Source: a virus. Taken from it: 64,000 nucleotides of DNA. Location: the IMG/VR virus record IMGVR_UViG_3300044613_002638, positions 1-64,000 of that record; one strand, written 5' to 3'. The position numbers and the translations under genes are program-made. The notes beneath the pieces are model-generated. The model did not search any database and was not told where the DNA came from. It saw only the letters and a list, made by a program, of their open reading frames with translations. Below, piece after piece: positions 1 to 64,000 of this stretch. Numbering within the stretch: the stretch's first letter is position 1; each line of letters opens with the position of its first letter.

Positions 1-508
1 CACCTTCGCGGAATCCGGCACGCCATGCTTGTTTAGCACTACCATTGGGGTAGGTTGTACTATAACAATTGTGCATGGCTGTATACTTAGGATCAAAGCA
101 AAATTCAACTGCCGTTTCTTCATCACCAAGGCTAGCTTCGTGCGTCCTCATATTGTTAACAAAATTTTGAGTCCAACAACTAACACCACCATTGCCATAA
201 CGTAAACCATTTATTACGTTACGTGCTTTCCACCTAAAAACGTGGTCACGATTTGTCTCGTCCAACGATAGTTGTAAGTTAAAAAATTCTGGATCCGGAA
301 TATTATCTCCATCAATAAGAACGAAACGGTCTGTGTCGCTGGCGGCTGCGGCTGCTTTATGCGCCGCATCAGACCCTTTAACTCCATCAACTCTCTTTGC
401 CCACGGCACCATGTTTTTAATCTTGATCCAAAATTCTTCTTTTTTAGGTTCATCATATGTTAAAAAGATGCAATCTAAATCTGCTATATCAATTATTTGT
501 GCGTTCAT
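1..508 (-). CDS. Glycosyltransferase-like protein (GT-A fold), truncated by window edge; not in ORF track
   Basis: Manual translation from ATG at 508: MNAQIIDIADLDCIFLTYDEP...VLIDGDN...WKARNVINGLRYGNGG...AWRAGFREG, open to base 1; DxD-type motif (DGD). Confidence 0.7.
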   Translation of the reverse strand, partial: MNAQIIDIADLDCIFLTYDEPKKEEFWIKIKNMVPWAKRVDGVKGSDAAHKAAAAASDTDRFVLIDGDNIPDPEFFNLQLSLDETNRDHVFRWKARNVINGLRYGNGGVSCWTQNFVNNMRTHEASLGDEETAVEFCFDPKYTAMHNCYSTTYPNGSAKQAWRAGFREG

Positions 509-869
509 AAAATTCTATTTCAGTATATTCTTCATTGCAAGTCAATGCCAAAGCAGCATGGCCTTTTACCACCCGCTGTCCTTGTGTGCTTTTTTTTATT
601 TTTACTCGAATAGGAGTGTGCGGGTCTATTATTTTCAATGCGCCATTGGATACACGCAGTAGATTTGTATTAGTTCTATGAAATATATCAGGATCGGATA
701 GTACTATATAGTTGCCTTCAGGATGTCCTGTTTCCCATAACCCAATAATGGTGCCATCTGTGTTGTAATAAAGTCTATATTCTTTAATTAACCGAGGACG
801 ATTGCGTTCTAGTTCCTCCGCTAGCTCTAGTCCTTTAACTAATTCCTGCCATGGATCTAAAATAGTCAT
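489..869 (-). CDS. Hypothetical protein in glycosyltransferase cluster
   Basis: 126-aa ORF overlapping both neighbours, same strand. Confidence 0.7.
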   Translation of the reverse strand: MTILDPWQELVKGLELAEELERNRPRLIKEYRLYYNTDGTIIGLWETGHPEGNYIVLSDPDIFHRTNTNLLRVSNGALKIIDPHTPIRVKIKKSTQGQRVVKGHAALALTCNEEYTEIEFYERTNN

Positions 870-1674
870 ACATCTCCTCAGTTGGAAAATCTTTTTTGTG
901 ATAATGAACGGGATGGTATTGATTAATATTATTAATTCTGATTATGCCCGAACAAAACTCTGTTACATAAACGTCCTGAAAGTTGGCTGATTCATCGTAA
1001 CCATTTATTGAAGGTTTCATATGAACAAAATTTATAAAATCAAGACTGGGAATAGTACAGAGTTCTCTACCAATTATATCTGCGGCCAAAGCATATACCA
1101 CATCAGTGGTTGGCTCCGGATCTCTACAATTTAACAATATACCTTGTATATTATTCCAATTATTAAAAATTTCAGCTGCCAATTTAAAAAACATTGCTGC
1201 TGTCTGACTATATCTAAAATACATTAGACCATTGTAAACGTCTGGTAAATTATTATCATCAAATAATTTCCTATAACGTCTTGATTGTGCAGGTTGTTGC
1301 AAATAATTTTTACAGCCAGTACTTAATACTAGGTCGCGTAATCTAAAAGCGGTCCACCAATGGTCGATAGTTGTAGGAAATAATACATCACTTTCTATCT
1401 TAATTGTTTCTTTAAAAGGAGTTAACCAAAATGCCTGTACTTCTAAACCATATGGTCCTGTGGTGCTGGCCGGTGATTCAATTATATAGTCAAACGCTTG
1501 TCTATGATGTTCTTGTATAAGCGTATTTGTGTTAGGGTCAACAATTACTGCAAATGATCGAACACGTTGTGTTGCTTTTATATTTAGTGCTTGTAGATAA
1601 GCGAGTTCGAGGTAATTTACCTCGTTGGTATTAGCAGCTATAGTCAAAAATCCTTGTTGTTCTTTATGATTCAT
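835..1674 (-). CDS. Nucleotide-diphospho-sugar transferase-like protein (degenerate DxD)
   Basis: GFLTIA...YLELAYLQA N-terminus, TPFKETIKIESD, PDVYNGLMYF, TDVVYALA, FVHMK; paralogous in layout to the next gene. Confidence 0.6.
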   Translation of the reverse strand: MNHKEQQGFLTIAANTNEVNYLELAYLQALNIKATQRVRSFAVIVDPNTNTLIQEHHRQAFDYIIESPASTTGPYGLEVQAFWLTPFKETIKIESDVLFPTTIDHWWTAFRLRDLVLSTGCKNYLQQPAQSRRYRKLFDDNNLPDVYNGLMYFRYSQTAAMFFKLAAEIFNNWNNIQGILLNCRDPEPTTDVVYALAADIIGRELCTIPSLDFINFVHMKPSINGYDESANFQDVYVTEFCSGIIRINNINQYHPVHYHKKDFPTEEMYDYFRSMAGIS

Positions 1675-2444
1675 AAATTATCAACCAATAATTGAAAATC
1701 TTTGCTTTGTAAGTAAGCTTTACTCATAATATGAATATTTGTACGTGGTATTACGTAACTACGATTTTCATCTTTAATAATTAATTGCAAGCCATGAATA
1801 CTAATTGATTTAATAACTTGATCTACTGTCAACATGTTACCAGGAATAGACTGTTCACATTTTGTATAACCATTTAAAATATAATCTGCTATAGCAAAAG
1901 CGTAATCATTTCTATAATTGCGTTCAACTATATTAAAAAGATTACGATAGTATTCGTAGTTGTCTTGCACTCTACTTACCAAATGAAAAAATAATTTTGA
2001 GCGAAATGTTTTTCTAAAAGCAAATACAGTTGCCCAAACAAAAGGTAGACTATTTGGGCCCATAGCAGAGGGCCACTCTTGAGTAAGTGCATAACTATTT
2101 CTTTGTAACAAATAATCCCATGACGTGTCAAAAATCGTATTTAAATTATTGTCCAATATTAAATAATCAGCATCGATAACTAAAGTTTCGTCATAAGGAC
2201 TAAGTTCATATACAGAGTGTCTATCAAAATTATTCCATTGTACAAATTGTTCTGTATCAATGTCAAATCTTTGGTTCCCGGCACTCGCTTGCGGACTCAA
2301 AATTGTGTACGGAAGATTAAGAGTTTGACTGGCTATTTTTAACGTCCGTGTGGCAATCTCAACATAATTCGTAGTTTCTGTATTAACAGCGAATGCTACT
2401 ATACCTCTAGATTTTTCTGATTTTTCTAAGTTCTTCGTATTCAT
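1671..2444 (-). CDS. Nucleotide-diphospho-sugar transferase-like protein
   Basis: SPYDETLVIDADY (DxD), WATVFAFRK, RNDYAFAIA, HIMSK motifs. Confidence 0.65.
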   Translation of the reverse strand: MNTKNLEKSEKSRGIVAFAVNTETTNYVEIATRTLKIASQTLNLPYTILSPQASAGNQRFDIDTEQFVQWNNFDRHSVYELSPYDETLVIDADYLILDNNLNTIFDTSWDYLLQRNSYALTQEWPSAMGPNSLPFVWATVFAFRKTFRSKLFFHLVSRVQDNYEYYRNLFNIVERNYRNDYAFAIADYILNGYTKCEQSIPGNMLTVDQVIKSISIHGLQLIIKDENRSYVIPRTNIHIMSKAYLQSKDFQLLVDNL

Positions 2445-2721
2445 TATGCCACCGATTCATTACCAATTGGTAGTGTTGCTGCGCTGTTAATAAAAATGCT
2501 TGTTTATCAATTTTAATAGGATTTTGATACACGTCTTCTAAATATATTTCATCGTCCGGCCATGTTTTTACAAATGCATAAAGTTCAGGAGTAATTTTAA
2601 ACATACCTCCGTTGTGAGTCATGTGTAAATCAGTTTGAATTTTTTCTCGTAGCACTTTTTTATTAATTTGAAAATCCGTGGCTAGTCGAATCTCATTCAC
2701 TAAGTTATCTATATTGGTCAT
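2407..2721 (-). CDS. Hypothetical protein
   Basis: 104-aa ORF overlapping the downstream GT gene. Confidence 0.7.
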   Translation of the reverse strand: MTNIDNLVNEIRLATDFQINKKVLREKIQTDLHMTHNGGMFKITPELYAFVKTWPDDEIYLEDVYQNPIKIDKQAFLLTAQQHYQLVMNRWHNEYEELRKIRKI

Positions 2722-2737
2722 GTGTATAAATGTAGAA

Positions 2738-2770
2738 ACTGGTTAGTGTACACATTGTACACTAACCAGT
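2738..2770. repeat. Perfect 15-bp inverted repeat (hairpin); possible terminator, attenuator or processing site
   Basis: actggttagtgtaca-cat-tgtacactaaccagt, intergenic between structural and GT genes. Confidence 0.75.
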
Positions 2771-2788
2771 AGTAAAATGTAAAGACTT

Positions 2789-3748
2789 TTAAGAACCTTG
2801 TCTGGTTACAGTCACGGCACCCCAGGTATTGGAAAGATTATTATCTTCTGGATAAGAAACGTCAACTGTTACTGTAGGAGTTAAACTTAGATCATCATCA
2901 AAACTCAAACCACCTGCGTTAGCGCCTGATGAAGAATTAATTGTTGCCCAAAAACTTAAAATGTCACCATTGTCATTGAACTGTCCACGTGTGCCATTTG
3001 TTCTTACTGTAATCGTGCCCGTATCAGTGGTATAACTTGATGTTGTGCTGGTAATACTAACCACCGTAGTGTTGGCTACAGTTAAGTTATAATATCCAAC
3101 AGTGGTTAAATTTGTATTTAAAGTTCCACTACTCCCTGTTCTTCCGCCATTGGTGTTTGCTCCAAAGAGTGCAATGCCACCAAGGTTATTTACAACTGCT
3201 AGTGCTGCAACAGATCTTGCACTAGCACCCGAAGTAGCTGTGATGTTAAATTTTAATTGTCCGCCAGAATTAAAAAAGAATCTAGCCTTGTCTGGACTTT
3301 CGAATGCAACGTTTGCACCAAAAGATCTAGTAAGTGTAGCAGAGGTTGTTGCAGATGTCCAGGCAGAGTAAGCAGTCAATGAGTTATGATTAGCTATCAC
3401 AGCAGAATTAGTTGCAAACAAAAGTCTGTCTTGATTAATTCTTGTAATTGCAGTAGGCACACCGCCCGAAAATCCAATTAACTGTCCGGCTGTATTTGCA
3501 GTTAGTCCCGAACTTGTATTTCTAATATGTAAATTAGCACTATTAATTCTGTTGACTAAAGTTGCCCATTGAGTAGCTGTTACTGTTGATGATACTGATA
3601 CATTGCTAATAGGAGTTTGTCCATATCCTCTACTATTAGCACCCCAGGCCCATGCCGCATGTAATGTGTTTGGGTTAACGCTAGTATTTGCACCAATTAA
3701 ATTATTATAATCAGTCGCCTCAATTAAATTACCTTGAGCATAACTCAT
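2789..3748 (-). CDS. Putative virion structural (tail/baseplate-associated) protein
   Basis: 319 aa, Thr/Ser/Asn/Gly-rich, last gene of baseplate block, AGGA RBS. Confidence 0.65.
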   Translation of the reverse strand: MSYAQGNLIEATDYNNLIGANTSVNPNTLHAAWAWGANSRGYGQTPISNVSVSSTVTATQWATLVNRINSANLHIRNTSSGLTANTAGQLIGFSGGVPTAITRINQDRLLFATNSAVIANHNSLTAYSAWTSATTSATLTRSFGANVAFESPDKARFFFNSGGQLKFNITATSGASARSVAALAVVNNLGGIALFGANTNGGRTGSSGTLNTNLTTVGYYNLTVANTTVVSITSTTSSYTTDTGTITVRTNGTRGQFNDNGDILSFWATINSSSGANAGGLSFDDDLSLTPTVTVDVSYPEDNNLSNTWGAVTVTRQGS

Positions 3749-3762
3749 ATTTGTTTCCTTCT

Positions 3763-5424
3763 TTAACTATTGAATTTTACAATTGCTTCAATGATGCCTT
3801 CTTTGTCATCATTTTTATTTTCAAGGCTTCTTCCGATAACATTCCACGGAGTTATTTCGCTTTTTTTCCCAGCTCTAGCCAAACCTTTTCCTGCACTTAC
3901 TAAACGATCGCCTTTGTTAACTTTGCCTATTACTCTAACAGGCACTCTACCATTGACTGCCACCGGCGGATGAGTAGAGTTATCCCCGGCACTTCCGTTC
4001 ATTAAAAATGCTGCTTTTGTACTTATCACCCCAAACACACTATCACACAATTCATCATCGGCAGAAGTTATTTCTTTTTCTCCGCCTAACGATACAACTG
4101 TTCCTGCTTCGTATGGCTTATCTGCTTCAAATCGTTCTGCTAAGTCAGCATATTGTGCCTGTACTGATCTTCCAAAAAAGGTGTTGAACCACATACCATT
4201 ACTTCCTAAATTTACTGTTACATTAGAAGTAGGTAAAATTGTGCTCGAAACATAAATTGTAGAAACATTAGACAAAGTACTAAACGTGTTTGCAGCATAC
4301 ACGTTGCCAATTAACATACTTTGTGTGAACACGTTACTCCATCTGTTTGTAACATTACCTAAAGTATAAGTTACATTAGCTGAAGGATTTAGACTTCCAG
4401 CAAAGGTGGTAATTCCAGTACCTCCACCTAGCACAGTATCAACATAGGTTTTAGTTGCTAATGATAAGCCCGGCGATGTAGATGTTGGGCTACTATACGC
4501 TTCAGGTAAACCAGTTAAGTAATTTCCTTTAAAAAATGAAGTTTGTACCCCGCCTGTTTTGAGGCTTAAAATCAAATCTTTATTATTTGATGCATTTCTT
4601 AAAATTGCATCGCCACTGCTGATTCTCGCTTCAAATCCGGTTGTACCTGAACCTGCAGCAGCGCCAGCACCTAATGCCAAGCCGTTATCATTTGTTAATG
4701 TTAAAGATCCATTGACAGTCCCAGAAGCATCGCTTCTTAGAAAACTTGATCCGGGAATAGCCACTCCATTTACATATAATTGATTAGCTACATCAGCATT
4801 ACCATAAAAAGCTTGAGGTATTGCTGTGCTAAAATTAAGACCGCGATTAATTGTAAGAAATCCTGGCTCACTTGTTTGAAATGATGCCTCTTTACTCCAG
4901 ATTCCTACTAGAATGTTGTCGATATAAAACTTTAGAACGACGTAAGTTGCAGAAGGCGATGTTGCTGTAATAGTGTCTGGAATTGCACCAGAATTACCTG
5001 TTGCTATTGATGCCGCAGGTCCAATCGTGGTCCATGAAGCACCTGTCCAAACTTTAAGCTGTCCTGTAATTGTGTCAAACCATTGTTCTCCTGGCACCGG
5101 AGTGGTTGTAAAACTAGAAGCATACGTCATTGTAGCAATAGTTTTCCACACTGCATTAACAGTACCTTTAACGCTGGCGGTATTGATATTTAGATATTTT
5201 GAAGTTGAATTCCACCACAACTGTCCTGGCAATGGAGCGGACGGTTGCGACGAATTGCTAAAATTTTCCATAATACGTACCATATTCTGATTTAAAAATA
5301 TGCCGTATCCAGGATAGTTTTTGCCAACTAAAGTTAAACTGCTATTTGCGGTATCAATGGTACCATCCGGAAGTCCACCAGAAATTAAAGCAGAACCGTT
5401 AGTTAGTGTTATGTTATATGACAT
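3763..5424 (-). CDS. Baseplate-attached fibre protein with C-terminal autoproteolytic chaperone (peptidase G2/IMC-like) domain
   Basis: N-terminal LTLVGKNYPGYG..NQN..ENF..P..GQLWW; C-terminal YADLAE...GVIST...GRVPVRV.G.V.KGD.LV. Confidence 0.7.
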   Translation of the reverse strand: MSYNITLTNGSALISGGLPDGTIDTANSSLTLVGKNYPGYGIFLNQNMVRIMENFSNSSQPSAPLPGQLWWNSTSKYLNINTASVKGTVNAVWKTIATMTYASSFTTTPVPGEQWFDTITGQLKVWTGASWTTIGPAASIATGNSGAIPDTITATSPSATYVVLKFYIDNILVGIWSKEASFQTSEPGFLTINRGLNFSTAIPQAFYGNADVANQLYVNGVAIPGSSFLRSDASGTVNGSLTLTNDNGLALGAGAAAGSGTTGFEARISSGDAILRNASNNKDLILSLKTGGVQTSFFKGNYLTGLPEAYSSPTSTSPGLSLATKTYVDTVLGGGTGITTFAGSLNPSANVTYTLGNVTNRWSNVFTQSMLIGNVYAANTFSTLSNVSTIYVSSTILPTSNVTVNLGSNGMWFNTFFGRSVQAQYADLAERFEADKPYEAGTVVSLGGEKEITSADDELCDSVFGVISTKAAFLMNGSAGDNSTHPPVAVNGRVPVRVIGKVNKGDRLVSAGKGLARAGKKSEITPWNVIGRSLENKNDDKEGIIEAIVKFNS

Positions 5425-5485
5425 TTGAAAAATTCTCCAACTTTTATATTTATGTTATTATTTTTAACGCAGAAATCATAATATC

Positions 5486-6793
5486 TTAAACTCTGCCAAC
5501 TGCAATTTGTATTATTCCAATATCGTTGTTATTTTTTTCTTCAATAGCTTTGCCAATGATAGTTCCAATTTGAGGATTAGATGCTTTTTTAGCATGTCCA
5601 TCAATATCGCTTGTTGTTAGCAAGTCGCCTTTTTGAATTTCACCTACAACCTTGCAAGGAACTCTTCCAACTAAAGCAACACAAACTTTTATTCCTTGTT
5701 GCTGGCTATTCATTGTGTAAGCTGGGTTGGTAGTGACTACTCCCACTACTCTAGTATCATTTTCATATGTAGAGCTAGTAACTTCTTTTGCACCACCAAA
5801 AACAACTACAGTCCCCGGTTCATAATCCATGTCGCCTTCGTAATATTCAGCCAAATCAGCGTAAGTAGCCTCGATATTAGCTTCAAACCCTAAATTCCAT
5901 TGTCCTAATATTGTAACAGGTGTATTGGCAGTATTAGAGCCTTGTGCGCTTAAAATTGTAATGCCACCGGGGGTTTTTAGGTTAATAGCGACGTTTCCAG
6001 TTCCTGAATTATTTAGAGCTACATTAGAATTAATTCGTAGTTCATTGGTGTTGACACTGCCTGTGCCCGAAACTATACCATTTACAGTAGCATTTAGAGC
6101 TTGCAAACTTAGATTTGAATAAGTTTGATAAGCACCTAAATTGGCATTAATTGAATCAATATTTGTAGTTATATTAGTAAATTTACTATTTGCGTAGGTT
6201 TGAAAAGATCCTAAATTAGCATTTATAGAATCTATATCAGCCGTTCTTAGAGATAAATTTGCTAATACTACATTGTTTAGAGAATCTACATAAATTTTTG
6301 TAGGAATGCCTAAACTACTTACTGCGTTTCCATTGACCTCAGGAAGGCCCGTGACGCCATTAAAATTTATAATTCTGGTGCTAGTACCATTGACGTTAGA
6401 GAAAAAGCTTACATTGCCAAAATTGAATGAATTAGTAAATTGAACATTTCCGCCTACTTCTTTTATAGAAAACCCAGCGCCACCTAGTTCTAAATTTCCG
6501 CCGATATCAACATTACTACTAATCACACTTCCAATTGGAATCCAAGTGTTGGCTATAGAATAAATTTTTAGACTAGTATTTCCTTTATCAAAATAAAGTT
6601 GTCCGGTAATAGGAAAAGCAGGTTCAATATTACTACTAAAATTTTCTAAAAGATGAACAAAATTTTCATTGGTTTCATCTCCGTAATTAGTAGCTAATCT
6701 CCCAAAAAGTGTTAAACTAGTTGATGTAGTATCTTTAGTTCCATCTAATACTGTAATAATACTTCCATCTGATTTGCTAACATAATATGGCAT
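5486..6793 (-). CDS. Paralogous baseplate fibre protein with C-terminal IMC-like domain
   Basis: Same N-terminal ENF..P.GQLYF motif and YADLAE...GRVPCKV..KGDLL C-terminus. Confidence 0.7.
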   Translation of the reverse strand: MPYYVSKSDGSIITVLDGTKDTTSTSLTLFGRLATNYGDETNENFVHLLENFSSNIEPAFPITGQLYFDKGNTSLKIYSIANTWIPIGSVISSNVDIGGNLELGGAGFSIKEVGGNVQFTNSFNFGNVSFFSNVNGTSTRIINFNGVTGLPEVNGNAVSSLGIPTKIYVDSLNNVVLANLSLRTADIDSINANLGSFQTYANSKFTNITTNIDSINANLGAYQTYSNLSLQALNATVNGIVSGTGSVNTNELRINSNVALNNSGTGNVAINLKTPGGITILSAQGSNTANTPVTILGQWNLGFEANIEATYADLAEYYEGDMDYEPGTVVVFGGAKEVTSSTYENDTRVVGVVTTNPAYTMNSQQQGIKVCVALVGRVPCKVVGEIQKGDLLTTSDIDGHAKKASNPQIGTIIGKAIEEKNNNDIGIIQIAVGRV

Positions 6794-6797
6794 AGCT

Positions 6798-7502
6798 TTA
6801 TCCTATACTACTTAAATTCGTGAGAGTTTGTATTCTAACGGTATAATCAATTTGAATAAGCCTATTAAGACTTTTTTGAACAGGATGGAAAATTACATGA
6901 GTCAATAACTTACCAGTAGTTGTTAATCCAGAAGTGCCATCAGTACTTCTTGCTTTTAATCCAAGTTCATCAAAAGTATATGTATCTTCTAAATTAGTAC
7001 TGTTATCAAAAGAACTTTGTCCAACTGGTTCTCCGTAGTCTATTAGACAACTTATAACTATATCAGTATATACTCGTCCTGGTACGTGTCTTATTTCGAT
7101 TTTATTTCTAGTTGGATCAGAATTTAAAGCACTGGTGTTATCAATAATTTTAGCAAATGTAGGGTTATACAAATTGCTGTTACTAGTATTAACATTAGGT
7201 GGTAAGTAATTGATTATTCCTGTTGGGTCCACGCTAGTGCCACCATTTCCAAAATGCATTTCATAAATGTAACTTTGCCCCTTGTTGGCTAGTGTATATG
7301 CAATAGCTTCGCTGATATTTTCGTAATGTATTGCATTACGTTTATCTATAAAAACTTCGCCACTCTCTGGATCAAAGATTTTAATGTGCCCTTGGACGTT
7401 TATTCCGCCAACTTCGTTGGGCTCTGTATCTTCACTTACAAAATTAAGTTCCAAATCTTCCATATTTTTATCCATATTACTATTTAGTTGGTCTTTTATC
7501 AT
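6798..7502 (-). CDS. Baseplate/fibre-attachment protein (true start may be ATG 7475)
   Basis: FGNGG, FDELGL, LLTHVIFHPVQKSLNR..IDYT motifs; TAAATA promoter at 7481-7486 lies just before ATG 7475. Confidence 0.6.
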   Translation of the reverse strand: MIKDQLNSNMDKNMEDLELNFVSEDTEPNEVGGINVQGHIKIFDPESGEVFIDKRNAIHYENISEAIAYTLANKGQSYIYEMHFGNGGTSVDPTGIINYLPPNVNTSNSNLYNPTFAKIIDNTSALNSDPTRNKIEIRHVPGRVYTDIVISCLIDYGEPVGQSSFDNSTNLEDTYTFDELGLKARSTDGTSGLTTTGKLLTHVIFHPVQKSLNRLIQIDYTVRIQTLTNLSSIG

Positions 7503-10500
7503 GGTACGTAACTAGGCTCCGCTCTTATAAATTGTGCTCCTTGTGTGGTGCTATTTTGTAAAGTAGTGCTAAATTGTTCCCATATATTACTGCGTAATAA
7601 TTTAACTCCCGAAACAATTACATTACCGTTTGCGTTTATTGCTCCTAACACAGAGGTGTTGATAACATTTGCAGTTAATGAACTAACCCCGCTAGTTGTA
7701 CTTACTAGATTAATTCTAGTTCCAATATTAGAAGCGGATACAAATGCACCTGTAACATAATCAACTGCTACTATATTACCACTTACAACGTCTTGTAAAA
7801 CACGAACATTGGCAGTATTTCCTATAAATTGTGTGATATAATCTCCTACATTCGCCGTAATGTTCGAACTTAAGATAAGTTTAAACGTGACATTGGCAGT
7901 TGTAGTCACATTACCTGTTACAGGTACCGAAGTAAATATCTGAGAATTTGGAATTAGTTGTGATTGACTACTGTCGGACACAAGATTTCCTAATACAATA
8001 ATGTTAGCAATTCCAGTACCATCTACACCTCTACGAATTTGTCTTAAAGAGTTCAATGTTATTAACGTTAAATTAGCTGTGTTTACATACACGTTGGCAT
8101 TGGCATAGACATTCCCAGAAGTCAAGTATACATTTCCATCTAGTGATATTAATGTATTGATAGCAATGTTTGTATTTGAACTCCAAGGTATAGCTGTTGC
8201 CATTTTTGCGCTGTCGTATTTTTGATAGTAATGTATTTTTTCACCATTGATAAAAACAACACCTGGATTTCCAAGTTCCGGGCTAGGTGTAGGTAATACT
8301 GCTGCATCGGCAATTAATATTTCGTTATCTGTTAATGATAAGTTAGCTGAAAGTGTAGTTGTTGAATTTGAACTGATTCTTGTATAAACTACATTTGCAC
8401 TCATTGGTTGGAAAACTCTAAATCCATATGTTGCTGTATTTCCTACGGTGTTGCTGAAAACTCTCATTTCCAAGGCATCATATAATCTGCCTGGTATGAG
8501 TTCTTCTGGTGCATGACTCGAATATAGATCAACGTAAGCACCACCTACAATGTTAATATCTTGTGGCCTAGTGCCTAGTTCTGTATCAAGGTAAGTGCTA
8601 TAGATATTAGAATCAATTATTGAATTTGTATCAATGTAGGTTATTGTTGTGTTGACATTCCCTCCAATATAAACATTTCCAATATTTGCATTTGTAATTA
8701 CACCATTGATGCTAATAACATTCGCAGATTCAGTAAACGCTGGAATAGTATAGATTATGTCTAAGGTTCTAGAATTAGTAACTGATTGTAAAACATAAGC
8801 ATTAGCTAAAGTATTCGCCTGTGTAACATAATCACCTGCGTTTGCAGTTATTGCATCCCCTAAGGTTAATCTGTAGGTTGTTTCAATTGGCTCGCCTGTC
8901 AATATCATTGCATCACGTTCAATACCTACAATGCTGAAAAATCCGTTATTTTGGAAAGAGAACGGTACATTTGCTTCTATTTTAATAGTCTTGTTTAGTT
9001 CAAAACCAAGTTTAACGAAATCAACTACAGCAATATTACCACTGTTTATTGTTAAACCTTCGTAGTTAAAGGAAATTATATTACTAGTTAAAGTAAACGT
9101 ATTTGCTCTAAAATCTGGACCTATAACTGATGTTCCGGGATATTCTAATCCATAAACCAATTCATTTAAATTTTTCCCTGTCATACCAACTGTTGGTTGA
9201 TAGTAAGAAACTATTCGATCGATTGCGTTTAAAAGAACATTACCACTATCAATTTGGCTAAATCTTGTAAAATCAAAAATTGCTTCTGTTGTTACGTTTG
9301 CATTAGTGGCTAGATAAGCTTGATTATTGTAAACAACAATATTGCCAGATGTAATGTATACGTTACCACTATCAGTTGTTGTGTTTCCAGCTACTACAAT
9401 CGTATTTGCATAAGCGGTGTTTGGTTGCCATGTAATTAAATTGCTTGTATATGCTATTCTATCTAATTTAATTGTAGTGTCTATGCTTCTAATTAAATTG
9501 TAACTTAAATTAGCTTGTACAGAATAAAATTCATTTTTCAAAATAGGATACGCAGTTGCTCCTACGCCGTCGCCATTTATAAAAACATTAGGTGTTGAAG
9601 TATATCCTAAACCTGGATTGATAACAGTTATTCCCTGCACTCGTCCGTTTCCAAAAAGTGTTGTAACAGCAGTAGCTCCAGATCCGCCGCCGCCGGTGAT
9701 CTCTACGTTAGGAGGCAGCAAATAATTAACACCAATGTTTCCTAAGATAAAATCAACAACTTTAAATTTATAATTATTTGCATAATCAGAATACAAGTCA
9801 GACGAAAATAATTCAGAATCTGATAAAAGATTTATATCAGGGCTTCTAAAAGAACTATAACGAGAATCATATGCACTTGGAACATCAAAATCAGTCCAAT
9901 CACCATCTGCATAATCTTCTTTAAAATAACTAGGAACATATTCTCTTACCTGAGTTCTATATGGTTTTACTTCTTGGATATAATCATTGTAAAAACTTTG
10001 ATTATCTCTTATATAACTCGGGAACTGTTCTAATGTTCTTAAATTATGGAAAACATCAATAAAACTTGTCTTAAAAATCCAGTCTGGTGTTTTTTGCTCA
10101 GCAAAAATTAAATTTATAATTGTAAAAAATAGTTCATTAAATTCTGCGCTAAGGTATCCTGTCAAAATCTCGTAATAAACACTATCATATATGTTTTGAA
10201 ATTCAATAACAGGTTGTGGATCAAGCCCAATGGAATCAAAAACAGCGGTGTCATACCCAATTCCGCTTAGAACATCATAAATTCCGCTGCTTAGTTCTAG
10301 TGTGCCCTCTTCTGCTCCAATTAAATTTAATGAATAATCATCAAGAACTTCATATAGCAACCATTTATTTTGACCATTGTCTAAAACTTTTATATAGTCT
10401 CCAACAAGTAATTCAATGGCCTGGATGTCTGAATATATACCAACTGTATAATTTATATCTTTACCGTTTTGGTAACTAGCATCATACCATACTTTTGGAG

Positions 10501-13500
10501 TCCAAAACAGGTTTGTTTTAAAACTTTGTAAACGGAAAAGTTCAAAAGAATCACTTAGTGAATTGTAGTTATATATTGTCCATTTACCTTGATAGTTGGA
10601 ATCTGATGGTATTAAAATTTTGTATCCGTTTGCAAAAGCGTCAGTATCAAGATAATTTAAATCTTCAGCATTATCTGTTTGTGCATCAAATCCTACTGTT
10701 GGCAATGGTTCGCTTAAGTATAATTTTGACGGTGTAGTTACAAGTAAAATCGGATATTTGCGTAAAATATTATTAACTACTGTTACATATTCTTCAAGTA
10801 TTGGCAATCTGTCATTGAGCATTGATTGTCTAGGATTATTTAAAATACCTAGCCTATCTTGCACGTTAAGATTAGGATCTGGAACTACTTTTCCGTATGT
10901 GTCAACACCAATCAGACTGTCTTTTAGTTTTGAAATCGCACGCAATGGTACATTACTAACCGTAGACTTCTGTTGTACCAATTGCCATTCATTGTGAATT
11001 AAATTAACATTTCTAGTTGTAGGATTATCAATATGAATAGCTACATCTGTACCTGTCAACTTATTGGCTACATTATAAATTGCAATCGCATTATTTGATA
11101 ATAATCCTAAATAAGGAATTCCTTGATCTTTAGGACTAACTATGTAATTTTGTAGTGCTTTAGTAGACAATGTGCGTCTTGATATATTAACATCAACGCT
11201 GGTCTTGTTTGCGACCCAATAATAATATTTTTGAGATATTATACCTGTTGTTGGATCTACAACTGTTACAGAAGTATATGCCGAATTGTCTACATATTTT
11301 GGTATTCCGTCGCCCACTGAGTCAACATATTGACTAGGAAGAAAATCACTTTCAACCCATTCATATATAGTAACTTGACTGTTTGGAAATAGCGCACCCC
11401 AGTTTTTTACTCTATATTGTAAAATATCTTGTTCATAATCTATAAATCGAATAGTTGACAAGTCCCACCAGGTTTTTCCTACTTGTCTATTAGACCAATA
11501 AAAATTATTGTTATTGATAGTATCATTTCTATTAGATAGATTGTAACTAGCTGGATCATATTCTTCTTTATAATCTAGTTCTTGATCAACTATACCTAGA
11601 AGTTTTCCTTTGACAGGATCCAAATAATCAAAAAATTCTAATATATTTTGAGATACCGTATTGTAAATAAAAGCAGATTTAACTGCGCCAATATCAACTC
11701 TTGGTGTTTTATATCTGATTAAATTCCAACCTGATTCTAAATTTTCATTTAAGTAGTAATACAAGCTTCCGCCATCGGTAACTATTCCGTAATCATTGGC
11801 TACCCCTACCATTAAATAATTTGCTTTTATGTCTACCGAAGCTCCAAAATTAAATCCGGTTGCTAAATCTGGCCCAATTAATTTTTGAGTGTAAGCGTAC
11901 AAATTAGGATTATTAACGTCTTGGTATGGATTCTGCATTAAATTAAAAATATATACAGCTCCGCTATCTCTAATTAAATCAACAAACTTTGTACCCCCAC
12001 TATCAAAAGTTGTAGGCGAAGACATTGTATCGTCTATCACTAGTGTGATTTCAATATCTGCTCCATCGCTGGCTACAACTAATGTGTTGTTCTGCTGATC
12101 CACTTGCAAAGCAGTGCCAAATGTTTCGCCTATATTTTCAGGATGTAAAAGACTTTGTACATACACATGAAGTTGAATTCCTAGATCTTCGAGGGGAGAT
12201 CCTGAATTTCCAGATACAACATTTAATTTGTTAGCTGCTACGAGAACGTCACTGCTTATATGCAACTTATTATCAATTATTGAGGCTGTCACGCCGGGTA
12301 CATTTGCTCCGTTTATTACAGATACAACTGAACTTAGTGTTGTATCTACAAAACTTATCTGTCTGTTGTTGATAAAAATACTTTCGCCAATAAAAACTGA
12401 GTTTTTAACAATACCTGTACCTGATCCTACACCTGTTGCTCTAAAATAACTGCCCGGTAATGGCTGTAAGTTAATAGTAGTTGACGTTAGATTTTGTGAA
12501 ACTGACACGGAATACGTTCCAGTATTGCCTTTTACATAAAAATTAACTGTGGTGGCGCTTAAATTTCCGGTTAAGCTATTTGTAATGTACACTGTCAGTG
12601 TACCCACATCGATATTTTGAACATAAGTGTTACTAGGAATATTTGTACCTGATACAAACTGTCCTATTGATATTCCTGTTAATGACGCCACTACAAAAAA
12701 ATTATCTCCGATTGATCCATTTGCGGTAGTTGTAGCTGACGCGGCATTTGTAGCTGTTAATTGGGTAAGTACCTGAGTCAGCGGAAGTAATCCTGTAGCA
12801 GAAATATATGTATTAAGGGTAATAGATCCAGTTGTCACAGACGTTATTGTCAGTGTTGTGCCTAAAATAGAACCCACAGCAATAGAACTAGGAGTAGCAC
12901 CAATTGATATAAAATCAGTGTTGCCAGAATTGACTATTGAGTAAGTACGTCCTAGTAGTATGTTTTCTACCTCTAGTTCTACACTAAAATCTCTTTCTCC
13001 TGAAATTTTCCCGTAAACTCTACCTACATTCAAAAATCTAGTTACCAAACCAAATCTATAATTTGGCTGTAAATAATTTGGACTTGAAACATATATATTA
13101 CATCCACTGTTACACATTGCCATTACTTGACCAAAATTAGATCCAAGCATGCCAGTGTTTTCTTGATATAAAATTTGATCTAATATAAATTGATTACTCT
13201 CTACCTTAATTACATTGCCTTGTTGTAAACTTGGTATACCAAATCCACCATATTGAATTGTGTTTGTACCGACTACAAAATAACTGGGAATAATACCAGT
13301 TGGATTATATCCTGCTAGAGAATCTAAATCATAGATTAACAAATTGTTTAGGTAAACTCTATATACTGAACCTAGATCATCAGGCAAGATGAAAATATTA
13401 GATATTCCATTGGTAACAAATTCATTTACAGTTCTATGATACACATATACTGCGCCAGAATTAGATATTCCATTTACGGTAGTATTTTCCGCACCAACAC

Positions 13501-16500
13501 TAATTGTTGACCCATCAGAATTACAAACTAAAGATGATCCAAAACCACTGCCTGCAATTGATTCACTAGCCAATGGTAAAGTATCTAATACAGAATAACG
13601 ATTTTCTCTTTGAATAAGCGAAATGTCTTGATTTGCCAATGGAGCTGTATTGAATAATACATTACTTCCATTAGCAATTGCAGATACACTTACAGTAAGA
13701 TCATTGGTAGGACTTGTGCCTGCAGGCGAACCGGTGAACAGCGATCCTGAAATTGTAAGCGTATCACTTAAAGTGTAATTTGATCCTGCATTAGACAGAG
13801 TAACAAATGCACCATAAGCTTTACCGGTGGTATAAGAAGCACCGCTGGCCAACGGAGCAGTCAATCCCGGAACTGGCCCTGTTGGTATAAATGCCACTCC
13901 TGGCGCATTTGAAAATGCGCCTATCAACGTAAAATCAGTGTCGCCAACAGACGAAATTATATAAGTTTTTCCAATTTCAAATAGTTCAGCTTCCCCTGGA
14001 CCCGTTAAACGGAATGTTACATTAAATTTTGCTCCTGTGCCTGTGCCACCGCTTGCTGCAAGATTTGGATGTTCTCTATTGGTAGCCAATGGCGTGCCAG
14101 TGTATGAAAAAGCATTTACACCATTGGTATATGATGTAATACTATAATCTATGTTAGGAAGGTATTCACTATTTCCAACAACGTCCGATACTAAGATGTC
14201 TGTGCTATCAGTTACCGCTTTATACAAAGTAAATGAAGTTGTACTACCATCACCAGTGATTGCTTGAGATGTAATTTCGCGAGGGTAATTTAATGCATAG
14301 CAAAAAACTTTATTTGCACCCGGAGCTCCTATATACAAATATTTTGCGTCATCCGATATTGCTAGTGAGTCGCCAAATTTATCGTTGTTGGCAGGACTAT
14401 TACTACATATTGTTTGAATTAAAATTTGATTTTCGAAAACAAAAACAACACCTTTCTGACTTAGTGTGTCTGGGGCACTCACAGCAACAAAATTAGAATT
14501 ACCCACTGTGGCAGTAACTATCTTCTTACCAAAGCTGTCAACATCGCTATTATTAGACGAAAGAAAACCTAATGTGTCCCACTCGCCTGTTGATACATTT
14601 TTTGCATATACACTTACCTTTCCTGAACCACTATCCGGAGCACCTCCATACAAGTAAAGTGCATTTGCATCCATGATGACTGATTTACCAAAATGATCAT
14701 TTCCGGTGTATTGACTTTGTCCTAATAATAATTTATTTTGATATTCCCAGGGATTAGACCTATTATAGACTCCCCAATTGCCTTGATTATCAAGATTTTC
14801 TACCCAAATTTTATCATTTTCTAACCAACCGTCATATGGTGCATTATCAACAACTTCTGTAGGTGTTGTTAACTTACTACTGCGTAATTTATAAACTATG
14901 CCATTGCCTATTACTGCTGAGCTCTCAATAAGTTCTTGTAAATTATTAACTATTGTTATTAATACTCTATTGCTATCAATTACAGAATATATTTTATAAA
15001 TTCCGTCGTATCTTGAGTCAAAGTTTTTAAGTATTATCGTATCAGATTCCGACAGCCCATGATCCGCACTAATAATTAATTCAGCTTTATCATCTATATT
15101 ATATCTCACAATATAGGCTATGCCTGGAACATTGGTCGCTCTAAAAACGTTCCATTGGTTATTATAATCTTTAGCCACCCATATGGTATAACCTACACCT
15201 ATTTCATTGATAAATGAACTAAAACCATTGAAGTCAGACAAACTAAAAACTGTAGCATTTACATCATCTCTATTTACAAAACCAGCAGTTGGCAGTGGTT
15301 TTAGCTCAGCCGGTTCTGAATAGGATTCATTTCTTAGAAAATACGGTGTAAAATTACCGTTGATCTTATAAATGTCTGTATTTGTAAAAGTTGTTATATC
15401 TGGTTGAATTTGCACTGTACTATCAACTAGTTGAAATACAGCAGGATTGTTGTCAAATTGCCCATCCGGCAAAATAAATTCCACAAATCTGTTTATATCT
15501 AAAGCACCGTATTCCCCTACTCTAAATGCCCAATTTTCATAAAAGTCTAATTCGGTGTTCAAATTATTAAACTGTGCACCTTTGAGAGCATTAATGGCGT
15601 TTGCAGTACCACCTTGTTTCAATAACCCTTGATAAAATTTTGATTGTGTAGTAACGTCTATTCCGAGATTTGTAAAATACGATCTAGGTCTAAATCCAAT
15701 TAATCCATTACTGAAAAGTTGAATTTTTTCATCTAGTGGTTGATCGTTTATGTCGTAGTATCTTAGAGAATCTGACGCATTAGTAGCTAGATTGTTAATA
15801 ATCCCTGACCTAAGTTCGTTTTGTTGAATTTGTTGCCAACTAGAGGTTTGGAATTGATCAGATGCACTAATATTTTCTAATGCTGTATAGAATCTAAATT
15901 TATTAGAAACAATTGATCCCTTAAGATAATCTTGTCCTGGTCTCCATTCATCAATATTTTTATTACTATAAATGTAACCAGGTAATTCTAAGCTTCCATT
16001 CCATAAACCTGTTTTGGCACCTACTAAACGTAATCTATATTGTCTGTTGCCAGTTTCCGGAACATAAATTATATCATTAAATGCAGTTGTGTTGTCGAGT
16101 AAAAGTAAATGTTCATATTGAACTAAATTAAGTTCAGCCAATCCAATGACTTGATTATTCAATGATTTAAAAGTAAAATTGCCGTTATCTCTTATAACAG
16201 TAAAATTATTTTTTCTTATAACTTGATAGTTTAAATCAATTATTCGCCCGCTATTAAATGTATTTGTTATCTCATCAACTACTGCAAATTGATTTGTTAC
16301 ATTTAATGTGTCTGATATTGGACTTAAAACTAAAATATTACCTGTTTTCCATCCTTGTATAGACCAATGTAAAAATTCCCTAGCACTTAATACCCAATCT
16401 TTTGTTTGTCCTAATTGATTATCTCTGTCAGTAAAAACAAATCCTTGTAATTCTAAGAATCTCTGGTATCCTACAAGGAAATCTACCACTTGCTGTTTTG

Positions 16501-19500
16501 AGTTAAATTCAAATCCATACGGAACGTTTACTCTTACATTTTTAGCATCTTTATAAATTGCCGCACGTTGTCCAGATATTTGAATTGTATATGCGTTGTT
16601 GTTCTCCAAACTTGGTATGATTGTAAAATAAGGTTTTGATGTGTTATAACCACTAACTGTATATCCTTTGGATGTTTTTTCAATGATAACAGCAGAATAG
16701 ACTATAACATCTAACGGACTACTTTTGTACAGTTCAATTGAATAGTTTTCTTCTGGAACAATAACACTATCATTGATGCTACTGGGACTTAATTGTTCGG
16801 CCAATAACTCTATAAATTTTTTATCCGAAAATCCAGCCATTTTATACGATAACTGAACAGAAATCGTAGATAAACTATTTTTAACTAGTGCGCCCGAATC
16901 GGCTATACCTAAACTTTGTATATAATCTCTTAGCCAATTAATATAGCCAGACGCTCTTTCTACATTACCATCATTATCTACATAGCCATTGACTTTTATA
17001 AAAGCTGGTTGCAAATGTAAATTATTTTCAACATAATTAAATTGACCAGTTGTTGAACTTCTGTTGTAATTTTCAATATCTGCCGATAATGAGAAATATT
17101 TTGCTGGTTTAAGTAAAGCAAGAGCAAGTTGAAGTGCAAAAACGTAATCGCTGCTTCTACGCCAGGCTAATTCAGTTGGGCCAATGTCTCCTACTGAATA
17201 GCTAACATTAGCATTTGCGCTGTCAAAATCTGTTACTAAAAATTCTGAAGGATTTCGTAAATTACCATTGTCATCTACTGGAATAATATCTGTTAACCCT
17301 TGGCGTATAACGTTGCCGTTCTCGTCGAGTACTCTAGGTCTACTGTATCTAAAATCAATGCCGGCCCGCGGACCAGCATGAATGTAACCAATTTCAAGAT
17401 CGTTCCATAATATAAAATTACCGCCAGTATACGGAGCAGGCCCATATCTATCATCCCAATAATCCGGTTTCTCACTAAAACCTAACATTTCCCACGGATT
17501 TGTATGCGGACGATCTGTATCAAAGAAATATCTAAATATGCTACGCCATGTCCCGGGCAACGATTCTCCGTTAATTGTATCTCTAAATTTTTTATAATTC
17601 CATGTAAAACCGTCTGATGCTGAAAATACACTATTTGTTGTATAATCAACTCTATTGGTTCCTGTCCAACGTAAAAAACTTTGTGTTAAGACTTGATTGA
17701 ATTCTGACAAATTATAATCAACTGCTCGCCATTTTCCTGGCATATAATCATTGATGTTAAAATTTATTGGATTATAAGCAATTTTACAATTGTTGTAGAT
17801 TCTTTTTTCTAATTCTAATAAAAAGTCATCTCTAAAGTCATTGAATGCCGGAGTGATGCTACCATCATGTCCTTGAATTACATAAATTGGAGTTCTATAA
17901 GTATCGTCAAGATATTTGGCAGGTCTGAATTTAGGAAATAAACCTAGTTTTGTAGGTGTTTCAGGAACATAACTACCATCAGTATTATTATATTCTACAA
18001 TTGACAGAATATCATTATAAAGTAAATTAAAATTATCTTGTATCACAACAGCAGGTCTTGTTTGATCAAAGTAATAATCTTGATCTTTGACCAGTAGACT
18101 TGTTGTGGTTTCGCCTTCTAATTGCCTAGTTAAGTAAACATAAACAGCTCGGTTACTCACAATAGTGTCGTTAAAAATATTTGTTATCTCATATGATCTT
18201 ATATCGGTGTCAAAAACTTGATAACTAGGCAATAGTACTTTATCATCGCCGTGTGGAACCATATCGCTATAATGCCACGGAAAACTGTCGTTTTTAACAC
18301 TGTTCAAAGCTGACATTATTACGTCAACTGACTCGGCTATGTTGTTCCTGTTTAAATCTAAATTAACAGCAAGCTCTAAAAATTTTATTTTGAATTGTGT
18401 ATATTCCTTTGAGGCCAGTTGAATAGAATTTACAAAATTCATTATAGGGTGATTTAAAAACAATCCTGAATAAATTATAGGAGCACTGTGTTGTAGTATA
18501 CTGCCGCCTTTACTCAAAAAAGTTATATCTCTAAGATTACTTTTACCCGGTACCGCTCCAATTATATCCCTACTATTAGAACTGCTTTCTATCAAATGAT
18601 TTCTCATTTGTCCTAATGTCAAAGTCTCTAAATTAGTGTTAAGACTGTTGTTATCAAGATTCTGAGGTATTTGATAAAATCCAGAATTAGATTTAGTTGA
18701 CGAATTAAAAATACTTACAAAGACAACATCGCCTTCTGTCAATACTGAAGGATCAATTAATAAAGTTAATTTGTCAACAACTTGCGTTACAATAAATTTT
18801 GAGGAATTGATTAGAGTTTTATTAATGACGACTTTAACATTTGGAACTTCAGTTGACACGTCTGGCAAAATATCAATAGGAAAAAGATTTGTTGTGCCAT
18901 CGTAACTGAATGTAAAAGTTTGATATTGTTTACTAAAGTGACTATTAATAATCCAAGTATTTGTTCTAGTACTTGTGTCTAATGTAACATTTTTTTGTAA
19001 AAAACCTGAGTTAATATCAATGTTGCTACCAACACCTGAATTTAAAATGTAAGTAAAAGAATCGCTATCAAAATTATTTTCAAATTGAATATCGCCTTGT
19101 GTAGTTAAATTTTTATAACTTAAAGGAAATCCTAATATTGCGTCTGGTGTACCTGTGCCTTCTTTGTAGGAAAAAACTTTAGTTCCTGTAAAATTAGAAA
19201 TAGTATATACCGATTGGTCACCAAAACTAATTCCATCATTATTGATAACATCAAAATTTGGTGCTTGATTTACTTTGGTTTTTTGTTGCGATTCTATCCA
19301 TGCGGTACCGTTATAGTGCCACTGTTTGGCGCCATTATCACCTTTTTCTACTATTAATGTATTCCCCGATTCTATAACATAATCATCTGTTTCAACAATA
19401 TATGCTCTATAAACTTCGGGTAATGGCGAATCTTTTGTTAACTCTATGCTAAAATTATAAATTCTATTACGAACTTCAAGATTTTCATCAGCAGCAAATA

Positions 19501-21319
19501 CAACCCTATCACCATTTGTAAATGTTACAGTGTCTGAGCCTACTGTTAACGTAAGTTGTGTCGTAGAAGTGCATATTACACCTTGTAGTTGAGTAAATGC
19601 ATTTGTAATTGTAAAATCTAAAATATCAATTGGTTTTTTTGCCTCAACACCAAAATTAAATAACTGTAGATTTGGTACAAATTCAATAATTGGTCTCTGT
19701 GCTCTATAATTTTGATTAATAATTAAATCAGTGTTATTGTATTCTGCTGTTTTTTCTAATACCTGTACATGAAACCATCTATTACTTCTACTCCATGCAT
19801 TCAAATCTATGCTACTTCGATTAATTGTTAAATAATCCTGTTGCGAGATATTATTATCCAATTCAGGACACACCAAGTCAGAGGCCAGAATCAGTCTTAT
19901 CGCAACTCCTACTCCCTCTACATAGAAAGTATTATTAGCATAAGGATCAGTTGCAGTTGAATCAAATGTAACTTTAAGCCCGTTTGTAAAAATTATTCCA
20001 TTGGGACTAACATAATTTTTTTGTCCAACAATTTTCACATCGACATCTATAGTCGCGTTGTCGAGGTCTACCAATGCAATAAGGCCCAAGGCAGTATCAG
20101 TTTGATCGCTCTGATAAAATAATTGATTTAAACTTGCTGTAATTAGAGGAACTTCAAATAAAAGATTGAAACGTTTATAGTATTCTTTGCTTACATTATA
20201 TGTTCCAGATATTATTCTTACCTTAGTTTCGTTACTGATAGTAACGATAGGTTGCAATACAATTCTCTCTATTTCATTGGAATCTGGTAATACTGTTATT
20301 TGAAAAATATCAGTTCTGTTATCAAAAGAGACTGTTTCTAGATTATTTGTATCAATGTTAACTATTTCATTGTCAATGGTAATTTGAGGAGTTGTCCAAA
20401 ATTCATCATCTATTAATGTGTTATTAACAAAAATAATTTTTTTACCGTTCAATGAAGTTACTGGTCCATCTAAGCCACCTAAGGTGGCATTTAATTCTGC
20501 GGGATCAGCACCTTGAATATCTTTATAACTCAAGGTTGTAGCGTATTCAACGTTTTCAACTGTTGGCATCGACGACCATTGGATCTGGGCATCTATTGTA
20601 GGAACTGTAAACGTAACTGTTCCTACATCAACTCCGTTGTCGGATACGCCTAAAATGTTTCTATTAGAAAGATTTGGAACATTATTATCTAGACCTGATG
20701 ATCCTGGTCCGGTCTGTATGTAAAATTTATTTCCTGGATTGTTAACTACAAAGGAATATGTTCCACCCCGTGCCAATGAAATTGTAGGATTTGAAATACC
20801 ATTGAAACCATCAAATAGGTAAGTTTTTGACACCGAGTCGTAATTTACTACAAAAGTTCTTTCAAGAGGTACACTATCTGTGCTAATAATAACTGCATCA
20901 GGGCCGTTTTCTAACCAATAGTACTGCGCATAATTCACAAATTTGTCTAGATCAATTTGAGGATCGTATGAATAAAATTCATTCTCAAATAATCTATTAT
21001 GATTGTTAGTTAATCCACCATAAAATGCAATTTTATTGATGATATCTGTATAAGTTGTAGCAAAAAGTAAATTGTTTGTAGCAGAATCTTTAATTACAAT
21101 ACTTGGTTCAAGTTGATAATCTTGCCTGTCTTTTGTAGGTTCAGAAATATAACTATCTGTACTTTTATATGAGGGAGCTAGTTTTCTACCTATGTAACCA
21201 TTGACTTTAATTAGATTAGGTTCACTAACTAATTGATCTGTTGTTGCATTTAGAAATTTACGATTTGTATCTGTTCTAAAAATTTCTGGTAGAAACTGCA
21301 AAGTTTTAAAAGCTGCCAT
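7499..21319 (-). CDS. Giant 4606-aa baseplate wedge/structural protein with FG-GAP-like propeller repeats
   Basis: Uninterrupted 13.8-kb ORF directly after gp6; FG-GAP-like repeats (DHFGKSV..GGAP, DKFGDSLAIS..IGAPG, FNFGASVDI); GGGGSGATA..I.VINPG.GY motif; EVKPYRTQVRE. Confidence 0.75.
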   Translation of the reverse strand: MAAFKTLQFLPEIFRTDTNRKFLNATTDQLVSEPNLIKVNGYIGRKLAPSYKSTDSYISEPTKDRQDYQLEPSIVIKDSATNNLLFATTYTDIINKIAFYGGLTNNHNRLFENEFYSYDPQIDLDKFVNYAQYYWLENGPDAVIISTDSVPLERTFVVNYDSVSKTYLFDGFNGISNPTISLARGGTYSFVVNNPGNKFYIQTGPGSSGLDNNVPNLSNRNILGVSDNGVDVGTVTFTVPTIDAQIQWSSMPTVENVEYATTLSYKDIQGADPAELNATLGGLDGPVTSLNGKKIIFVNNTLIDDEFWTTPQITIDNEIVNIDTNNLETVSFDNRTDIFQITVLPDSNEIERIVLQPIVTISNETKVRIISGTYNVSKEYYKRFNLLFEVPLITASLNQLFYQSDQTDTALGLIALVDLDNATIDVDVKIVGQKNYVSPNGIIFTNGLKVTFDSTATDPYANNTFYVEGVGVAIRLILASDLVCPELDNNISQQDYLTINRSSIDLNAWSRSNRWFHVQVLEKTAEYNNTDLIINQNYRAQRPIIEFVPNLQLFNFGVEAKKPIDILDFTITNAFTQLQGVICTSTTQLTLTVGSDTVTFTNGDRVVFAADENLEVRNRIYNFSIELTKDSPLPEVYRAYIVETDDYVIESGNTLIVEKGDNGAKQWHYNGTAWIESQQKTKVNQAPNFDVINNDGISFGDQSVYTISNFTGTKVFSYKEGTGTPDAILGFPLSYKNLTTQGDIQFENNFDSDSFTYILNSGVGSNIDINSGFLQKNVTLDTSTRTNTWIINSHFSKQYQTFTFSYDGTTNLFPIDILPDVSTEVPNVKVVINKTLINSSKFIVTQVVDKLTLLIDPSVLTEGDVVFVSIFNSSTKSNSGFYQIPQNLDNNSLNTNLETLTLGQMRNHLIESSSNSRDIIGAVPGKSNLRDITFLSKGGSILQHSAPIIYSGLFLNHPIMNFVNSIQLASKEYTQFKIKFLELAVNLDLNRNNIAESVDVIMSALNSVKNDSFPWHYSDMVPHGDDKVLLPSYQVFDTDIRSYEITNIFNDTIVSNRAVYVYLTRQLEGETTTSLLVKDQDYYFDQTRPAVVIQDNFNLLYNDILSIVEYNNTDGSYVPETPTKLGLFPKFRPAKYLDDTYRTPIYVIQGHDGSITPAFNDFRDDFLLELEKRIYNNCKIAYNPINFNINDYMPGKWRAVDYNLSEFNQVLTQSFLRWTGTNRVDYTTNSVFSASDGFTWNYKKFRDTINGESLPGTWRSIFRYFFDTDRPHTNPWEMLGFSEKPDYWDDRYGPAPYTGGNFILWNDLEIGYIHAGPRAGIDFRYSRPRVLDENGNVIRQGLTDIIPVDDNGNLRNPSEFLVTDFDSANANVSYSVGDIGPTELAWRRSSDYVFALQLALALLKPAKYFSLSADIENYNRSSTTGQFNYVENNLHLQPAFIKVNGYVDNDGNVERASGYINWLRDYIQSLGIADSGALVKNSLSTISVQLSYKMAGFSDKKFIELLAEQLSPSSINDSVIVPEENYSIELYKSSPLDVIVYSAVIIEKTSKGYTVSGYNTSKPYFTIIPSLENNNAYTIQISGQRAAIYKDAKNVRVNVPYGFEFNSKQQVVDFLVGYQRFLELQGFVFTDRDNQLGQTKDWVLSAREFLHWSIQGWKTGNILVLSPISDTLNVTNQFAVVDEITNTFNSGRIIDLNYQVIRKNNFTVIRDNGNFTFKSLNNQVIGLAELNLVQYEHLLLLDNTTAFNDIIYVPETGNRQYRLRLVGAKTGLWNGSLELPGYIYSNKNIDEWRPGQDYLKGSIVSNKFRFYTALENISASDQFQTSSWQQIQQNELRSGIINNLATNASDSLRYYDINDQPLDEKIQLFSNGLIGFRPRSYFTNLGIDVTTQSKFYQGLLKQGGTANAINALKGAQFNNLNTELDFYENWAFRVGEYGALDINRFVEFILPDGQFDNNPAVFQLVDSTVQIQPDITTFTNTDIYKINGNFTPYFLRNESYSEPAELKPLPTAGFVNRDDVNATVFSLSDFNGFSSFINEIGVGYTIWVAKDYNNQWNVFRATNVPGIAYIVRYNIDDKAELIISADHGLSESDTIILKNFDSRYDGIYKIYSVIDSNRVLITIVNNLQELIESSAVIGNGIVYKLRSSKLTTPTEVVDNAPYDGWLENDKIWVENLDNQGNWGVYNRSNPWEYQNKLLLGQSQYTGNDHFGKSVIMDANALYLYGGAPDSGSGKVSVYAKNVSTGEWDTLGFLSSNNSDVDSFGKKIVTATVGNSNFVAVSAPDTLSQKGVVFVFENQILIQTICSNSPANNDKFGDSLAISDDAKYLYIGAPGANKVFCYALNYPREITSQAITGDGSTTSFTLYKAVTDSTDILVSDVVGNSEYLPNIDYSITSYTNGVNAFSYTGTPLATNREHPNLAASGGTGTGAKFNVTFRLTGPGEAELFEIGKTYIISSVGDTDFTLIGAFSNAPGVAFIPTGPVPGLTAPLASGASYTTGKAYGAFVTLSNAGSNYTLSDTLTISGSLFTGSPAGTSPTNDLTVSVSAIANGSNVLFNTAPLANQDISLIQRENRYSVLDTLPLASESIAGSGFGSSLVCNSDGSTISVGAENTTVNGISNSGAVYVYHRTVNEFVTNGISNIFILPDDLGSVYRVYLNNLLIYDLDSLAGYNPTGIIPSYFVVGTNTIQYGGFGIPSLQQGNVIKVESNQFILDQILYQENTGMLGSNFGQVMAMCNSGCNIYVSSPNYLQPNYRFGLVTRFLNVGRVYGKISGERDFSVELEVENILLGRTYSIVNSGNTDFISIGATPSSIAVGSILGTTLTITSVTTGSITLNTYISATGLLPLTQVLTQLTATNAASATTTANGSIGDNFFVVASLTGISIGQFVSGTNIPSNTYVQNIDVGTLTVYITNSLTGNLSATTVNFYVKGNTGTYSVSVSQNLTSTTINLQPLPGSYFRATGVGSGTGIVKNSVFIGESIFINNRQISFVDTTLSSVVSVINGANVPGVTASIIDNKLHISSDVLVAANKLNVVSGNSGSPLEDLGIQLHVYVQSLLHPENIGETFGTALQVDQQNNTLVVASDGADIEITLVIDDTMSSPTTFDSGGTKFVDLIRDSGAVYIFNLMQNPYQDVNNPNLYAYTQKLIGPDLATGFNFGASVDIKANYLMVGVANDYGIVTDGGSLYYYLNENLESGWNLIRYKTPRVDIGAVKSAFIYNTVSQNILEFFDYLDPVKGKLLGIVDQELDYKEEYDPASYNLSNRNDTINNNNFYWSNRQVGKTWWDLSTIRFIDYEQDILQYRVKNWGALFPNSQVTIYEWVESDFLPSQYVDSVGDGIPKYVDNSAYTSVTVVDPTTGIISQKYYYWVANKTSVDVNISRRTLSTKALQNYIVSPKDQGIPYLGLLSNNAIAIYNVANKLTGTDVAIHIDNPTTRNVNLIHNEWQLVQQKSTVSNVPLRAISKLKDSLIGVDTYGKVVPDPNLNVQDRLGILNNPRQSMLNDRLPILEEYVTVVNNILRKYPILLVTTPSKLYLSEPLPTVGFDAQTDNAEDLNYLDTDAFANGYKILIPSDSNYQGKWTIYNYNSLSDSFELFRLQSFKTNLFWTPKVWYDASYQNGKDINYTVGIYSDIQAIELLVGDYIKVLDNGQNKWLLYEVLDDYSLNLIGAEEGTLELSSGIYDVLSGIGYDTAVFDSIGLDPQPVIEFQNIYDSVYYEILTGYLSAEFNELFFTIINLIFAEQKTPDWIFKTSFIDVFHNLRTLEQFPSYIRDNQSFYNDYIQEVKPYRTQVREYVPSYFKEDYADGDWTDFDVPSAYDSRYSSFRSPDINLLSDSELFSSDLYSDYANNYKFKVVDFILGNIGVNYLLPPNVEITGGGGSGATAVTTLFGNGRVQGITVINPGLGYTSTPNVFINGDGVGATAYPILKNEFYSVQANLSYNLIRSIDTTIKLDRIAYTSNLITWQPNTAYANTIVVAGNTTTDSGNVYITSGNIVVYNNQAYLATNANVTTEAIFDFTRFSQIDSGNVLLNAIDRIVSYYQPTVGMTGKNLNELVYGLEYPGTSVIGPDFRANTFTLTSNIISFNYEGLTINSGNIAVVDFVKLGFELNKTIKIEANVPFSFQNNGFFSIVGIERDAMILTGEPIETTYRLTLGDAITANAGDYVTQANTLANAYVLQSVTNSRTLDIIYTIPAFTESANVISINGVITNANIGNVYIGGNVNTTITYIDTNSIIDSNIYSTYLDTELGTRPQDINIVGGAYVDLYSSHAPEELIPGRLYDALEMRVFSNTVGNTATYGFRVFQPMSANVVYTRISSNSTTTLSANLSLTDNEILIADAAVLPTPSPELGNPGVVFINGEKIHYYQKYDSAKMATAIPWSSNTNIAINTLISLDGNVYLTSGNVYANANVYVNTANLTLITLNSLRQIRRGVDGTGIANIIVLGNLVSDSSQSQLIPNSQIFTSVPVTGNVTTTANVTFKLILSSNITANVGDYITQFIGNTANVRVLQDVVSGNIVAVDYVTGAFVSASNIGTRINLVSTTSGVSSLTANVINTSVLGAINANGNVIVSGVKLLRSNIWEQFSTTLQNSTTQGAQFIRAEPSYVP

Positions 21320-21331
21320 GCCTTGATCCTA

Positions 21332-24300
21332 TTACGAAACTGTGTTTAATTGAGCCGCTGTAATTGCAGAAATAATTTGCACATTATCAACGGTTGCTGC
21401 ACTTATTAAGATTTCATCTGGTTCAGCATTAATTTGGTATAGTGTACCAAATTGGCTTCCTGTGTTAGATGGTACTATAACTATACTGCTAATATTAGGC
21501 GCTAATACCGAATGTAAATAGGCGCTTAACTCACTGAAGTAAAAAGTTTCACCAAAATCCCAATTATTAACATCAAAATATGTATTAATAGCTGCTATAA
21601 CTTGACTTTTAATTTCGTTATCACTAATGGTAACATTTGGATTTTTTATGACTTTAAATGTAGAACGTAACGCAGGATTAGCCTTATTTCCAAACAATGG
21701 TTTAAAAACGGCTGGATTATAAATTATGCTGTCACTTATTGTTTTAAAAGTTTCGATTGATCCAAATTCTGTTCTTAAATCTGATATGGTAGGAGATTCA
21801 GGTTCAGCAACTTTACCGCTGGTGTCGGTAATGTATGCAATATAATCATTTGCATACGTTTTTGTTAAAATATAAAAATCAATTAAATTATTAGGGCTAG
21901 GGTCAATTCTACGATTATTTGGAGAATTATGTTTATATTGAAACTGTAGTTGTTGTCTACCAGTTCTTGCGATGTAATTTGTAACGGTGATCACATCTGA
22001 ACCTACAGATTGATAAAATGTAGGAACATTTTCGCCTGCAACTATAGGATTTCCTTCTGATGCATAAAAAATAGTACCGGAAGCATATAAAGTTATATTT
22101 TCAATGATACTGCTTTTAGTGCTATAAGCACTAACTACACTGTCTTGATCGATAGGATCAAACTGTAAAAAATTATATTGATTTACAGATTGTACAAAAA
22201 ACACATTTTTATTCTGGCTGTTAATTGTAGGAGCAACTAGTTCTAAAAACAAGTCAGGGTTATCAGGTACTTCATCAAGATTATCATCAGGGAAAGTTAT
22301 ACGAATTTTTCTGTTATCATCTATACCATCTGCACCAATTGCTTTTTCCCAAATTCTATAGATTTGGCTGTAAAATAATGGTTGACTTGAGTCAGGTTGT
22401 GTATTGGTGCGAAGTACCTTAATACTATCAACTAATGTAGTTGCAGTTCTGCTATCATATACTCTTATGTCTGGATCAAAGTAAAATCTAGTTTCTCTTT
22501 CGCTTTCAAAAAAGTAATTAATACCTCTGCTAATTACTGTATATTCGCCATTGCTAAAACTTAAGCTTAAAAACCAACTATCGTCTAAGCCTGTACCGGC
22601 TGTACTGCCAGCATTCACCAGACTGAAATTACCATCTCCTAAGTTTTGACTTTCAATAATATTCCAGGTCATCGTTGGTATGTCATATCTTATACCAAAG
22701 GTTTTATAACTTAATATTTGTAATATTATATTATTAATTAAATTTTCTGACCAATCATTTGCAAAAACTGGTATTATCTCACTTACTATTGCATTAGTAG
22801 GAATTACGGTACTTAAAGTAGCTACAGAGGTTAATCCTGGAGAATCATAATCAATAATACTAGCCCATAATGTTGTTTTTTGATATTCTGTTGTAGGTGT
22901 ACCAGTTTGAATTTGATTTTGCGCATCAAAATATTTGCCGGCTGGCGCAATAAATTTCACAAGACTACCTTGAACTAGAAATGAATAATTTGGACTATTA
23001 AATGTACCAAAGCTACGTCCTCCTGAATTCAATGATTGTGTCCATGTTGCAACTAGGCTGACTGTGCCTGTGCCTGCTCCGGCATCAGTTGCAGTAAAAA
23101 TAGTTCCTACAGTATTTTCTGAAGCACCAAAATTAACAAAGTTACTAGTACCAACGCTAATTATTTTATACACTTTACCAGCTACCATACTTGATGCTAC
23201 AATAGCAGGACCCAAAGGCTGATTGCGTGTTGCTGTATCGTAATATAGATGACGTGTTGTTATATTAGATATCAATGGTTTTATAGTGTTTCTTACAATA
23301 GAATTAACTTCTACAGTGCTGGTAAATTGAAAAGTTTCTGTTTCTGTATAATCTTCTTTATAAATTATTCCATCTTGTGCAAAAATATTAGTGCTAGAAT
23401 ATTTGCCTGTTGCATCAATTACATCTAGATATCTGCTAATACCCGAACTTGTTCTATTAGTAGCTTTTAACTTTAAAATATTGTTAAATGTAGTAAAAGG
23501 CAAAACATTATAATCTTCGCCTGTGACCATTCTATTCTGAGTATAATATTGTTGTGGTGCATTTGTTCTTATACTCTCAAGTGATTCGCGAGATATAGCA
23601 TTGGTGACAGTGTATTGTAAACTTGCTCTAACTGTTAATGTTTCTGCTCGACCAGTTCTTCCTCGATAAGGAATGTTGATGGTAATACCCGCCATTTCAT
23701 CAGGTGTAATTTTATAAGTTAAATTATTACTAACTCTATAATAAATTCTAAAATTACCAACAGGAATATTAGTAAATGAACCATCGCCAAATACCAAATC
23801 AATTTGATCGTTGGCTCTACTTGCTACGCTGTAAAGATTTCGTTGATCTAAATTATTATAAATTACATTAACTCCGTTTACTGCTGGAACCTGTGTCCAT
23901 AACGTGCTTAAATTATTACCGGTAGTCAATGAATAAAGCCAAACGTCAGTATTATTAATATTATCAAAATTAATATTAACTATTCGATTTGGCAAGCTTT
24001 CAGTGATTGTAAAGTCTAGGCTGTTGAGTGTGCCTTGTTTGAAATAAAAGAAATAACCAGTATTATTGCTAGAATTTCCTTGATTATCGTTTCTGTATAA
24101 AAAATTAAATGCGCCCCCTGGACTAGGAGTTGATTCATAAATGTATTCTTGATTGGCACTTGTTGCGCTAACTATTTCAAAAGGATACGTAACACCTGCT
24201 ATTGACGAACTATATGGATATGTAGGAGTTACACCTGCTATTATATCAACAGTGTATTCATCAGTACGTACACCACTTAAGTTTTTTGTGGCTCCTGGTT

Positions 24301-24814
24301 TACCAATGGCTTGCGAAGCTACTAGCGCAGCATTTAAAATAGAAGTAAATTGTTCTAGCCAGTTTTCGTTGCTAGTATCATTCCAATTAATAACTGTATT
24401 GCTTAAATTAACCCCTGTACTATCAAATATTGTTTCTGTAGTGCTGACACTGTCAAATTTCATATATCCAGCAGCTGGGGTGCTACGCTTAGGATTGTAG
24501 CTTACTAATCTAGCTAATTTTAGTATGCTATCTCTGCGTTCAGCAGTGTCAATAAAATTTTCACGTGCATTTAAATCGGCTCTAAAGGCTAAACTTTGTC
24601 CTAAAAAAGCAATTAAATCTATCAGAGCAATATATTCAGAACTTTCTGTGTAATCATTGAAATCTTCTGGATAATATGTTCGTAGATATTCTATCATTGA
24701 TTTTCGTAAAGTTTCGTAATCAAAACTTTGAAAATCGGCTTCTCTAAAAGTTTGATAGATCTTAGTCCAATCTTGTTGAACTAATAAACTAGTTTGTCTT
24801 GTAGTAATGGCCAT
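21332..24814 (-). CDS. gp6: Baseplate wedge subunit, T4 gp6-like
   Basis: DFQSFDYETLRKSMIEYL, ENFIDTAERRDSILKLA, FGDG, ESLESIRTNAP...QNRMVT.EDY; follows gp25. Confidence 0.85.
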   Translation of the reverse strand: MAITTRQTSLLVQQDWTKIYQTFREADFQSFDYETLRKSMIEYLRTYYPEDFNDYTESSEYIALIDLIAFLGQSLAFRADLNARENFIDTAERRDSILKLARLVSYNPKRSTPAAGYMKFDSVSTTETIFDSTGVNLSNTVINWNDTSNENWLEQFTSILNAALVASQAIGKPGATKNLSGVRTDEYTVDIIAGVTPTYPYSSSIAGVTYPFEIVSATSANQEYIYESTPSPGGAFNFLYRNDNQGNSSNNTGYFFYFKQGTLNSLDFTITESLPNRIVNINFDNINNTDVWLYSLTTGNNLSTLWTQVPAVNGVNVIYNNLDQRNLYSVASRANDQIDLVFGDGSFTNIPVGNFRIYYRVSNNLTYKITPDEMAGITINIPYRGRTGRAETLTVRASLQYTVTNAISRESLESIRTNAPQQYYTQNRMVTGEDYNVLPFTTFNNILKLKATNRTSSGISRYLDVIDATGKYSSTNIFAQDGIIYKEDYTETETFQFTSTVEVNSIVRNTIKPLISNITTRHLYYDTATRNQPLGPAIVASSMVAGKVYKIISVGTSNFVNFGASENTVGTIFTATDAGAGTGTVSLVATWTQSLNSGGRSFGTFNSPNYSFLVQGSLVKFIAPAGKYFDAQNQIQTGTPTTEYQKTTLWASIIDYDSPGLTSVATLSTVIPTNAIVSEIIPVFANDWSENLINNIILQILSYKTFGIRYDIPTMTWNIIESQNLGDGNFSLVNAGSTAGTGLDDSWFLSLSFSNGEYTVISRGINYFFESERETRFYFDPDIRVYDSRTATTLVDSIKVLRTNTQPDSSQPLFYSQIYRIWEKAIGADGIDDNRKIRITFPDDNLDEVPDNPDLFLELVAPTINSQNKNVFFVQSVNQYNFLQFDPIDQDSVVSAYSTKSSIIENITLYASGTIFYASEGNPIVAGENVPTFYQSVGSDVITVTNYIARTGRQQLQFQYKHNSPNNRRIDPSPNNLIDFYILTKTYANDYIAYITDTSGKVAEPESPTISDLRTEFGSIETFKTISDSIIYNPAVFKPLFGNKANPALRSTFKVIKNPNVTISDNEIKSQVIAAINTYFDVNNWDFGETFYFSELSAYLHSVLAPNISSIVIVPSNTGSQFGTLYQINAEPDEILISAATVDNVQIISAITAAQLNTVS

Positions 24815-24861
24815 GTCTATACCCGTGTTTTAGTATTTATCGAAATAAAAATATGGTATTA

Positions 24862-25239
24862 TTAAGCTGCAAGGACTGCGTTAAGTTCTCTATCAAACCT
24901 TAGAGATAGAACATCGCTGTAATTATCAGGGAGAAATACAAGTTCAATTTGAACTTGTAATCCCATATCTAACTGATCAACTAGCACATTATCAACACGT
25001 ACTCTTGGATCGTAACTGACCACACGTTGTATATCTTCTACAATAAGTGCTTTGATATCAGCTGTTAAAGGTTCAAACAGAATGTTCCAAATAATACTGC
25101 CAAAATTTGGATTCATTAGTTTTTCGCCTTTTCTGATTGCAAAGTGATTTAATAAATCTCTTTTAATTAAATCTAAATCAGTTAGACGGAATTTTTTAGA
25201 TTGATTTATAGTGCTGAAACCTTTATATCTAGTAGCCAT
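24862..25239 (-). CDS. gp25: Baseplate wedge subunit gp25-like
   Basis: D.DLIKRDLLNHF..RKGE..MNPNFGS.IW..LFEP...YDPRV. Confidence 0.9.
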   Translation of the reverse strand: MATRYKGFSTINQSKKFRLTDLDLIKRDLLNHFAIRKGEKLMNPNFGSIIWNILFEPLTADIKALIVEDIQRVVSYDPRVRVDNVLVDQLDMGLQVQIELVFLPDNYSDVLSLRFDRELNAVLAA

Positions 25240-25244
25240 ATTAT

Positions 25245-25252
25245 TATTTATA
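25245..25252 (-). promoter_or_regulatory. T4-type late promoter TATAAATA
   Basis: Perfect TATAAATA 5 nt before the gp25 ATG; gp55 is encoded in the window. Confidence 0.7.
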
Positions 25253-25253
25253 A

Positions 25254-26324
25254 TTACGTATCTGCACCTAAATTGCCAATGGCGTATTTTCCGCCATTAA
25301 AGTAAATGTGCCCTGGACGTCCTTGACTATCTACTGTCTGACCAGTATTTCGCCATAAATTTGCTTTGGTTGCTATTGAATAGTTTTCTATATTAATAGT
25401 GCCGTCTGAACTATATATAGATTGATTTAATTGTGGGTTACCTAAGTCTTGATATTGGTAAGCTAAAGCTATCATTCCGCTAACAATTTCTTTAGAGTCA
25501 TTGACTCTAATTGCCCCAGAACGTATTAGTGCTTCGTACTGTGTTTTAACGAAATCACGCATAATACTGTCTTGAACGCCCGGGGAAGCTAAAAATATTT
25601 CATGGCTGTCAATACCACTTTTTCCAGTCCAGGCGCCACTTGCATCAAGGTAACCCAATGTTGTAAGTAACCACTGTGAATTTTGATATTTTCCTAATTT
25701 TAAAGGAGAAACTGTAAAATTTATATCGCCACTAATAGTGTTATTACTACCTAATACTATTTCATTATTAGTACCCGATGCAGTTCCTGTGCCTGTACCA
25801 ACAGAATTGGCTACAAAAACTGTATCAACAGTTGAATCTAGTGCTCCTATTAATGTAAAATCAGTAGTGCCAGAACTTGTAATTGTATATGTGCAACCTG
25901 GAATAAAGTTGCCGGCTGTAATATTACCACTTACAGATTTAGCGATCACCATTGTGTTACTGCCAAATGCACCAATGCTCGAACTCTCAACATTGGCCAC
26001 CATACCTAATTTTATAGATGTATTATCTGAATTTGTAATTGTGACTGTAGCAACATTAGCAAAGTTGGAATCAGCACTAATTTTAGCTTTAAATATGCCT
26101 AAATTGGGCACTCCTAAAGATGTTAAATTTGGGTTTGTATTGCTTTCTAGGTTGCCAAGTTGAACAAGCAAACATTTAATTTCAAATTTATTAAGAATAG
26201 GAATACCTTCTTTTATAAAAGACAAATTAATACCAACAGGCGCATCGTCCCGAACTAATAATTCTCTATTCGCGGGATTTACTATAGTATTAAACGAAGC
26301 AGTAGATATTCCTCTATTAGACAT
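25254..26324 (-). CDS. Putative lysozyme-fold tail-associated protein carrying inserted beta modules
   Basis: LES..N and LGKYQ motifs, FL.SP.VQD..M; lies directly after the gp5-like spike. Confidence 0.5.
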   Translation of the reverse strand: MSNRGISTASFNTIVNPANRELLVRDDAPVGINLSFIKEGIPILNKFEIKCLLVQLGNLESNTNPNLTSLGVPNLGIFKAKISADSNFANVATVTITNSDNTSIKLGMVANVESSSIGAFGSNTMVIAKSVSGNITAGNFIPGCTYTITSSGTTDFTLIGALDSTVDTVFVANSVGTGTGTASGTNNEIVLGSNNTISGDINFTVSPLKLGKYQNSQWLLTTLGYLDASGAWTGKSGIDSHEIFLASPGVQDSIMRDFVKTQYEALIRSGAIRVNDSKEIVSGMIALAYQYQDLGNPQLNQSIYSSDGTINIENYSIATKANLWRNTGQTVDSQGRPGHIYFNGGKYAIGNLGADT

Positions 26325-27815
26325 TTATGTTTTTCCTGGAGTCTGTGCAGTGGGTGAAATCGTCTTACCTGAATTCTTTTTTAGTTCTCCTGATTCTCTT
26401 TTCCAAGGTTCGTGTGTTGGAGCAAAAGGTGACAAACTATCAAAAGTTGCTGTAGATAATTTCCATAACTTTTCATTATTATCATATGTTACATTTGCTT
26501 GTTTATAAAATTCTAGTGATTGATTAGTCAATGGAGATGCTGGAGTTGATGTGTTTAAAAATATCTTTCTACCTTTTAGTATGATATCAGCTGAGGTCTT
26601 CATGCCAGCTGTTACAGATTCAAATAACAAACTAGTTGAACTTTTAACACCAATATTGCCTGCGTTTAAAGAATAATTGTTTAAAGCAGTAACCTGATAA
26701 CTTTCAGTTTGATTAAGAAAATATTTTTCAGCGTGCATTCTTATTGTATTTCCACTGTGTATATTGATATCTCTATCAGCATGAAAATTGATATCTTGCT
26801 GGGCTCGTACACTTACATTGCTATTGCTAAAAATATTAACACTACCATCAGGTGTCAATTCAATCCAGGTTGTTCCACGGCTGTTACTGATGTACATAAG
26901 GTCTTCTGTATCATGCATTAAGATTTGATGTCCACCACTGCTACGCAATCTTAATAATCTATTCTGACCGTAAACATCACCATCATCCATAACAAATGAA
27001 TGTCCACCTTTTCTTATAGGAAAGTTTTGCAACACGCTGACAGGTAACGATCCTTCTTGTAGAATTGTATCCAAATTAGGAAATTCTGCTAGATCAGGCA
27101 CTGTCCTTCCTGGTGTGCTAATTCCTACTACCTGACTAGGAGTTTCTCTCTGACTGCTACTAGAAATGGTACCCCTTACTGGGTCTTTATCTAAGCCTTG
27201 TTCAATTACGATATTAGCTTGATAGGTATGAACAACTTTAGGTAAATTAAAAAATTCTGGATTTTGTTCAACTGAAGAATTTTCTGATTTAAGTTCAGCT
27301 GTTGGTAAAAAGCTAGTACTGGTTATCCGTCCTGACCCAAAAAAAGGATCTTGATTGATTTTGTCTGTACCTGCAACATTACCATATGGTCTAGCTAGAC
27401 CAGGAACCATGTGTATGGTTGGAGTGTTAGGGACACATGCAAACCAAAACCCTTGGTTTGGATCGCCCATTATAAATGTAATCAACACTAAATTACCTAT
27501 GTCAGGAGGTACAGCCCAAAAACCATAGGTTTGTTGGGAAGCTGAAAAATTTTTAGAATCGTCGCTTGTAGATCCTAACGTGCTTCCTAAAAATGGACTA
27601 GCGTATCTAACAACATACCATTTATCTACATCTTCTTCATCTCCGCCAATGGCTGGTACCCATACTGCCAAACGGCCCAATCTTGCAGGATCTGCATTAT
27701 TTTTAATAACAGCAATGTACGGACCTGGATCTAATTTCACTCCAGAAGCGGCAAAGTAACTAGAAGAACCAGCCCAATCAGGCAGTTTACCTTGACTTGA
27801 TTTGTTTTGTGCCAT
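26325..27815 (-). CDS. gp5: Baseplate central spike, gp5/VgrG-like (OB fold plus beta-helix)
   Basis: DPARLGRLAVW, YGFWAVPPD.G..VL..F, GGHSFVMDDG, RSSGGHQILMHD, beta-helix repeats, PTHEPW. Confidence 0.8.
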   Translation of the reverse strand: MAQNKSSQGKLPDWAGSSSYFAASGVKLDPGPYIAVIKNNADPARLGRLAVWVPAIGGDEEDVDKWYVVRYASPFLGSTLGSTSDDSKNFSASQQTYGFWAVPPDIGNLVLITFIMGDPNQGFWFACVPNTPTIHMVPGLARPYGNVAGTDKINQDPFFGSGRITSTSFLPTAELKSENSSVEQNPEFFNLPKVVHTYQANIVIEQGLDKDPVRGTISSSSQRETPSQVVGISTPGRTVPDLAEFPNLDTILQEGSLPVSVLQNFPIRKGGHSFVMDDGDVYGQNRLLRLRSSGGHQILMHDTEDLMYISNSRGTTWIELTPDGSVNIFSNSNVSVRAQQDINFHADRDINIHSGNTIRMHAEKYFLNQTESYQVTALNNYSLNAGNIGVKSSTSLLFESVTAGMKTSADIILKGRKIFLNTSTPASPLTNQSLEFYKQANVTYDNNEKLWKLSTATFDSLSPFAPTHEPWKRESGELKKNSGKTISPTAQTPGKT

Positions 27816-30199
27816 TATAGTGTTCCTATTCCTGGTAATACAGTTGCCGAAGGTGTGATTGGACTTGCAAATATATTACGCTTGGCTTCTGCATCTTTAT
27901 CAACAGTTCCATTGGTTACTGATTTTGTTGATGTTCCTTGGTTTTGTGCTGATTTATTAGGAGGATCTAAAGCATCTGGAATTCTAATTAGATCTAGTGT
28001 TTGTGTGAATTGTCCTCGATTAAATTCGCTTTGCACGGTAAGGACTTTGTATATACCACTGAAAGTACCGTCAGTTTTTCTACCATTGCTAAGTGTGTCT
28101 TGTTTATTTACAATCCCTAAATTGTTATCTATATCAACAGCATTTTTAACATTAACTCTTACATAAACTTGTTCTGCATCAAATAATATTTGTCCATCCT
28201 CGGCAATTGGCTTCATCGAGTTGTTACCTAGTCTACTTGTAATAAACTTATTATATTCTTCAGGACTTCCTGCATTAATAAAAATGTCATCTTGTTTAAT
28301 GTAAGCAGGGTCACCAACAATTTGTAATTTGATATTAAGCCCATCACCGCGTTGTCTAGAGTAAAGACTGCCTTTCATGTCGCTAACAATTTGTTCTTCT
28401 GGACTAGTTGCTTTTGTTGTTCCTACTGCACTTTTATCTGATCCTGCAAAGGCTTTTACCACGGGCGGAATCGTGGCTGCAGGAGTCGTGTTAGAGTATT
28501 TTTGTTCGTTTTTATCAACATCACTTTCATCACTACCTGCGTCACTTGCTATGCGTTTTACCTGTTCGCCTTTAGTAGTAACTAGTGTATAAAAAGATGT
28601 ATCAAAATCTACATCCAATTTGATTATGTCTTGATTCAATCCTGTATACAAATAGTCATATGTTCGAACCACAGCATCAGCTACATTAGACGAATCAATT
28701 TTTGGAAAATTTGGGTGATAGGCATTGGCTGCGTTATATGGCAAAATATTATAAAGCACTGTTTTACTATAGGTGTTTGTAGAAGAATCAAAATCTTTCA
28801 GTGACACCGTGGGTAAGATTTTATACCATTTTAATTTTTTAGGTTCTTGTGTGTCGCCTGTCCGTTCTGATCCATTGGTATAATCACTATTGGCACTTGA
28901 TTCGTTTTGTTTTGACTTTTGTGTTTCTATTTGTTTTTTTATGTAGTCACTTCGTGTCATAATCATATCAATAACATCAATGATACTAGTTCCTGCATTT
29001 AACGTAATAGGTTGTTGTCTTTTGAAATTTGGATTAGGTTTATTATATCCAGTTGCAGTGTTCTGCATACTGACATTATCATTGGAGCTTTCGTTAGGAT
29101 TAACTATCAATGATTTACGCATTTCATCGTTAGGTATACTGAATGCAATTTTTGTAGGAGGAAACAAAGATAACTTTTTGTCTTTGGCGATGCTATCCAT
29201 ATAATTGTTGTAGGCTGCTGCTAAACTTTTTTCGTTAAAAATAACACCTTGCTTTAATGCTTCCCGTTGCCTTTCAACTTCCTCGGGCGTAGGTTTCTGA
29301 TTAGCAAAAATAATAGTATTGTTTTGAATCCATTTTTGCAATTCACTTTCTATTCTTTCTTCGTCGGCTTCGCTAATACCCTCAAAATCTTTAATTATAT
29401 CATCTGTACTACTAAAAAATTCTCCTACGGTACCAGCTTCGACTGTCATGGTCACTGGCAATGAAGCTGTAGTGGTATCGAATGCAGAATGATTATAAGG
29501 CATAGCTCTAACTGCATAAGTTGTTCCACTACCACTAGGTTTAATTTTCATTTCTATTAGTTTTATTGCTATTCTTTTTCTATCAATTACGTTATTACTA
29601 GTTAATTTTGAGGTATTTTCTTCAGTTGCGCTAGCCAACATATCAATTTGAAGCAGATATGGTTGTGACATATAATTTACAGAAGCATCGTCTGAAGTCT
29701 CACAGGCACTTAATAATCTATCTAATAGACTTAATCCATATGGTTCTGTAATTGTAAAAGTAATATCGACTGCGTTAGATGCTTTTGTTTTTGCATTTAA
29801 ACCAACAATTGTTTGTAAAGATAAATTGTCAATAAAAAAATCAGTTTGAAAATCAGGGTGCCTAAGAGTCTGATCATAATTAGCACTACCAGTTTGTGAT
29901 TCTTGTGAGACTAAAGTACTCATGGTAGTAGCATATCCTCCTGCACTACTAATTAACGAATACTTTGGTTGAAATGACCTGGGATTAATTGACAAACTGT
30001 TATAATCTTTAGATGTAAGGAAAAATAAAGTTATTCGATATGTGTAATTTGCATATTGATGTAATTTGTTTTCTAGAGAGGTGCCCGAAACTTCAACTTT
30101 ATAATCTGATGATTTTCCGGTTACACCAGATCCTATCAATGAGCTAGCGGAATTGGTTATACTGGCTACGTCAAAGTTTGCTTCTGATTTAATTGGCAT
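27815..30199 (-). CDS. Baseplate hub protein (gp27/gpD-like)
   Basis: FTITEPYG, LQIVGDP.YI, FSGIYKV..V.SEF..GQFTQTLDL; position between gp53 and gp5. Confidence 0.7.
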   Translation of the reverse strand: MPIKSEANFDVASITNSASSLIGSGVTGKSSDYKVEVSGTSLENKLHQYANYTYRITLFFLTSKDYNSLSINPRSFQPKYSLISSAGGYATTMSTLVSQESQTGSANYDQTLRHPDFQTDFFIDNLSLQTIVGLNAKTKASNAVDITFTITEPYGLSLLDRLLSACETSDDASVNYMSQPYLLQIDMLASATEENTSKLTSNNVIDRKRIAIKLIEMKIKPSGSGTTYAVRAMPYNHSAFDTTTASLPVTMTVEAGTVGEFFSSTDDIIKDFEGISEADEERIESELQKWIQNNTIIFANQKPTPEEVERQREALKQGVIFNEKSLAAAYNNYMDSIAKDKKLSLFPPTKIAFSIPNDEMRKSLIVNPNESSNDNVSMQNTATGYNKPNPNFKRQQPITLNAGTSIIDVIDMIMTRSDYIKKQIETQKSKQNESSANSDYTNGSERTGDTQEPKKLKWYKILPTVSLKDFDSSTNTYSKTVLYNILPYNAANAYHPNFPKIDSSNVADAVVRTYDYLYTGLNQDIIKLDVDFDTSFYTLVTTKGEQVKRIASDAGSDESDVDKNEQKYSNTTPAATIPPVVKAFAGSDKSAVGTTKATSPEEQIVSDMKGSLYSRQRGDGLNIKLQIVGDPAYIKQDDIFINAGSPEEYNKFITSRLGNNSMKPIAEDGQILFDAEQVYVRVNVKNAVDIDNNLGIVNKQDTLSNGRKTDGTFSGIYKVLTVQSEFNRGQFTQTLDLIRIPDALDPPNKSAQNQGTSTKSVTNGTVDKDAEAKRNIFASPITPSATVLPGIGTL

Positions 30200-30203
30200 T
30201 AAT

Positions 30204-30509
30204 TTATACTCCTAGATCCCTTTTTAAAGTATCTAATTTAGGAATATAAATTCGTGTTCCTGCTGCAAAATCTTGCACCGGATTAACTAATACATTTGGA
30301 TTCCGTTGTGCAAATACCCACCACAAAGAACTTGTTCCGTATAAATCTGCTGCTAACAAATCAGGTCTATATTCATACACACTGTCTATCTCATAAAGAA
30401 CATCATCTGCTAATTTTGTAATAGGTCGATTGACCATGACGTCTAAAAAATTTCCAAAAGTTTTAGTGCTAAAATAAGGACTAGAAGCAGAATATTGAAC
30501 CTTGGCCAT
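30204..30509 (-). CDS. gp53: Baseplate wedge gp53-like (LysM-type)
   Basis: YEYRPDLLA.DLYG...LWWVFAQRN...G..IYIP. Confidence 0.8.
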   Translation of the reverse strand: MAKVQYSASSPYFSTKTFGNFLDVMVNRPITKLADDVLYEIDSVYEYRPDLLAADLYGTSSLWWVFAQRNPNVLVNPVQDFAAGTRIYIPKLDTLKRDLGV

Positions 30510-31525
30510 TATAAATACCCTCCGGGGAATGGATTACCTGAACCCACAATTAAACCACCTGCAGCAAATTTTTTGTAATCAAATTGTATGGCCTGACTTC
30601 TGCTCATAATTGGTTGTAGTGTTAAACTAAAAGTGCTCACAGTGGGAACTCGGTTAAACGCACTGTTTACACTTTGAGTGCTTATTTGGCTACCGGCATT
30701 AGTACCCGGAACTGAAGGTAAAGTAATTGATCCAAAGGCGCCAGTTAAAGTACTGCTTGTGGTTGTTGTACTTATTGACTGCGTTGTTGCAACTTCTAAA
30801 TAGTCAACGTCATCTGGCATGGTATGGGAAAAGCTTGTTACAACACAAGGCACGTGAGGTAAATAATGCTGACCATAACCATCAAGATAAACTATTGGCG
30901 GAGGACTGCCTTGGTAGTCAGCAGATATTCCGTAAAACATCTTAGTACAGGCTCTGAAAAAATATAAAGCAGCTAAAAAATATTGAGCTTCTGCTGCATT
31001 TTGTACTGTAAATGGTCCTGCTACATTTATGGATCCCACGGAGCTAGATTCATAAAAATATTGTGCATAATTAGAATGCGTTAATTGTTGAGTTTGATAA
31101 TTTGCAGAATGAGTAACTGTAACTGACGGTACGTATGGAAAAAGGAACCCATTGGTAGATTTTAACGGCGCCAACAATCCAGAACCTTCGGCTCCCCAAT
31201 ATAAAATTTTAGAATTAGGGTTTATGCTTATGCGGACTCGCCAATCATTACCCGAACTTTCGCTAGAACCAAATTGTACATTTGGACTTTGTAAAGAAGC
31301 TTTTGAAATTAATGACCCGCCTTGGGACAGGCCCGAAACTATTCGTCTTGCATCTGCGGGATCGGCACTTCCAGCTGATGTAGTTTGATTACCATTGTTA
31401 GGACTAAAATTTGAAAAAATTCCGCCATCTTTTGTTTTTCCAGCTTCGGCTATATTTTCAAAACTATTACCCTGTACAAATCTGCCATAGCCACCATTTG
31501 GGTTGCCGCCTGTAATTACCGCCAT
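30509..31525 (-). CDS. Baseplate-tail tube junction/initiator protein (gp48/gp54-like)
   Basis: FPYVP, HSNY, TKMFYG, PPPIVYL.GYG...PCVVTSF...PDDVDY. Confidence 0.65.
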   Translation of the reverse strand: MAVITGGNPNGGYGRFVQGNSFENIAEAGKTKDGGIFSNFSPNNGNQTTSAGSADPADARRIVSGLSQGGSLISKASLQSPNVQFGSSESSGNDWRVRISINPNSKILYWGAEGSGLLAPLKSTNGFLFPYVPSVTVTHSANYQTQQLTHSNYAQYFYESSSVGSINVAGPFTVQNAAEAQYFLAALYFFRACTKMFYGISADYQGSPPPIVYLDGYGQHYLPHVPCVVTSFSHTMPDDVDYLEVATTQSISTTTTSSTLTGAFGSITLPSVPGTNAGSQISTQSVNSAFNRVPTVSTFSLTLQPIMSRSQAIQFDYKKFAAGGLIVGSGNPFPGGYL

Positions 31526-31591
31526 ATAAGGAATTCCTCTTGCATTTTTACTATTTATTTGTTAAATTAACTACGTATTTTAAGGAACATA

Positions 31592-32476
31592 ATGAAATCT
31601 AACTATTTAAACAACCGAGATATTTTAAAAGAAATACATAAAAGTAAAAACACGTACTGTTCTTTTTTAACTCCAGAAGACGGTTTTTATGACATAATTT
31701 TACCTAGCGTAGACAAAATTAACAAAAAAAATATTAGCGAAGGTAAAAAATTAAGAGCAGAAAGACTTACTAGAGCAGCATTTGATGCTGCCCAAGCACT
31801 AAGCAGTACGAAGTTAAAACTAGATGATTTTTCTGTAAAACCTAATAAAATTGCACCTACAGATATAGTTTTCCGTATAATGACATGGGAACATATACCA
31901 ACAGATGTACAGAAACCAAAAAAAACTAAGTCTAAGGTAATTGAGGATGAAGATAATCCTATAACTGAGTACGATGACCGAGGTGACGAAATTGTTCCTG
32001 GAAAATTTGTTAAAGTGAATTTTCCTCCGTTTCAACATTATAAGGTAGACGAAAACGGAGTGCCATATTGTGTAGGTAAAAGTCACTGGCAAGGTGATTT
32101 GATTAAAGGAAAATTTAATCGCGAACACGGAACAATGACTAGAACACTAGCACACATGTTTATGAAGTTATGCGAACGGTACGCTACCAGATCAAACTGG
32201 CGCGGATACACCTACAACGACGAAATGCGTAGTCAAGCATTACTACAATTATCACAGATAGGATTACAATTTGATGAAAGTAAATCGCAGAACCCTTTCG
32301 CTTATTACACTGCCGCTATCACTAATAGTTTTACTAGGGTTCTTAATATCGAGAAGCGTAATCAGAACTTACGAGACGATATTCTCGAAATGAACGGACT
32401 CACACCAAGTTATACAAGACAGGGCATGGGTTCGTGGGGTGGCGGTGCTCCAACCGGCGATTATAATGACGATTAA
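31592..32476 (+). CDS. gp55: Late-transcription sigma factor, T4 gp55-like
   Basis: NYLNN.D.L.EI, NWRGYTYNDEM, FDESKSQNPFAYYT...NSF.R....EK; upstream of gp47/46 as in T4. Confidence 0.9.
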   Translation: MKSNYLNNRDILKEIHKSKNTYCSFLTPEDGFYDIILPSVDKINKKNISEGKKLRAERLTRAAFDAAQALSSTKLKLDDFSVKPNKIAPTDIVFRIMTWEHIPTDVQKPKKTKSKVIEDEDNPITEYDDRGDEIVPGKFVKVNFPPFQHYKVDENGVPYCVGKSHWQGDLIKGKFNREHGTMTRTLAHMFMKLCERYATRSNWRGYTYNDEMRSQALLQLSQIGLQFDESKSQNPFAYYTAAITNSFTRVLNIEKRNQNLRDDILEMNGLTPSYTRQGMGSWGGGAPTGDYNDD

Positions 32477-33767
32477 CGTGTCTCGAGTAGTTTTTCCTAT
32501 TAGAACTCAACCTGCTTGTTTACTAAAATGGAATTGGAGCACTATATATTTTCAAAGCGGCACTACCGCTTCGTGTCATCGGACTCAAAAATACAGTATA
32601 GATCCTGATAACTTTAACGATTTTCATAATTTGCCCGATAAGGTAAACGCAAGAAAGCTGATGCTTGATGGTAAATGGCCTGGAGCTGGTTGCCAATATT
32701 GTAAAACAATAGAAGATGCAGGAGGTATAAGTGATAGAATTTTCCAAGTTCAACAACTATCAGATAGTCAATTGGTGCCACCGGAGCTGTATAGTGATAA
32801 TACCGCTGTTAACATATCTCCTACTATACTAGAAGTATACTTCAAAAATACGTGTAACATGGCCTGTGTTTATTGTGGACCACACTTTAGTAGCAGGTGG
32901 GAAGACGAAAATAGGAAATATGGTTCGCCGCATGATGAATCGGCTGACGCATTTAGTATAACAGTAAACCAGCAAAATGTTCACTATAAAAAAATGGTAA
33001 ATGATCTGTGGAATTTTTTAAAAATCAACAACAACGCCAAAAAAATACAAAGGTATCATATCTTGGGAGGCGAACCATTTCTATTAGAAGAACTTGATCA
33101 AAGTATAGCATTCTGGGCGCAGTATGGTCACCCAGATTTACAATTTAGCATTGTCAGTAATCTAAATATACCACACACGCTATTTCAAAAATATCTTAAA
33201 AAATTTGAACTATTGGCAGATAAAAAAAAGATATGGCGTTTGCAACTCACTGCTAGTTTAGATTGTTGGGGCGATGAACAAGAATATATACGATATGGTT
33301 TAGACTTGGGTTTATGGAAAAAAAACTTTAACCTATTGTTAAACAAGCCATGGATTTATCCATCTATTAACAGTGCCATATCAGCACTTTCAATAAAATC
33401 GTTGCCACAACTTGTTGAACAAATTAACATTTGGAATTTAAATCAACAAGATGTAGTAGAAGAATTTAGGAGTTATTCTAACCAAATACTTCATAGTTTT
33501 AATACAACTAATGCTGTAGATGAGGTATACATTTTTTCTGGTGATGTTTTTAAAAAAGATTTTGATGCAGTTATTGCTGCAATGCCTGAAGAAACCGATA
33601 CACAAATTGGGCAAAAACAAATGATGGCTGGTATGGCATCAAAAAGCAGTCAATGTAAAAATAACATTGAAAAAATTAAAAATCTTAAAAACTATCTAAC
33701 CAAGTTAGATCAAAGACGTGGTACAAATTGGCAAATAACTTTTCCATGGTTAAAAAAAATAAATTAA
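32466..33767 (+). CDS. Radical SAM protein with additional N-terminal Cys cluster
   Basis: CNMACVYC (CxxxCxxC), GGEPF; N-terminal C..KW, SCH, CQYC; ATG 32466 preferred over track start 32439. Confidence 0.85.
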   Translation: MTINVSRVVFPIRTQPACLLKWNWSTIYFQSGTTASCHRTQKYSIDPDNFNDFHNLPDKVNARKLMLDGKWPGAGCQYCKTIEDAGGISDRIFQVQQLSDSQLVPPELYSDNTAVNISPTILEVYFKNTCNMACVYCGPHFSSRWEDENRKYGSPHDESADAFSITVNQQNVHYKKMVNDLWNFLKINNNAKKIQRYHILGGEPFLLEELDQSIAFWAQYGHPDLQFSIVSNLNIPHTLFQKYLKKFELLADKKKIWRLQLTASLDCWGDEQEYIRYGLDLGLWKKNFNLLLNKPWIYPSINSAISALSIKSLPQLVEQINIWNLNQQDVVEEFRSYSNQILHSFNTTNAVDEVYIFSGDVFKKDFDAVIAAMPEETDTQIGQKQMMAGMASKSSQCKNNIEKIKNLKNYLTKLDQRRGTNWQITFPWLKKIN

Positions 33768-33790
33768 TCATGTTTTTATTATCAATCAAT

Positions 33791-33820
33791 TTGATTTCGT
33801 ATATTATAATAATGTAAAAT
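33791..33820 (+). promoter_or_regulatory. Possible sigma70-type promoter for gp47
   Basis: TTGATT-N18-TAAAAT, 6 nt before ATG 33827. Confidence 0.35.
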
Positions 33821-33826
33821 AGTAAA

Positions 33827-34846
33827 ATGTCTAACTTATTCAAACGAGCAGCAGTCTGTACAGATATACACTTTGGTTTAAAAAGCAATAGTCAAACACA
33901 TAACGAAGATTGTTTAAATTTTATCAAATGGTTTACTACTAAAGCACGGGAGGAAGGATGTGAAACAGCGTTTTTTCTTGGAGATTGGCATAACAATCGT
34001 GCTAGTATCAATATTGTCACTCTTAACTATAGTCTCCGTGCTTTGGAACATCTCAACGACAACTTCGATCGTGTGTATTTTATTCCTGGCAATCACGACT
34101 TATACTATCGCGACAAGCGGGATGTTCAAAGTGTTGAATGGGCTAAACATCTTCCGAATGTGGTCATTTGTAATGATTGGCTACACCACGGTGATGTTAT
34201 TGTGGCCCCTTGGTTGGTAGGTGAAGACTACAAACGTATCCCTAAACTGAGTGCCAAGTACATGTTTGGGCATTTTGAATTGCCTACATTCTATATGAAT
34301 GCCATGGTACAGATGCCCGACCATGGCGATGTAAAACGTGAAGACTTTACAGGCATCGAACATGTGTTTACTGGACATTTTCACAAACGCCAAACACAAA
34401 AAAATATTACATACATTGGCAACTGTTTTCCACACAACTATGCAGACAATCACGACGATGAGCGAGGCATGATGATACTAGAATGGGGACAAGAACCTGA
34501 GTATCATGCCTGGCCCGATCAACCTAGATATCGTGTATATCAACTAAGTGATGTTTTAACTAACACTGATTCATTGTTGCACAAAGGCATGCATGTACGT
34601 GTTAACCTCGATGTTGATATCAGTTACGAAGAAGCTACGTTTATTAAGGAAACTTTTGTAAACACTTACAATCTCAGAGAAATTACACTAATTCCTCAAA
34701 AGACAGTAAGCGAAGATATTAACTATGATATTACTGGTAACATTATGTTTGAAAGTGTTGACACTATTGTAACCAATCAACTTACAAATATTCAAAGTGA
34801 GCAGTATAATAAAACACTGTTACTCGACATCTATAGAAATTTATGA
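33827..34846 (+). CDS. gp47: Recombination endonuclease subunit (Mre11/SbcD-like)
   Basis: DIHFG, GDWH, GNHD, GHFH metallophosphoesterase motifs. Confidence 0.92.
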   Translation: MSNLFKRAAVCTDIHFGLKSNSQTHNEDCLNFIKWFTTKAREEGCETAFFLGDWHNNRASINIVTLNYSLRALEHLNDNFDRVYFIPGNHDLYYRDKRDVQSVEWAKHLPNVVICNDWLHHGDVIVAPWLVGEDYKRIPKLSAKYMFGHFELPTFYMNAMVQMPDHGDVKREDFTGIEHVFTGHFHKRQTQKNITYIGNCFPHNYADNHDDERGMMILEWGQEPEYHAWPDQPRYRVYQLSDVLTNTDSLLHKGMHVRVNLDVDISYEEATFIKETFVNTYNLREITLIPQKTVSEDINYDITGNIMFESVDTIVTNQLTNIQSEQYNKTLLLDIYRNL

Positions 34847-35538
34847 AATTTAGACACACTAAGTTTTGGCAGAACTACGAAAAATTTGACAAAATAGTTG
34901 GTAATTCTTCAATGAGATGCACAATAGATGCTATCATTTATTGGAAACTGTTTCAACATTTTACGTTTAATAAAATTTTAGAGATTGGCGTTTACCAAGG
35001 ACTAACATCTGGTCTGATGCTTGAGAGTAGTAATGCAAATCTGATTGGTGTTGATCATTATTTAAAACTGGATGTATTTAATTCTGTTTTTAAAGATTCT
35101 GCTGATCGGGCCACATTTATAAGTAGTACAAGTCAAGACTTTAGTACTACAGAAACATTTGATTTTATATTAATTGATGGAGACCATGCCGTTGATATAG
35201 CCTATCAAGACATAGTAAAATTTACACCTCTTCTATCTCGAACAGGTATTTTAGCAATAGATGACTACAACGAGGTACTAGTGCCAAAAACTGTACACAA
35301 ACTTCGCTCGTTAGGATTAGTTCCAATGATTCAAGCCGAGCAAACAGAATTTTGGCATTACCCAGATCAAGATCGATCAGCATTTTTAGATAATTTGTTG
35401 GTTGATAAAATCAGTCAACTTATTTTATTATACAACATTGATTTACATCATTGCACTGTACTAAAAGCTAAAACAGTTAAGGCATTCACCGACAATATAG
35501 AGTTATTTGACAGAGCGTTGGAACTATACGATGTTTAA
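34843..35538 (+). CDS. Class I SAM-dependent methyltransferase (Methyltransf_24-like)
   Basis: ILEIGVYQG, FDFILIDGDH, G.LAIDDY. Confidence 0.85.
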   Translation: MKFRHTKFWQNYEKFDKIVGNSSMRCTIDAIIYWKLFQHFTFNKILEIGVYQGLTSGLMLESSNANLIGVDHYLKLDVFNSVFKDSADRATFISSTSQDFSTTETFDFILIDGDHAVDIAYQDIVKFTPLLSRTGILAIDDYNEVLVPKTVHKLRSLGLVPMIQAEQTEFWHYPDQDRSAFLDNLLVDKISQLILLYNIDLHHCTVLKAKTVKAFTDNIELFDRALELYDV

Positions 35539-37300
35539 AATTAAAACACTAGCAGTTAAAAACTTCATGAGTGTAGGAAATGCCACTCAGGCTGTTCAGT
35601 TTGATCGTAGAGATCTTACTCTAGTACTAGGACAAAATTTAGATCTAGGCGGAGACGACACAGGAGCCAGAAATGGAACTGGCAAAACAACCATTATTAA
35701 TGCACTAAGCTATGCGCTGTATGGATCTGCTCTAACTAATATCAAAAAAGATAATCTTATCAATAAAACCAATGGCAAGAACATGTTGGTTACCATTGAG
35801 TTCGAAAAAGATGGTATTGACTACAGAATCGAGCGTGGTCGTAAACCCAACACAATGGCATTCTATGTGGGCGGCCAAGAACAACAAATCACCGACGAAA
35901 GTCAAGGTGATAGTAGAGAAACACAGGCAGAAATTGAACGTATGCTTGGAATGAGTCACGACATGTTCAAACACATTGTGGCCCTTAACACTTATACAGA
36001 ACCGTTTTTAGCATTGAAGGCCAATGATCAACGAACTATCATTGAACAGTTGCTTGGTATTACTATGCTGAGTGAAAAGGCTGACGCACTCAAAGAGCAA
36101 TTAAAAGCCACCAAAGACGCTATTATACAAGAAGAATATCGTATCAAAGCAGTTACAGATGCAAACGGCCGTATACAAGAGCAAATTGAAGCCACACGGC
36201 GTAGACAAAATCTATGGAGAAATAAACAAGTAAATGAGTTAATAGAACTTGAACGAGCCTTAGAAGTTGTAGGCGATTTAGATATTGATCAAGAATTGCT
36301 CAATCATGACCTATTAGAAGAATACAATACCAAAACAAATAAACGTAAAGAAATATCTAAATGGCAGGTTGCATGTGAGTCAGAACAAGTGCGACTGTTA
36401 AAACAATTAGATAAACTAAAGTCTGAAATTGAAAAATTAGAAAAACATGAATGCTATGCCTGCGGTCAGGCAATTCATGACAGCAAACATGAGGAAGTAC
36501 TAGAAGAAAAACGTAATACACTAAAAGAAACTAGTTTACAATATCTTGCCAATGATACACAGCTAGCCGAGCATGTTGCGGCACTGGCACTTGTTGGTGA
36601 CCCAGGGAAACCCCCTAAGGTATTTTATGACAACAAAGAAGATGCTATCAATCATAAAAATACTGTGGCAAACTTGCGTCAACAACTAGAAACAAAACAA
36701 GCGGAAGTGGATCCTTATGAAGAACAGATTCGCGAAATGGAAACACAGGCGCTCGAAGAAATAAATTACGACTTAATTAATGAACTTGTTAACGTTCGAG
36801 AACATCAAGAGTTCTTGCTTAAACTATTAACCAACAAAGATAGTTTTATACGTAAACGTATCATTGATCAAAACTTATCATATCTAAACGCTAGACTAAG
36901 TCAGTATCTAGATCGTATTGGCTTGCCACACACTGTCAAGTTTCAAAATGATTTGACTGTCAGCATTGAAGAATTAGGACGCGAGTTAGATTTTGATAAT
37001 CTAAGTCGCGGCGAACGTAATAGATTGATTCTAAGTTTATCGTGGGCATTTAGAGATGTGTGGGAAAGTTTATACCAACCTATCAACTTGCTATTCATTG
37101 ACGAAGTTATTGATACCGGTATGGATAGCTCGGGTGTTGAAAATAGTTTGGCAATACTAAAGAAAATGTCACGTGAAGGTAATAGATCAGTCTGGTTAGT
37201 ATCACACAAAGACGAACTGGCTGGTCGTGTTAATAATGTATTGAGTGTGATCAAAGAAAATGGATTTACTAGCTACAATACGGACGTGGAAATAAAATGA
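35531..37300 (+). CDS. gp46: Recombination ATPase subunit (Rad50/SbcC-like)
   Basis: KNFMSVGN, Walker A NGTGKTT, zinc hook CYAC, signature LSRGE, Walker B FIDE, SH; ATG at 35531. Confidence 0.92.
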   Translation: MFKIKTLAVKNFMSVGNATQAVQFDRRDLTLVLGQNLDLGGDDTGARNGTGKTTIINALSYALYGSALTNIKKDNLINKTNGKNMLVTIEFEKDGIDYRIERGRKPNTMAFYVGGQEQQITDESQGDSRETQAEIERMLGMSHDMFKHIVALNTYTEPFLALKANDQRTIIEQLLGITMLSEKADALKEQLKATKDAIIQEEYRIKAVTDANGRIQEQIEATRRRQNLWRNKQVNELIELERALEVVGDLDIDQELLNHDLLEEYNTKTNKRKEISKWQVACESEQVRLLKQLDKLKSEIEKLEKHECYACGQAIHDSKHEEVLEEKRNTLKETSLQYLANDTQLAEHVAALALVGDPGKPPKVFYDNKEDAINHKNTVANLRQQLETKQAEVDPYEEQIREMETQALEEINYDLINELVNVREHQEFLLKLLTNKDSFIRKRIIDQNLSYLNARLSQYLDRIGLPHTVKFQNDLTVSIEELGRELDFDNLSRGERNRLILSLSWAFRDVWESLYQPINLLFIDEVIDTGMDSSGVENSLAILKKMSREGNRSVWLVSHKDELAGRVNNVLSVIKENGFTSYNTDVEIK

Positions 37301-37827
37301 AAATTGGAATTACTGGACATAGTCGTGGCCTAGGATTGGCCCTTGCTAATAAGTTATCTGCTAATAATCAAATAATTGGTTTTAGTAGATCTAATGGCTA
37401 TAACATTGCACATGTACATGAAATAATTAAGGATGCTCTAGATTGCGATATGTTTATCAATAACGCCTATAACAACTATTATCAAAGCGATTTATTATTA
37501 TATCTATTTAGATTGTGGCAAGATAATCCAAATAAATCTATTGTGAATATAGGAAGCACTGTAACTACATATCCAAGAATTGAAACGGAAATAGATCATT
37601 TACCTTGGGCATACCGTGATCATAAAATTGCATTAGAACGTTTATTTAGACACTTAGTTAAACAAACACATAAATGTCACATGTTGCTTGTAGCACCAGG
37701 TGCCATTGATACAGACATGATAGCACATCATAATGGTATAAAAGCGTCGGCAGACCAGGTAGCTGATATTATAATTGATGCAATATCTAAACCATTAATT
37801 AAAGAAATTACCATCTATGAACAATAG
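37297..37827 (+). CDS. Short-chain dehydrogenase/reductase
   Basis: ITGHSRGLG, INNA, NIGS, YRDHK (YxxxK), PG.IDT. Confidence 0.85.
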   Translation: MKIGITGHSRGLGLALANKLSANNQIIGFSRSNGYNIAHVHEIIKDALDCDMFINNAYNNYYQSDLLLYLFRLWQDNPNKSIVNIGSTVTTYPRIETEIDHLPWAYRDHKIALERLFRHLVKQTHKCHMLLVAPGAIDTDMIAHHNGIKASADQVADIIIDAISKPLIKEITIYEQ

Positions 37828-38938
37828 ATATGGGTTTCAATTTTATCATTGGCATCTAGAACCCAGTTCTAGATGTACACTCAAATGCCCTAGATGTCCT
37901 CGAGAAGAAATGTCTAAAAATATTCCTTGGCTACAGAAAGATATCTCCCTTGAATTATTTCAAAAAGTGTTCAGTGAAGATATGTTGAAAACACAAGTCA
38001 AAAGAATTACTATGTGCGGAGATGTGGGCGATCCTATTTACTGTCGAGACTTTTTAAAAATTTGCAGCTATATTAAACAAGTTAACTCTAATATTCACAT
38101 TTATACAATTACCAATGGCAGCTACAAAAACCAAGACTGGTGGACAGAATTAGGAAAAATATTAAACGAACGCGATACTGTTGCATTCAGTATTGATGGT
38201 TATGATAACGCTAGTAATAATTTATATAGAGTGAATAGCAACTGGGAAAGTATTATTACAGGGGTAACCACGTTAACTGCTATGCGCAGGGCACATGTCA
38301 CATGGGCCACAATTGTTTTTGCATTTAATCAGGACCATTTGGAACACATCGAAGATTTAGCCAGATCCCTCAATTGTGATAGTTTACAAATCACAAAAAG
38401 TATTAAATTTGGATCAAGGTTTGAATCCTATATGACAGATAACAATTTTGATGCTTTAGAACCCCGACCAGAACATGTGAGTCAAAGCGGAAGATACGAA
38501 AGATATAGTGTACAACTAAGCAATCGTTTGATAGACAACACAGATTATTTAGAAACGAACCAGGTGCTTTGGCAACGAACAGTTGAAGAATACAAAAACA
38601 AATATGTTATTCCTTTGTGTCTAATAGGAAATAGAGGATTATATTTAAACGCTGCTGGACAACTTTATCCTTGTAGTTGGGTAGCTGCCCCGCACTTGGG
38701 CAGACATAGTCCAGTCACCGGAAAAAATTTAAAACTAGAAGATAGTTTATTTAGAAAATACGAGCACTTGTTTGATACACACAATCGTACTCTTGAAGAA
38801 ATTATTAACGATCCTGTTTGGGAAAAATTGTTTCAAAGTTGGAACAAGCGTGAAAATTCATTCATTGAGTGCGAGGAAAAATGCATAAGCAATCAAGTTG
38901 AAAAGTCGAATTACAGTGTAGGATATTTAACAAACTGA
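37817..38938 (+). CDS. Radical SAM protein with SPASM/twitch-type C-terminus
   Basis: CTLKCPRC, GDP, TNG, FSIDG; C-terminal C...G.LYPC.W...CEEKC. Confidence 0.88.
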   Translation: MNNRYGFQFYHWHLEPSSRCTLKCPRCPREEMSKNIPWLQKDISLELFQKVFSEDMLKTQVKRITMCGDVGDPIYCRDFLKICSYIKQVNSNIHIYTITNGSYKNQDWWTELGKILNERDTVAFSIDGYDNASNNLYRVNSNWESIITGVTTLTAMRRAHVTWATIVFAFNQDHLEHIEDLARSLNCDSLQITKSIKFGSRFESYMTDNNFDALEPRPEHVSQSGRYERYSVQLSNRLIDNTDYLETNQVLWQRTVEEYKNKYVIPLCLIGNRGLYLNAAGQLYPCSWVAAPHLGRHSPVTGKNLKLEDSLFRKYEHLFDTHNRTLEEIINDPVWEKLFQSWNKRENSFIECEEKCISNQVEKSNYSVGYLTN

Positions 38939-38976
38939 ATATTTTATCAAGGAAAAATTATCATAACTAATGCTGT

Positions 38977-39411
38977 ATGTCATGGCTATTCGAGTCCACA
39001 CCGGTGGAATCACTTCCTGAAGATTGCGTTGGATTTGTGTATTTGATAACAAATACTGTATCTGGGCGCAAATATATAGGAAAAAAACTAGCCAAATTTT
39101 CAAAAACTACAGTAAAAACAGTAAAACTTAAAAACGGTACTAAAAAGAAAAAGAAGATCAGAAGCAAAATAGACAGCGATTGGCAACTATATTATGGCTC
39201 AAATGACGAACTTAAAAAAGACATACACACACTAGGCCCAGAGAAATTTACTAGACAAATACTATATTACTGTAAATCAAAAGCAGAATGTTCATATATT
39301 GAAGCAAGAGAACAATTCCGACACCAAGTCTTAGAATCAGATGATTATTATAACGGACATATACAAGTCCGTGTCCATGGCTCTCACATAAAAAACAAGT
39401 TAGGCAGTTAA
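38977..39411 (+). CDS. Small GIY-YIG endonuclease (T4 EndoII/Seg-like catalytic domain only)
   Basis: GFVY(X)..KYIGKK, YYGS, conserved E, YYN; Lys-rich insertion; no C-terminal DNA-binding repeats. Confidence 0.85.
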   Translation: MSWLFESTPVESLPEDCVGFVYLITNTVSGRKYIGKKLAKFSKTTVKTVKLKNGTKKKKKIRSKIDSDWQLYYGSNDELKKDIHTLGPEKFTRQILYYCKSKAECSYIEAREQFRHQVLESDDYYNGHIQVRVHGSHIKNKLGS

Positions 39412-39815
39412 GCTAGCACAGGCTAACATCGTGTGCCCTAGACCTGGTTGAAACATATGCAGGGACGGAAGCCTTCTCGCTGCAAGAAGCACTCAACTAC
39501 TACCCGCAAGGATGAAGATCGCAAACGCCGCGATTTAGTTGTTTGAATAGGATAACATGGCTAAAAAGACGTACTAGCGATAGTACACGTTTGCAATGCA
39601 GGCTGATATTTGTATTGTAAACCGCCGTTGTATAAAGACGGAGCTCGAGGTACCGGACAACCGCCTCTGTAATGCTCTAATATCAGTGACTGTGCTACTC
39701 AGATGAAGTCATACTTTTGCCCGCCCTGGGCAAAGAGTGACCAATTAATCTAGATGAAATCTAAAAAACAAATTGATGAGCGTAAGCGAAATCAATAGAC
39801 TAACGAAGTTAGTCT
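39412..39815 (+). ncRNA. Candidate large structured non-coding RNA (family not recognised)
   Basis: Longest gene-free gap in the window, more GC-rich than flanks; closing helix 39414-21/39690-97, about 10 internal helices, GNRA loops, G-U pairs on + strand, 9-bp pseudoknot 39602-10/39679-87. Confidence 0.65.
39797..39815. terminator. Hairpin between convergent transcription units
   Basis: agactaac-gaa-gttagtct, abutting the stop codon of the minus-strand ORF. Confidence 0.45.
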
Positions 39816-40051
39816 TAAAAGAATGGCATTCCAGACTTTTTAGCAGTTTCTAAATTGTCTTTTACAATTTCACTTATGATCTTTCGATCTTCAAAGCCAA
39901 GTAACATGGCTTCATCATAGGTAATACCGCCGCGCATGTACCAGCAGAATCTTAATATTTCGTCTTTAATTTTTCTTACTTGATTTTCGTAGCTCTTAAC
40001 TAAACCTAGAATGCCGTTGGTGTCGAGTGTTAAGAGCTGCTGGCGAAAAAA
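39815..40051 (-). CDS. gp51-like/tail chaperone C-terminal extension, probably reached by -1 frameshift from the gp26-like gene; not in ORF track
   Basis: Open -1 frame FFRQQLLTLDTNGILGLVKSYENQVRKIKDEILRFCWYMRGGITYDEAM...KSGMPFF*; no ATG/GTG/TTG for the first 38 codons. Confidence 0.7.
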   Translation of the reverse strand, partial: FFRQQLLTLDTNGILGLVKSYENQVRKIKDEILRFCWYMRGGITYDEAMLLGFEDRKIISEIVKDNLETAKKSGMPFF

Positions 40052-40878
40052 CTTGCGTAGTCAAATGTCAATGTTATATCAAATGTTTTAGTACATTCGG
40101 TACAAGTTCCTGCTTGTGATTTAATTGCGCCTTGACGATTTACTTCAATAATTTTATTCTGTAGTTCTTTACATAAATCAGCATCACAATTAAAATAAAA
40201 TTCTTCAATGAATTCTGGTTCATTTACTATGGTGCCAGTGTTGACTATTTCAATGTACTCGGTGTTATCAACTAGTAATTTTGCATTTAAATCAACTAAA
40301 CGAGATATATGTTTTTTATACTCTGCTACTCGGTTAATATCTTCGCTGCCGTCTAACGCTATGTTTTCTAGTACTCTTTGCTGTTCATAGTTAATTTTGT
40401 TTGTTTCGTTTAGACTGGCGTAATGTTGCGGTTTAATTTTAATTTTAATTTGATCATGTTCAATTTTTTGATTGTAGTCAGGCACTACCACACTATCTAA
40501 ATAGCCGTTTAAATCTACTTCAAATGTATTCTCTGCTTCGCAGTGCGGGCATTTGGAATCAATACTCATGGTATTACCGTATGAAGCTATTCTAATAGCA
40601 ATCAATACAGAATCAACATCAATACTGGGCATTTGCCATGCATCTGTGATATGCGGACAGCAACTTTGAATAACATCAACTACACCTTGACCATTTAACA
40701 ATGCGTCTGGCGTTTTTAACAGTATTTCATCTCTAGCTGTCATAGGGTAAACAGGTATTTCACCTATTTCTGGTAAGTCTAATCCACTGTTCCAAAATTG
40801 ACCACCACTGGGTAGTCTTAGATAAATTGCTGGCTGTCTGAAATGCGCTCGTAAAGGATTTACGGGTTTTTGGTCCAT
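40030..40878 (-). CDS. gp26: Baseplate hub/tail assembly chaperone, T4 gp26-like
   Basis: LPSGG, PMTARDEI, D.DSVLIAIRIASYG, CPHC and CTEC zinc motifs, ends ASFF. Confidence 0.8.
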   Translation of the reverse strand: MDQKPVNPLRAHFRQPAIYLRLPSGGQFWNSGLDLPEIGEIPVYPMTARDEILLKTPDALLNGQGVVDVIQSCCPHITDAWQMPSIDVDSVLIAIRIASYGNTMSIDSKCPHCEAENTFEVDLNGYLDSVVVPDYNQKIEHDQIKIKIKPQHYASLNETNKINYEQQRVLENIALDGSEDINRVAEYKKHISRLVDLNAKLLVDNTEYIEIVNTGTIVNEPEFIEEFYFNCDADLCKELQNKIIEVNRQGAIKSQAGTCTECTKTFDITLTFDYASFFASSS

Positions 40879-40886
40879 TTTTGATT

Positions 40887-40919
40887 CCTATAAATAATTG
40901 ATAACACTATATTTATAGG
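40887..40919. promoter_or_regulatory. Pair of opposed late promoters (TATAAATA + at 40889-96; TATAAATA - at 40910-17)
   Basis: cctataaata-N13-tatttatagg in the 49-bp gap between divergent genes. Confidence 0.75.
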
Positions 40920-40927
40920 CAGAAATT

Positions 40928-43492
40928 ATGGCAGATGCAGATGTTCAACAGGCATTACAGGCACTAGCACAGTTAGGTGCAGCAGCAGGGGGTTCACGAG
41001 CAGCGGTAGCATCCGTTGGTCAAAGTATGGCTAGACTGCGTATAGAGATGCAACGCGGCACAGGAACCATACAATCTAATGCTGCTGCACTACAAAGATT
41101 AGCAAGTGATTTTGAAGATCTAGATGAAGGTGTAAGAAAGTCAACGGCTGGACAGGCCATGCTGGCAGAACAGACTAGAATGGCCGGTCAGATCATGCGT
41201 GATGCCAGTGGTCAACTATCTGCAGGTTTGTTAAAAGGCGGCCTAGTTGAAGCTATAGATTATGTTGCAAAACAAATATACAGCACAATATCAAGTTATC
41301 AAGATGGTGCCAGCGGTATCCAAACAGCGTTTAACATGCAAAACGCTGCTATGGAAAGTCAAATTAGGATATTAGATAGACTGAGTCAAGGTGCCACTGT
41401 AGCAGCCGAAACTCTAGCACTGATACCAAGCCCCTATGCCAAAGCGGCAGCTGCCTTGTCAGGACTGGTAGCAGGTGCAGCAGGACTTGGCAAAGGGCTA
41501 AGTGAAATGCAAACTAAAGCATTTCAAGGTTTTCAAAAAGAAGTAGCTACAACTGTAATGTCATTTGACATCTTGAACAAAAGCGGAGCATTGGTAACAG
41601 GTGGCTTTACTGGTATGCGTAGAACAGCTGGTGAGCTACAGCTAACACTTCCTGAGCTTTCAAAAACTGTAAATGAAAATAAAAGAGATTTGACTGAGTT
41701 TGGAAATAGTGTGATTGGCGGAGTTAAAAAAGTAAAAAATGTTGGAATAGCATTTACACAATTAGCAACACAAGGCAAAGATCTAAGAAAAGAATTGGAG
41801 TACGCTGGTTATTCATCTCAAGAACAAGTGGATGGTTTAGTTCAGTATATGGAAATGTTAAACAAATCCGGACAGCTACGGTCAAAAAGTGACACTGAGA
41901 TAGCAATAGGAGCTACTGAATATCTTAAAAATCTAAAGGCGATTTCAGCGTTTACCGGAGAAGATGTTAAAACAGCACAAAAACGGGCACAACAAGCCAG
42001 CGAGCAGTTAGCAGTTCAAGCAAAATTGAACAAACAAGGTCCGGGTGCTATGGAAAGATTTACGTCGGCTGTTGCTAGTATGGGGCCAGAAATACAAAAA
42101 GGCCTGCAACAAATGACAGCTTTTGATGGTACCATAGTAGATAAAAATTTAAATCAACTGTTAGCAGCTAGCCCTACACGTAAAAAATTATTAGAAGAAA
42201 CTTATGCAGACATGCAAAATTCTGCCCTTGGTGCAGAAGAAGTTAATAAACGATACCAACAGAGAGTAAAAGAATATGGCGATGCTCTAAAAAATGAAGC
42301 ATTAGCAGCCGGAGAAACATATGGTGCTATTACTTTGGCAACAGGTGCCCAGGGCGACGTGACTAATATGTTACAGCAACAGGCAGATCTAGGAAGAAAA
42401 GGCGAAGCTGCTAGAGAAAAAGAAATAGCTGCCTTGGGTGACACTACAGTACAAATGAGTAGACTAGTAACTGAAGGAATTGATCCGTTTAGAGATTCTA
42501 TCATTGCAGCAGAACGAGTAAATCGCGAAAGACTGCCGCGGATGATCAATGATATGACTGGTGTCACTGAAGCCTATGTGCGAACGTTAAACCCAGCCAA
42601 GATGATGGCTGAACAAGAAAAGCAAATGAGAGAACTAATGACAAAAGCACTAGGTGAATTTGCCAAAACAGATATTTTTACAAAACCAGGCGGTCGAGCA
42701 GCTGAAGTAATGACAGGCACTGTAGATGTATTGGTTAAAGGTTTAAGCGTGGCGTCTGATAAACTAGGCAAGGCAGCAGACAAGTTAGGAAAATTTGCCG
42801 ATGATGTAGGAAATTTAATAAAGAAAATTCCTGGTGTTGGGTCTACCAGAGACTCTGGCACCTTGGGAATGACAGGATCCTTATTTGAAAAAGAAGATTT
42901 TTTTGGTAAAGTTGCTAAAGGTGAAACTGTTCTTACACCACAACAATTAGAAAATCTAGTAAAAGGAGTAAGTACCACTGGCATTCAAGCAGGTCAGCGA
43001 TCAACAGATAAGCTAGATGCAAATATGGCATCTGTATTTGAACAGTTTACTGATAAAAATAAATCTGGTGTAGATGATGTAAAAAATACTATAACATCAA
43101 TGTTTGGTAAATTATCTGCAGTTAAACAACCTGATATAAATCTAGCAGTACCAAATCCAAAAAATGATAATTTGCAAATAAGCAGTAACCAGATAAAAGA
43201 TAGTTTTGCACAATCAATGGCAGCATTTCAACAACAAAAACTAGAAGCAGAAACAGCCAAACCTGCTGCGGATGATACAGAATCTACAAAGATAGTTGAA
43301 GCAATACAAGAAGCTTTTTCTGGACAAAACGGCTTTAATCAGATGTTATCTAGCCTTAAAGGACAATTAGAAACAGACAATGGTAAGCAAATAGCTGTAT
43401 TACAGGAACAGGTATCAAAATTAGAAGACTTATTATCAGCCATGCAAGACAATGTAGATTACTCAAAAAGAATAGCTGACAACATAGCTTAA
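40928..43492 (+). CDS. Tape-measure-like protein
   Basis: 854 aa, Ala/Gln/Lys-rich and helical; adjacent to chaperone and portal. Confidence 0.65.
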   Translation: MADADVQQALQALAQLGAAAGGSRAAVASVGQSMARLRIEMQRGTGTIQSNAAALQRLASDFEDLDEGVRKSTAGQAMLAEQTRMAGQIMRDASGQLSAGLLKGGLVEAIDYVAKQIYSTISSYQDGASGIQTAFNMQNAAMESQIRILDRLSQGATVAAETLALIPSPYAKAAAALSGLVAGAAGLGKGLSEMQTKAFQGFQKEVATTVMSFDILNKSGALVTGGFTGMRRTAGELQLTLPELSKTVNENKRDLTEFGNSVIGGVKKVKNVGIAFTQLATQGKDLRKELEYAGYSSQEQVDGLVQYMEMLNKSGQLRSKSDTEIAIGATEYLKNLKAISAFTGEDVKTAQKRAQQASEQLAVQAKLNKQGPGAMERFTSAVASMGPEIQKGLQQMTAFDGTIVDKNLNQLLAASPTRKKLLEETYADMQNSALGAEEVNKRYQQRVKEYGDALKNEALAAGETYGAITLATGAQGDVTNMLQQQADLGRKGEAAREKEIAALGDTTVQMSRLVTEGIDPFRDSIIAAERVNRERLPRMINDMTGVTEAYVRTLNPAKMMAEQEKQMRELMTKALGEFAKTDIFTKPGGRAAEVMTGTVDVLVKGLSVASDKLGKAADKLGKFADDVGNLIKKIPGVGSTRDSGTLGMTGSLFEKEDFFGKVAKGETVLTPQQLENLVKGVSTTGIQAGQRSTDKLDANMASVFEQFTDKNKSGVDDVKNTITSMFGKLSAVKQPDINLAVPNPKNDNLQISSNQIKDSFAQSMAAFQQQKLEAETAKPAADDTESTKIVEAIQEAFSGQNGFNQMLSSLKGQLETDNGKQIAVLQEQVSKLEDLLSAMQDNVDYSKRIADNIA

Positions 43493-43525
43493 ACACGGTA
43501 AATACTATATTCATTGAGATAACAT

Positions 43526-45238
43526 ATGACTTGGCGTAAGTATTTTAAAAGTAGCAATCTACCCAGTAACATTAGTCCTCTAGGCAGTGGTCGTATGCCA
43601 GATCCTGGTTACAGAAACTATCAGAGCAATCTTCCAGATGTGTATATAGGACACCCTAATCGTATTGAACGTTATAATCAATATGAACAAATGGACATGG
43701 ATTCAGAAATTAATGCAGCTTTAGATATTTTATCTGAGTTTATGACTCAGAAAAACGAAGCTAACAATACTCCATTTGACATTAAATTTAAAGATGATCC
43801 TACAGATAATGAAGTAAAAATTATAAAAGAACAACTTCAACAATGGGTCAAATTAAACGAATTTAACAGCAGAATATTTAAAATAGTAAGAAATACCATA
43901 AAATACGGTGATCAAGTGTTTGTTCGTGATCCAGAAAACTTTAAATTATTCTGGGTAGAAATGAGTAAAGTGGTCAAGGTTATTGTTAATGAAAGTGAAG
44001 GCAAAAAACCTGAGCAGTATATTTTAAAAGACATTAATCCTAACTTTGAAAATCTTACAGTCACAGCAGTGACTACGTCTGACCAATACATGAACCATCC
44101 ACAAGTAGGCGGTCCAAGTGGTAGTTACATTCAACCTAGTGTACCAACAGGCGGTGGCGGCAGATTTACTCGTGCGCAAAATGAAGCAGCGATCAATTCT
44201 GAACATGTTGTGCATCTAAGTTTAACCGAAGGTTTAGATGTATATTGGCCATTTGGCACAAGTGTACTAGAAAATGTTTTCAAAGTGTTTAAGCAAAAAG
44301 AATTACTAGAAGACGCAATTATTATCTATCGAGTGCAACGTGCTCCTGAGCGTAGAGTATTTAAAATCGACGTGGGTAATATGCCCAGTCACATGGCTAT
44401 GGCATTTGTTGAGCGTATCAAAAACGAAATCAGTCAGCGTAGAATTCCTACACAAACAGGCGGTGGTGCCAACATGATGGATGCCACTTACAATCCATTG
44501 GCACAAATGGAAGATTATTTTTTCCCTGTAACAGCCGAAGGTCGCGGATCTAGTGTTGACACATTACAAGGCGCAAGTAACCTAGGAGAAATCACAGACT
44601 TACGCTATTTTACAAACAAATTATTCCGTGGCCTGCGTATTCCTAGCAGTTACTTGCCGGTTACCCTGGAAGACGGTACACAAGCATTCAATGACGGGCG
44701 TGTGGGTACAGCCTTGATTCAAGAATGGCGATTTAATCAATATTGCCAGAGACTACAAAGCAGTATTATTGAAACTCTAGATCAGGAGTTTAAACTGTTT
44801 ATGCGTTGGCGCGGTGTAAACATTGATAGTCAGTTATTTGAATTAATATTTGAACCGCCACAGAACTTTGCACAGTATCGCCAGGCTGATGTTGACAGTG
44901 CTAGAATTGCTACATTCACTGCACTTGAGGCATATCCATACTTTAGTAAACGTTATCTAATGAAACGTTATTTGGGTATGAGTGAACAAGAAATGAGCGA
45001 AAATGAAACCATGTGGTCAGAAGAACAAGGTGATGTTGAGCTAGCCCCGGTCGAAGATCCCAATTTAAGAAGTGTAGGTATAAGTCCAGGTGGTATAGCT
45101 GGCGATTTAGAAAATGTTGCTCCGCCCACAGAAACTCCTCCAGAAGGTGAAGCCGGCGCACCAGGCGGAGCAGTACCAGCAGCAGGAGGACCAGTGGGCG
45201 TTCCTGCACAAACGGCACCCGCTGGTGCAACAATTTAA
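43526..45238 (+). CDS. gp20: Portal protein, T4 gp20-like
   Basis: LLEDAIIIYRVQRAPERRVFKIDVGNMP, EDYFFP, GRGSSV.TL.G, YF..KL..GLRIP.S. Confidence 0.95.
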   Translation: MTWRKYFKSSNLPSNISPLGSGRMPDPGYRNYQSNLPDVYIGHPNRIERYNQYEQMDMDSEINAALDILSEFMTQKNEANNTPFDIKFKDDPTDNEVKIIKEQLQQWVKLNEFNSRIFKIVRNTIKYGDQVFVRDPENFKLFWVEMSKVVKVIVNESEGKKPEQYILKDINPNFENLTVTAVTTSDQYMNHPQVGGPSGSYIQPSVPTGGGGRFTRAQNEAAINSEHVVHLSLTEGLDVYWPFGTSVLENVFKVFKQKELLEDAIIIYRVQRAPERRVFKIDVGNMPSHMAMAFVERIKNEISQRRIPTQTGGGANMMDATYNPLAQMEDYFFPVTAEGRGSSVDTLQGASNLGEITDLRYFTNKLFRGLRIPSSYLPVTLEDGTQAFNDGRVGTALIQEWRFNQYCQRLQSSIIETLDQEFKLFMRWRGVNIDSQLFELIFEPPQNFAQYRQADVDSARIATFTALEAYPYFSKRYLMKRYLGMSEQEMSENETMWSEEQGDVELAPVEDPNLRSVGISPGGIAGDLENVAPPTETPPEGEAGAPGGAVPAAGGPVGVPAQTAPAGATI

Positions 45239-45259
45239 CAGGTTTGAGTAAATAGTATT

Positions 45260-45484
45260 ATGATTGTTACAGAATTATTTGACCCTGCTAAACCTGGATA
45301 CGAAACTCCTAGCTTGGATAATACACCTCTTAAGCTGTCAGATCTACGCAAAACTAGACTTACTCTAGCCGATCTAAGCAGACTGAGAATGGCCAATGAT
45401 GTACGTAAAGTAGAACACGAAAAGAAATTAGAAAAAGTATCAAAACAGTATAAACCGCCTGCAGCAGCACCTGCACCGATGTAG
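45260..45484 (+). CDS. Small head-module protein
   Basis: 74 aa, RKTRLTL motif, TAAATA at 45249-54. Confidence 0.7.
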   Translation: MIVTELFDPAKPGYETPSLDNTPLKLSDLRKTRLTLADLSRLRMANDVRKVEHEKKLEKVSKQYKPPAAAPAPM

Positions 45485-45580
45485 TCCGCCTAAATCCTTC
45501 AAAAAAACACCATTTAACCCCATTATCTAGGTATTTTAGTAAATAAAATACAGCCATATTATTATTTTAAGGAGTCCCTA

Positions 45581-46585
45581 ATGAACAAATATGAACAGCT
45601 AATTGAACACATTATCAACGACGAGGAAGACAAAGCTCGTGCGTTGTTTCACGAAATCGTGGTTGAAAAATCACGTGACATTTACGAAAGTCTAATGGAT
45701 GAAGAGTATGCCGAAGAAGCAGTAGGCGGTGATCAAGTTGAGTCCATGGTTGACGAAATCTCTATGGATGAAACAGACGGCATCGGTGAAGGCGACGACG
45801 AAGATGACGGCGAACTAGACATGGGCGACATGAGCAGCATGGATGACTCAGGCGACGATCATCATGACGATGTAGGCGGCGACGAAAATCTAGAGCAAAA
45901 AGTTATGGATCTCGAGTCAGAATTAGAAGCATTGAAAGCAGAATTTGAACAACTGATGGGCGGCGACGACGACATGGGCGACGACATGGGCATGGATGAC
46001 ATGGGCATGGATGACATGGGAGACGACATGGGTGGCAACGGTGACGAATTCAAGATGATGGAAGAGTCAGACGACGAAGAAGAAATGACCGAAGCCAAAG
46101 AAGAAGATGACGAAAAAGATGACGACGACAAAGTAGAAGAGTCTGTATACGAGTCAAAGCGTCAGCCACTACAAAAGACCGCAGTAGATCTAATGCGTGA
46201 ATATGTAGAAAAAATCAGCGCACCAAGCAACACAGAAGGTCAGCCAGCAGGTACTAGTACAGGCGGCGATCACGCAAATGTAAACACCCAGTCAACAGTA
46301 GCAGGTAAAAACGACATGGGCGGTACTGCTAAAAATTTAGTACAAGGTGGCACTGGTGCAGATGCTAATCCTGATGGCACAAGTCCAAAAGGTAAAGTTG
46401 ATGGCAAACTAGTAAAGAATGTACAAGAGATTGACGTTGCTAAACGCAATGTAAATAAGCCCGGTGGTAACAAAGGTGCGCAGAATTTCTACAACACCAA
46501 AGCTGGTGCCAAAAAGGGCGAAGGGCAAACTACCGATGGCTCAGTACCTGTCCAGAAGAAGAGTATTGAACCAGGTGGTAATTAA
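45581..46585 (+). CDS. Highly acidic prohead core/internal protein
   Basis: Asp/Glu-rich with DDMG repeats; between portal and protease; AAGGAG RBS. Confidence 0.65.
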   Translation: MNKYEQLIEHIINDEEDKARALFHEIVVEKSRDIYESLMDEEYAEEAVGGDQVESMVDEISMDETDGIGEGDDEDDGELDMGDMSSMDDSGDDHHDDVGGDENLEQKVMDLESELEALKAEFEQLMGGDDDMGDDMGMDDMGMDDMGDDMGGNGDEFKMMEESDDEEEMTEAKEEDDEKDDDDKVEESVYESKRQPLQKTAVDLMREYVEKISAPSNTEGQPAGTSTGGDHANVNTQSTVAGKNDMGGTAKNLVQGGTGADANPDGTSPKGKVDGKLVKNVQEIDVAKRNVNKPGGNKGAQNFYNTKAGAKKGEGQTTDGSVPVQKKSIEPGGN

Positions 46586-46598
46586 TTAGGGCAATAAT

Positions 46599-47240
46599 AT
46601 GGCTTTGTACCTAAAAGAAGATCTTACTTTTGACCGTGCTCAGATAGAAGTCTTATCCGAAGATTCTACTAACGGTCAAGGTAAGAATCTGTATATGAAA
46701 GGGATATTCATTGAGGGCGGCGTGAAAAATGCTAACCAACGTGTTTATCCCGTTCACGAAATTGAAAAAGCCGTTACGCAGATTAACGAACAAATCAAGA
46801 GCGGACACAGTGTTCTTGGTGAAGTTGATCACCCTGATGACCTAAAAATTAATTTGGATCGTGTAAGTCACATGATTGAAGGCATGTGGATGGACGGTCC
46901 TTGCGGCCACGGTAAATTAAAAATCCTACCAACACCAATGGGCAAACTAGTTGAAGCTATGTTGACTAGTGGTGTAAAGTTAGGCGTTAGTAGTCGTGGA
47001 TCAGGTGAAGTAAATGAAAGTTCGGGACATGTCAGTGGTTTTGATATTATTACTGTTGACATTGTAGCACAGCCTTCGGCTCCGCATGCATATCCTAAAG
47101 CAATCTATGAGGGCTTGATGAATATGCGTCATGGACACCGAGTGTTAGAAGTGGCTCGTGATGCCACACAAGATCAAAAAGTACAGAAGTACCTGAAAGA
47201 AGGCCTAACACGCCTAATCAATGACCTTAAGTTAAAATAG
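46599..47240 (+). CDS. gp21: Prohead protease, T4 gp21-like
   Basis: N.N.RVYP, LGEVDHP, TPMG, GVSSRGSG, DIVAQPSAP.A. Confidence 0.93.
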   Translation: MALYLKEDLTFDRAQIEVLSEDSTNGQGKNLYMKGIFIEGGVKNANQRVYPVHEIEKAVTQINEQIKSGHSVLGEVDHPDDLKINLDRVSHMIEGMWMDGPCGHGKLKILPTPMGKLVEAMLTSGVKLGVSSRGSGEVNESSGHVSGFDIITVDIVAQPSAPHAYPKAIYEGLMNMRHGHRVLEVARDATQDQKVQKYLKEGLTRLINDLKLK

Positions 47241-47250
47241 GAGAAACCTG

Positions 47251-48357
47251 ATGTTATTAGATGCTATCAAACCATTGGTAGACAGCGGCATCATAAACGA
47301 AGATACTAAGCAGGCAATTAGCGAAGCTTGGGAAGCAAAACTTCTCGAAGCTCGTGAAAGTGTTCGTGCAGAACTTCGCGAAGAATTCGCTCAAAGATAC
47401 CAACATGACAAGCAAGTTATGGTTGAAGCTCTAGACAAAATGGTAACTGAATCTCTACAAAACGAACTCGAAGAGTTTGCAGCAGAGAAACAAGCTCTAG
47501 CAGAAGATCGTGCGAAATTTAAAGTTCACATGGTCGAAAACAGTACTAAGTTTAATAATTTCATGGTTAGCAAACTAGCCGAAGAAATTAAAGAACTGCG
47601 CGAAGACCGTAAACAATATGAAAATAGTATTAGTAAGCTAGAATCATTTGTTATCAAGTCTTTAGCAGAAGAAATTTCTGAGTTTGAGCAAGACAAGCAA
47701 GCAGTGGTTGAGACAAAAGTTCGTCTAATTGCTGGTGCTAAAGACAAGCTTGCTGAATTACAACAGAATTTTATTAGTCGTTCTGCAGAACTAGTTAAGG
47801 AATCAATTACCAAGAAACTAGAGTCAGAAATGACTCAACTCAAAGAAGACATCCAAATTGCTCGCGAGAACATGTTTGGTCGTCAACTCTTTGAAGCTTT
47901 TGCAAGTGAATTTGCAGTTACTCACTTAAATGAGAACAAAGAAATTCGCAAGCTACAGGCTGTCATTGCCACTAAAGAGCAAGCACTGCAAGAGGCACAA
48001 GCTCAAGCAGAACAAGCCGCAATGATTGTTGAATCAAAAGACAAAGAGATTAAGATTATTAAAGAATCAACAGAACGTAAGGAAATCCTTACTAATCTAT
48101 TGAAAACTTTAAACAAGGAGAAAGCTGTAGTCATGAGCGAACTTCTTGAAAGTGTGCAAACTGCAAAGTTGCAGAGTGCATACGAAAAGTATCTACCAGC
48201 AGTACTAAACAACACAGCAGCACCTGCAGCAAAGCCAAAAACAATGCTCGCAGAAGGCCGTGTAGAAGTAACTGGTGATAAATCTGCTACAACACCTGCA
48301 GTCGAAGAAAACGTACATAATGTTTTTGAGATCAAGCGTTTAGCAGGGCTTAAGTAA
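47251..48357 (+). CDS. gp22: Prohead scaffolding protein, gp22-like
   Basis: Coiled-coil, Glu/Lys-rich; between protease and capsid; FG..LFEAF. Confidence 0.8.
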   Translation: MLLDAIKPLVDSGIINEDTKQAISEAWEAKLLEARESVRAELREEFAQRYQHDKQVMVEALDKMVTESLQNELEEFAAEKQALAEDRAKFKVHMVENSTKFNNFMVSKLAEEIKELREDRKQYENSISKLESFVIKSLAEEISEFEQDKQAVVETKVRLIAGAKDKLAELQQNFISRSAELVKESITKKLESEMTQLKEDIQIARENMFGRQLFEAFASEFAVTHLNENKEIRKLQAVIATKEQALQEAQAQAEQAAMIVESKDKEIKIIKESTERKEILTNLLKTLNKEKAVVMSELLESVQTAKLQSAYEKYLPAVLNNTAAPAAKPKTMLAEGRVEVTGDKSATTPAVEENVHNVFEIKRLAGLK

Positions 48358-48384
48358 ACCCTAAATAGGAGAAAAGGAATAAAA

Positions 48385-49581
48385 ATGACACAAGCATTAC
48401 TAGAAAGCCGTTGGGGCGAAACTAAAGACGCTCTGTTAGAAGGCTTAAACGGTTCTAAAAGAACCACAATGGGTGTAATCCTCGAGAACACTCGCAAGCA
48501 CTTGATGGAAGCAGCTACAGCTGGTGCTACAGCCGCTTCAAACGTTGCAACACTAAATCGTGTAATTCTACCAGTTATTCGACGTGTGATGCCAACAGTT
48601 ATTGCAAACGAAATCGTTGGTGTTCAGCCAATGACTGGACCTGTTGCACAGATCCATACTCTACGTGTTCGTTATGCAGACAACACCACTGACACTGCTA
48701 GCCCATACGCTACTGGTACCACAGCTGGTGATGAAGCACTAAGTCCATTTAAGATTGCTGTTGCTTACTCCGGTTTAACCGCAGGTGGTACAGCTACAAC
48801 TGGTAAGGCAGCTACTACTTCTACTCTAGAAGGTGTACCTGGTAACCGTATCAACGTACAAATCTTAAAGCAAGTTGTTGAAGCGAAAACACGTAAGTTA
48901 AGTGCTCGCTGGACATTTGAAGCTGCTCAAGATGCACAAGCCATGCATGGTTTGGATATTGAAGCAGAAATCATGGCAGCTCTAGCACAAGAAATCACTG
49001 TTGAAATTGACCAAGAAATTCTTGGTTCACTACGCAGTCTTTCTGCTACTGAGTTTACATTTGACCAAGCTGCTGTAAGTGGTACTGCAACATTCGTTGG
49101 TGACGAACACGCTGCTTTAGCTGTTCTAATCAATCGTACAGCAAACCTAATCGCTTCACGTACACGTCGTGGTGCTGGTAACTGGGCAGTTGTTAGCCCA
49201 GCAGCTTTAACTGTACTACAAAGCGCAACAACTTCAGCATTTGCTCGTACAACTGAAGGTACCTTTGAAGCACCTACTAACACTAAGTTTGTTGGTACAT
49301 TAAATGGCGCAATGCGTATCTATGTTGACAGCTATGCAAGCGATACACAGGCAGTTTTAGTTGGTTATAAGGGTTCAAGCGAGGCTGATGCAGCCGCGTT
49401 CTACTGCCCATATATTCCTCTAATGAGTTCTGGTGTTGTTCTAGATCCAGCAACATTTGAACCAGTAGTTGGCTTTATGACACGTTACGGTTATGTTGAG
49501 TTGACAAACACAGCATCATCGTTCGGTAACGCAGCCGACTACCTAGGTGAGATTGCTGTTTCTAACCTATCGTTCCAGTAA
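48385..49581 (+). CDS. gp23: Major capsid protein, T4 gp23-like
   Basis: RRVMP..IA.EIVGVQPMTGP, VEAKTRKL.ARWT.E.AQD, EI..EIDQEI, YCPYIPL, TRYG. Confidence 0.96.
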   Translation: MTQALLESRWGETKDALLEGLNGSKRTTMGVILENTRKHLMEAATAGATAASNVATLNRVILPVIRRVMPTVIANEIVGVQPMTGPVAQIHTLRVRYADNTTDTASPYATGTTAGDEALSPFKIAVAYSGLTAGGTATTGKAATTSTLEGVPGNRINVQILKQVVEAKTRKLSARWTFEAAQDAQAMHGLDIEAEIMAALAQEITVEIDQEILGSLRSLSATEFTFDQAAVSGTATFVGDEHAALAVLINRTANLIASRTRRGAGNWAVVSPAALTVLQSATTSAFARTTEGTFEAPTNTKFVGTLNGAMRIYVDSYASDTQAVLVGYKGSSEADAAAFYCPYIPLMSSGVVLDPATFEPVVGFMTRYGYVELTNTASSFGNAADYLGEIAVSNLSFQ

Positions 49582-49606
49582 TTTTCCACTCGGGATGGGA
49601 AACATT

Positions 49607-49629
49607 AAAGGGCCGCAAGGCCCTTTTTT
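49607..49629 (+). terminator. Rho-independent terminator after capsid gene
   Basis: aaagggcc-gcaa-ggcccttt plus T run. Confidence 0.88.
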
Positions 49630-49716
49630 GTTGGGTACAATAAATATTATTGTTCACAAGAACTTATGCGGAGCCAACCGTGTAGGCCTAGAACGCCAAC
49701 TTTAAGGAGAATAAAA

Positions 49717-50208
49717 ATGGCAAGAGGTTTAAAAATTAGTCATGAGCGTAGTGATGGTACTTTAGTTGATCAAGAAGTAAGTACAACAATAAGTTCAATT
49801 GGTGGTACAGGCGGTATACCCCAATGGATTACTGTACAAGGTGTAAAAACTGTTAAAGTTCAATTTAGAACTGATGCAGGTATTTTACATGCTAATGCTT
49901 ATATCATTGCACAGAAAGGTGCTAAACAGTTTTTAGTTGCAAACGCCGTAGGCGCAGTAGGAAGTCACACACAATCAAATGCTAGCATTACTGTTGCAAC
50001 ATTGACAGCAGGTGCTGATGCAGCAAACGCCGAGCCAGCAAGTGGATCAAGTACTATGACTGTTACAGGTTATAATACAAGCAATGTCCGTTTTTATGTA
50101 AAGCGTATTTCTAATAAATTTGTTTGGGATTTCAGTGATAATAGATATCGCTGGAGAACTAGCGACAGTGTTGCTACTTCAACTTTTGCTAATGTTGAAT
50201 GTCATTGA
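49717..50208 (+). CDS. Putative virion (head decoration/neck) protein; start at ATG 49717
   Basis: AAGGAG RBS before MARGLKI; own TAAATA promoter (49641-46) and terminator. Confidence 0.65.
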   Translation: MARGLKISHERSDGTLVDQEVSTTISSIGGTGGIPQWITVQGVKTVKVQFRTDAGILHANAYIIAQKGAKQFLVANAVGAVGSHTQSNASITVATLTAGADAANAEPASGSSTMTVTGYNTSNVRFYVKRISNKFVWDFSDNRYRWRTSDSVATSTFANVECH

Positions 50209-50225
50209 CCTTCATCAAACGGTAG

Positions 50226-50249
50226 AAACCCGCTTCGGCGGGTTTTTTT
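50226..50249 (+). terminator. Rho-independent terminator
   Basis: aaacccgc-ttcg-gcgggttt plus T run (cUUCGg loop). Confidence 0.9.
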
Positions 50250-50301
50250 ATTGGATCACTCAAACTTATATTAGCATAAATATTATTAATAAGGACATTA
50301 T

Positions 50302-50682
50302 ATGCCAGTAGTTAAAAGTTTAAATACTGATTACATCATTACCAATAAGTTAAAGGCTAATGCTAACATAACTTTATCTACAGATACAGTTTTTATTCAA
50401 GGTAACTTGTATGTTGGAGGAAATGCCACTGCCGTAACAAAAACTGATTTAAATATCACTGATAACATAATTACACTTAACGCAGGGGAAACTGGCCCTG
50501 GCGTATCATTAATTACTTCTGGTATTAATGTTGATCGAGGCTCGTTAGCTAATGTAGCAGTATTATGGAATGAAACACTAGGCCAATGGACACTAACCAA
50601 TGATGGTAGTACCTACGGTGTTATTCAAACAGTAACCGTGGGATCAGTGACATCACCACAAGTCTATGCCCTAGTATTATAA
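50302..50682 (+). CDS. Small fibre-type virion protein
   Basis: GNL.V.G...DNIITLN.GE...SGI.VDRG....W.E...W motif. Confidence 0.65.
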   Translation: MPVVKSLNTDYIITNKLKANANITLSTDTVFIQGNLYVGGNATAVTKTDLNITDNIITLNAGETGPGVSLITSGINVDRGSLANVAVLWNETLGQWTLTNDGSTYGVIQTVTVGSVTSPQVYALVL

Positions 50683-50691
50683 GGAATAAAA

Positions 50692-51015
50692 ATGGCAATT
50701 CACAGTACAGTTTTAGTAGATACAGGACAACAAGCAGCTAATGTGTTAGAATCATCAGGAGTCAGCGGCGTAGCTGTCACTACTATGTATTTTTGCAATA
50801 CAAACACTGCTGCCACTGCGTTTACGTTGCATGTAGTTGGAGCAGGATTTATTGCTAACGCAAACAACATTGTTTATAAAAATAAAGTAATTACAGCAGG
50901 TGACACTTATGTAGTTGATTGGGAAAAATTAGTTTTAGGACCCGGCGACACTATAAGAGGTAACGCAAATGTGGGTAATTCTATTGTAGCTACAGTAAGC
51001 ACTATAGGTGTATAA
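50692..51015 (+). CDS. Small virion structural protein
   Basis: 107 aa beta-rich, KLVL..GD motif; similar in type to 63229-63585. Confidence 0.6.
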   Translation: MAIHSTVLVDTGQQAANVLESSGVSGVAVTTMYFCNTNTAATAFTLHVVGAGFIANANNIVYKNKVITAGDTYVVDWEKLVLGPGDTIRGNANVGNSIVATVSTIGV

Positions 51016-51440
51016 TGGGACGTTATTTAAAAAATACACAACTGCAAGGAGGAAGTTATGCTATACAATTACCATTGGGTAGTAATAGCATTGGTCCTGA
51101 CCAACCAGTTAATGGACAAATAAGATTTAATACTAGTAACAATCGTGTAGAATTATTTTTTGCTGGTGTATGGAATCAAGTTGCAAAAATTGGTTCTGTT
51201 AACATTACAGTAGACGAATTTACTGGAGACGGTGTAACAACCACATTTACCATGAGTCAGGCTGAAAGCAGTGAAAGTGCTATTTTAGTTTCAATTGGCG
51301 GTGTTTATCAACAACCTATTACAAATTATACTGTTGATGGTAGCACTACAATTACTTTTACTAGTCCACCACCAGCCCCTGGTGTTAATCCTAACAAAAT
51401 TGTTGTAGTGCATAATCTCAACAGCACTGATGCTGCATAA
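51015..51440 (+). CDS. Small virion structural protein
   Basis: P..GQIRFNT and FTGDG.TT.F...V.IGGVYQ.P..Y modules shared with the fibre genes. Confidence 0.65.
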   Translation: MGRYLKNTQLQGGSYAIQLPLGSNSIGPDQPVNGQIRFNTSNNRVELFFAGVWNQVAKIGSVNITVDEFTGDGVTTTFTMSQAESSESAILVSIGGVYQQPITNYTVDGSTTITFTSPPPAPGVNPNKIVVVHNLNSTDAA

Positions 51441-51449
51441 GGACCAGTA

Positions 51450-54400
51450 ATGGCCATTGGTAGAATTAGCGGCGCACTACTATTTTCCGACCTAGATCGA
51501 CAAGGCACAGATCTTGCTTTTACCACCAATGGCCAGCCATTGGTTTACATGGATTTTACCAACTTTAGACTAGGTATCAATACTAATTCTATTGTTGATA
51601 CGTTTACAGTTGATGGAACTGCTAATGTTTCAGGCATAACAAAAATTTATGGAAATTTAGTTGCTGCATCTGGTGTTGAAGCATATGATGTTACTACGGG
51701 TGCATTCAATGTGGTTGGCGGTGCTGGTATCACTGGTAATTTATATGCAGGTAATTTATTTGCCAACAACTTCAGTGGTAATATCTCTAATGCCGGCGGC
51801 AGTTCTATTTTTGGTAATATCGCAGTCACCTATGCAGGAGTATTTGGATCACTTAACACAGCGAATGCCGTAATCACTGGTGGCTATATAAATGACCTAG
51901 CCAATCTTACCGCTACTGCTGCTCAGTTTTCAAATTTTAGTTCAGGTAACATACTAGTTTCTGGCGGTTATATCTCATCGCTGTCAAATATTACAGCTAC
52001 CACAGGCAATGTAGAAAGTTGGTATGCTACTGCACTTAATGCTACCAATGGTAATATAACTACCCTTACTGTTACAAATTTTAGCACTGGTAATGCTGTT
52101 ATTAGTGGTGGTTATATAACCAGTTTAAGTAATGCATATATCACAACCAGTGATGTAACAAATTTTAGCACAGGCAACGCTGTTATAAGCGGTGGCTATA
52201 TTGCTGGATTGGCAAATGCAACTATAACCACAGGTAATGTAGAAAGTTGGTATGCTACAGAATTAAATGGCACCAATGGTAATATCACTAATCTAACTGC
52301 TACAAACTTTAGTTCAGGCAACGTTCTAATTTCTGGCGGATATATTAGTCAACTTTCTAATATAACTGCGGTCACTGCTAATCTTGGTAATTTACAGATT
52401 GAAGATATTACATTATCTAGTTTAGTAGGTAATATAATCATCGAGCCCTTATTGAGTGATAGTAATGCTTTAACAATTATAAGTGGAACTAGCGCATTAC
52501 AATTACCTTCTGGAACAACTGTACAACAACCCAGTAATGCTTATCCAGGTGCTATAAGATGGAACACTAGTATAAGCAGCATCGAAGTATATTCGGATCC
52601 AACTTGGATTCCTTTACTAAGCGAAATAAACAACCAAGTAATTACCCCAGACGGTGTGAGCAATAATTACGTATTGGATTATGTCAGCACTGCTGAAGGT
52701 ATTATTGTCAGCATTAACGGAACATTACAGCAACCTGGAACAGCCTATACAGTATCTGGATCTACTATTTCCTTTACAGAAGTTCCATTAGTATCAGATA
52801 TTATATCTATTAGATTCATTTCTGCCGGTATTACTGAAAACAATGTTAATTTTGGAAACATTGCTGCTAATCTTATACCTTATGCTAATGTCACTTATGA
52901 TTTAGGATCTACATCTAATAGATGGAGAGATTTATGGTTAGCAGGAAACAGTATTCATCTGGGTGCAGCACTAATAACTAGTGTAGGCAATACAGTACAA
53001 CTACCAGCCGGTTCTACTGTAGGAGGTGCCAATGTTGATATTACATCAATTGAATCTAATATTATTGTTTTAAATGCAAATGTAGAAGCAGCTAACGCAG
53101 CTATAATTACTGCAAACTCGGCAATGAAAACCTATGTTGACGTTAACATTGCCGATGCTATCTTCATCGCTGGAAGTTATGGCAATGCAGTTGTTGCAGA
53201 ATATTTGTATTTTGACCCTTTAATATTATCTATTAGAGCCAACCTTGGTTCGACTCAAATTTGGGCTAATGCAAATATAGCTACCATTAATGCCAATTTG
53301 GGTTCATATCAAACATATGCCAATGCTAACGTTGTGGCTATACAGGACAACTTAAGTGCATATCAAACATACGCTAATGCCAATGTTGTGGCTATCCAGG
53401 ACAATTTAAGCGCATATCAAACATATGCCAATGCTAACGTTGTGGCTATACAGGCCAATTTGGGTTCATATCAAACATATGCCAATGCTAATGTTGTAGC
53501 TATACAAGCCAATCTAGGTGCCTACCAAACGTATGCAAATGCCAATGTTGTTGCCACTCAGGCTAACTTAGGTTCTTTTCAGACATACGCTAATACCAAA
53601 ATTGGAACTAATAGCAACAGCAATCTGGTGGTTGTAGCGACTACCGCTACAACTTCAACCACTACAGGTGCATTAATTGTTAGAGGCGGAACTGGAATAG
53701 CTGGTGCTGCTGTGGTTGCTGGTAATGTAACAATAGGCACCACAGCCCTTTCGTCACGAGCTAATTTATATCTTACAGGAGGAAATTTAGCAGCAGCTCC
53801 TGGTAGTTCACTTAAGATTGCAGAATTTCATTCAACAGTTACTAATGCTTCATATATTCAATTTTTAACACAAAGACACGCTCAAGGTGCAGATTGGACC
53901 ACTGCTAACACTAGAATACAGCAAATGATTGATGTAACTCCGCAGGGTTACATTGAATTTAATCCCAATGGGGCACAGTATGGAGTGGCAATAGGGTCTC
54001 AAAATTTCCAGGATATTGCACGATTTCACGACAGTACTGGTAATGTGGTTATCAGATCAACTACCGCAACAACATCAACAACCACAGGTGCTTTAGTTGT
54101 TGCTGGTGGTGTTGGTGTGGGTGGTAGTATCAGAGTTAGTGGAAATGTAGGAATTGGAACGTCAACTCCGCAAACAGGAACTTTATTCAATGTAGCAGGA
54201 ATTTCGGACCTTGGCAGAGATGGTTCGAATGGTTACATCCAAGTAGTTGGTGGTGGTGTAACTAATACAGGGTACATAGGATTTTATACCAGTGCCGATG
54301 TTCGACAAGCATATATCGGTTATATAGGTACTCCCAATGATGCGCTCAACATCGAAACTGATGCAGGATCAAATAAACCAATTCGATTTGCAACAAATGC

Positions 54401-55301
54401 TACACCTAGAATGACTATTGCCAGTAGTGGCAACGTAACGGTATCTAACTACTTAACTGCAAACTTAACAACCACAACTAGCGGTCCATTTGATTCAGGT
54501 ACAGGTGCTACGTGGACCAATCCTCGAACTACAGCAACTTGGGCTAAAATTGAAATCTGGGGTGGCGGTGGCGGTGGTGGTGGTTCCGCTTCTGGTGGTG
54601 CAGGAGGTGGTGGTGGCGGTGGTGCGTATTTTACTGTGACAGTCCCGTTTAATTATCTTGGCGCTACAGAAACTTACACCGTTGGCGGAGGCGGCGCAGG
54701 AGTAGCTTCTGCAACTAACGGAAGCGGTGGTGGAACTACTACGTTTACTATTTCAAATTGGCCTGGCGGTGCAAGAACCATCTCTGCTTACGGTGGCGGT
54801 GGCGGAGGTGGCGCCGCATCTACTGTTGGTTATTCTGGTGGCGGTGGCGGAGGTGTTTTAGGAACGGGCGGTAGCGCAGCAGGCGGAACAATTGGGCAAG
54901 GAGGTGCTCCTATAGCCGGCGTACAGGCCAGTGGTGATGGTAACGAAGGTTATGGCGGAGGAGCCGGGTCCGGCGCAGTAGCAACACCAGGTGGTTTTGC
55001 CTACTACGGAGGTGGTGGTGGAGGTTGTGGCGAAAATGCTACTGGAACAGGCGTTACTGGAATAGGTGGTAGTTCTGTGTATGGTGGAGGTGGTGGAGGT
55101 GGTGGTAACGACTCCGGCACTGTACGTTGCCCCGGTGGAACCTCTACATTTGGGGGTAAAGGCGGTGATGGTGGCTATGGAAATAATACCACTCCAGCGC
55201 AAGACGGCACAGTTCCCGGCGGTGGGGGAGGTGGTTCCGACTTAGGCACAGCAGGTTCTGGTGCCGGCGCAGCAGGTAGATTGCTAATTACTATATGGTA
55301 A
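51450..55301 (+). CDS. Long fibre/adhesin with C-terminal glycine-rich domain
   Basis: 1283 aa; MAIGRISG start, NFS.GN repeats, 18-aa repeats, WGGGGGGG...GAGAAG..LITIW C-terminus. Confidence 0.75.
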   Translation: MAIGRISGALLFSDLDRQGTDLAFTTNGQPLVYMDFTNFRLGINTNSIVDTFTVDGTANVSGITKIYGNLVAASGVEAYDVTTGAFNVVGGAGITGNLYAGNLFANNFSGNISNAGGSSIFGNIAVTYAGVFGSLNTANAVITGGYINDLANLTATAAQFSNFSSGNILVSGGYISSLSNITATTGNVESWYATALNATNGNITTLTVTNFSTGNAVISGGYITSLSNAYITTSDVTNFSTGNAVISGGYIAGLANATITTGNVESWYATELNGTNGNITNLTATNFSSGNVLISGGYISQLSNITAVTANLGNLQIEDITLSSLVGNIIIEPLLSDSNALTIISGTSALQLPSGTTVQQPSNAYPGAIRWNTSISSIEVYSDPTWIPLLSEINNQVITPDGVSNNYVLDYVSTAEGIIVSINGTLQQPGTAYTVSGSTISFTEVPLVSDIISIRFISAGITENNVNFGNIAANLIPYANVTYDLGSTSNRWRDLWLAGNSIHLGAALITSVGNTVQLPAGSTVGGANVDITSIESNIIVLNANVEAANAAIITANSAMKTYVDVNIADAIFIAGSYGNAVVAEYLYFDPLILSIRANLGSTQIWANANIATINANLGSYQTYANANVVAIQDNLSAYQTYANANVVAIQDNLSAYQTYANANVVAIQANLGSYQTYANANVVAIQANLGAYQTYANANVVATQANLGSFQTYANTKIGTNSNSNLVVVATTATTSTTTGALIVRGGTGIAGAAVVAGNVTIGTTALSSRANLYLTGGNLAAAPGSSLKIAEFHSTVTNASYIQFLTQRHAQGADWTTANTRIQQMIDVTPQGYIEFNPNGAQYGVAIGSQNFQDIARFHDSTGNVVIRSTTATTSTTTGALVVAGGVGVGGSIRVSGNVGIGTSTPQTGTLFNVAGISDLGRDGSNGYIQVVGGGVTNTGYIGFYTSADVRQAYIGYIGTPNDALNIETDAGSNKPIRFATNATPRMTIASSGNVTVSNYLTANLTTTTSGPFDSGTGATWTNPRTTATWAKIEIWGGGGGGGGSASGGAGGGGGGGAYFTVTVPFNYLGATETYTVGGGGAGVASATNGSGGGTTTFTISNWPGGARTISAYGGGGGGGAASTVGYSGGGGGGVLGTGGSAAGGTIGQGGAPIAGVQASGDGNEGYGGGAGSGAVATPGGFAYYGGGGGGCGENATGTGVTGIGGSSVYGGGGGGGGNDSGTVRCPGGTSTFGGKGGDGGYGNNTTPAQDGTVPGGGGGGSDLGTAGSGAGAAGRLLITIW
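53238..53600 (+). repeat. About 7 tandem 54-nt coding repeats (ANLGSYQTYANANVVAIQ)
   Basis: Units begin at 53238, 53292, 53346, 53400, 53454, 53508, 53562. Confidence 0.9.
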
Positions 55302-55305
55302 AATT

Positions 55306-55548
55306 ATGACTACTTTTGCAATTATTAATAGGAATACTTCTCGAGTTGAAAATATCAGTGAAGATCAGCGCAATGCTGAAGAAATAGTTCTTCCTGATCC
55401 ATATTTTGTTGTACCCATAAAAGACACACCTTCACTTGTGTGGACGCATGATGGCAACGAGTGGACTCAAATTTTGGGTTCAGGGATGGGCGGAATCGGC
55501 GACACATGGGACGGTGACAAATTTATCAGACCAAAACCTGTTGCATAA
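55306..55548 (+). CDS. Small fibre-associated protein
   Basis: 80 aa, FAII....VEN...GIGDTWDG.KF..P; follows the Gly-rich fibre. Confidence 0.65.
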   Translation: MTTFAIINRNTSRVENISEDQRNAEEIVLPDPYFVVPIKDTPSLVWTHDGNEWTQILGSGMGGIGDTWDGDKFIRPKPVA

Positions 55549-55655
55549 TCTTGCAGCAATACATCAATAAAAATACACTTTTATTTTCATAGTTTTACAC
55601 TTACGCAGCTGAATCTTTTTTTTGGTAAATAGTAGATATATCCTAAGGATTCATA

Positions 55656-58600
55656 ATGGCTGTCACACGAATTAAAAATAATCAGATCACTGACGCTACA
55701 ATTACAGCAGCTAAAATTGCAAGTCAAACATTAGTTGGCAGTTTATTTGCTACAGATCTTACGCTAAACTCCAATTTAAGTATTATTGGTAATCTTACCA
55801 TTACTGGAACATCCAGTAACATCAATGCTACCAATACGTTTATTTCTGATCCATTTGTAATTTTTAACAACGGTTACACAGGCTCGTTGACTAATTATAC
55901 AATTGGTATGTTGTTAAATCGTAATCTTTCTAGCTTAGGGGATTTTGGCGCAGTAAACACAGCTTGGGTTTGGTCAGAAGCAGATGCAGCATTTACAGGT
56001 ATAGCAACCACTGATACAGGTTCGGGTATCGTAAGCATTAATAATTCTGGTTACGCTAATATTAAAATAGGTAATTTACAAGCCGTTACTGCAATAAATG
56101 CTTCTAGCATTAGTGCTACTACAATTAGTTTCAATGACGCATCAGTAGCAAACTTAGTGGTAACAAATTTTAGTACCGGTAATGCAGTTATAAGTGGCGG
56201 TTATATTTCTGATTTAGCTAATGCCACTATAACAACTGGTAATGTACAGAGTTGGTATGCAACAGACTTAAATTCTACCAATGGAAATATCACTACCCTT
56301 ACAGCAACAACTGTTAATGCTGGTACAACAACATCAGCAACACTAAATGCAACAACTGGTAATGTCACTACATTAGGTGCTATAGATACAACTACAGTAA
56401 ATTTAAATGTTACCAGTGGTAATGTCACCACCTTAGGTGCTATAGATACAACTACAGTGAATCTAAATGCAACCAATGGAAATGTTACTACATTGGGCGT
56501 TGGAACTGCAACAGCCACTACACTTAACGCAACCAATGGTAATGTTACCACATTAGGCGCTGTAGATACCACTACAGTGAATTTGAATGTAACCAGTGGT
56601 AATGTTACCACCTTAGGTGCTATAGATACAACTACTGTAAATTTAAACGTTACTACTGGTAATATAACTACACTAGGTGCTGGAACTACAACTACCACTA
56701 CACTTAATACAACTACTGCTAATATAACAAGCGGAGATGCTACTACTTTTGTAGCTGATAATTTTAGTTCTGGTAATGCTGTTATTACAGGCGGCAGCAT
56801 AAACAGCAGTCCGGTAGGTAATTCTACACCATCAACTGGTGCGTTTACTACTTTGTCGTCGAATGGTTTAACAACTTTCACTGATGCAACACAAAGCGAT
56901 AACGCATCAACTGGTGCAGTTGTAGTTACTGGTGGTGTAGGTATTGGTGCTAATTTAAATGTAGCCGGAAATGTAACTATACTTGGTAATCTTCTAGTAT
57001 TAGGAAATACTACAACACTTAACACTGAAACATTAAATGTAGAAGATTTGAATATTACTGTAGCGGCCAATGCTACAAGTGGAGCTGAAGCTAATGGAGC
57101 CGGATTAACAGTAGCCGGAGCCAATGCCACCTTTACCTATTTAAATGCAGACGATAGCTGGAATCTGAATAAAAAATTAAACGGAACTAGTTTCAATGCA
57201 GCAGTAGCAAATATCACAAGTGCCAATATCACAACAATAGATGCAAGCACAACTACAACTGCAAATATAAATTCAACTACTGGTAATATTACTACACTTA
57301 CATCGACCACAATCAACGCAGGAACAACTACGTCTGCTGTGTTAAATGCTACTACAGGTAATATTACTACACTAGATTCAGGAACTACTACAACTGCTAA
57401 TCTTAACACTAGCAATGCGAATATTACCTCTGGTTTTGCTACTACATTGGTAGTCACTAATTTTAGTTCGCCTAACGCAGTAGTAACAGGCGGTTCTATC
57501 AACAATACTATTATTGGAAATTCCACGCCAGCTGCTGCTACGGTAACTCTGCTATTGGCTGAAGGTAACATTGTTGCTAACTCGGGTACTTTAGCAACTA
57601 ATTATACCACTGGTGCCATTGTGGTACCAAATGGCGGTGGTGTTGGTATTACAGGCGATTTATGGGTTCAAGGGCCTAGCACATTTGCTGGTAATATTGT
57701 AGCAGGTAACATTCAGTTAAGCGGTAATATAAACGTACCAGTTGGCGGAACTTTCTCCAATACAGGTGTGTTCTTTGGTAATGCTGGAGGTATTGGTGCT
57801 TTGTATGCTGGTACTACCACATACACTGCCTTGCCTACTACTGTTTTACAACTTAGTGGAAATGTAGACACTTACGCTCAGCTTAACTTTCAAAATATAA
57901 ATTCTGGAAGTGCAGCTAGTACAGACTTTGTAGCAACAGCCGACAACGGGTCAGACACAGACGGATATATCAACCTAGGTATAAACTCTAGCACATTTAA
58001 TGTACCAGAATATCCTGGATATTATCCAAATGATGGTTATTTGATCTTGCATGGACTTGAACCAGGCACGGGTAATCTAAATATTCATTCGCATGCATCA
58101 ACTTCAGTAATTAAATTTATTCAAGGTGAGTTTGATGATGGCAATACAAAAGCAGCTATTACTTCCAACGGATTATTTGTAAATGCCACTACTGCCACTA
58201 CATCAACCACTAGCGGTGCTTTCATTGTTACAGGCGGTGCTGCTTTTGGAAGTAATATTAATGCCGCTCAAGGCGCAGTGTTCAACGTGTCCAAAACTGC
58301 TAACTATGATTTTATTGTACGCGGTGACAACGACGATACATTGATTTGGGCCAGACCTAGTAGTGCATATGATTCAGTTGTAATTGGTAATAGTGCTACA
58401 ACAAGCACATTGGTTGCAGGCGCTAAATTAATTATCAACACCACTGATTCTATTTTAATTCCAGTTGGATCTACGGCACAAAGACCAGGGTCGACTGGCG
58501 GCACTGATACTGCTGGTATGATAAGATTTAATACCAGTAACGCACAATTAGAATTTTATAATGGTTCAAGTTGGACTAATACTGGCACCAGTTTTACAGT

Positions 58601-59411
58601 TATTGCGTCTGAAACCTTTGATGGTGATGATCTGACAGTAAACTTTACACTTGCTGCGTCGGCTACTACTGCCAGCGTTATTGTGAGCACAAACGGTGTT
58701 CTACAAATCCCAGGACTGGCTTATACAGTGAGTGGTACTACACTTACTTTCACATCGGCACCGGCCACAGGTGACAAAATAGAAGTTCGTAGACTTGCAA
58801 CTACAGCAACAGTATCAACATTAGAGTCATCAAATGGATTTGTATCTTTTGTAACAACTAATACTTTTGCCAACATCAATGCTGGTACAGGATCTGCTGT
58901 TACTAGAATGAGTTTCAACACCACTGGTAATGTTGCAGTTACTGGTAATATAGCTCCTAGTGCAAACGTTGCTTATGATTTAGGTGATTCTACCAATTGG
59001 TTTAAAAATATTTTTGTAAATTCAACTATAACTGGTGGTGCTGATATCGCAGAAAATTATATAGCTGACGCTGTTTATAACCCAGGTACAGTTGTTGAAT
59101 TCGGAGGCGAAGCAGAAGTAACCGTTTCAATGACTGAAGGTAGCACCAAAATTGCCGGCGTAATAACTTCAAATCCTGCTCATGTCATGAATGGTGGTTT
59201 AAAAGGCAGTTCTATTGCTAGTGTGGCCTTATTGGGTCGTGTACCTGTAAATGTAATTGGACCAGTTTATAAAGGGGATATGTTGATTAGTGCGGGTTAT
59301 GGATTCGCACGTGCCTGTTCAAATCCAATAATAGGATCAGTGATTGGCAAGGCATTGGCAAATTTTGATGGAGAAAAAGGTTCAGTCGAAGTGGTTGTTG
59401 GCAGGCTATAA
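55656..59411 (+). CDS. Long fibre protein with C-terminal IMC-like chaperone domain
   Basis: 1251 aa; MAVTRIKNNQITD start, Thr/Asn repeats, GADIAE...GRVPV.V.G...KGD. Confidence 0.78.
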   Translation: MAVTRIKNNQITDATITAAKIASQTLVGSLFATDLTLNSNLSIIGNLTITGTSSNINATNTFISDPFVIFNNGYTGSLTNYTIGMLLNRNLSSLGDFGAVNTAWVWSEADAAFTGIATTDTGSGIVSINNSGYANIKIGNLQAVTAINASSISATTISFNDASVANLVVTNFSTGNAVISGGYISDLANATITTGNVQSWYATDLNSTNGNITTLTATTVNAGTTTSATLNATTGNVTTLGAIDTTTVNLNVTSGNVTTLGAIDTTTVNLNATNGNVTTLGVGTATATTLNATNGNVTTLGAVDTTTVNLNVTSGNVTTLGAIDTTTVNLNVTTGNITTLGAGTTTTTTLNTTTANITSGDATTFVADNFSSGNAVITGGSINSSPVGNSTPSTGAFTTLSSNGLTTFTDATQSDNASTGAVVVTGGVGIGANLNVAGNVTILGNLLVLGNTTTLNTETLNVEDLNITVAANATSGAEANGAGLTVAGANATFTYLNADDSWNLNKKLNGTSFNAAVANITSANITTIDASTTTTANINSTTGNITTLTSTTINAGTTTSAVLNATTGNITTLDSGTTTTANLNTSNANITSGFATTLVVTNFSSPNAVVTGGSINNTIIGNSTPAAATVTLLLAEGNIVANSGTLATNYTTGAIVVPNGGGVGITGDLWVQGPSTFAGNIVAGNIQLSGNINVPVGGTFSNTGVFFGNAGGIGALYAGTTTYTALPTTVLQLSGNVDTYAQLNFQNINSGSAASTDFVATADNGSDTDGYINLGINSSTFNVPEYPGYYPNDGYLILHGLEPGTGNLNIHSHASTSVIKFIQGEFDDGNTKAAITSNGLFVNATTATTSTTSGAFIVTGGAAFGSNINAAQGAVFNVSKTANYDFIVRGDNDDTLIWARPSSAYDSVVIGNSATTSTLVAGAKLIINTTDSILIPVGSTAQRPGSTGGTDTAGMIRFNTSNAQLEFYNGSSWTNTGTSFTVIASETFDGDDLTVNFTLAASATTASVIVSTNGVLQIPGLAYTVSGTTLTFTSAPATGDKIEVRRLATTATVSTLESSNGFVSFVTTNTFANINAGTGSAVTRMSFNTTGNVAVTGNIAPSANVAYDLGDSTNWFKNIFVNSTITGGADIAENYIADAVYNPGTVVEFGGEAEVTVSMTEGSTKIAGVITSNPAHVMNGGLKGSSIASVALLGRVPVNVIGPVYKGDMLISAGYGFARACSNPIIGSVIGKALANFDGEKGSVEVVVGRL
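56361..56720 (+). repeat. Six tandem 60-nt coding repeats (NVTTLGAIDTTTVNLNVTSG)
   Basis: Units at 56361, 56421, 56481, 56541, 56601, 56661. Confidence 0.88.
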
Positions 59412-59423
59412 AGGTTAACTAAA

Positions 59424-60137
59424 ATGGCTTTAACAAAACCCAAGCTTAGTCAGAATATCGACACCGATGTCTCAGTTTTTAGCGATCCAATATTAGTATT
59501 ACATCAAGGATCAACATCTGCAAATTTAGATGTTGGTTTTTTAATGAATCGTTCAAACGGTTTAACGTCCAATGCTGCGGTTATTTGGCAAGAAAGCACG
59601 AGAAGTTTTGTTTATATATTAACAAACGATAGTGGTGCATCAAATTCAAATCTTAATGTTTTATCATATGCCAACGTAACAGTAGGTAATATAACTTCCA
59701 ACGTTTTATACACTTACGAAGGTATTCGTTGGGCAGGTAATGGTAACGTTTTTGCGTCTGGCGGCGGTGGGGGCATAACTTACACAGCAAGTGCAACGGC
59801 TCCGTTGTCTCCTACAATTGGCGATCAATGGTATGATACCGGAACAGATATATTATTTGAATATATTGACGATGGGGATGATGTTTATTGGGTAGATATC
59901 AATTCGCCTACACTGTATACAAATAATATTGTAACTGGTACAAGTTTATCAATAACAGGTAATGCAACTGTAAACGATACTATGACTGCAGGCAATATTA
60001 GAACCAATGGAATATATTGGTCGGCAAATGGAATACCAATTACAAGCACTACCGGCGGATTGCCAATTGATTTTGGTTTTGTAACTGATCCAGTGGCTTC
60101 ATTAAACAGTCAAATTAATTTTGGTACTGTTATATAA
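59424..60137 (+). CDS. Fibre-related virion protein
   Basis: DVGF..NR...W.E and AP..P..GDQWYDT...YWVD modules. Confidence 0.65.
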   Translation: MALTKPKLSQNIDTDVSVFSDPILVLHQGSTSANLDVGFLMNRSNGLTSNAAVIWQESTRSFVYILTNDSGASNSNLNVLSYANVTVGNITSNVLYTYEGIRWAGNGNVFASGGGGGITYTASATAPLSPTIGDQWYDTGTDILFEYIDDGDDVYWVDINSPTLYTNNIVTGTSLSITGNATVNDTMTAGNIRTNGIYWSANGIPITSTTGGLPIDFGFVTDPVASLNSQINFGTVI

Positions 60138-60173
60138 AACCAGGCAAATAAATATAAAGATAAAGGTTTAGAA

Positions 60174-61481
60174 ATGAGTACACAAGTACAATGGCGAAGA
60201 GGAACCGACAGCGAGATTGCTGCATTTACTGGTGCTGACGGCGAAATCACTGTTAACACCACTAATTACACATTAAATGTTCACGATGGTGTAACTGCCG
60301 GTGGCTTTGCTATTGTGGGCACGACAGCTACTCAAGCTCTTTCTAACAAAACTTTGAGCGGCAACACTACAATTAGCGGTAATTTAATTCCTGGTGCAAA
60401 TATTACTTACAGTTTAGGCACAAGCACAGCTAGGTTTAAAGATTTATGGTTAGCTGGAAATACAATCTATTTAGATGGTGCCAATATTAGTGTAGTCAAT
60501 GGTAACATTGTGTTTTATAATACCCAAGGTGCATCTGTTGATATTGGGTCATTGGATTCAACTTCAACTGCTTTTCAAACTTATGCAAATACAAAAATTG
60601 GAACAAACTCTAATAGTAATTTAGTTGTGCTGAGTACAACAGCTACAACTTCTGCTACCACTGGTGCACTAGTAGTGAGAGGCGGAGTTGGTATAGCTGG
60701 TAATGTTATAGTAGGCGGAACTGGTGCGAGTTCTCTAAGAGCAGGTGCATTTGTCACTGATGTTCTTAATCTTGATCCTGGCACAAGTAATATAGCTTCG
60801 AGATTTGGAAAAGGGGCCATAGCATCAGGCACAGGCATAATAGGATGGAATCGCAGTGCCGGTCGTGGCGAAATGTCTTTCGTACAAAACAAAAACGGCG
60901 GATCCCAAGGCGGATTTGTATTTTATGATTGGGCCAACACAGCAGTTAACACAACCACAGAGATTTTCGCTATAACAGAAACTGGAAATATAAGTGTGTT
61001 TGGTAATATTACACCAAATGCAAACGTGATTTACGATATAGGTAGTCCTACGTCTTGGTTTAATACATTTTATGGAGTATCAACTCAAGCTAGATACGCC
61101 GACTTGGCAGAAAACTATCAAGCAGACGATGACTATGAACCAGGTGCTGTGTTGGTATTTGGTGGTACACACGAAGTTACTATATCAACACAATCTCATG
61201 ACACCACAGTGGCAGGTGTTGTATCTACTAGCCCTGCACATTTAATGAATGGAGCATTGCAAGGGCACAATGTTGTAGCATTGGCATTGCAGGGACGAGT
61301 ACCTTGCCGTGTGCAAGGGCCTGTGAACAAAGGCACTGTATTAGTTTCAAGTTCAATACCAGGAACTGCTGAAGCAATTGATTATACATATTATCAACCA
61401 GGCTCAATTTTAGGAAAAAGCTTAGAACAAATTGAAGATAACAGTATTAGAACAATAGAAATAGTTGTAGGAAGATTCTAA
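60174..61481 (+). CDS. Fibre protein with Mtd-N-like N-terminus and IMC-like C-terminus
   Basis: QVQWRRGT...FTGA.GEITV.T....VHDG.T.GG; YADLAE...GRVPCRV. Confidence 0.75.
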   Translation: MSTQVQWRRGTDSEIAAFTGADGEITVNTTNYTLNVHDGVTAGGFAIVGTTATQALSNKTLSGNTTISGNLIPGANITYSLGTSTARFKDLWLAGNTIYLDGANISVVNGNIVFYNTQGASVDIGSLDSTSTAFQTYANTKIGTNSNSNLVVLSTTATTSATTGALVVRGGVGIAGNVIVGGTGASSLRAGAFVTDVLNLDPGTSNIASRFGKGAIASGTGIIGWNRSAGRGEMSFVQNKNGGSQGGFVFYDWANTAVNTTTEIFAITETGNISVFGNITPNANVIYDIGSPTSWFNTFYGVSTQARYADLAENYQADDDYEPGAVLVFGGTHEVTISTQSHDTTVAGVVSTSPAHLMNGALQGHNVVALALQGRVPCRVQGPVNKGTVLVSSSIPGTAEAIDYTYYQPGSILGKSLEQIEDNSIRTIEIVVGRF

Positions 61482-61482
61482 C

Positions 61483-63225
61483 ATGGGATTTCCTAGCAGT
61501 CCAACAAACGGTCAACAGGTAGTAGTCAACAATATTACCTACATCTATAACAGTTCTAAAACTGCGTGGTTGAGATTAAGTACTCCTGGTGTACCCTTAA
61601 GTGCCAATAGTTTAGTTTTAACTAGTCCTAATGTGTCAATCAGTACCACTTCTGGTGCACTTATAGTTACTGGCGGTGCTGGTATTGGTGGCAACTTACA
61701 CGCTGACAGGTACTATACTCACAACGGTCTTTATTGGGCTAATAATAACGAAAGCATCCTCGGTGGCCTAAACTATGGTAACACTGAAGTAGCAGCATAC
61801 CTTGATTCGCAAAAAATTACAAGTGCAAATATTGGTGGTAGTCAAATATTTGCTAATGCAAATGCTGCTGTGCAGGCAACATCAATAAATTCTATTAATG
61901 CAAATATAGGATCATTTCAGACCTACGCCAATTCTAAAATTGGCACAAACACTAATAGCAATTTAGTAGTTGTATCTACTACAAGTTCAACATCAAACGT
62001 TACAGGTGCCTTAGTGGTAGCCGGGGGCGCCGGGATAGCAGGTAACGTTTATGCAGGAAAAATTTATACCTCAGAAGGCTTATATTGGGCAGGCAACGGC
62101 AACGTTATAGTAACAGGAGGCGGCGGTGGCGGAGTATTTACAGCTAGCAACACAGCACCTGTTGCGCCAAATGAAAGTGATTTTTGGTATAAAATCTCAT
62201 CTGACATATTATTACAATATATTACTGATGGCACTAGTAGTTACTGGGTAGATGTACAAAGTCAAACTTTGTTTGCTAATACTGCCGGCACTATCACTGA
62301 ACTAGGTGAAACTACTATCACTGGCAATCTTATACCTTCGGCCAACATTACATACAATCTTGGTAGTAGTACATCAAGATTCAAAGATATATTTTTAAGC
62401 GGTAACACGATTGATCTAGGCGGCGCCACTATTAAAACACACAGTGACAGTGGTGCAATAGCTTTTATTCCATCTATCACTGCGACTAATCCCAATCCAA
62501 GTGCTGTGGTAATCACACCAGCTGGAACTATTACCTCAGTTGAAACTGTTGGCGGTGTGGTATCAGACGCAAATATTGGTGCTGCATCTAATGCGGCATC
62601 AGAATCTGGTACTACTATTTTTGGTAACATTACGGTTACTGGTAACGTCATTGCTGCAAATATAACCGCCAATTCTAATATAGTTGCTAACAAAATTACA
62701 ACCACTGTGGGAATTTTTTGGTCTAACGGTAATGCTTTTATATCAGGAAGTGGTGGCAGTGGAATAACCTACACAGCAAATACTGCTCCACCAACCACAG
62801 GCAACATTTCAGGTGATAAATGGTACAACACCAACAATGATGTGTTGTACGAATATCTAGATGATGGAACAACATCATACTGGATTGATATTCAAAGTCA
62901 AACTTTAGCAGCTAACACCTCTACGCAAGAAACATCAATAGCCACGATTAATGCGAATATTGGTGCATTTCAAAACTATGCTAACACAAAAATTGGAACA
63001 AACACAAATGGTAATTTAGTAGTTCAAACAACAACTAGTTCAATATCAACTACTACAGGCGCATTGGTTGTAGTAGGCGGCGTAGGGGTGGCCGGTAATG
63101 TAACTGCAGATAGATTTGCAACCACAACTGGTTTATTTTGGGCAAACGGAACAGCTTTCAGTTCGGGACTGAGCTCGGCACAAGTTAATGCTCGTATTTG
63201 GGCACAAAATGTATTTTGGGGATAA
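61483..63225 (+). CDS. Mosaic fibre protein
   Basis: MGFPSSPTNGQ start; three TGAL.V.GG.G..GN modules; two W..YW.D modules. Confidence 0.7.
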   Translation: MGFPSSPTNGQQVVVNNITYIYNSSKTAWLRLSTPGVPLSANSLVLTSPNVSISTTSGALIVTGGAGIGGNLHADRYYTHNGLYWANNNESILGGLNYGNTEVAAYLDSQKITSANIGGSQIFANANAAVQATSINSINANIGSFQTYANSKIGTNTNSNLVVVSTTSSTSNVTGALVVAGGAGIAGNVYAGKIYTSEGLYWAGNGNVIVTGGGGGGVFTASNTAPVAPNESDFWYKISSDILLQYITDGTSSYWVDVQSQTLFANTAGTITELGETTITGNLIPSANITYNLGSSTSRFKDIFLSGNTIDLGGATIKTHSDSGAIAFIPSITATNPNPSAVVITPAGTITSVETVGGVVSDANIGAASNAASESGTTIFGNITVTGNVIAANITANSNIVANKITTTVGIFWSNGNAFISGSGGSGITYTANTAPPTTGNISGDKWYNTNNDVLYEYLDDGTTSYWIDIQSQTLAANTSTQETSIATINANIGAFQNYANTKIGTNTNGNLVVQTTTSSISTTTGALVVVGGVGVAGNVTADRFATTTGLFWANGTAFSSGLSSAQVNARIWAQNVFWG

Positions 63226-63228
63226 AAA

Positions 63229-63585
63229 ATGGCAGCACCAAACTTAATTAATTCAACTACAGTATTAGGCAAACGAGCTTATGCCATATTAACAACATCA
63301 ATGGCTAATGTAATTACAAATGGCTCTACATCAGGTAATCTTATTAAGATTAGTGAAATGTCAATTTCTAATATTTCTTCATTGGCAATTCTTACTAATG
63401 TTGCAGTTGGTAGAGGTACAACACTATATTATTTGGCAGGAAATATTTCTGTGCCAGCTAATTCTATTTTAACGCTTGTATCAAGAGACAGTGCTTTTTA
63501 TATGGAAGAAGGAGATTATCTACAGGCCAATTCAAGTTCTGCTACAGCCGGGCATGTATCTGTATCTCATGAGGTAACATCGTAA
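63229..63585 (+). CDS. Small virion structural protein
   Basis: MAAPNL...ISVPA.S.L...YMEEGD. Confidence 0.65.
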   Translation: MAAPNLINSTTVLGKRAYAILTTSMANVITNGSTSGNLIKISEMSISNISSLAILTNVAVGRGTTLYYLAGNISVPANSILTLVSRDSAFYMEEGDYLQANSSSATAGHVSVSHEVTS

Positions 63586-64000
63586 TGCCCTTGATTAAAA
63601 GCAATTATGGTATCATTGGTAATACTGTAACTGTAAGTGATTCAACATCTGGTTTTTCTTCCAGTAGAATGGATCAACAGTTGTTGATTGCTGCAGGTAA
63701 ATGGCCTAAATGGAAAGTTCCTGCACCACTGGTTGAGTATCTTGTTGTAGCAGGCGGTGGCGGTGGTGGACATGGTGGTGCTGGTGCCGGTGGATTATTG
63801 ACAAGTAGTTTTAGCGCCGCGGCAGGAACAACATATACTGTAACAATTGGCGGTGGTGGTAACGGTGATTCTTCTCCTTACCCTGGTCCATACACAGCTA
63901 CAAATGGAACAGCGTCGTCGCTTGGTTCAATTACGGCCATTGGAGGTGGTAGAGGAGCTAGTTTTTCTCAAGGATCGCCGTACTCTGGGTGGCAAGGGGG
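63585..64000 (+). CDS. Glycine-rich adhesin-type protein, truncated by window edge; not in ORF track
   Basis: ATG overlaps the preceding TAA; MPLIKSNYG...VEYLVVAGGGGGG..GAGAGG...YTVTIGGGG, open to end. Confidence 0.75.
   Translation, partial: MPLIKSNYGIIGNTVTVSDSTSGFSSSRMDQQLLIAAGKWPKWKVPAPLVEYLVVAGGGGGGHGGAGAGGLLTSSFSAAAGTTYTVTIGGGGNGDSSPYPGPYTATNGTASSLGSITAIGGGRGASFSQGSPYSGWQG

What the first reader, a model, noticed from the sequence alone, without database searches (positions are those of the whole stretch)
38977..39815. Minimal GIY-YIG nuclease followed immediately by a ~400-nt pseudoknotted structured RNA candidate
Seen: the only long gene-free stretch starts at the nuclease stop codon. 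Pairings: closing helix tagcacag 39414-21 with ctgtgcta 39690-97; cctg/cagg flanked by GA pairs; cttct/agaag; caacta 39494-99 with tagttg 39536-41 enclosing cc-GCAA-gg and agatcgc/gcgattt; gtacta-GCGA-tagtac; a 12-bp stem 39589-600/39611-22 with two G-U pairs, whose loop gctgatatt pairs with aatatcagt 39679-87 (pseudoknot); ccgt/acgg; gagc/gctc enclosing gagg/cctc and cgg/ccg; then tttgccc/gggcaaa. The G-U pairs and GNRA loops point to a + strand RNA. It lacks tRNA, tmRNA, RNase P and group I/II hallmarks. The nuclease is a bare catalytic domain with a basic insertion (KTTVKTVKLKNGTKKKKKIRSK). Inference: a new large phage ncRNA, possibly forming a ribonucleoprotein with the nuclease, by analogy to IscB/TnpB partner RNAs. 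Caveat: T4 EndoII is similarly small and needs no RNA.
Basis: partly seen in the sequence, partly recalled or inferred. Interest (0 to 1): 0.85.

Follow-up and report, generated by a model that had tools for sequence, protein, structure and literature searches.

The report
Full-length twin-box Polynucleobacter-1 phage RNA
The gene-free stretch behind a small nuclease gene of this uncultured T4-like freshwater phage encodes a real, about 405-base, multiply knotted non-coding RNA; its first third is the catalogued but unexplained Polynucleobacter-1 motif, its uncatalogued core carries one fast-changing 7-letter word twice, and the nuclease looks like a neighbour, not a partner.

Summary
Window 39411-39815 (+) is a structured RNA gene. 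A 91-pair model including three pseudoknots is 93.6% paired across 98 homologues, with compensatory changes at 72 pairs.

It is not wholly new. Positions 39411-39544 are Rfam RF01718 (Polynucleobacter-1 RNA, 106 bits; Weinberg 2010). That paper already noted a conserved upstream gene family. Earlier follow-ups in this scan reached the same 'twin-box RNA' reading on other genomes.

Its long-range closing helix, ccgt/acgg and cgg/ccg are not.

The uncatalogued 3' two-thirds is the conserved core. Two boxes about 51 nt apart (GUGAC...AYYY + 7-mer) are identical to each other in 97 of 98 sequences, across 9 variants. The same holds in a second phage type and in a bacterial version.

The nuclease is a conserved SegE-like GIY-YIG gene at a syntenic position. 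Its relatives occur in 473 cultured-phage records, and the four loci examined have no room for the RNA. The RNA also occurs behind a PD-(D/E)XK nuclease, behind accessory genes, and in Burkholderiales islands beside a tyrosine recombinase.

The best reading is an autonomous mobile-element RNA with two equivalent binding sites. A guide/RNP reading is about 5% likely.

The parts
38977..39411 (+). Small GIY-YIG nuclease gene (144 aa; PF19835 SegE_GIY-YIG, phrog_447). Catalytic domain only, with a long basic beta-hairpin at residues 40-66.
   Evidence: Pfam E 1e-33. PHROG E 6e-38. AlphaFold model pLDDT 84; best PDB fold is the I-TevI catalytic domain, prob 0.93, TM 0.62.
39411..39815 (+). Full-length structured non-coding RNA (about 405 nt): the 'twin-box' or extended Polynucleobacter-1 RNA.
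   Evidence: nhmmer finds full-length homologues in more than 100 loci. A 91-pair model is 93.6% paired with 0/500 shuffles as good.
39411..39544 (+). 5' domain, equal to Rfam RF01718 Polynucleobacter-1 RNA. It contains P1 39416-20/39432-36, P2 39444-50/39454-62, P3 39473-77/39485-89, P4 39494-99/39536-41 with inner hairpins 39504-05/39510-11 and 39517-22/39530-35, and a small pseudoknot 39411-13/39422-24.
   Evidence: cmscan 106.2 bits, model positions 1-141 of 141. Helices 1-7 are 91-100% paired with double changes.
39571..39586 (+). Hairpin Pa (gtacta/tagtac, GNRA-type loop).
   Evidence: Helix 8 is 97.9% paired and all 4 counted pairs show changes on both sides.
39589..39622 (+). 12-bp hairpin Pb. 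Its loop (39603-09) forms pseudoknot PK1.
   Evidence: Helix 11: all 12 pairs show double changes and many G-U pairs.
39680..39686 (+). 3' strand of pseudoknot PK1, pairing with the Pb loop 39603-09.
   Evidence: Helix 12 is 94.3% paired. Four central pairs have no unpaired cell and covary between GC and AU.
39627..39661 (+). Pseudoknot PK2: 39627-31 (GUUGU) pairs with 39657-61 (ACAAC) in the loop of the GGUACCGG..AACCGCC hairpin.
   Evidence: Helix 13 is 99.2% paired. Pair variants include GUUGU/ACAAC, GUCGU/ACGAC and GUCAU/AUGAC.
39641..39677 (+). Helices Pc (39641-44/39674-77) and Pd (39647-50/39664-67), enclosing the invariant GGUACCGG..AACCGCC element.
   Evidence: Helices 14 and 15 are 96-97% paired with double changes.
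39685..39707 (+). Twin box A: AGUGAC, a 6-nt linker, then ACUC followed by the 7-mer AGAUGAA (39701-07).
   Evidence: The 7-mer equals that of box B in 97/98 sequences, with 9 variants. It avoids complementarity within the RNA.
39716..39734 (+). Hairpin Pe between the two boxes (uuugccc/gggcaaa).
   Evidence: Helix 16 is 94.6% paired. Type-2 and bacterial forms carry different hairpins at this place.
39736..39758 (+). Twin box B: AGUGAC, a 6-nt linker, then AUCU followed by the 7-mer AGAUGAA (39752-58).
   Evidence: The A-to-B offset is 51 nt here and 47-65 nt in relatives.
39774..39794 (+). Hairpin Pf with a GA/GAA internal loop and a GNRA loop (39774-77/39791-94; 39780-81/39786-87).
   Evidence: Helices 17 and 18 show double changes at all pairs. 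The hairpin is also conserved in the bacterial version.
39798..39814 (+). Terminal hairpin Pg. It is the likely 3' end of the RNA and possibly a shared terminator with the converging minus-strand gene.
   Evidence: Helices 19 and 20 are 95-97% paired with double changes. A terminator-like site is called on the minus strand.

Best explanation
Window 39411-39815 (+) encodes the full-length form of the Polynucleobacter-1 RNA family. It is an autonomous, highly folded non-coding RNA carried by mobile elements: T4-like freshwater giant phages and small integrative islands of freshwater Burkholderiales.

Shown:
- The RNA is real, lies on the + strand and is about 405 nt long.
- It has a 5' domain (RF01718) that can be swapped for an unrelated domain in related phages.
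- It has a conserved core with pseudoknots PK1 and PK2, the invariant GGUACCGG..AACCGCC element, two identical boxes flanking a hairpin, and two 3' hairpins.

Inferred:
- In this phage the RNA is made as the 3' part of the nuclease gene's transcript, or from an unrecognised phage promoter, and acts in trans.
- The two boxes are single-stranded, accessible and equivalent docking sites. They bind two copies, or two identical surfaces, of one partner. Selection keeps them identical while the word itself drifts.
- The GIY-YIG protein is a conserved DNA-metabolism nuclease of the recombination-gene neighbourhood (beside the gp46-like SbcC gene). It is a fixed neighbour, not a required partner.
- The identity of the partner, and therefore the biological role, is not known.
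For: - RF01718 match at 106 bits.
- Full-length conservation in more than 100 viral loci.
- 91-pair structure: 93.6% paired, 72 pairs with double changes, 0/500 shuffles as good, slid controls 36-42% paired.
- G-U 502 against A-C 131 cells in helices.
- Twin 7-mers identical in 97/98 type-1 sequences with 9 variants. They are also identical in every type-2 sequence read by eye (8), which adds 3 variants, four more being matched by the parser. In bacterial copies the first six letters are identical in 21 of 23 parsed copies.
- The boxes have weaker cis complementarity than shuffled boxes (-5.3 against -6.4 kcal/mol) and no covarying complementary column.
- Independence from the nuclease: a syntenic block; the protein family occurs in 473 cultured-phage records, and the four inspected have no space for the RNA; other genes are inserted between the two; a PD-(D/E)XK gene replaces the nuclease in L158, L184 and L188; bacterial copies have no GIY-YIG; there is no box-protein coupling.
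- Mobile-element character: RF01718 is over the cut-off in only 2 of 151 genomes of the host family (a third shows a weak match), with up to 2 copies per genome. It lies in a roughly 6-kb island bounded by a 424-aa integrase.
Against: - Expression, RNA ends and processing are therefore unproven.
- No partner was found.
- A protein partner would not obviously force the two boxes to stay identical at freely varying positions.
- A trans nucleic-acid partner would need three-way co-change, yet the first box letter flips between close relatives.
- The tight spacing (3-55 nt) between nuclease stop and RNA start in 80 of the 90 pattern-found RNA loci with upstream sequence remains compatible with a functional link.
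Confidence: 0.55

Rival explanations
1. RNA partner or guide for minimal DNA-cutting enzymes. The RNA supplies target recognition to enzymes that lack a DNA-binding domain: GIY-YIG or PD-(D/E)XK in phages, and a catalytic-domain-only tyrosine recombinase in the islands. The twin boxes pair with two identical target sequences, such as the two arms of an inverted repeat.
For: The gene next to the RNA is a small DNA-cleaving enzyme in all three settings:
- a 144-aa GIY-YIG directly upstream in 80 of the 90 pattern-found RNA loci with upstream sequence;
- PF24608 PDDEXK_15 directly upstream in the three loci without it;
- a 188-aa Phage_integrase catalytic domain downstream in bacterial islands.

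The boxes are accessible and change quickly.
Against: - The GIY-YIG family is common in cultured T4-like phages, and the four loci inspected have no room for the RNA.
- Accessory genes split the pair.
- There is no covariation between boxes and protein.
- The boxes are only 7 nt and are identical to each other.
- No hypervariable terminal guide is present.
- No complementary or extra box sites stand out in two complete genomes.
- Integrases are ordinary island genes, and a full-length integrase is also present.
Confidence: 0.05
2. The two boxes contact each other directly, within one molecule or between molecules of an RNA-only assembly such as those reported for ROOL, GOLLD and OLE. The contact would be like-with-like, non-Watson-Crick pairing. 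The RNA would then be a self-assembling or catalytic RNA that needs no sequence-matched partner.
For: - Only two sites need to change together. This fits lock-step flips between close relatives and the absence of any third covarying site.
- The upstream GUGAC boxes also change in parallel, A to G in both.
- The RNA is large and ornate with many invariant unpaired nucleotides.
- Cryo-EM of other large orphan RNAs found homo-oligomers (abstract of 10.1101/2024.12.08.627333, listed).
Against: - Stretches of like-with-like pairs of this length are, to my knowledge, not established in natural RNAs.
- The four letters before each box differ constantly (ACUC against AUCU).
- The box spacing varies from 47 to 65 nt.
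- There is no structural or biochemical test.
Confidence: 0.12
3. A cis-acting 3' untranslated element of the nuclease mRNA, acting in stability, termination or translational control.
For: The RNA starts at the stop codon. No conserved promoter is seen upstream. Both features lie on the same strand.
Against: - The same RNA follows unrelated genes: GDSL-like genes, 330-aa genes, QSregVF_b and PDDEXK.
- In bacteria it stands alone, next to a divergently transcribed gene.
- 405 nt with three pseudoknots is far more than such a role needs.
Confidence: 0.07
4. A DNA-level or primer function. The region would be a replication origin whose structured transcript primes DNA synthesis, with the twin boxes acting as iteron-like initiator sites.
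For: - Direct repeats that are identical within an element but differ between relatives are the signature of iterons (general knowledge).
- The locus lies beside baseplate genes, as T4 oriF does (general knowledge, not tested here).
- The bacterial island carries an AAA+ protein resembling a clamp loader or initiator.
Against: - RNA-type compensatory changes with a strong G-U excess run along the whole element.
- There are only two repeats.
- Their spacing is not phased (47-65 nt).
- No AT-rich unwinding tract is seen here.
Confidence: 0.07
5. A template RNA with repeated ends for reiterative copying, as in telomerase or DRT-type systems. The product of box A would re-anneal on box B, which would force the two to be identical.
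For: This explains identity with only two co-changing sites. It resembles the telomerase-like tandem-repeat DNA synthesis reported for DRT10 (abstract of 10.64898/2026.06.29.735271, listed).
Against: - No RVT_1 reverse transcriptase is found in this record or in five other phage records that carry the RNA. Two of these are 100% complete.
- None is seen in the bacterial islands.
- The repeat unit shows no 3-nt periodicity.
Confidence: 0.03

Closest known systems
Polynucleobacter-1 RNA motif (Rfam RF01718; Weinberg et al. 2010, Genome Biol 11:R31, PMC2864571)
   Same: Window 39411-39544 matches the whole 141-position model at 106 bits. The helices are the same, the habitat is the same (fresh water, Burkholderiales) and the RNA follows a conserved gene family, as that paper reported.
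   Different: - The Rfam model covers only the first third.
- The conserved core (two further pseudoknots, twin boxes, 3' hairpins) is not in the model.
- A second phage type keeps the core but has another 5' domain with no RF01718 hit.
- In 2010 the motif was not seen in sequenced purified phages. Here it is shown in more than 100 viral contigs, including complete 350-kb genomes. It is still absent from cultured-phage records.
HEARO / IscB omega-RNA and TnpB reRNA (RNA partners of transposon nucleases)
   Same: A large structured RNA lies directly beside a small nuclease gene of a mobile element, starting at the ORF end as TnpB reRNA does.
   Different: - There is no obligatory co-occurrence.
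- The nuclease fold is different (GIY-YIG).
- There is no terminal variable guide.
- There are no transposon ends.
- The variable parts are two identical internal 7-mers.
Seg-type free-standing GIY-YIG homing endonucleases of T4 (SegE) and the I-TevI catalytic domain
   Same: Pfam SegE_GIY-YIG domain. The best structural match is the I-TevI catalytic domain.
   Different: There is no C-terminal DNA-binding domain. The gene sits at a conserved syntenic place and is 68-95% identical across the clade. It therefore behaves as a resident phage gene, not a sporadic homing gene.
Large orphan bacterial and phage RNAs (GOLLD, ROOL, OLE, raiA)
   Same: It is large, pseudoknotted and full of invariant unpaired nucleotides. 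It is carried by phages and mobile elements, and its function is unknown.
   Different: There is no sequence or model match to any of them. The twin identical boxes have no described counterpart in those RNAs as far as I know.

Membership tests
Rfam RF01718 Polynucleobacter-1 RNA | Covariance-model score at or above the curated gathering score, over the whole model | tested here: met
   106.2 bits against 37; model positions 1-141 of 141; E 5e-22
Rfam RF01718 Polynucleobacter-1 RNA | The model's helices are kept by compensatory changes in relatives | tested here: met
   Helices 1-7 are 91-100% paired with double changes
Rfam RF01718 Polynucleobacter-1 RNA | Location downstream of the GOS11034 / PSSM2_218-like gene family (Weinberg 2010 supplement) | not testable with these tools
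   The upstream gene is phrog_447/PF19835, with many cyanophage homologues.
GIY-YIG nuclease superfamily (PF19835 SegE_GIY-YIG) | Profile match over the catalytic domain | tested here: met
   E 1e-33; residues 3-129 against profile positions 1-123 of 123
GIY-YIG nuclease superfamily (PF19835 SegE_GIY-YIG) | GIY and YIG tyrosines and the conserved Arg, Glu and Asn of the active site | tested here: inconclusive
   Y22, Y33, R111, E109, E112 and N126 are invariant in 37 relatives. No residue-by-residue superposition on I-TevI was made.
GIY-YIG nuclease superfamily (PF19835 SegE_GIY-YIG) | GIY-YIG alpha/beta fold | tested here: met
   Model pLDDT 84. Top PDB hits are I-TevI catalytic domain 1mk0/1ln0, prob 0.90-0.93, TM 0.61-0.63, although E is only 0.17.
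Homing endonuclease gene (mobile, Seg-like) | Separate DNA-binding domain and sporadic, insertion-like distribution among close relatives | tested here: not met
   The 144-aa protein is the catalytic domain only. The gene is present at the same syntenic place, at 68-95% identity, in the fetched loci.
RNA-guided nuclease systems (IscB/TnpB with omega-RNA) | Protein and RNA always occur together | tested here: not met
   The protein occurs without the RNA in cultured phages. The RNA occurs without the protein.
RNA-guided nuclease systems (IscB/TnpB with omega-RNA) | A variable guide segment at one end of a conserved scaffold | tested here: not met
   Both ends are conserved helices. The only fast-changing parts are two identical internal 7-mers.
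Group I intron | Match to the intron core and insertion within a host gene whose exons join | tested here: not met
   No Intron_gpI hit even at E up to 10. The RNA lies between converging genes.
tRNA / tmRNA / RNase P RNA | Recognised by ARAGORN or the Rfam models | tested here: not met
   ARAGORN finds 0 genes in the window. There are no Rfam hits.
Box C/D or tigRNA-type dual-guide RNA | Invariant C (RUGAUGA) and D (CUGA) boxes forming k-turns, and variable guides between the boxes | tested here: not met
   The GAUGA-like word varies (GAUAA in about 30%, others in type 2, AGCGAAA in bacteria). The linkers are less variable than the boxes. A Nop-domain protein was not searched for.
Template RNA of a reverse transcriptase (telomerase/DRT-like) | A reverse transcriptase encoded with the RNA | tested here: not met
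   No RVT_1 in six phage records, two of them complete

The most novel reading that the evidence does not exclude
The twin-box core is a programmable adaptor that gives sequence specificity to domain-poor DNA enzymes of mobile elements: GIY-YIG or PD-(D/E)XK nucleases in giant phages, and a catalytic-domain-only tyrosine recombinase in Burkholderiales islands. The two identical boxes would pair with two identical DNA sites and bring them together. This would be an RNA-guided nuclease/recombinase principle unrelated to CRISPR, OMEGA or bridge RNAs.
Probability: 0.05. Interest if true: 0.95.

Novelty: new variant of a known kind. Interest (0 to 1): 0.6.

Why it matters
Large, intricately folded orphan RNAs are rare. 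Past examples (HEARO, OLE, ROOL, GOLLD) led to new biology once they were explained. This one is abundant in uncultured freshwater giant phages: at least 587 contigs carry the linked nuclease gene. It is also shared with small islands of Polynucleobacter and Limnohabitans, which I understand to be abundant lake bacteria.

Only a peripheral domain of it is in databases. The conserved core shows an unusual evolutionary signature: two distant 7-mers kept identical while the word itself changes. That signature gives a direct experimental handle (mutate one box against both) and points to a bivalent recognition event that is still unknown. For annotation, the finding shows that RF01718 should be extended, and that 'NAD synthetase' labels on phrog_447 genes are misnomers for a GIY-YIG nuclease.

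Tried and rejected
2. Known RNA classes for the 3' part: Rfam at E up to 10 and ARAGORN found nothing.
3. Cultured-phage homologues of the RNA: three blastn searches found none.
4. A cis partner for the boxes: mutual information, exact reverse complements in the RNA and in flanks up to several kb, linker complementarity and duplex energies gave no consistent site.
5. Stop-codon or ribosome-hop reading of the boxes: UGA/UAA holds only in type 1. It fails in type-2 and bacterial variants.
6. Neo-like repeat ORF: spacing is 47-65 nt with no excess of multiples of 3.
7. Reverse transcriptase: none found.
8. Dispersed copies of the boxed word in two complete genomes: counts are at control level.
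9. Coupling of box letters to nuclease residues: only clade markers appeared.
10. Hammerhead-like reading of UGAUGAGCG..GCGAAA at 39776-91: relatives lack the required core letters.
11. CsrA-type GGA sites: GGA is replaced by AGA in about 40% of sequences and is absent in bacteria.
A tRNA search of the whole record also failed.
13. Sequence search of the nuclease against solved structures: no relative found.
Full report
WHAT IS THERE

The window is part of a 107-kb IMG/VR virus record from a T4-like phage. The local gene order is:
- an SbcC/gp46-like gene (35507-37300);
- a short-chain dehydrogenase and a radical-SAM gene;
- a 144-aa ORF at 38977-39411;
- a gene-free stretch;
- on the minus strand, a 40-codon frame and a baseplate-hub gene (PF12322).

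The 144-aa ORF is a GIY-YIG protein (PF19835 SegE_GIY-YIG, E 1e-33; phrog_447, which carries the misleading label 'NAD synthetase'). An AlphaFold model (pLDDT 84) has the I-TevI catalytic domain as its best PDB match (prob 0.93).

THE RNA IS REAL, AND ITS FIRST THIRD IS ALREADY KNOWN

Rfam places 39411-39544 (+) in RF01718, Polynucleobacter-1 RNA, at 106 bits against a gathering score of 37, over the whole model. Nothing else in Rfam matches the remaining 270 nt, even at E up to 10. ARAGORN finds no tRNA or tmRNA.

The only paper in the library that names the motif is Weinberg et al. 2010. Its supplement makes three points (PMC2864571):
- the 3' half is not always detected;
- most copies lie downstream of one gene family with possible homology to a cyanophage P-SSM2 gene;
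- no copy was seen in any sequenced purified phage.

The flanks in that paper's Stockholm file already show downstream conservation.

EXTENT AND STRUCTURE

A single-sequence nhmmer search with 39411-39815 finds full-length homologues in more than 100 viral contigs. After de-duplication, 97 relatives at 60-89% identity were aligned with the window.

A 91-pair model was counted on that alignment:
- 93.6% of cells are paired.
- 72 pairs show changes on both sides.
- 0 of 500 shuffles reach the observed values.
- Slid controls are 36-42% paired.

G-U cells outnumber A-C cells 502 to 131, which sets the strand as +.

The model contains:
- the Rfam helices plus a small 5' pseudoknot (39411-13/39422-24);
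- hairpins Pa and Pb;
- helices Pc and Pd around the invariant GGUACCGG..AACCGCC element;
- hairpin Pe;
- an internal-loop hairpin Pf;
- a terminal hairpin Pg ending at 39814.

THE TWIN BOXES

Mutual information exposed column pairs exactly 51 nt apart that carry the same letter. They belong to two modules:
- box A, 39685-39707: AGUGAC, linker, ACUC, 7-mer;
- box B, 39736-39758: AGUGAC, linker, AUCU, 7-mer.

The two 7-mers are identical in 97 of 98 sequences, although nine different words occur: GGAUGAA, GGAUAAU, AGAUGAA, GGAUGAU, AGAUAAU, AGAUGAG, AGAUGAU, GCAUAAU and GGAUGAG. The A-to-G change in GUGAC is also shared between the modules.

Several tests constrain what the boxes might bind:
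- No complementary segment exists in the RNA or in the flanks.
- The boxes pair less well with the rest of the RNA than shuffled boxes do. I therefore take them to be exposed.
- Extra copies elsewhere in two complete genomes are at control level.
- Box spacing is 47-65 nt without 3-nt periodicity.
- No reverse transcriptase is encoded in six records, two of them complete.

An earlier first-reader note on this same genome had spotted the twin motif (e1-6019944). Earlier follow-ups on other genomes describe the same 'twin-box' RNA. My analysis was done independently before I read them, and it agrees.

THREE FORMS OF ONE FAMILY

Type 2 (phage). 27 nuclease-linked loci share only the core from about 39622 onward. 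They have a different, internally conserved 5' domain of roughly 200 nt with no RF01718 hit. Their boxes are again identical and add the words AGAUCAA, AGACGAA and ACAUGAA.

Bacterial form. A pattern taken from the published Polynucleobacter copies finds 27 loci in Polynucleobacter, Limnohabitans and other freshwater Burkholderiales genomes and MAGs.
- This version is longer but keeps the core and the 3' hairpins.
- Its boxes read ACUC/AUCU followed by AGCGAA, AGAGAA, GGAGAA, AUCGAA or AGCAAA. The first six letters match within each genome in 21 of 23 parsed copies.
- It has no GIY-YIG gene nearby.
- RF01718 is over the cut-off in only 2 of 151 genomes of the family (a third shows a weak match), and can occur twice in one genome.
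- In one Polynucleobacter genome it sits at the end of a roughly 6-kb island. The order is: housekeeping genes, DUF6641 (divergent), RNA, a 129-aa ORF, a 188-aa catalytic-domain-only tyrosine recombinase, two unknown genes, an AAA+ clamp-loader-like gene, a 424-aa integrase, then a helicase-nuclease.

The sixth letter of the box is A in every variant I saw. I could not turn this into a test.

IS THE NUCLEASE A PARTNER?

Points for a link:
- The nuclease ends 3-55 nt before the RNA in 80 of the 90 pattern-found RNA loci with upstream sequence.
- In the three loci without it, a different small nuclease (PF24608 PDDEXK_15) takes its place.
- In bacteria the neighbour is a minimal recombinase.

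Points against a link:
- The whole block from SbcC to the baseplate genes is syntenic across the clade, so adjacency is inherited.
- In 7 such loci, and in others found through the nuclease gene, unrelated accessory genes sit between nuclease and RNA.
- The protein family occurs in 473 cultured-phage records: Synechococcus, Prochlorococcus, Methylophilales, Sinorhizobium, Stenotrophomonas and others. In the four I opened, only 0-148 nt follow the gene.
- The box letters do not covary with nuclease residues beyond clade markers.

A simpler reading of the GIY-YIG to PD-(D/E)XK replacement is that both are the phage's structure-specific DNA nuclease, placed beside the recombination genes. This is inference.

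MOST LIKELY MECHANISM

I commit to an autonomous mobile-element RNA whose conserved core presents two equivalent, exposed sites for one partner. The 5' domain is an exchangeable accessory. The nuclease gene is a neighbour that probably supplies the promoter. The fold, the strand, the family, the twin-box identity and the independence from the nuclease are shown. Transcription, trans action and bivalent binding are inferred. Rival readings and their odds are listed separately. The guide/RNP reading keeps about 5%.

NOVELTY

This is a member of a catalogued orphan family, but the catalogued part is the peripheral domain. As far as the library and Rfam searches reach, these features are undescribed:
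- the full-length architecture;
- the twin boxes;
- the alternative 5' domain;
- the phage carriage;
- the island context in bacteria.

The scan has met the same RNA repeatedly on other DNA.

Noticed in passing
window 39815-40051 (minus strand): The 40-codon frame 39815-39937 after the baseplate-hub gene is conserved by tblastn in 113 related loci. It has no family match. Other first-reader notes propose that it is reached by a -1 frameshift from the gp26-like gene. I did not test that.
   Followed up: no
window 37297-38938, and the matching places in L002-L199: The space between the SbcC-like gene and the nuclease/RNA pair is a hot spot for variable accessory genes: radical SAM/SPASM, short-chain dehydrogenase, GDSL-like 265-276 aa, unknown 330-340 aa, and QSregVF_b-like 70-83 aa. 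The content differs from phage to phage.
   Followed up: partly
L072, L025, L045, L065, L070, L042 and 21 more loci (about 200 nt after the nuclease gene): A second RNA type keeps the twin-box core but has a different, conserved 5' domain that no Rfam model recognises. It deserves its own model.
   Followed up: partly
L204-L230; L234 11572-17757: Small (about 6 kb) islands in Polynucleobacter and Limnohabitans carry the bacterial form of the RNA with DUF6641, a 188-aa catalytic-only tyrosine recombinase, an AAA+ clamp-loader-like protein and a full-length integrase. They might be satellites of the T4-like phages that carry the related RNA.
   Followed up: partly
cultured-phage records, e.g. 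NC_028945.1 165973-166389 and NC_041997.1 9483-9905: Homologues of the GIY-YIG protein (phrog_447) are widely annotated as 'NAD synthetase' in RefSeq phage records. The Pfam and fold evidence says GIY-YIG nuclease.
   Followed up: partly
L184 8014-8223: In the divergent phages where a PD-(D/E)XK nuclease precedes the RNA, a 70-aa histone H1-like (PF07432 Hc1) protein is encoded just upstream.
   Followed up: no
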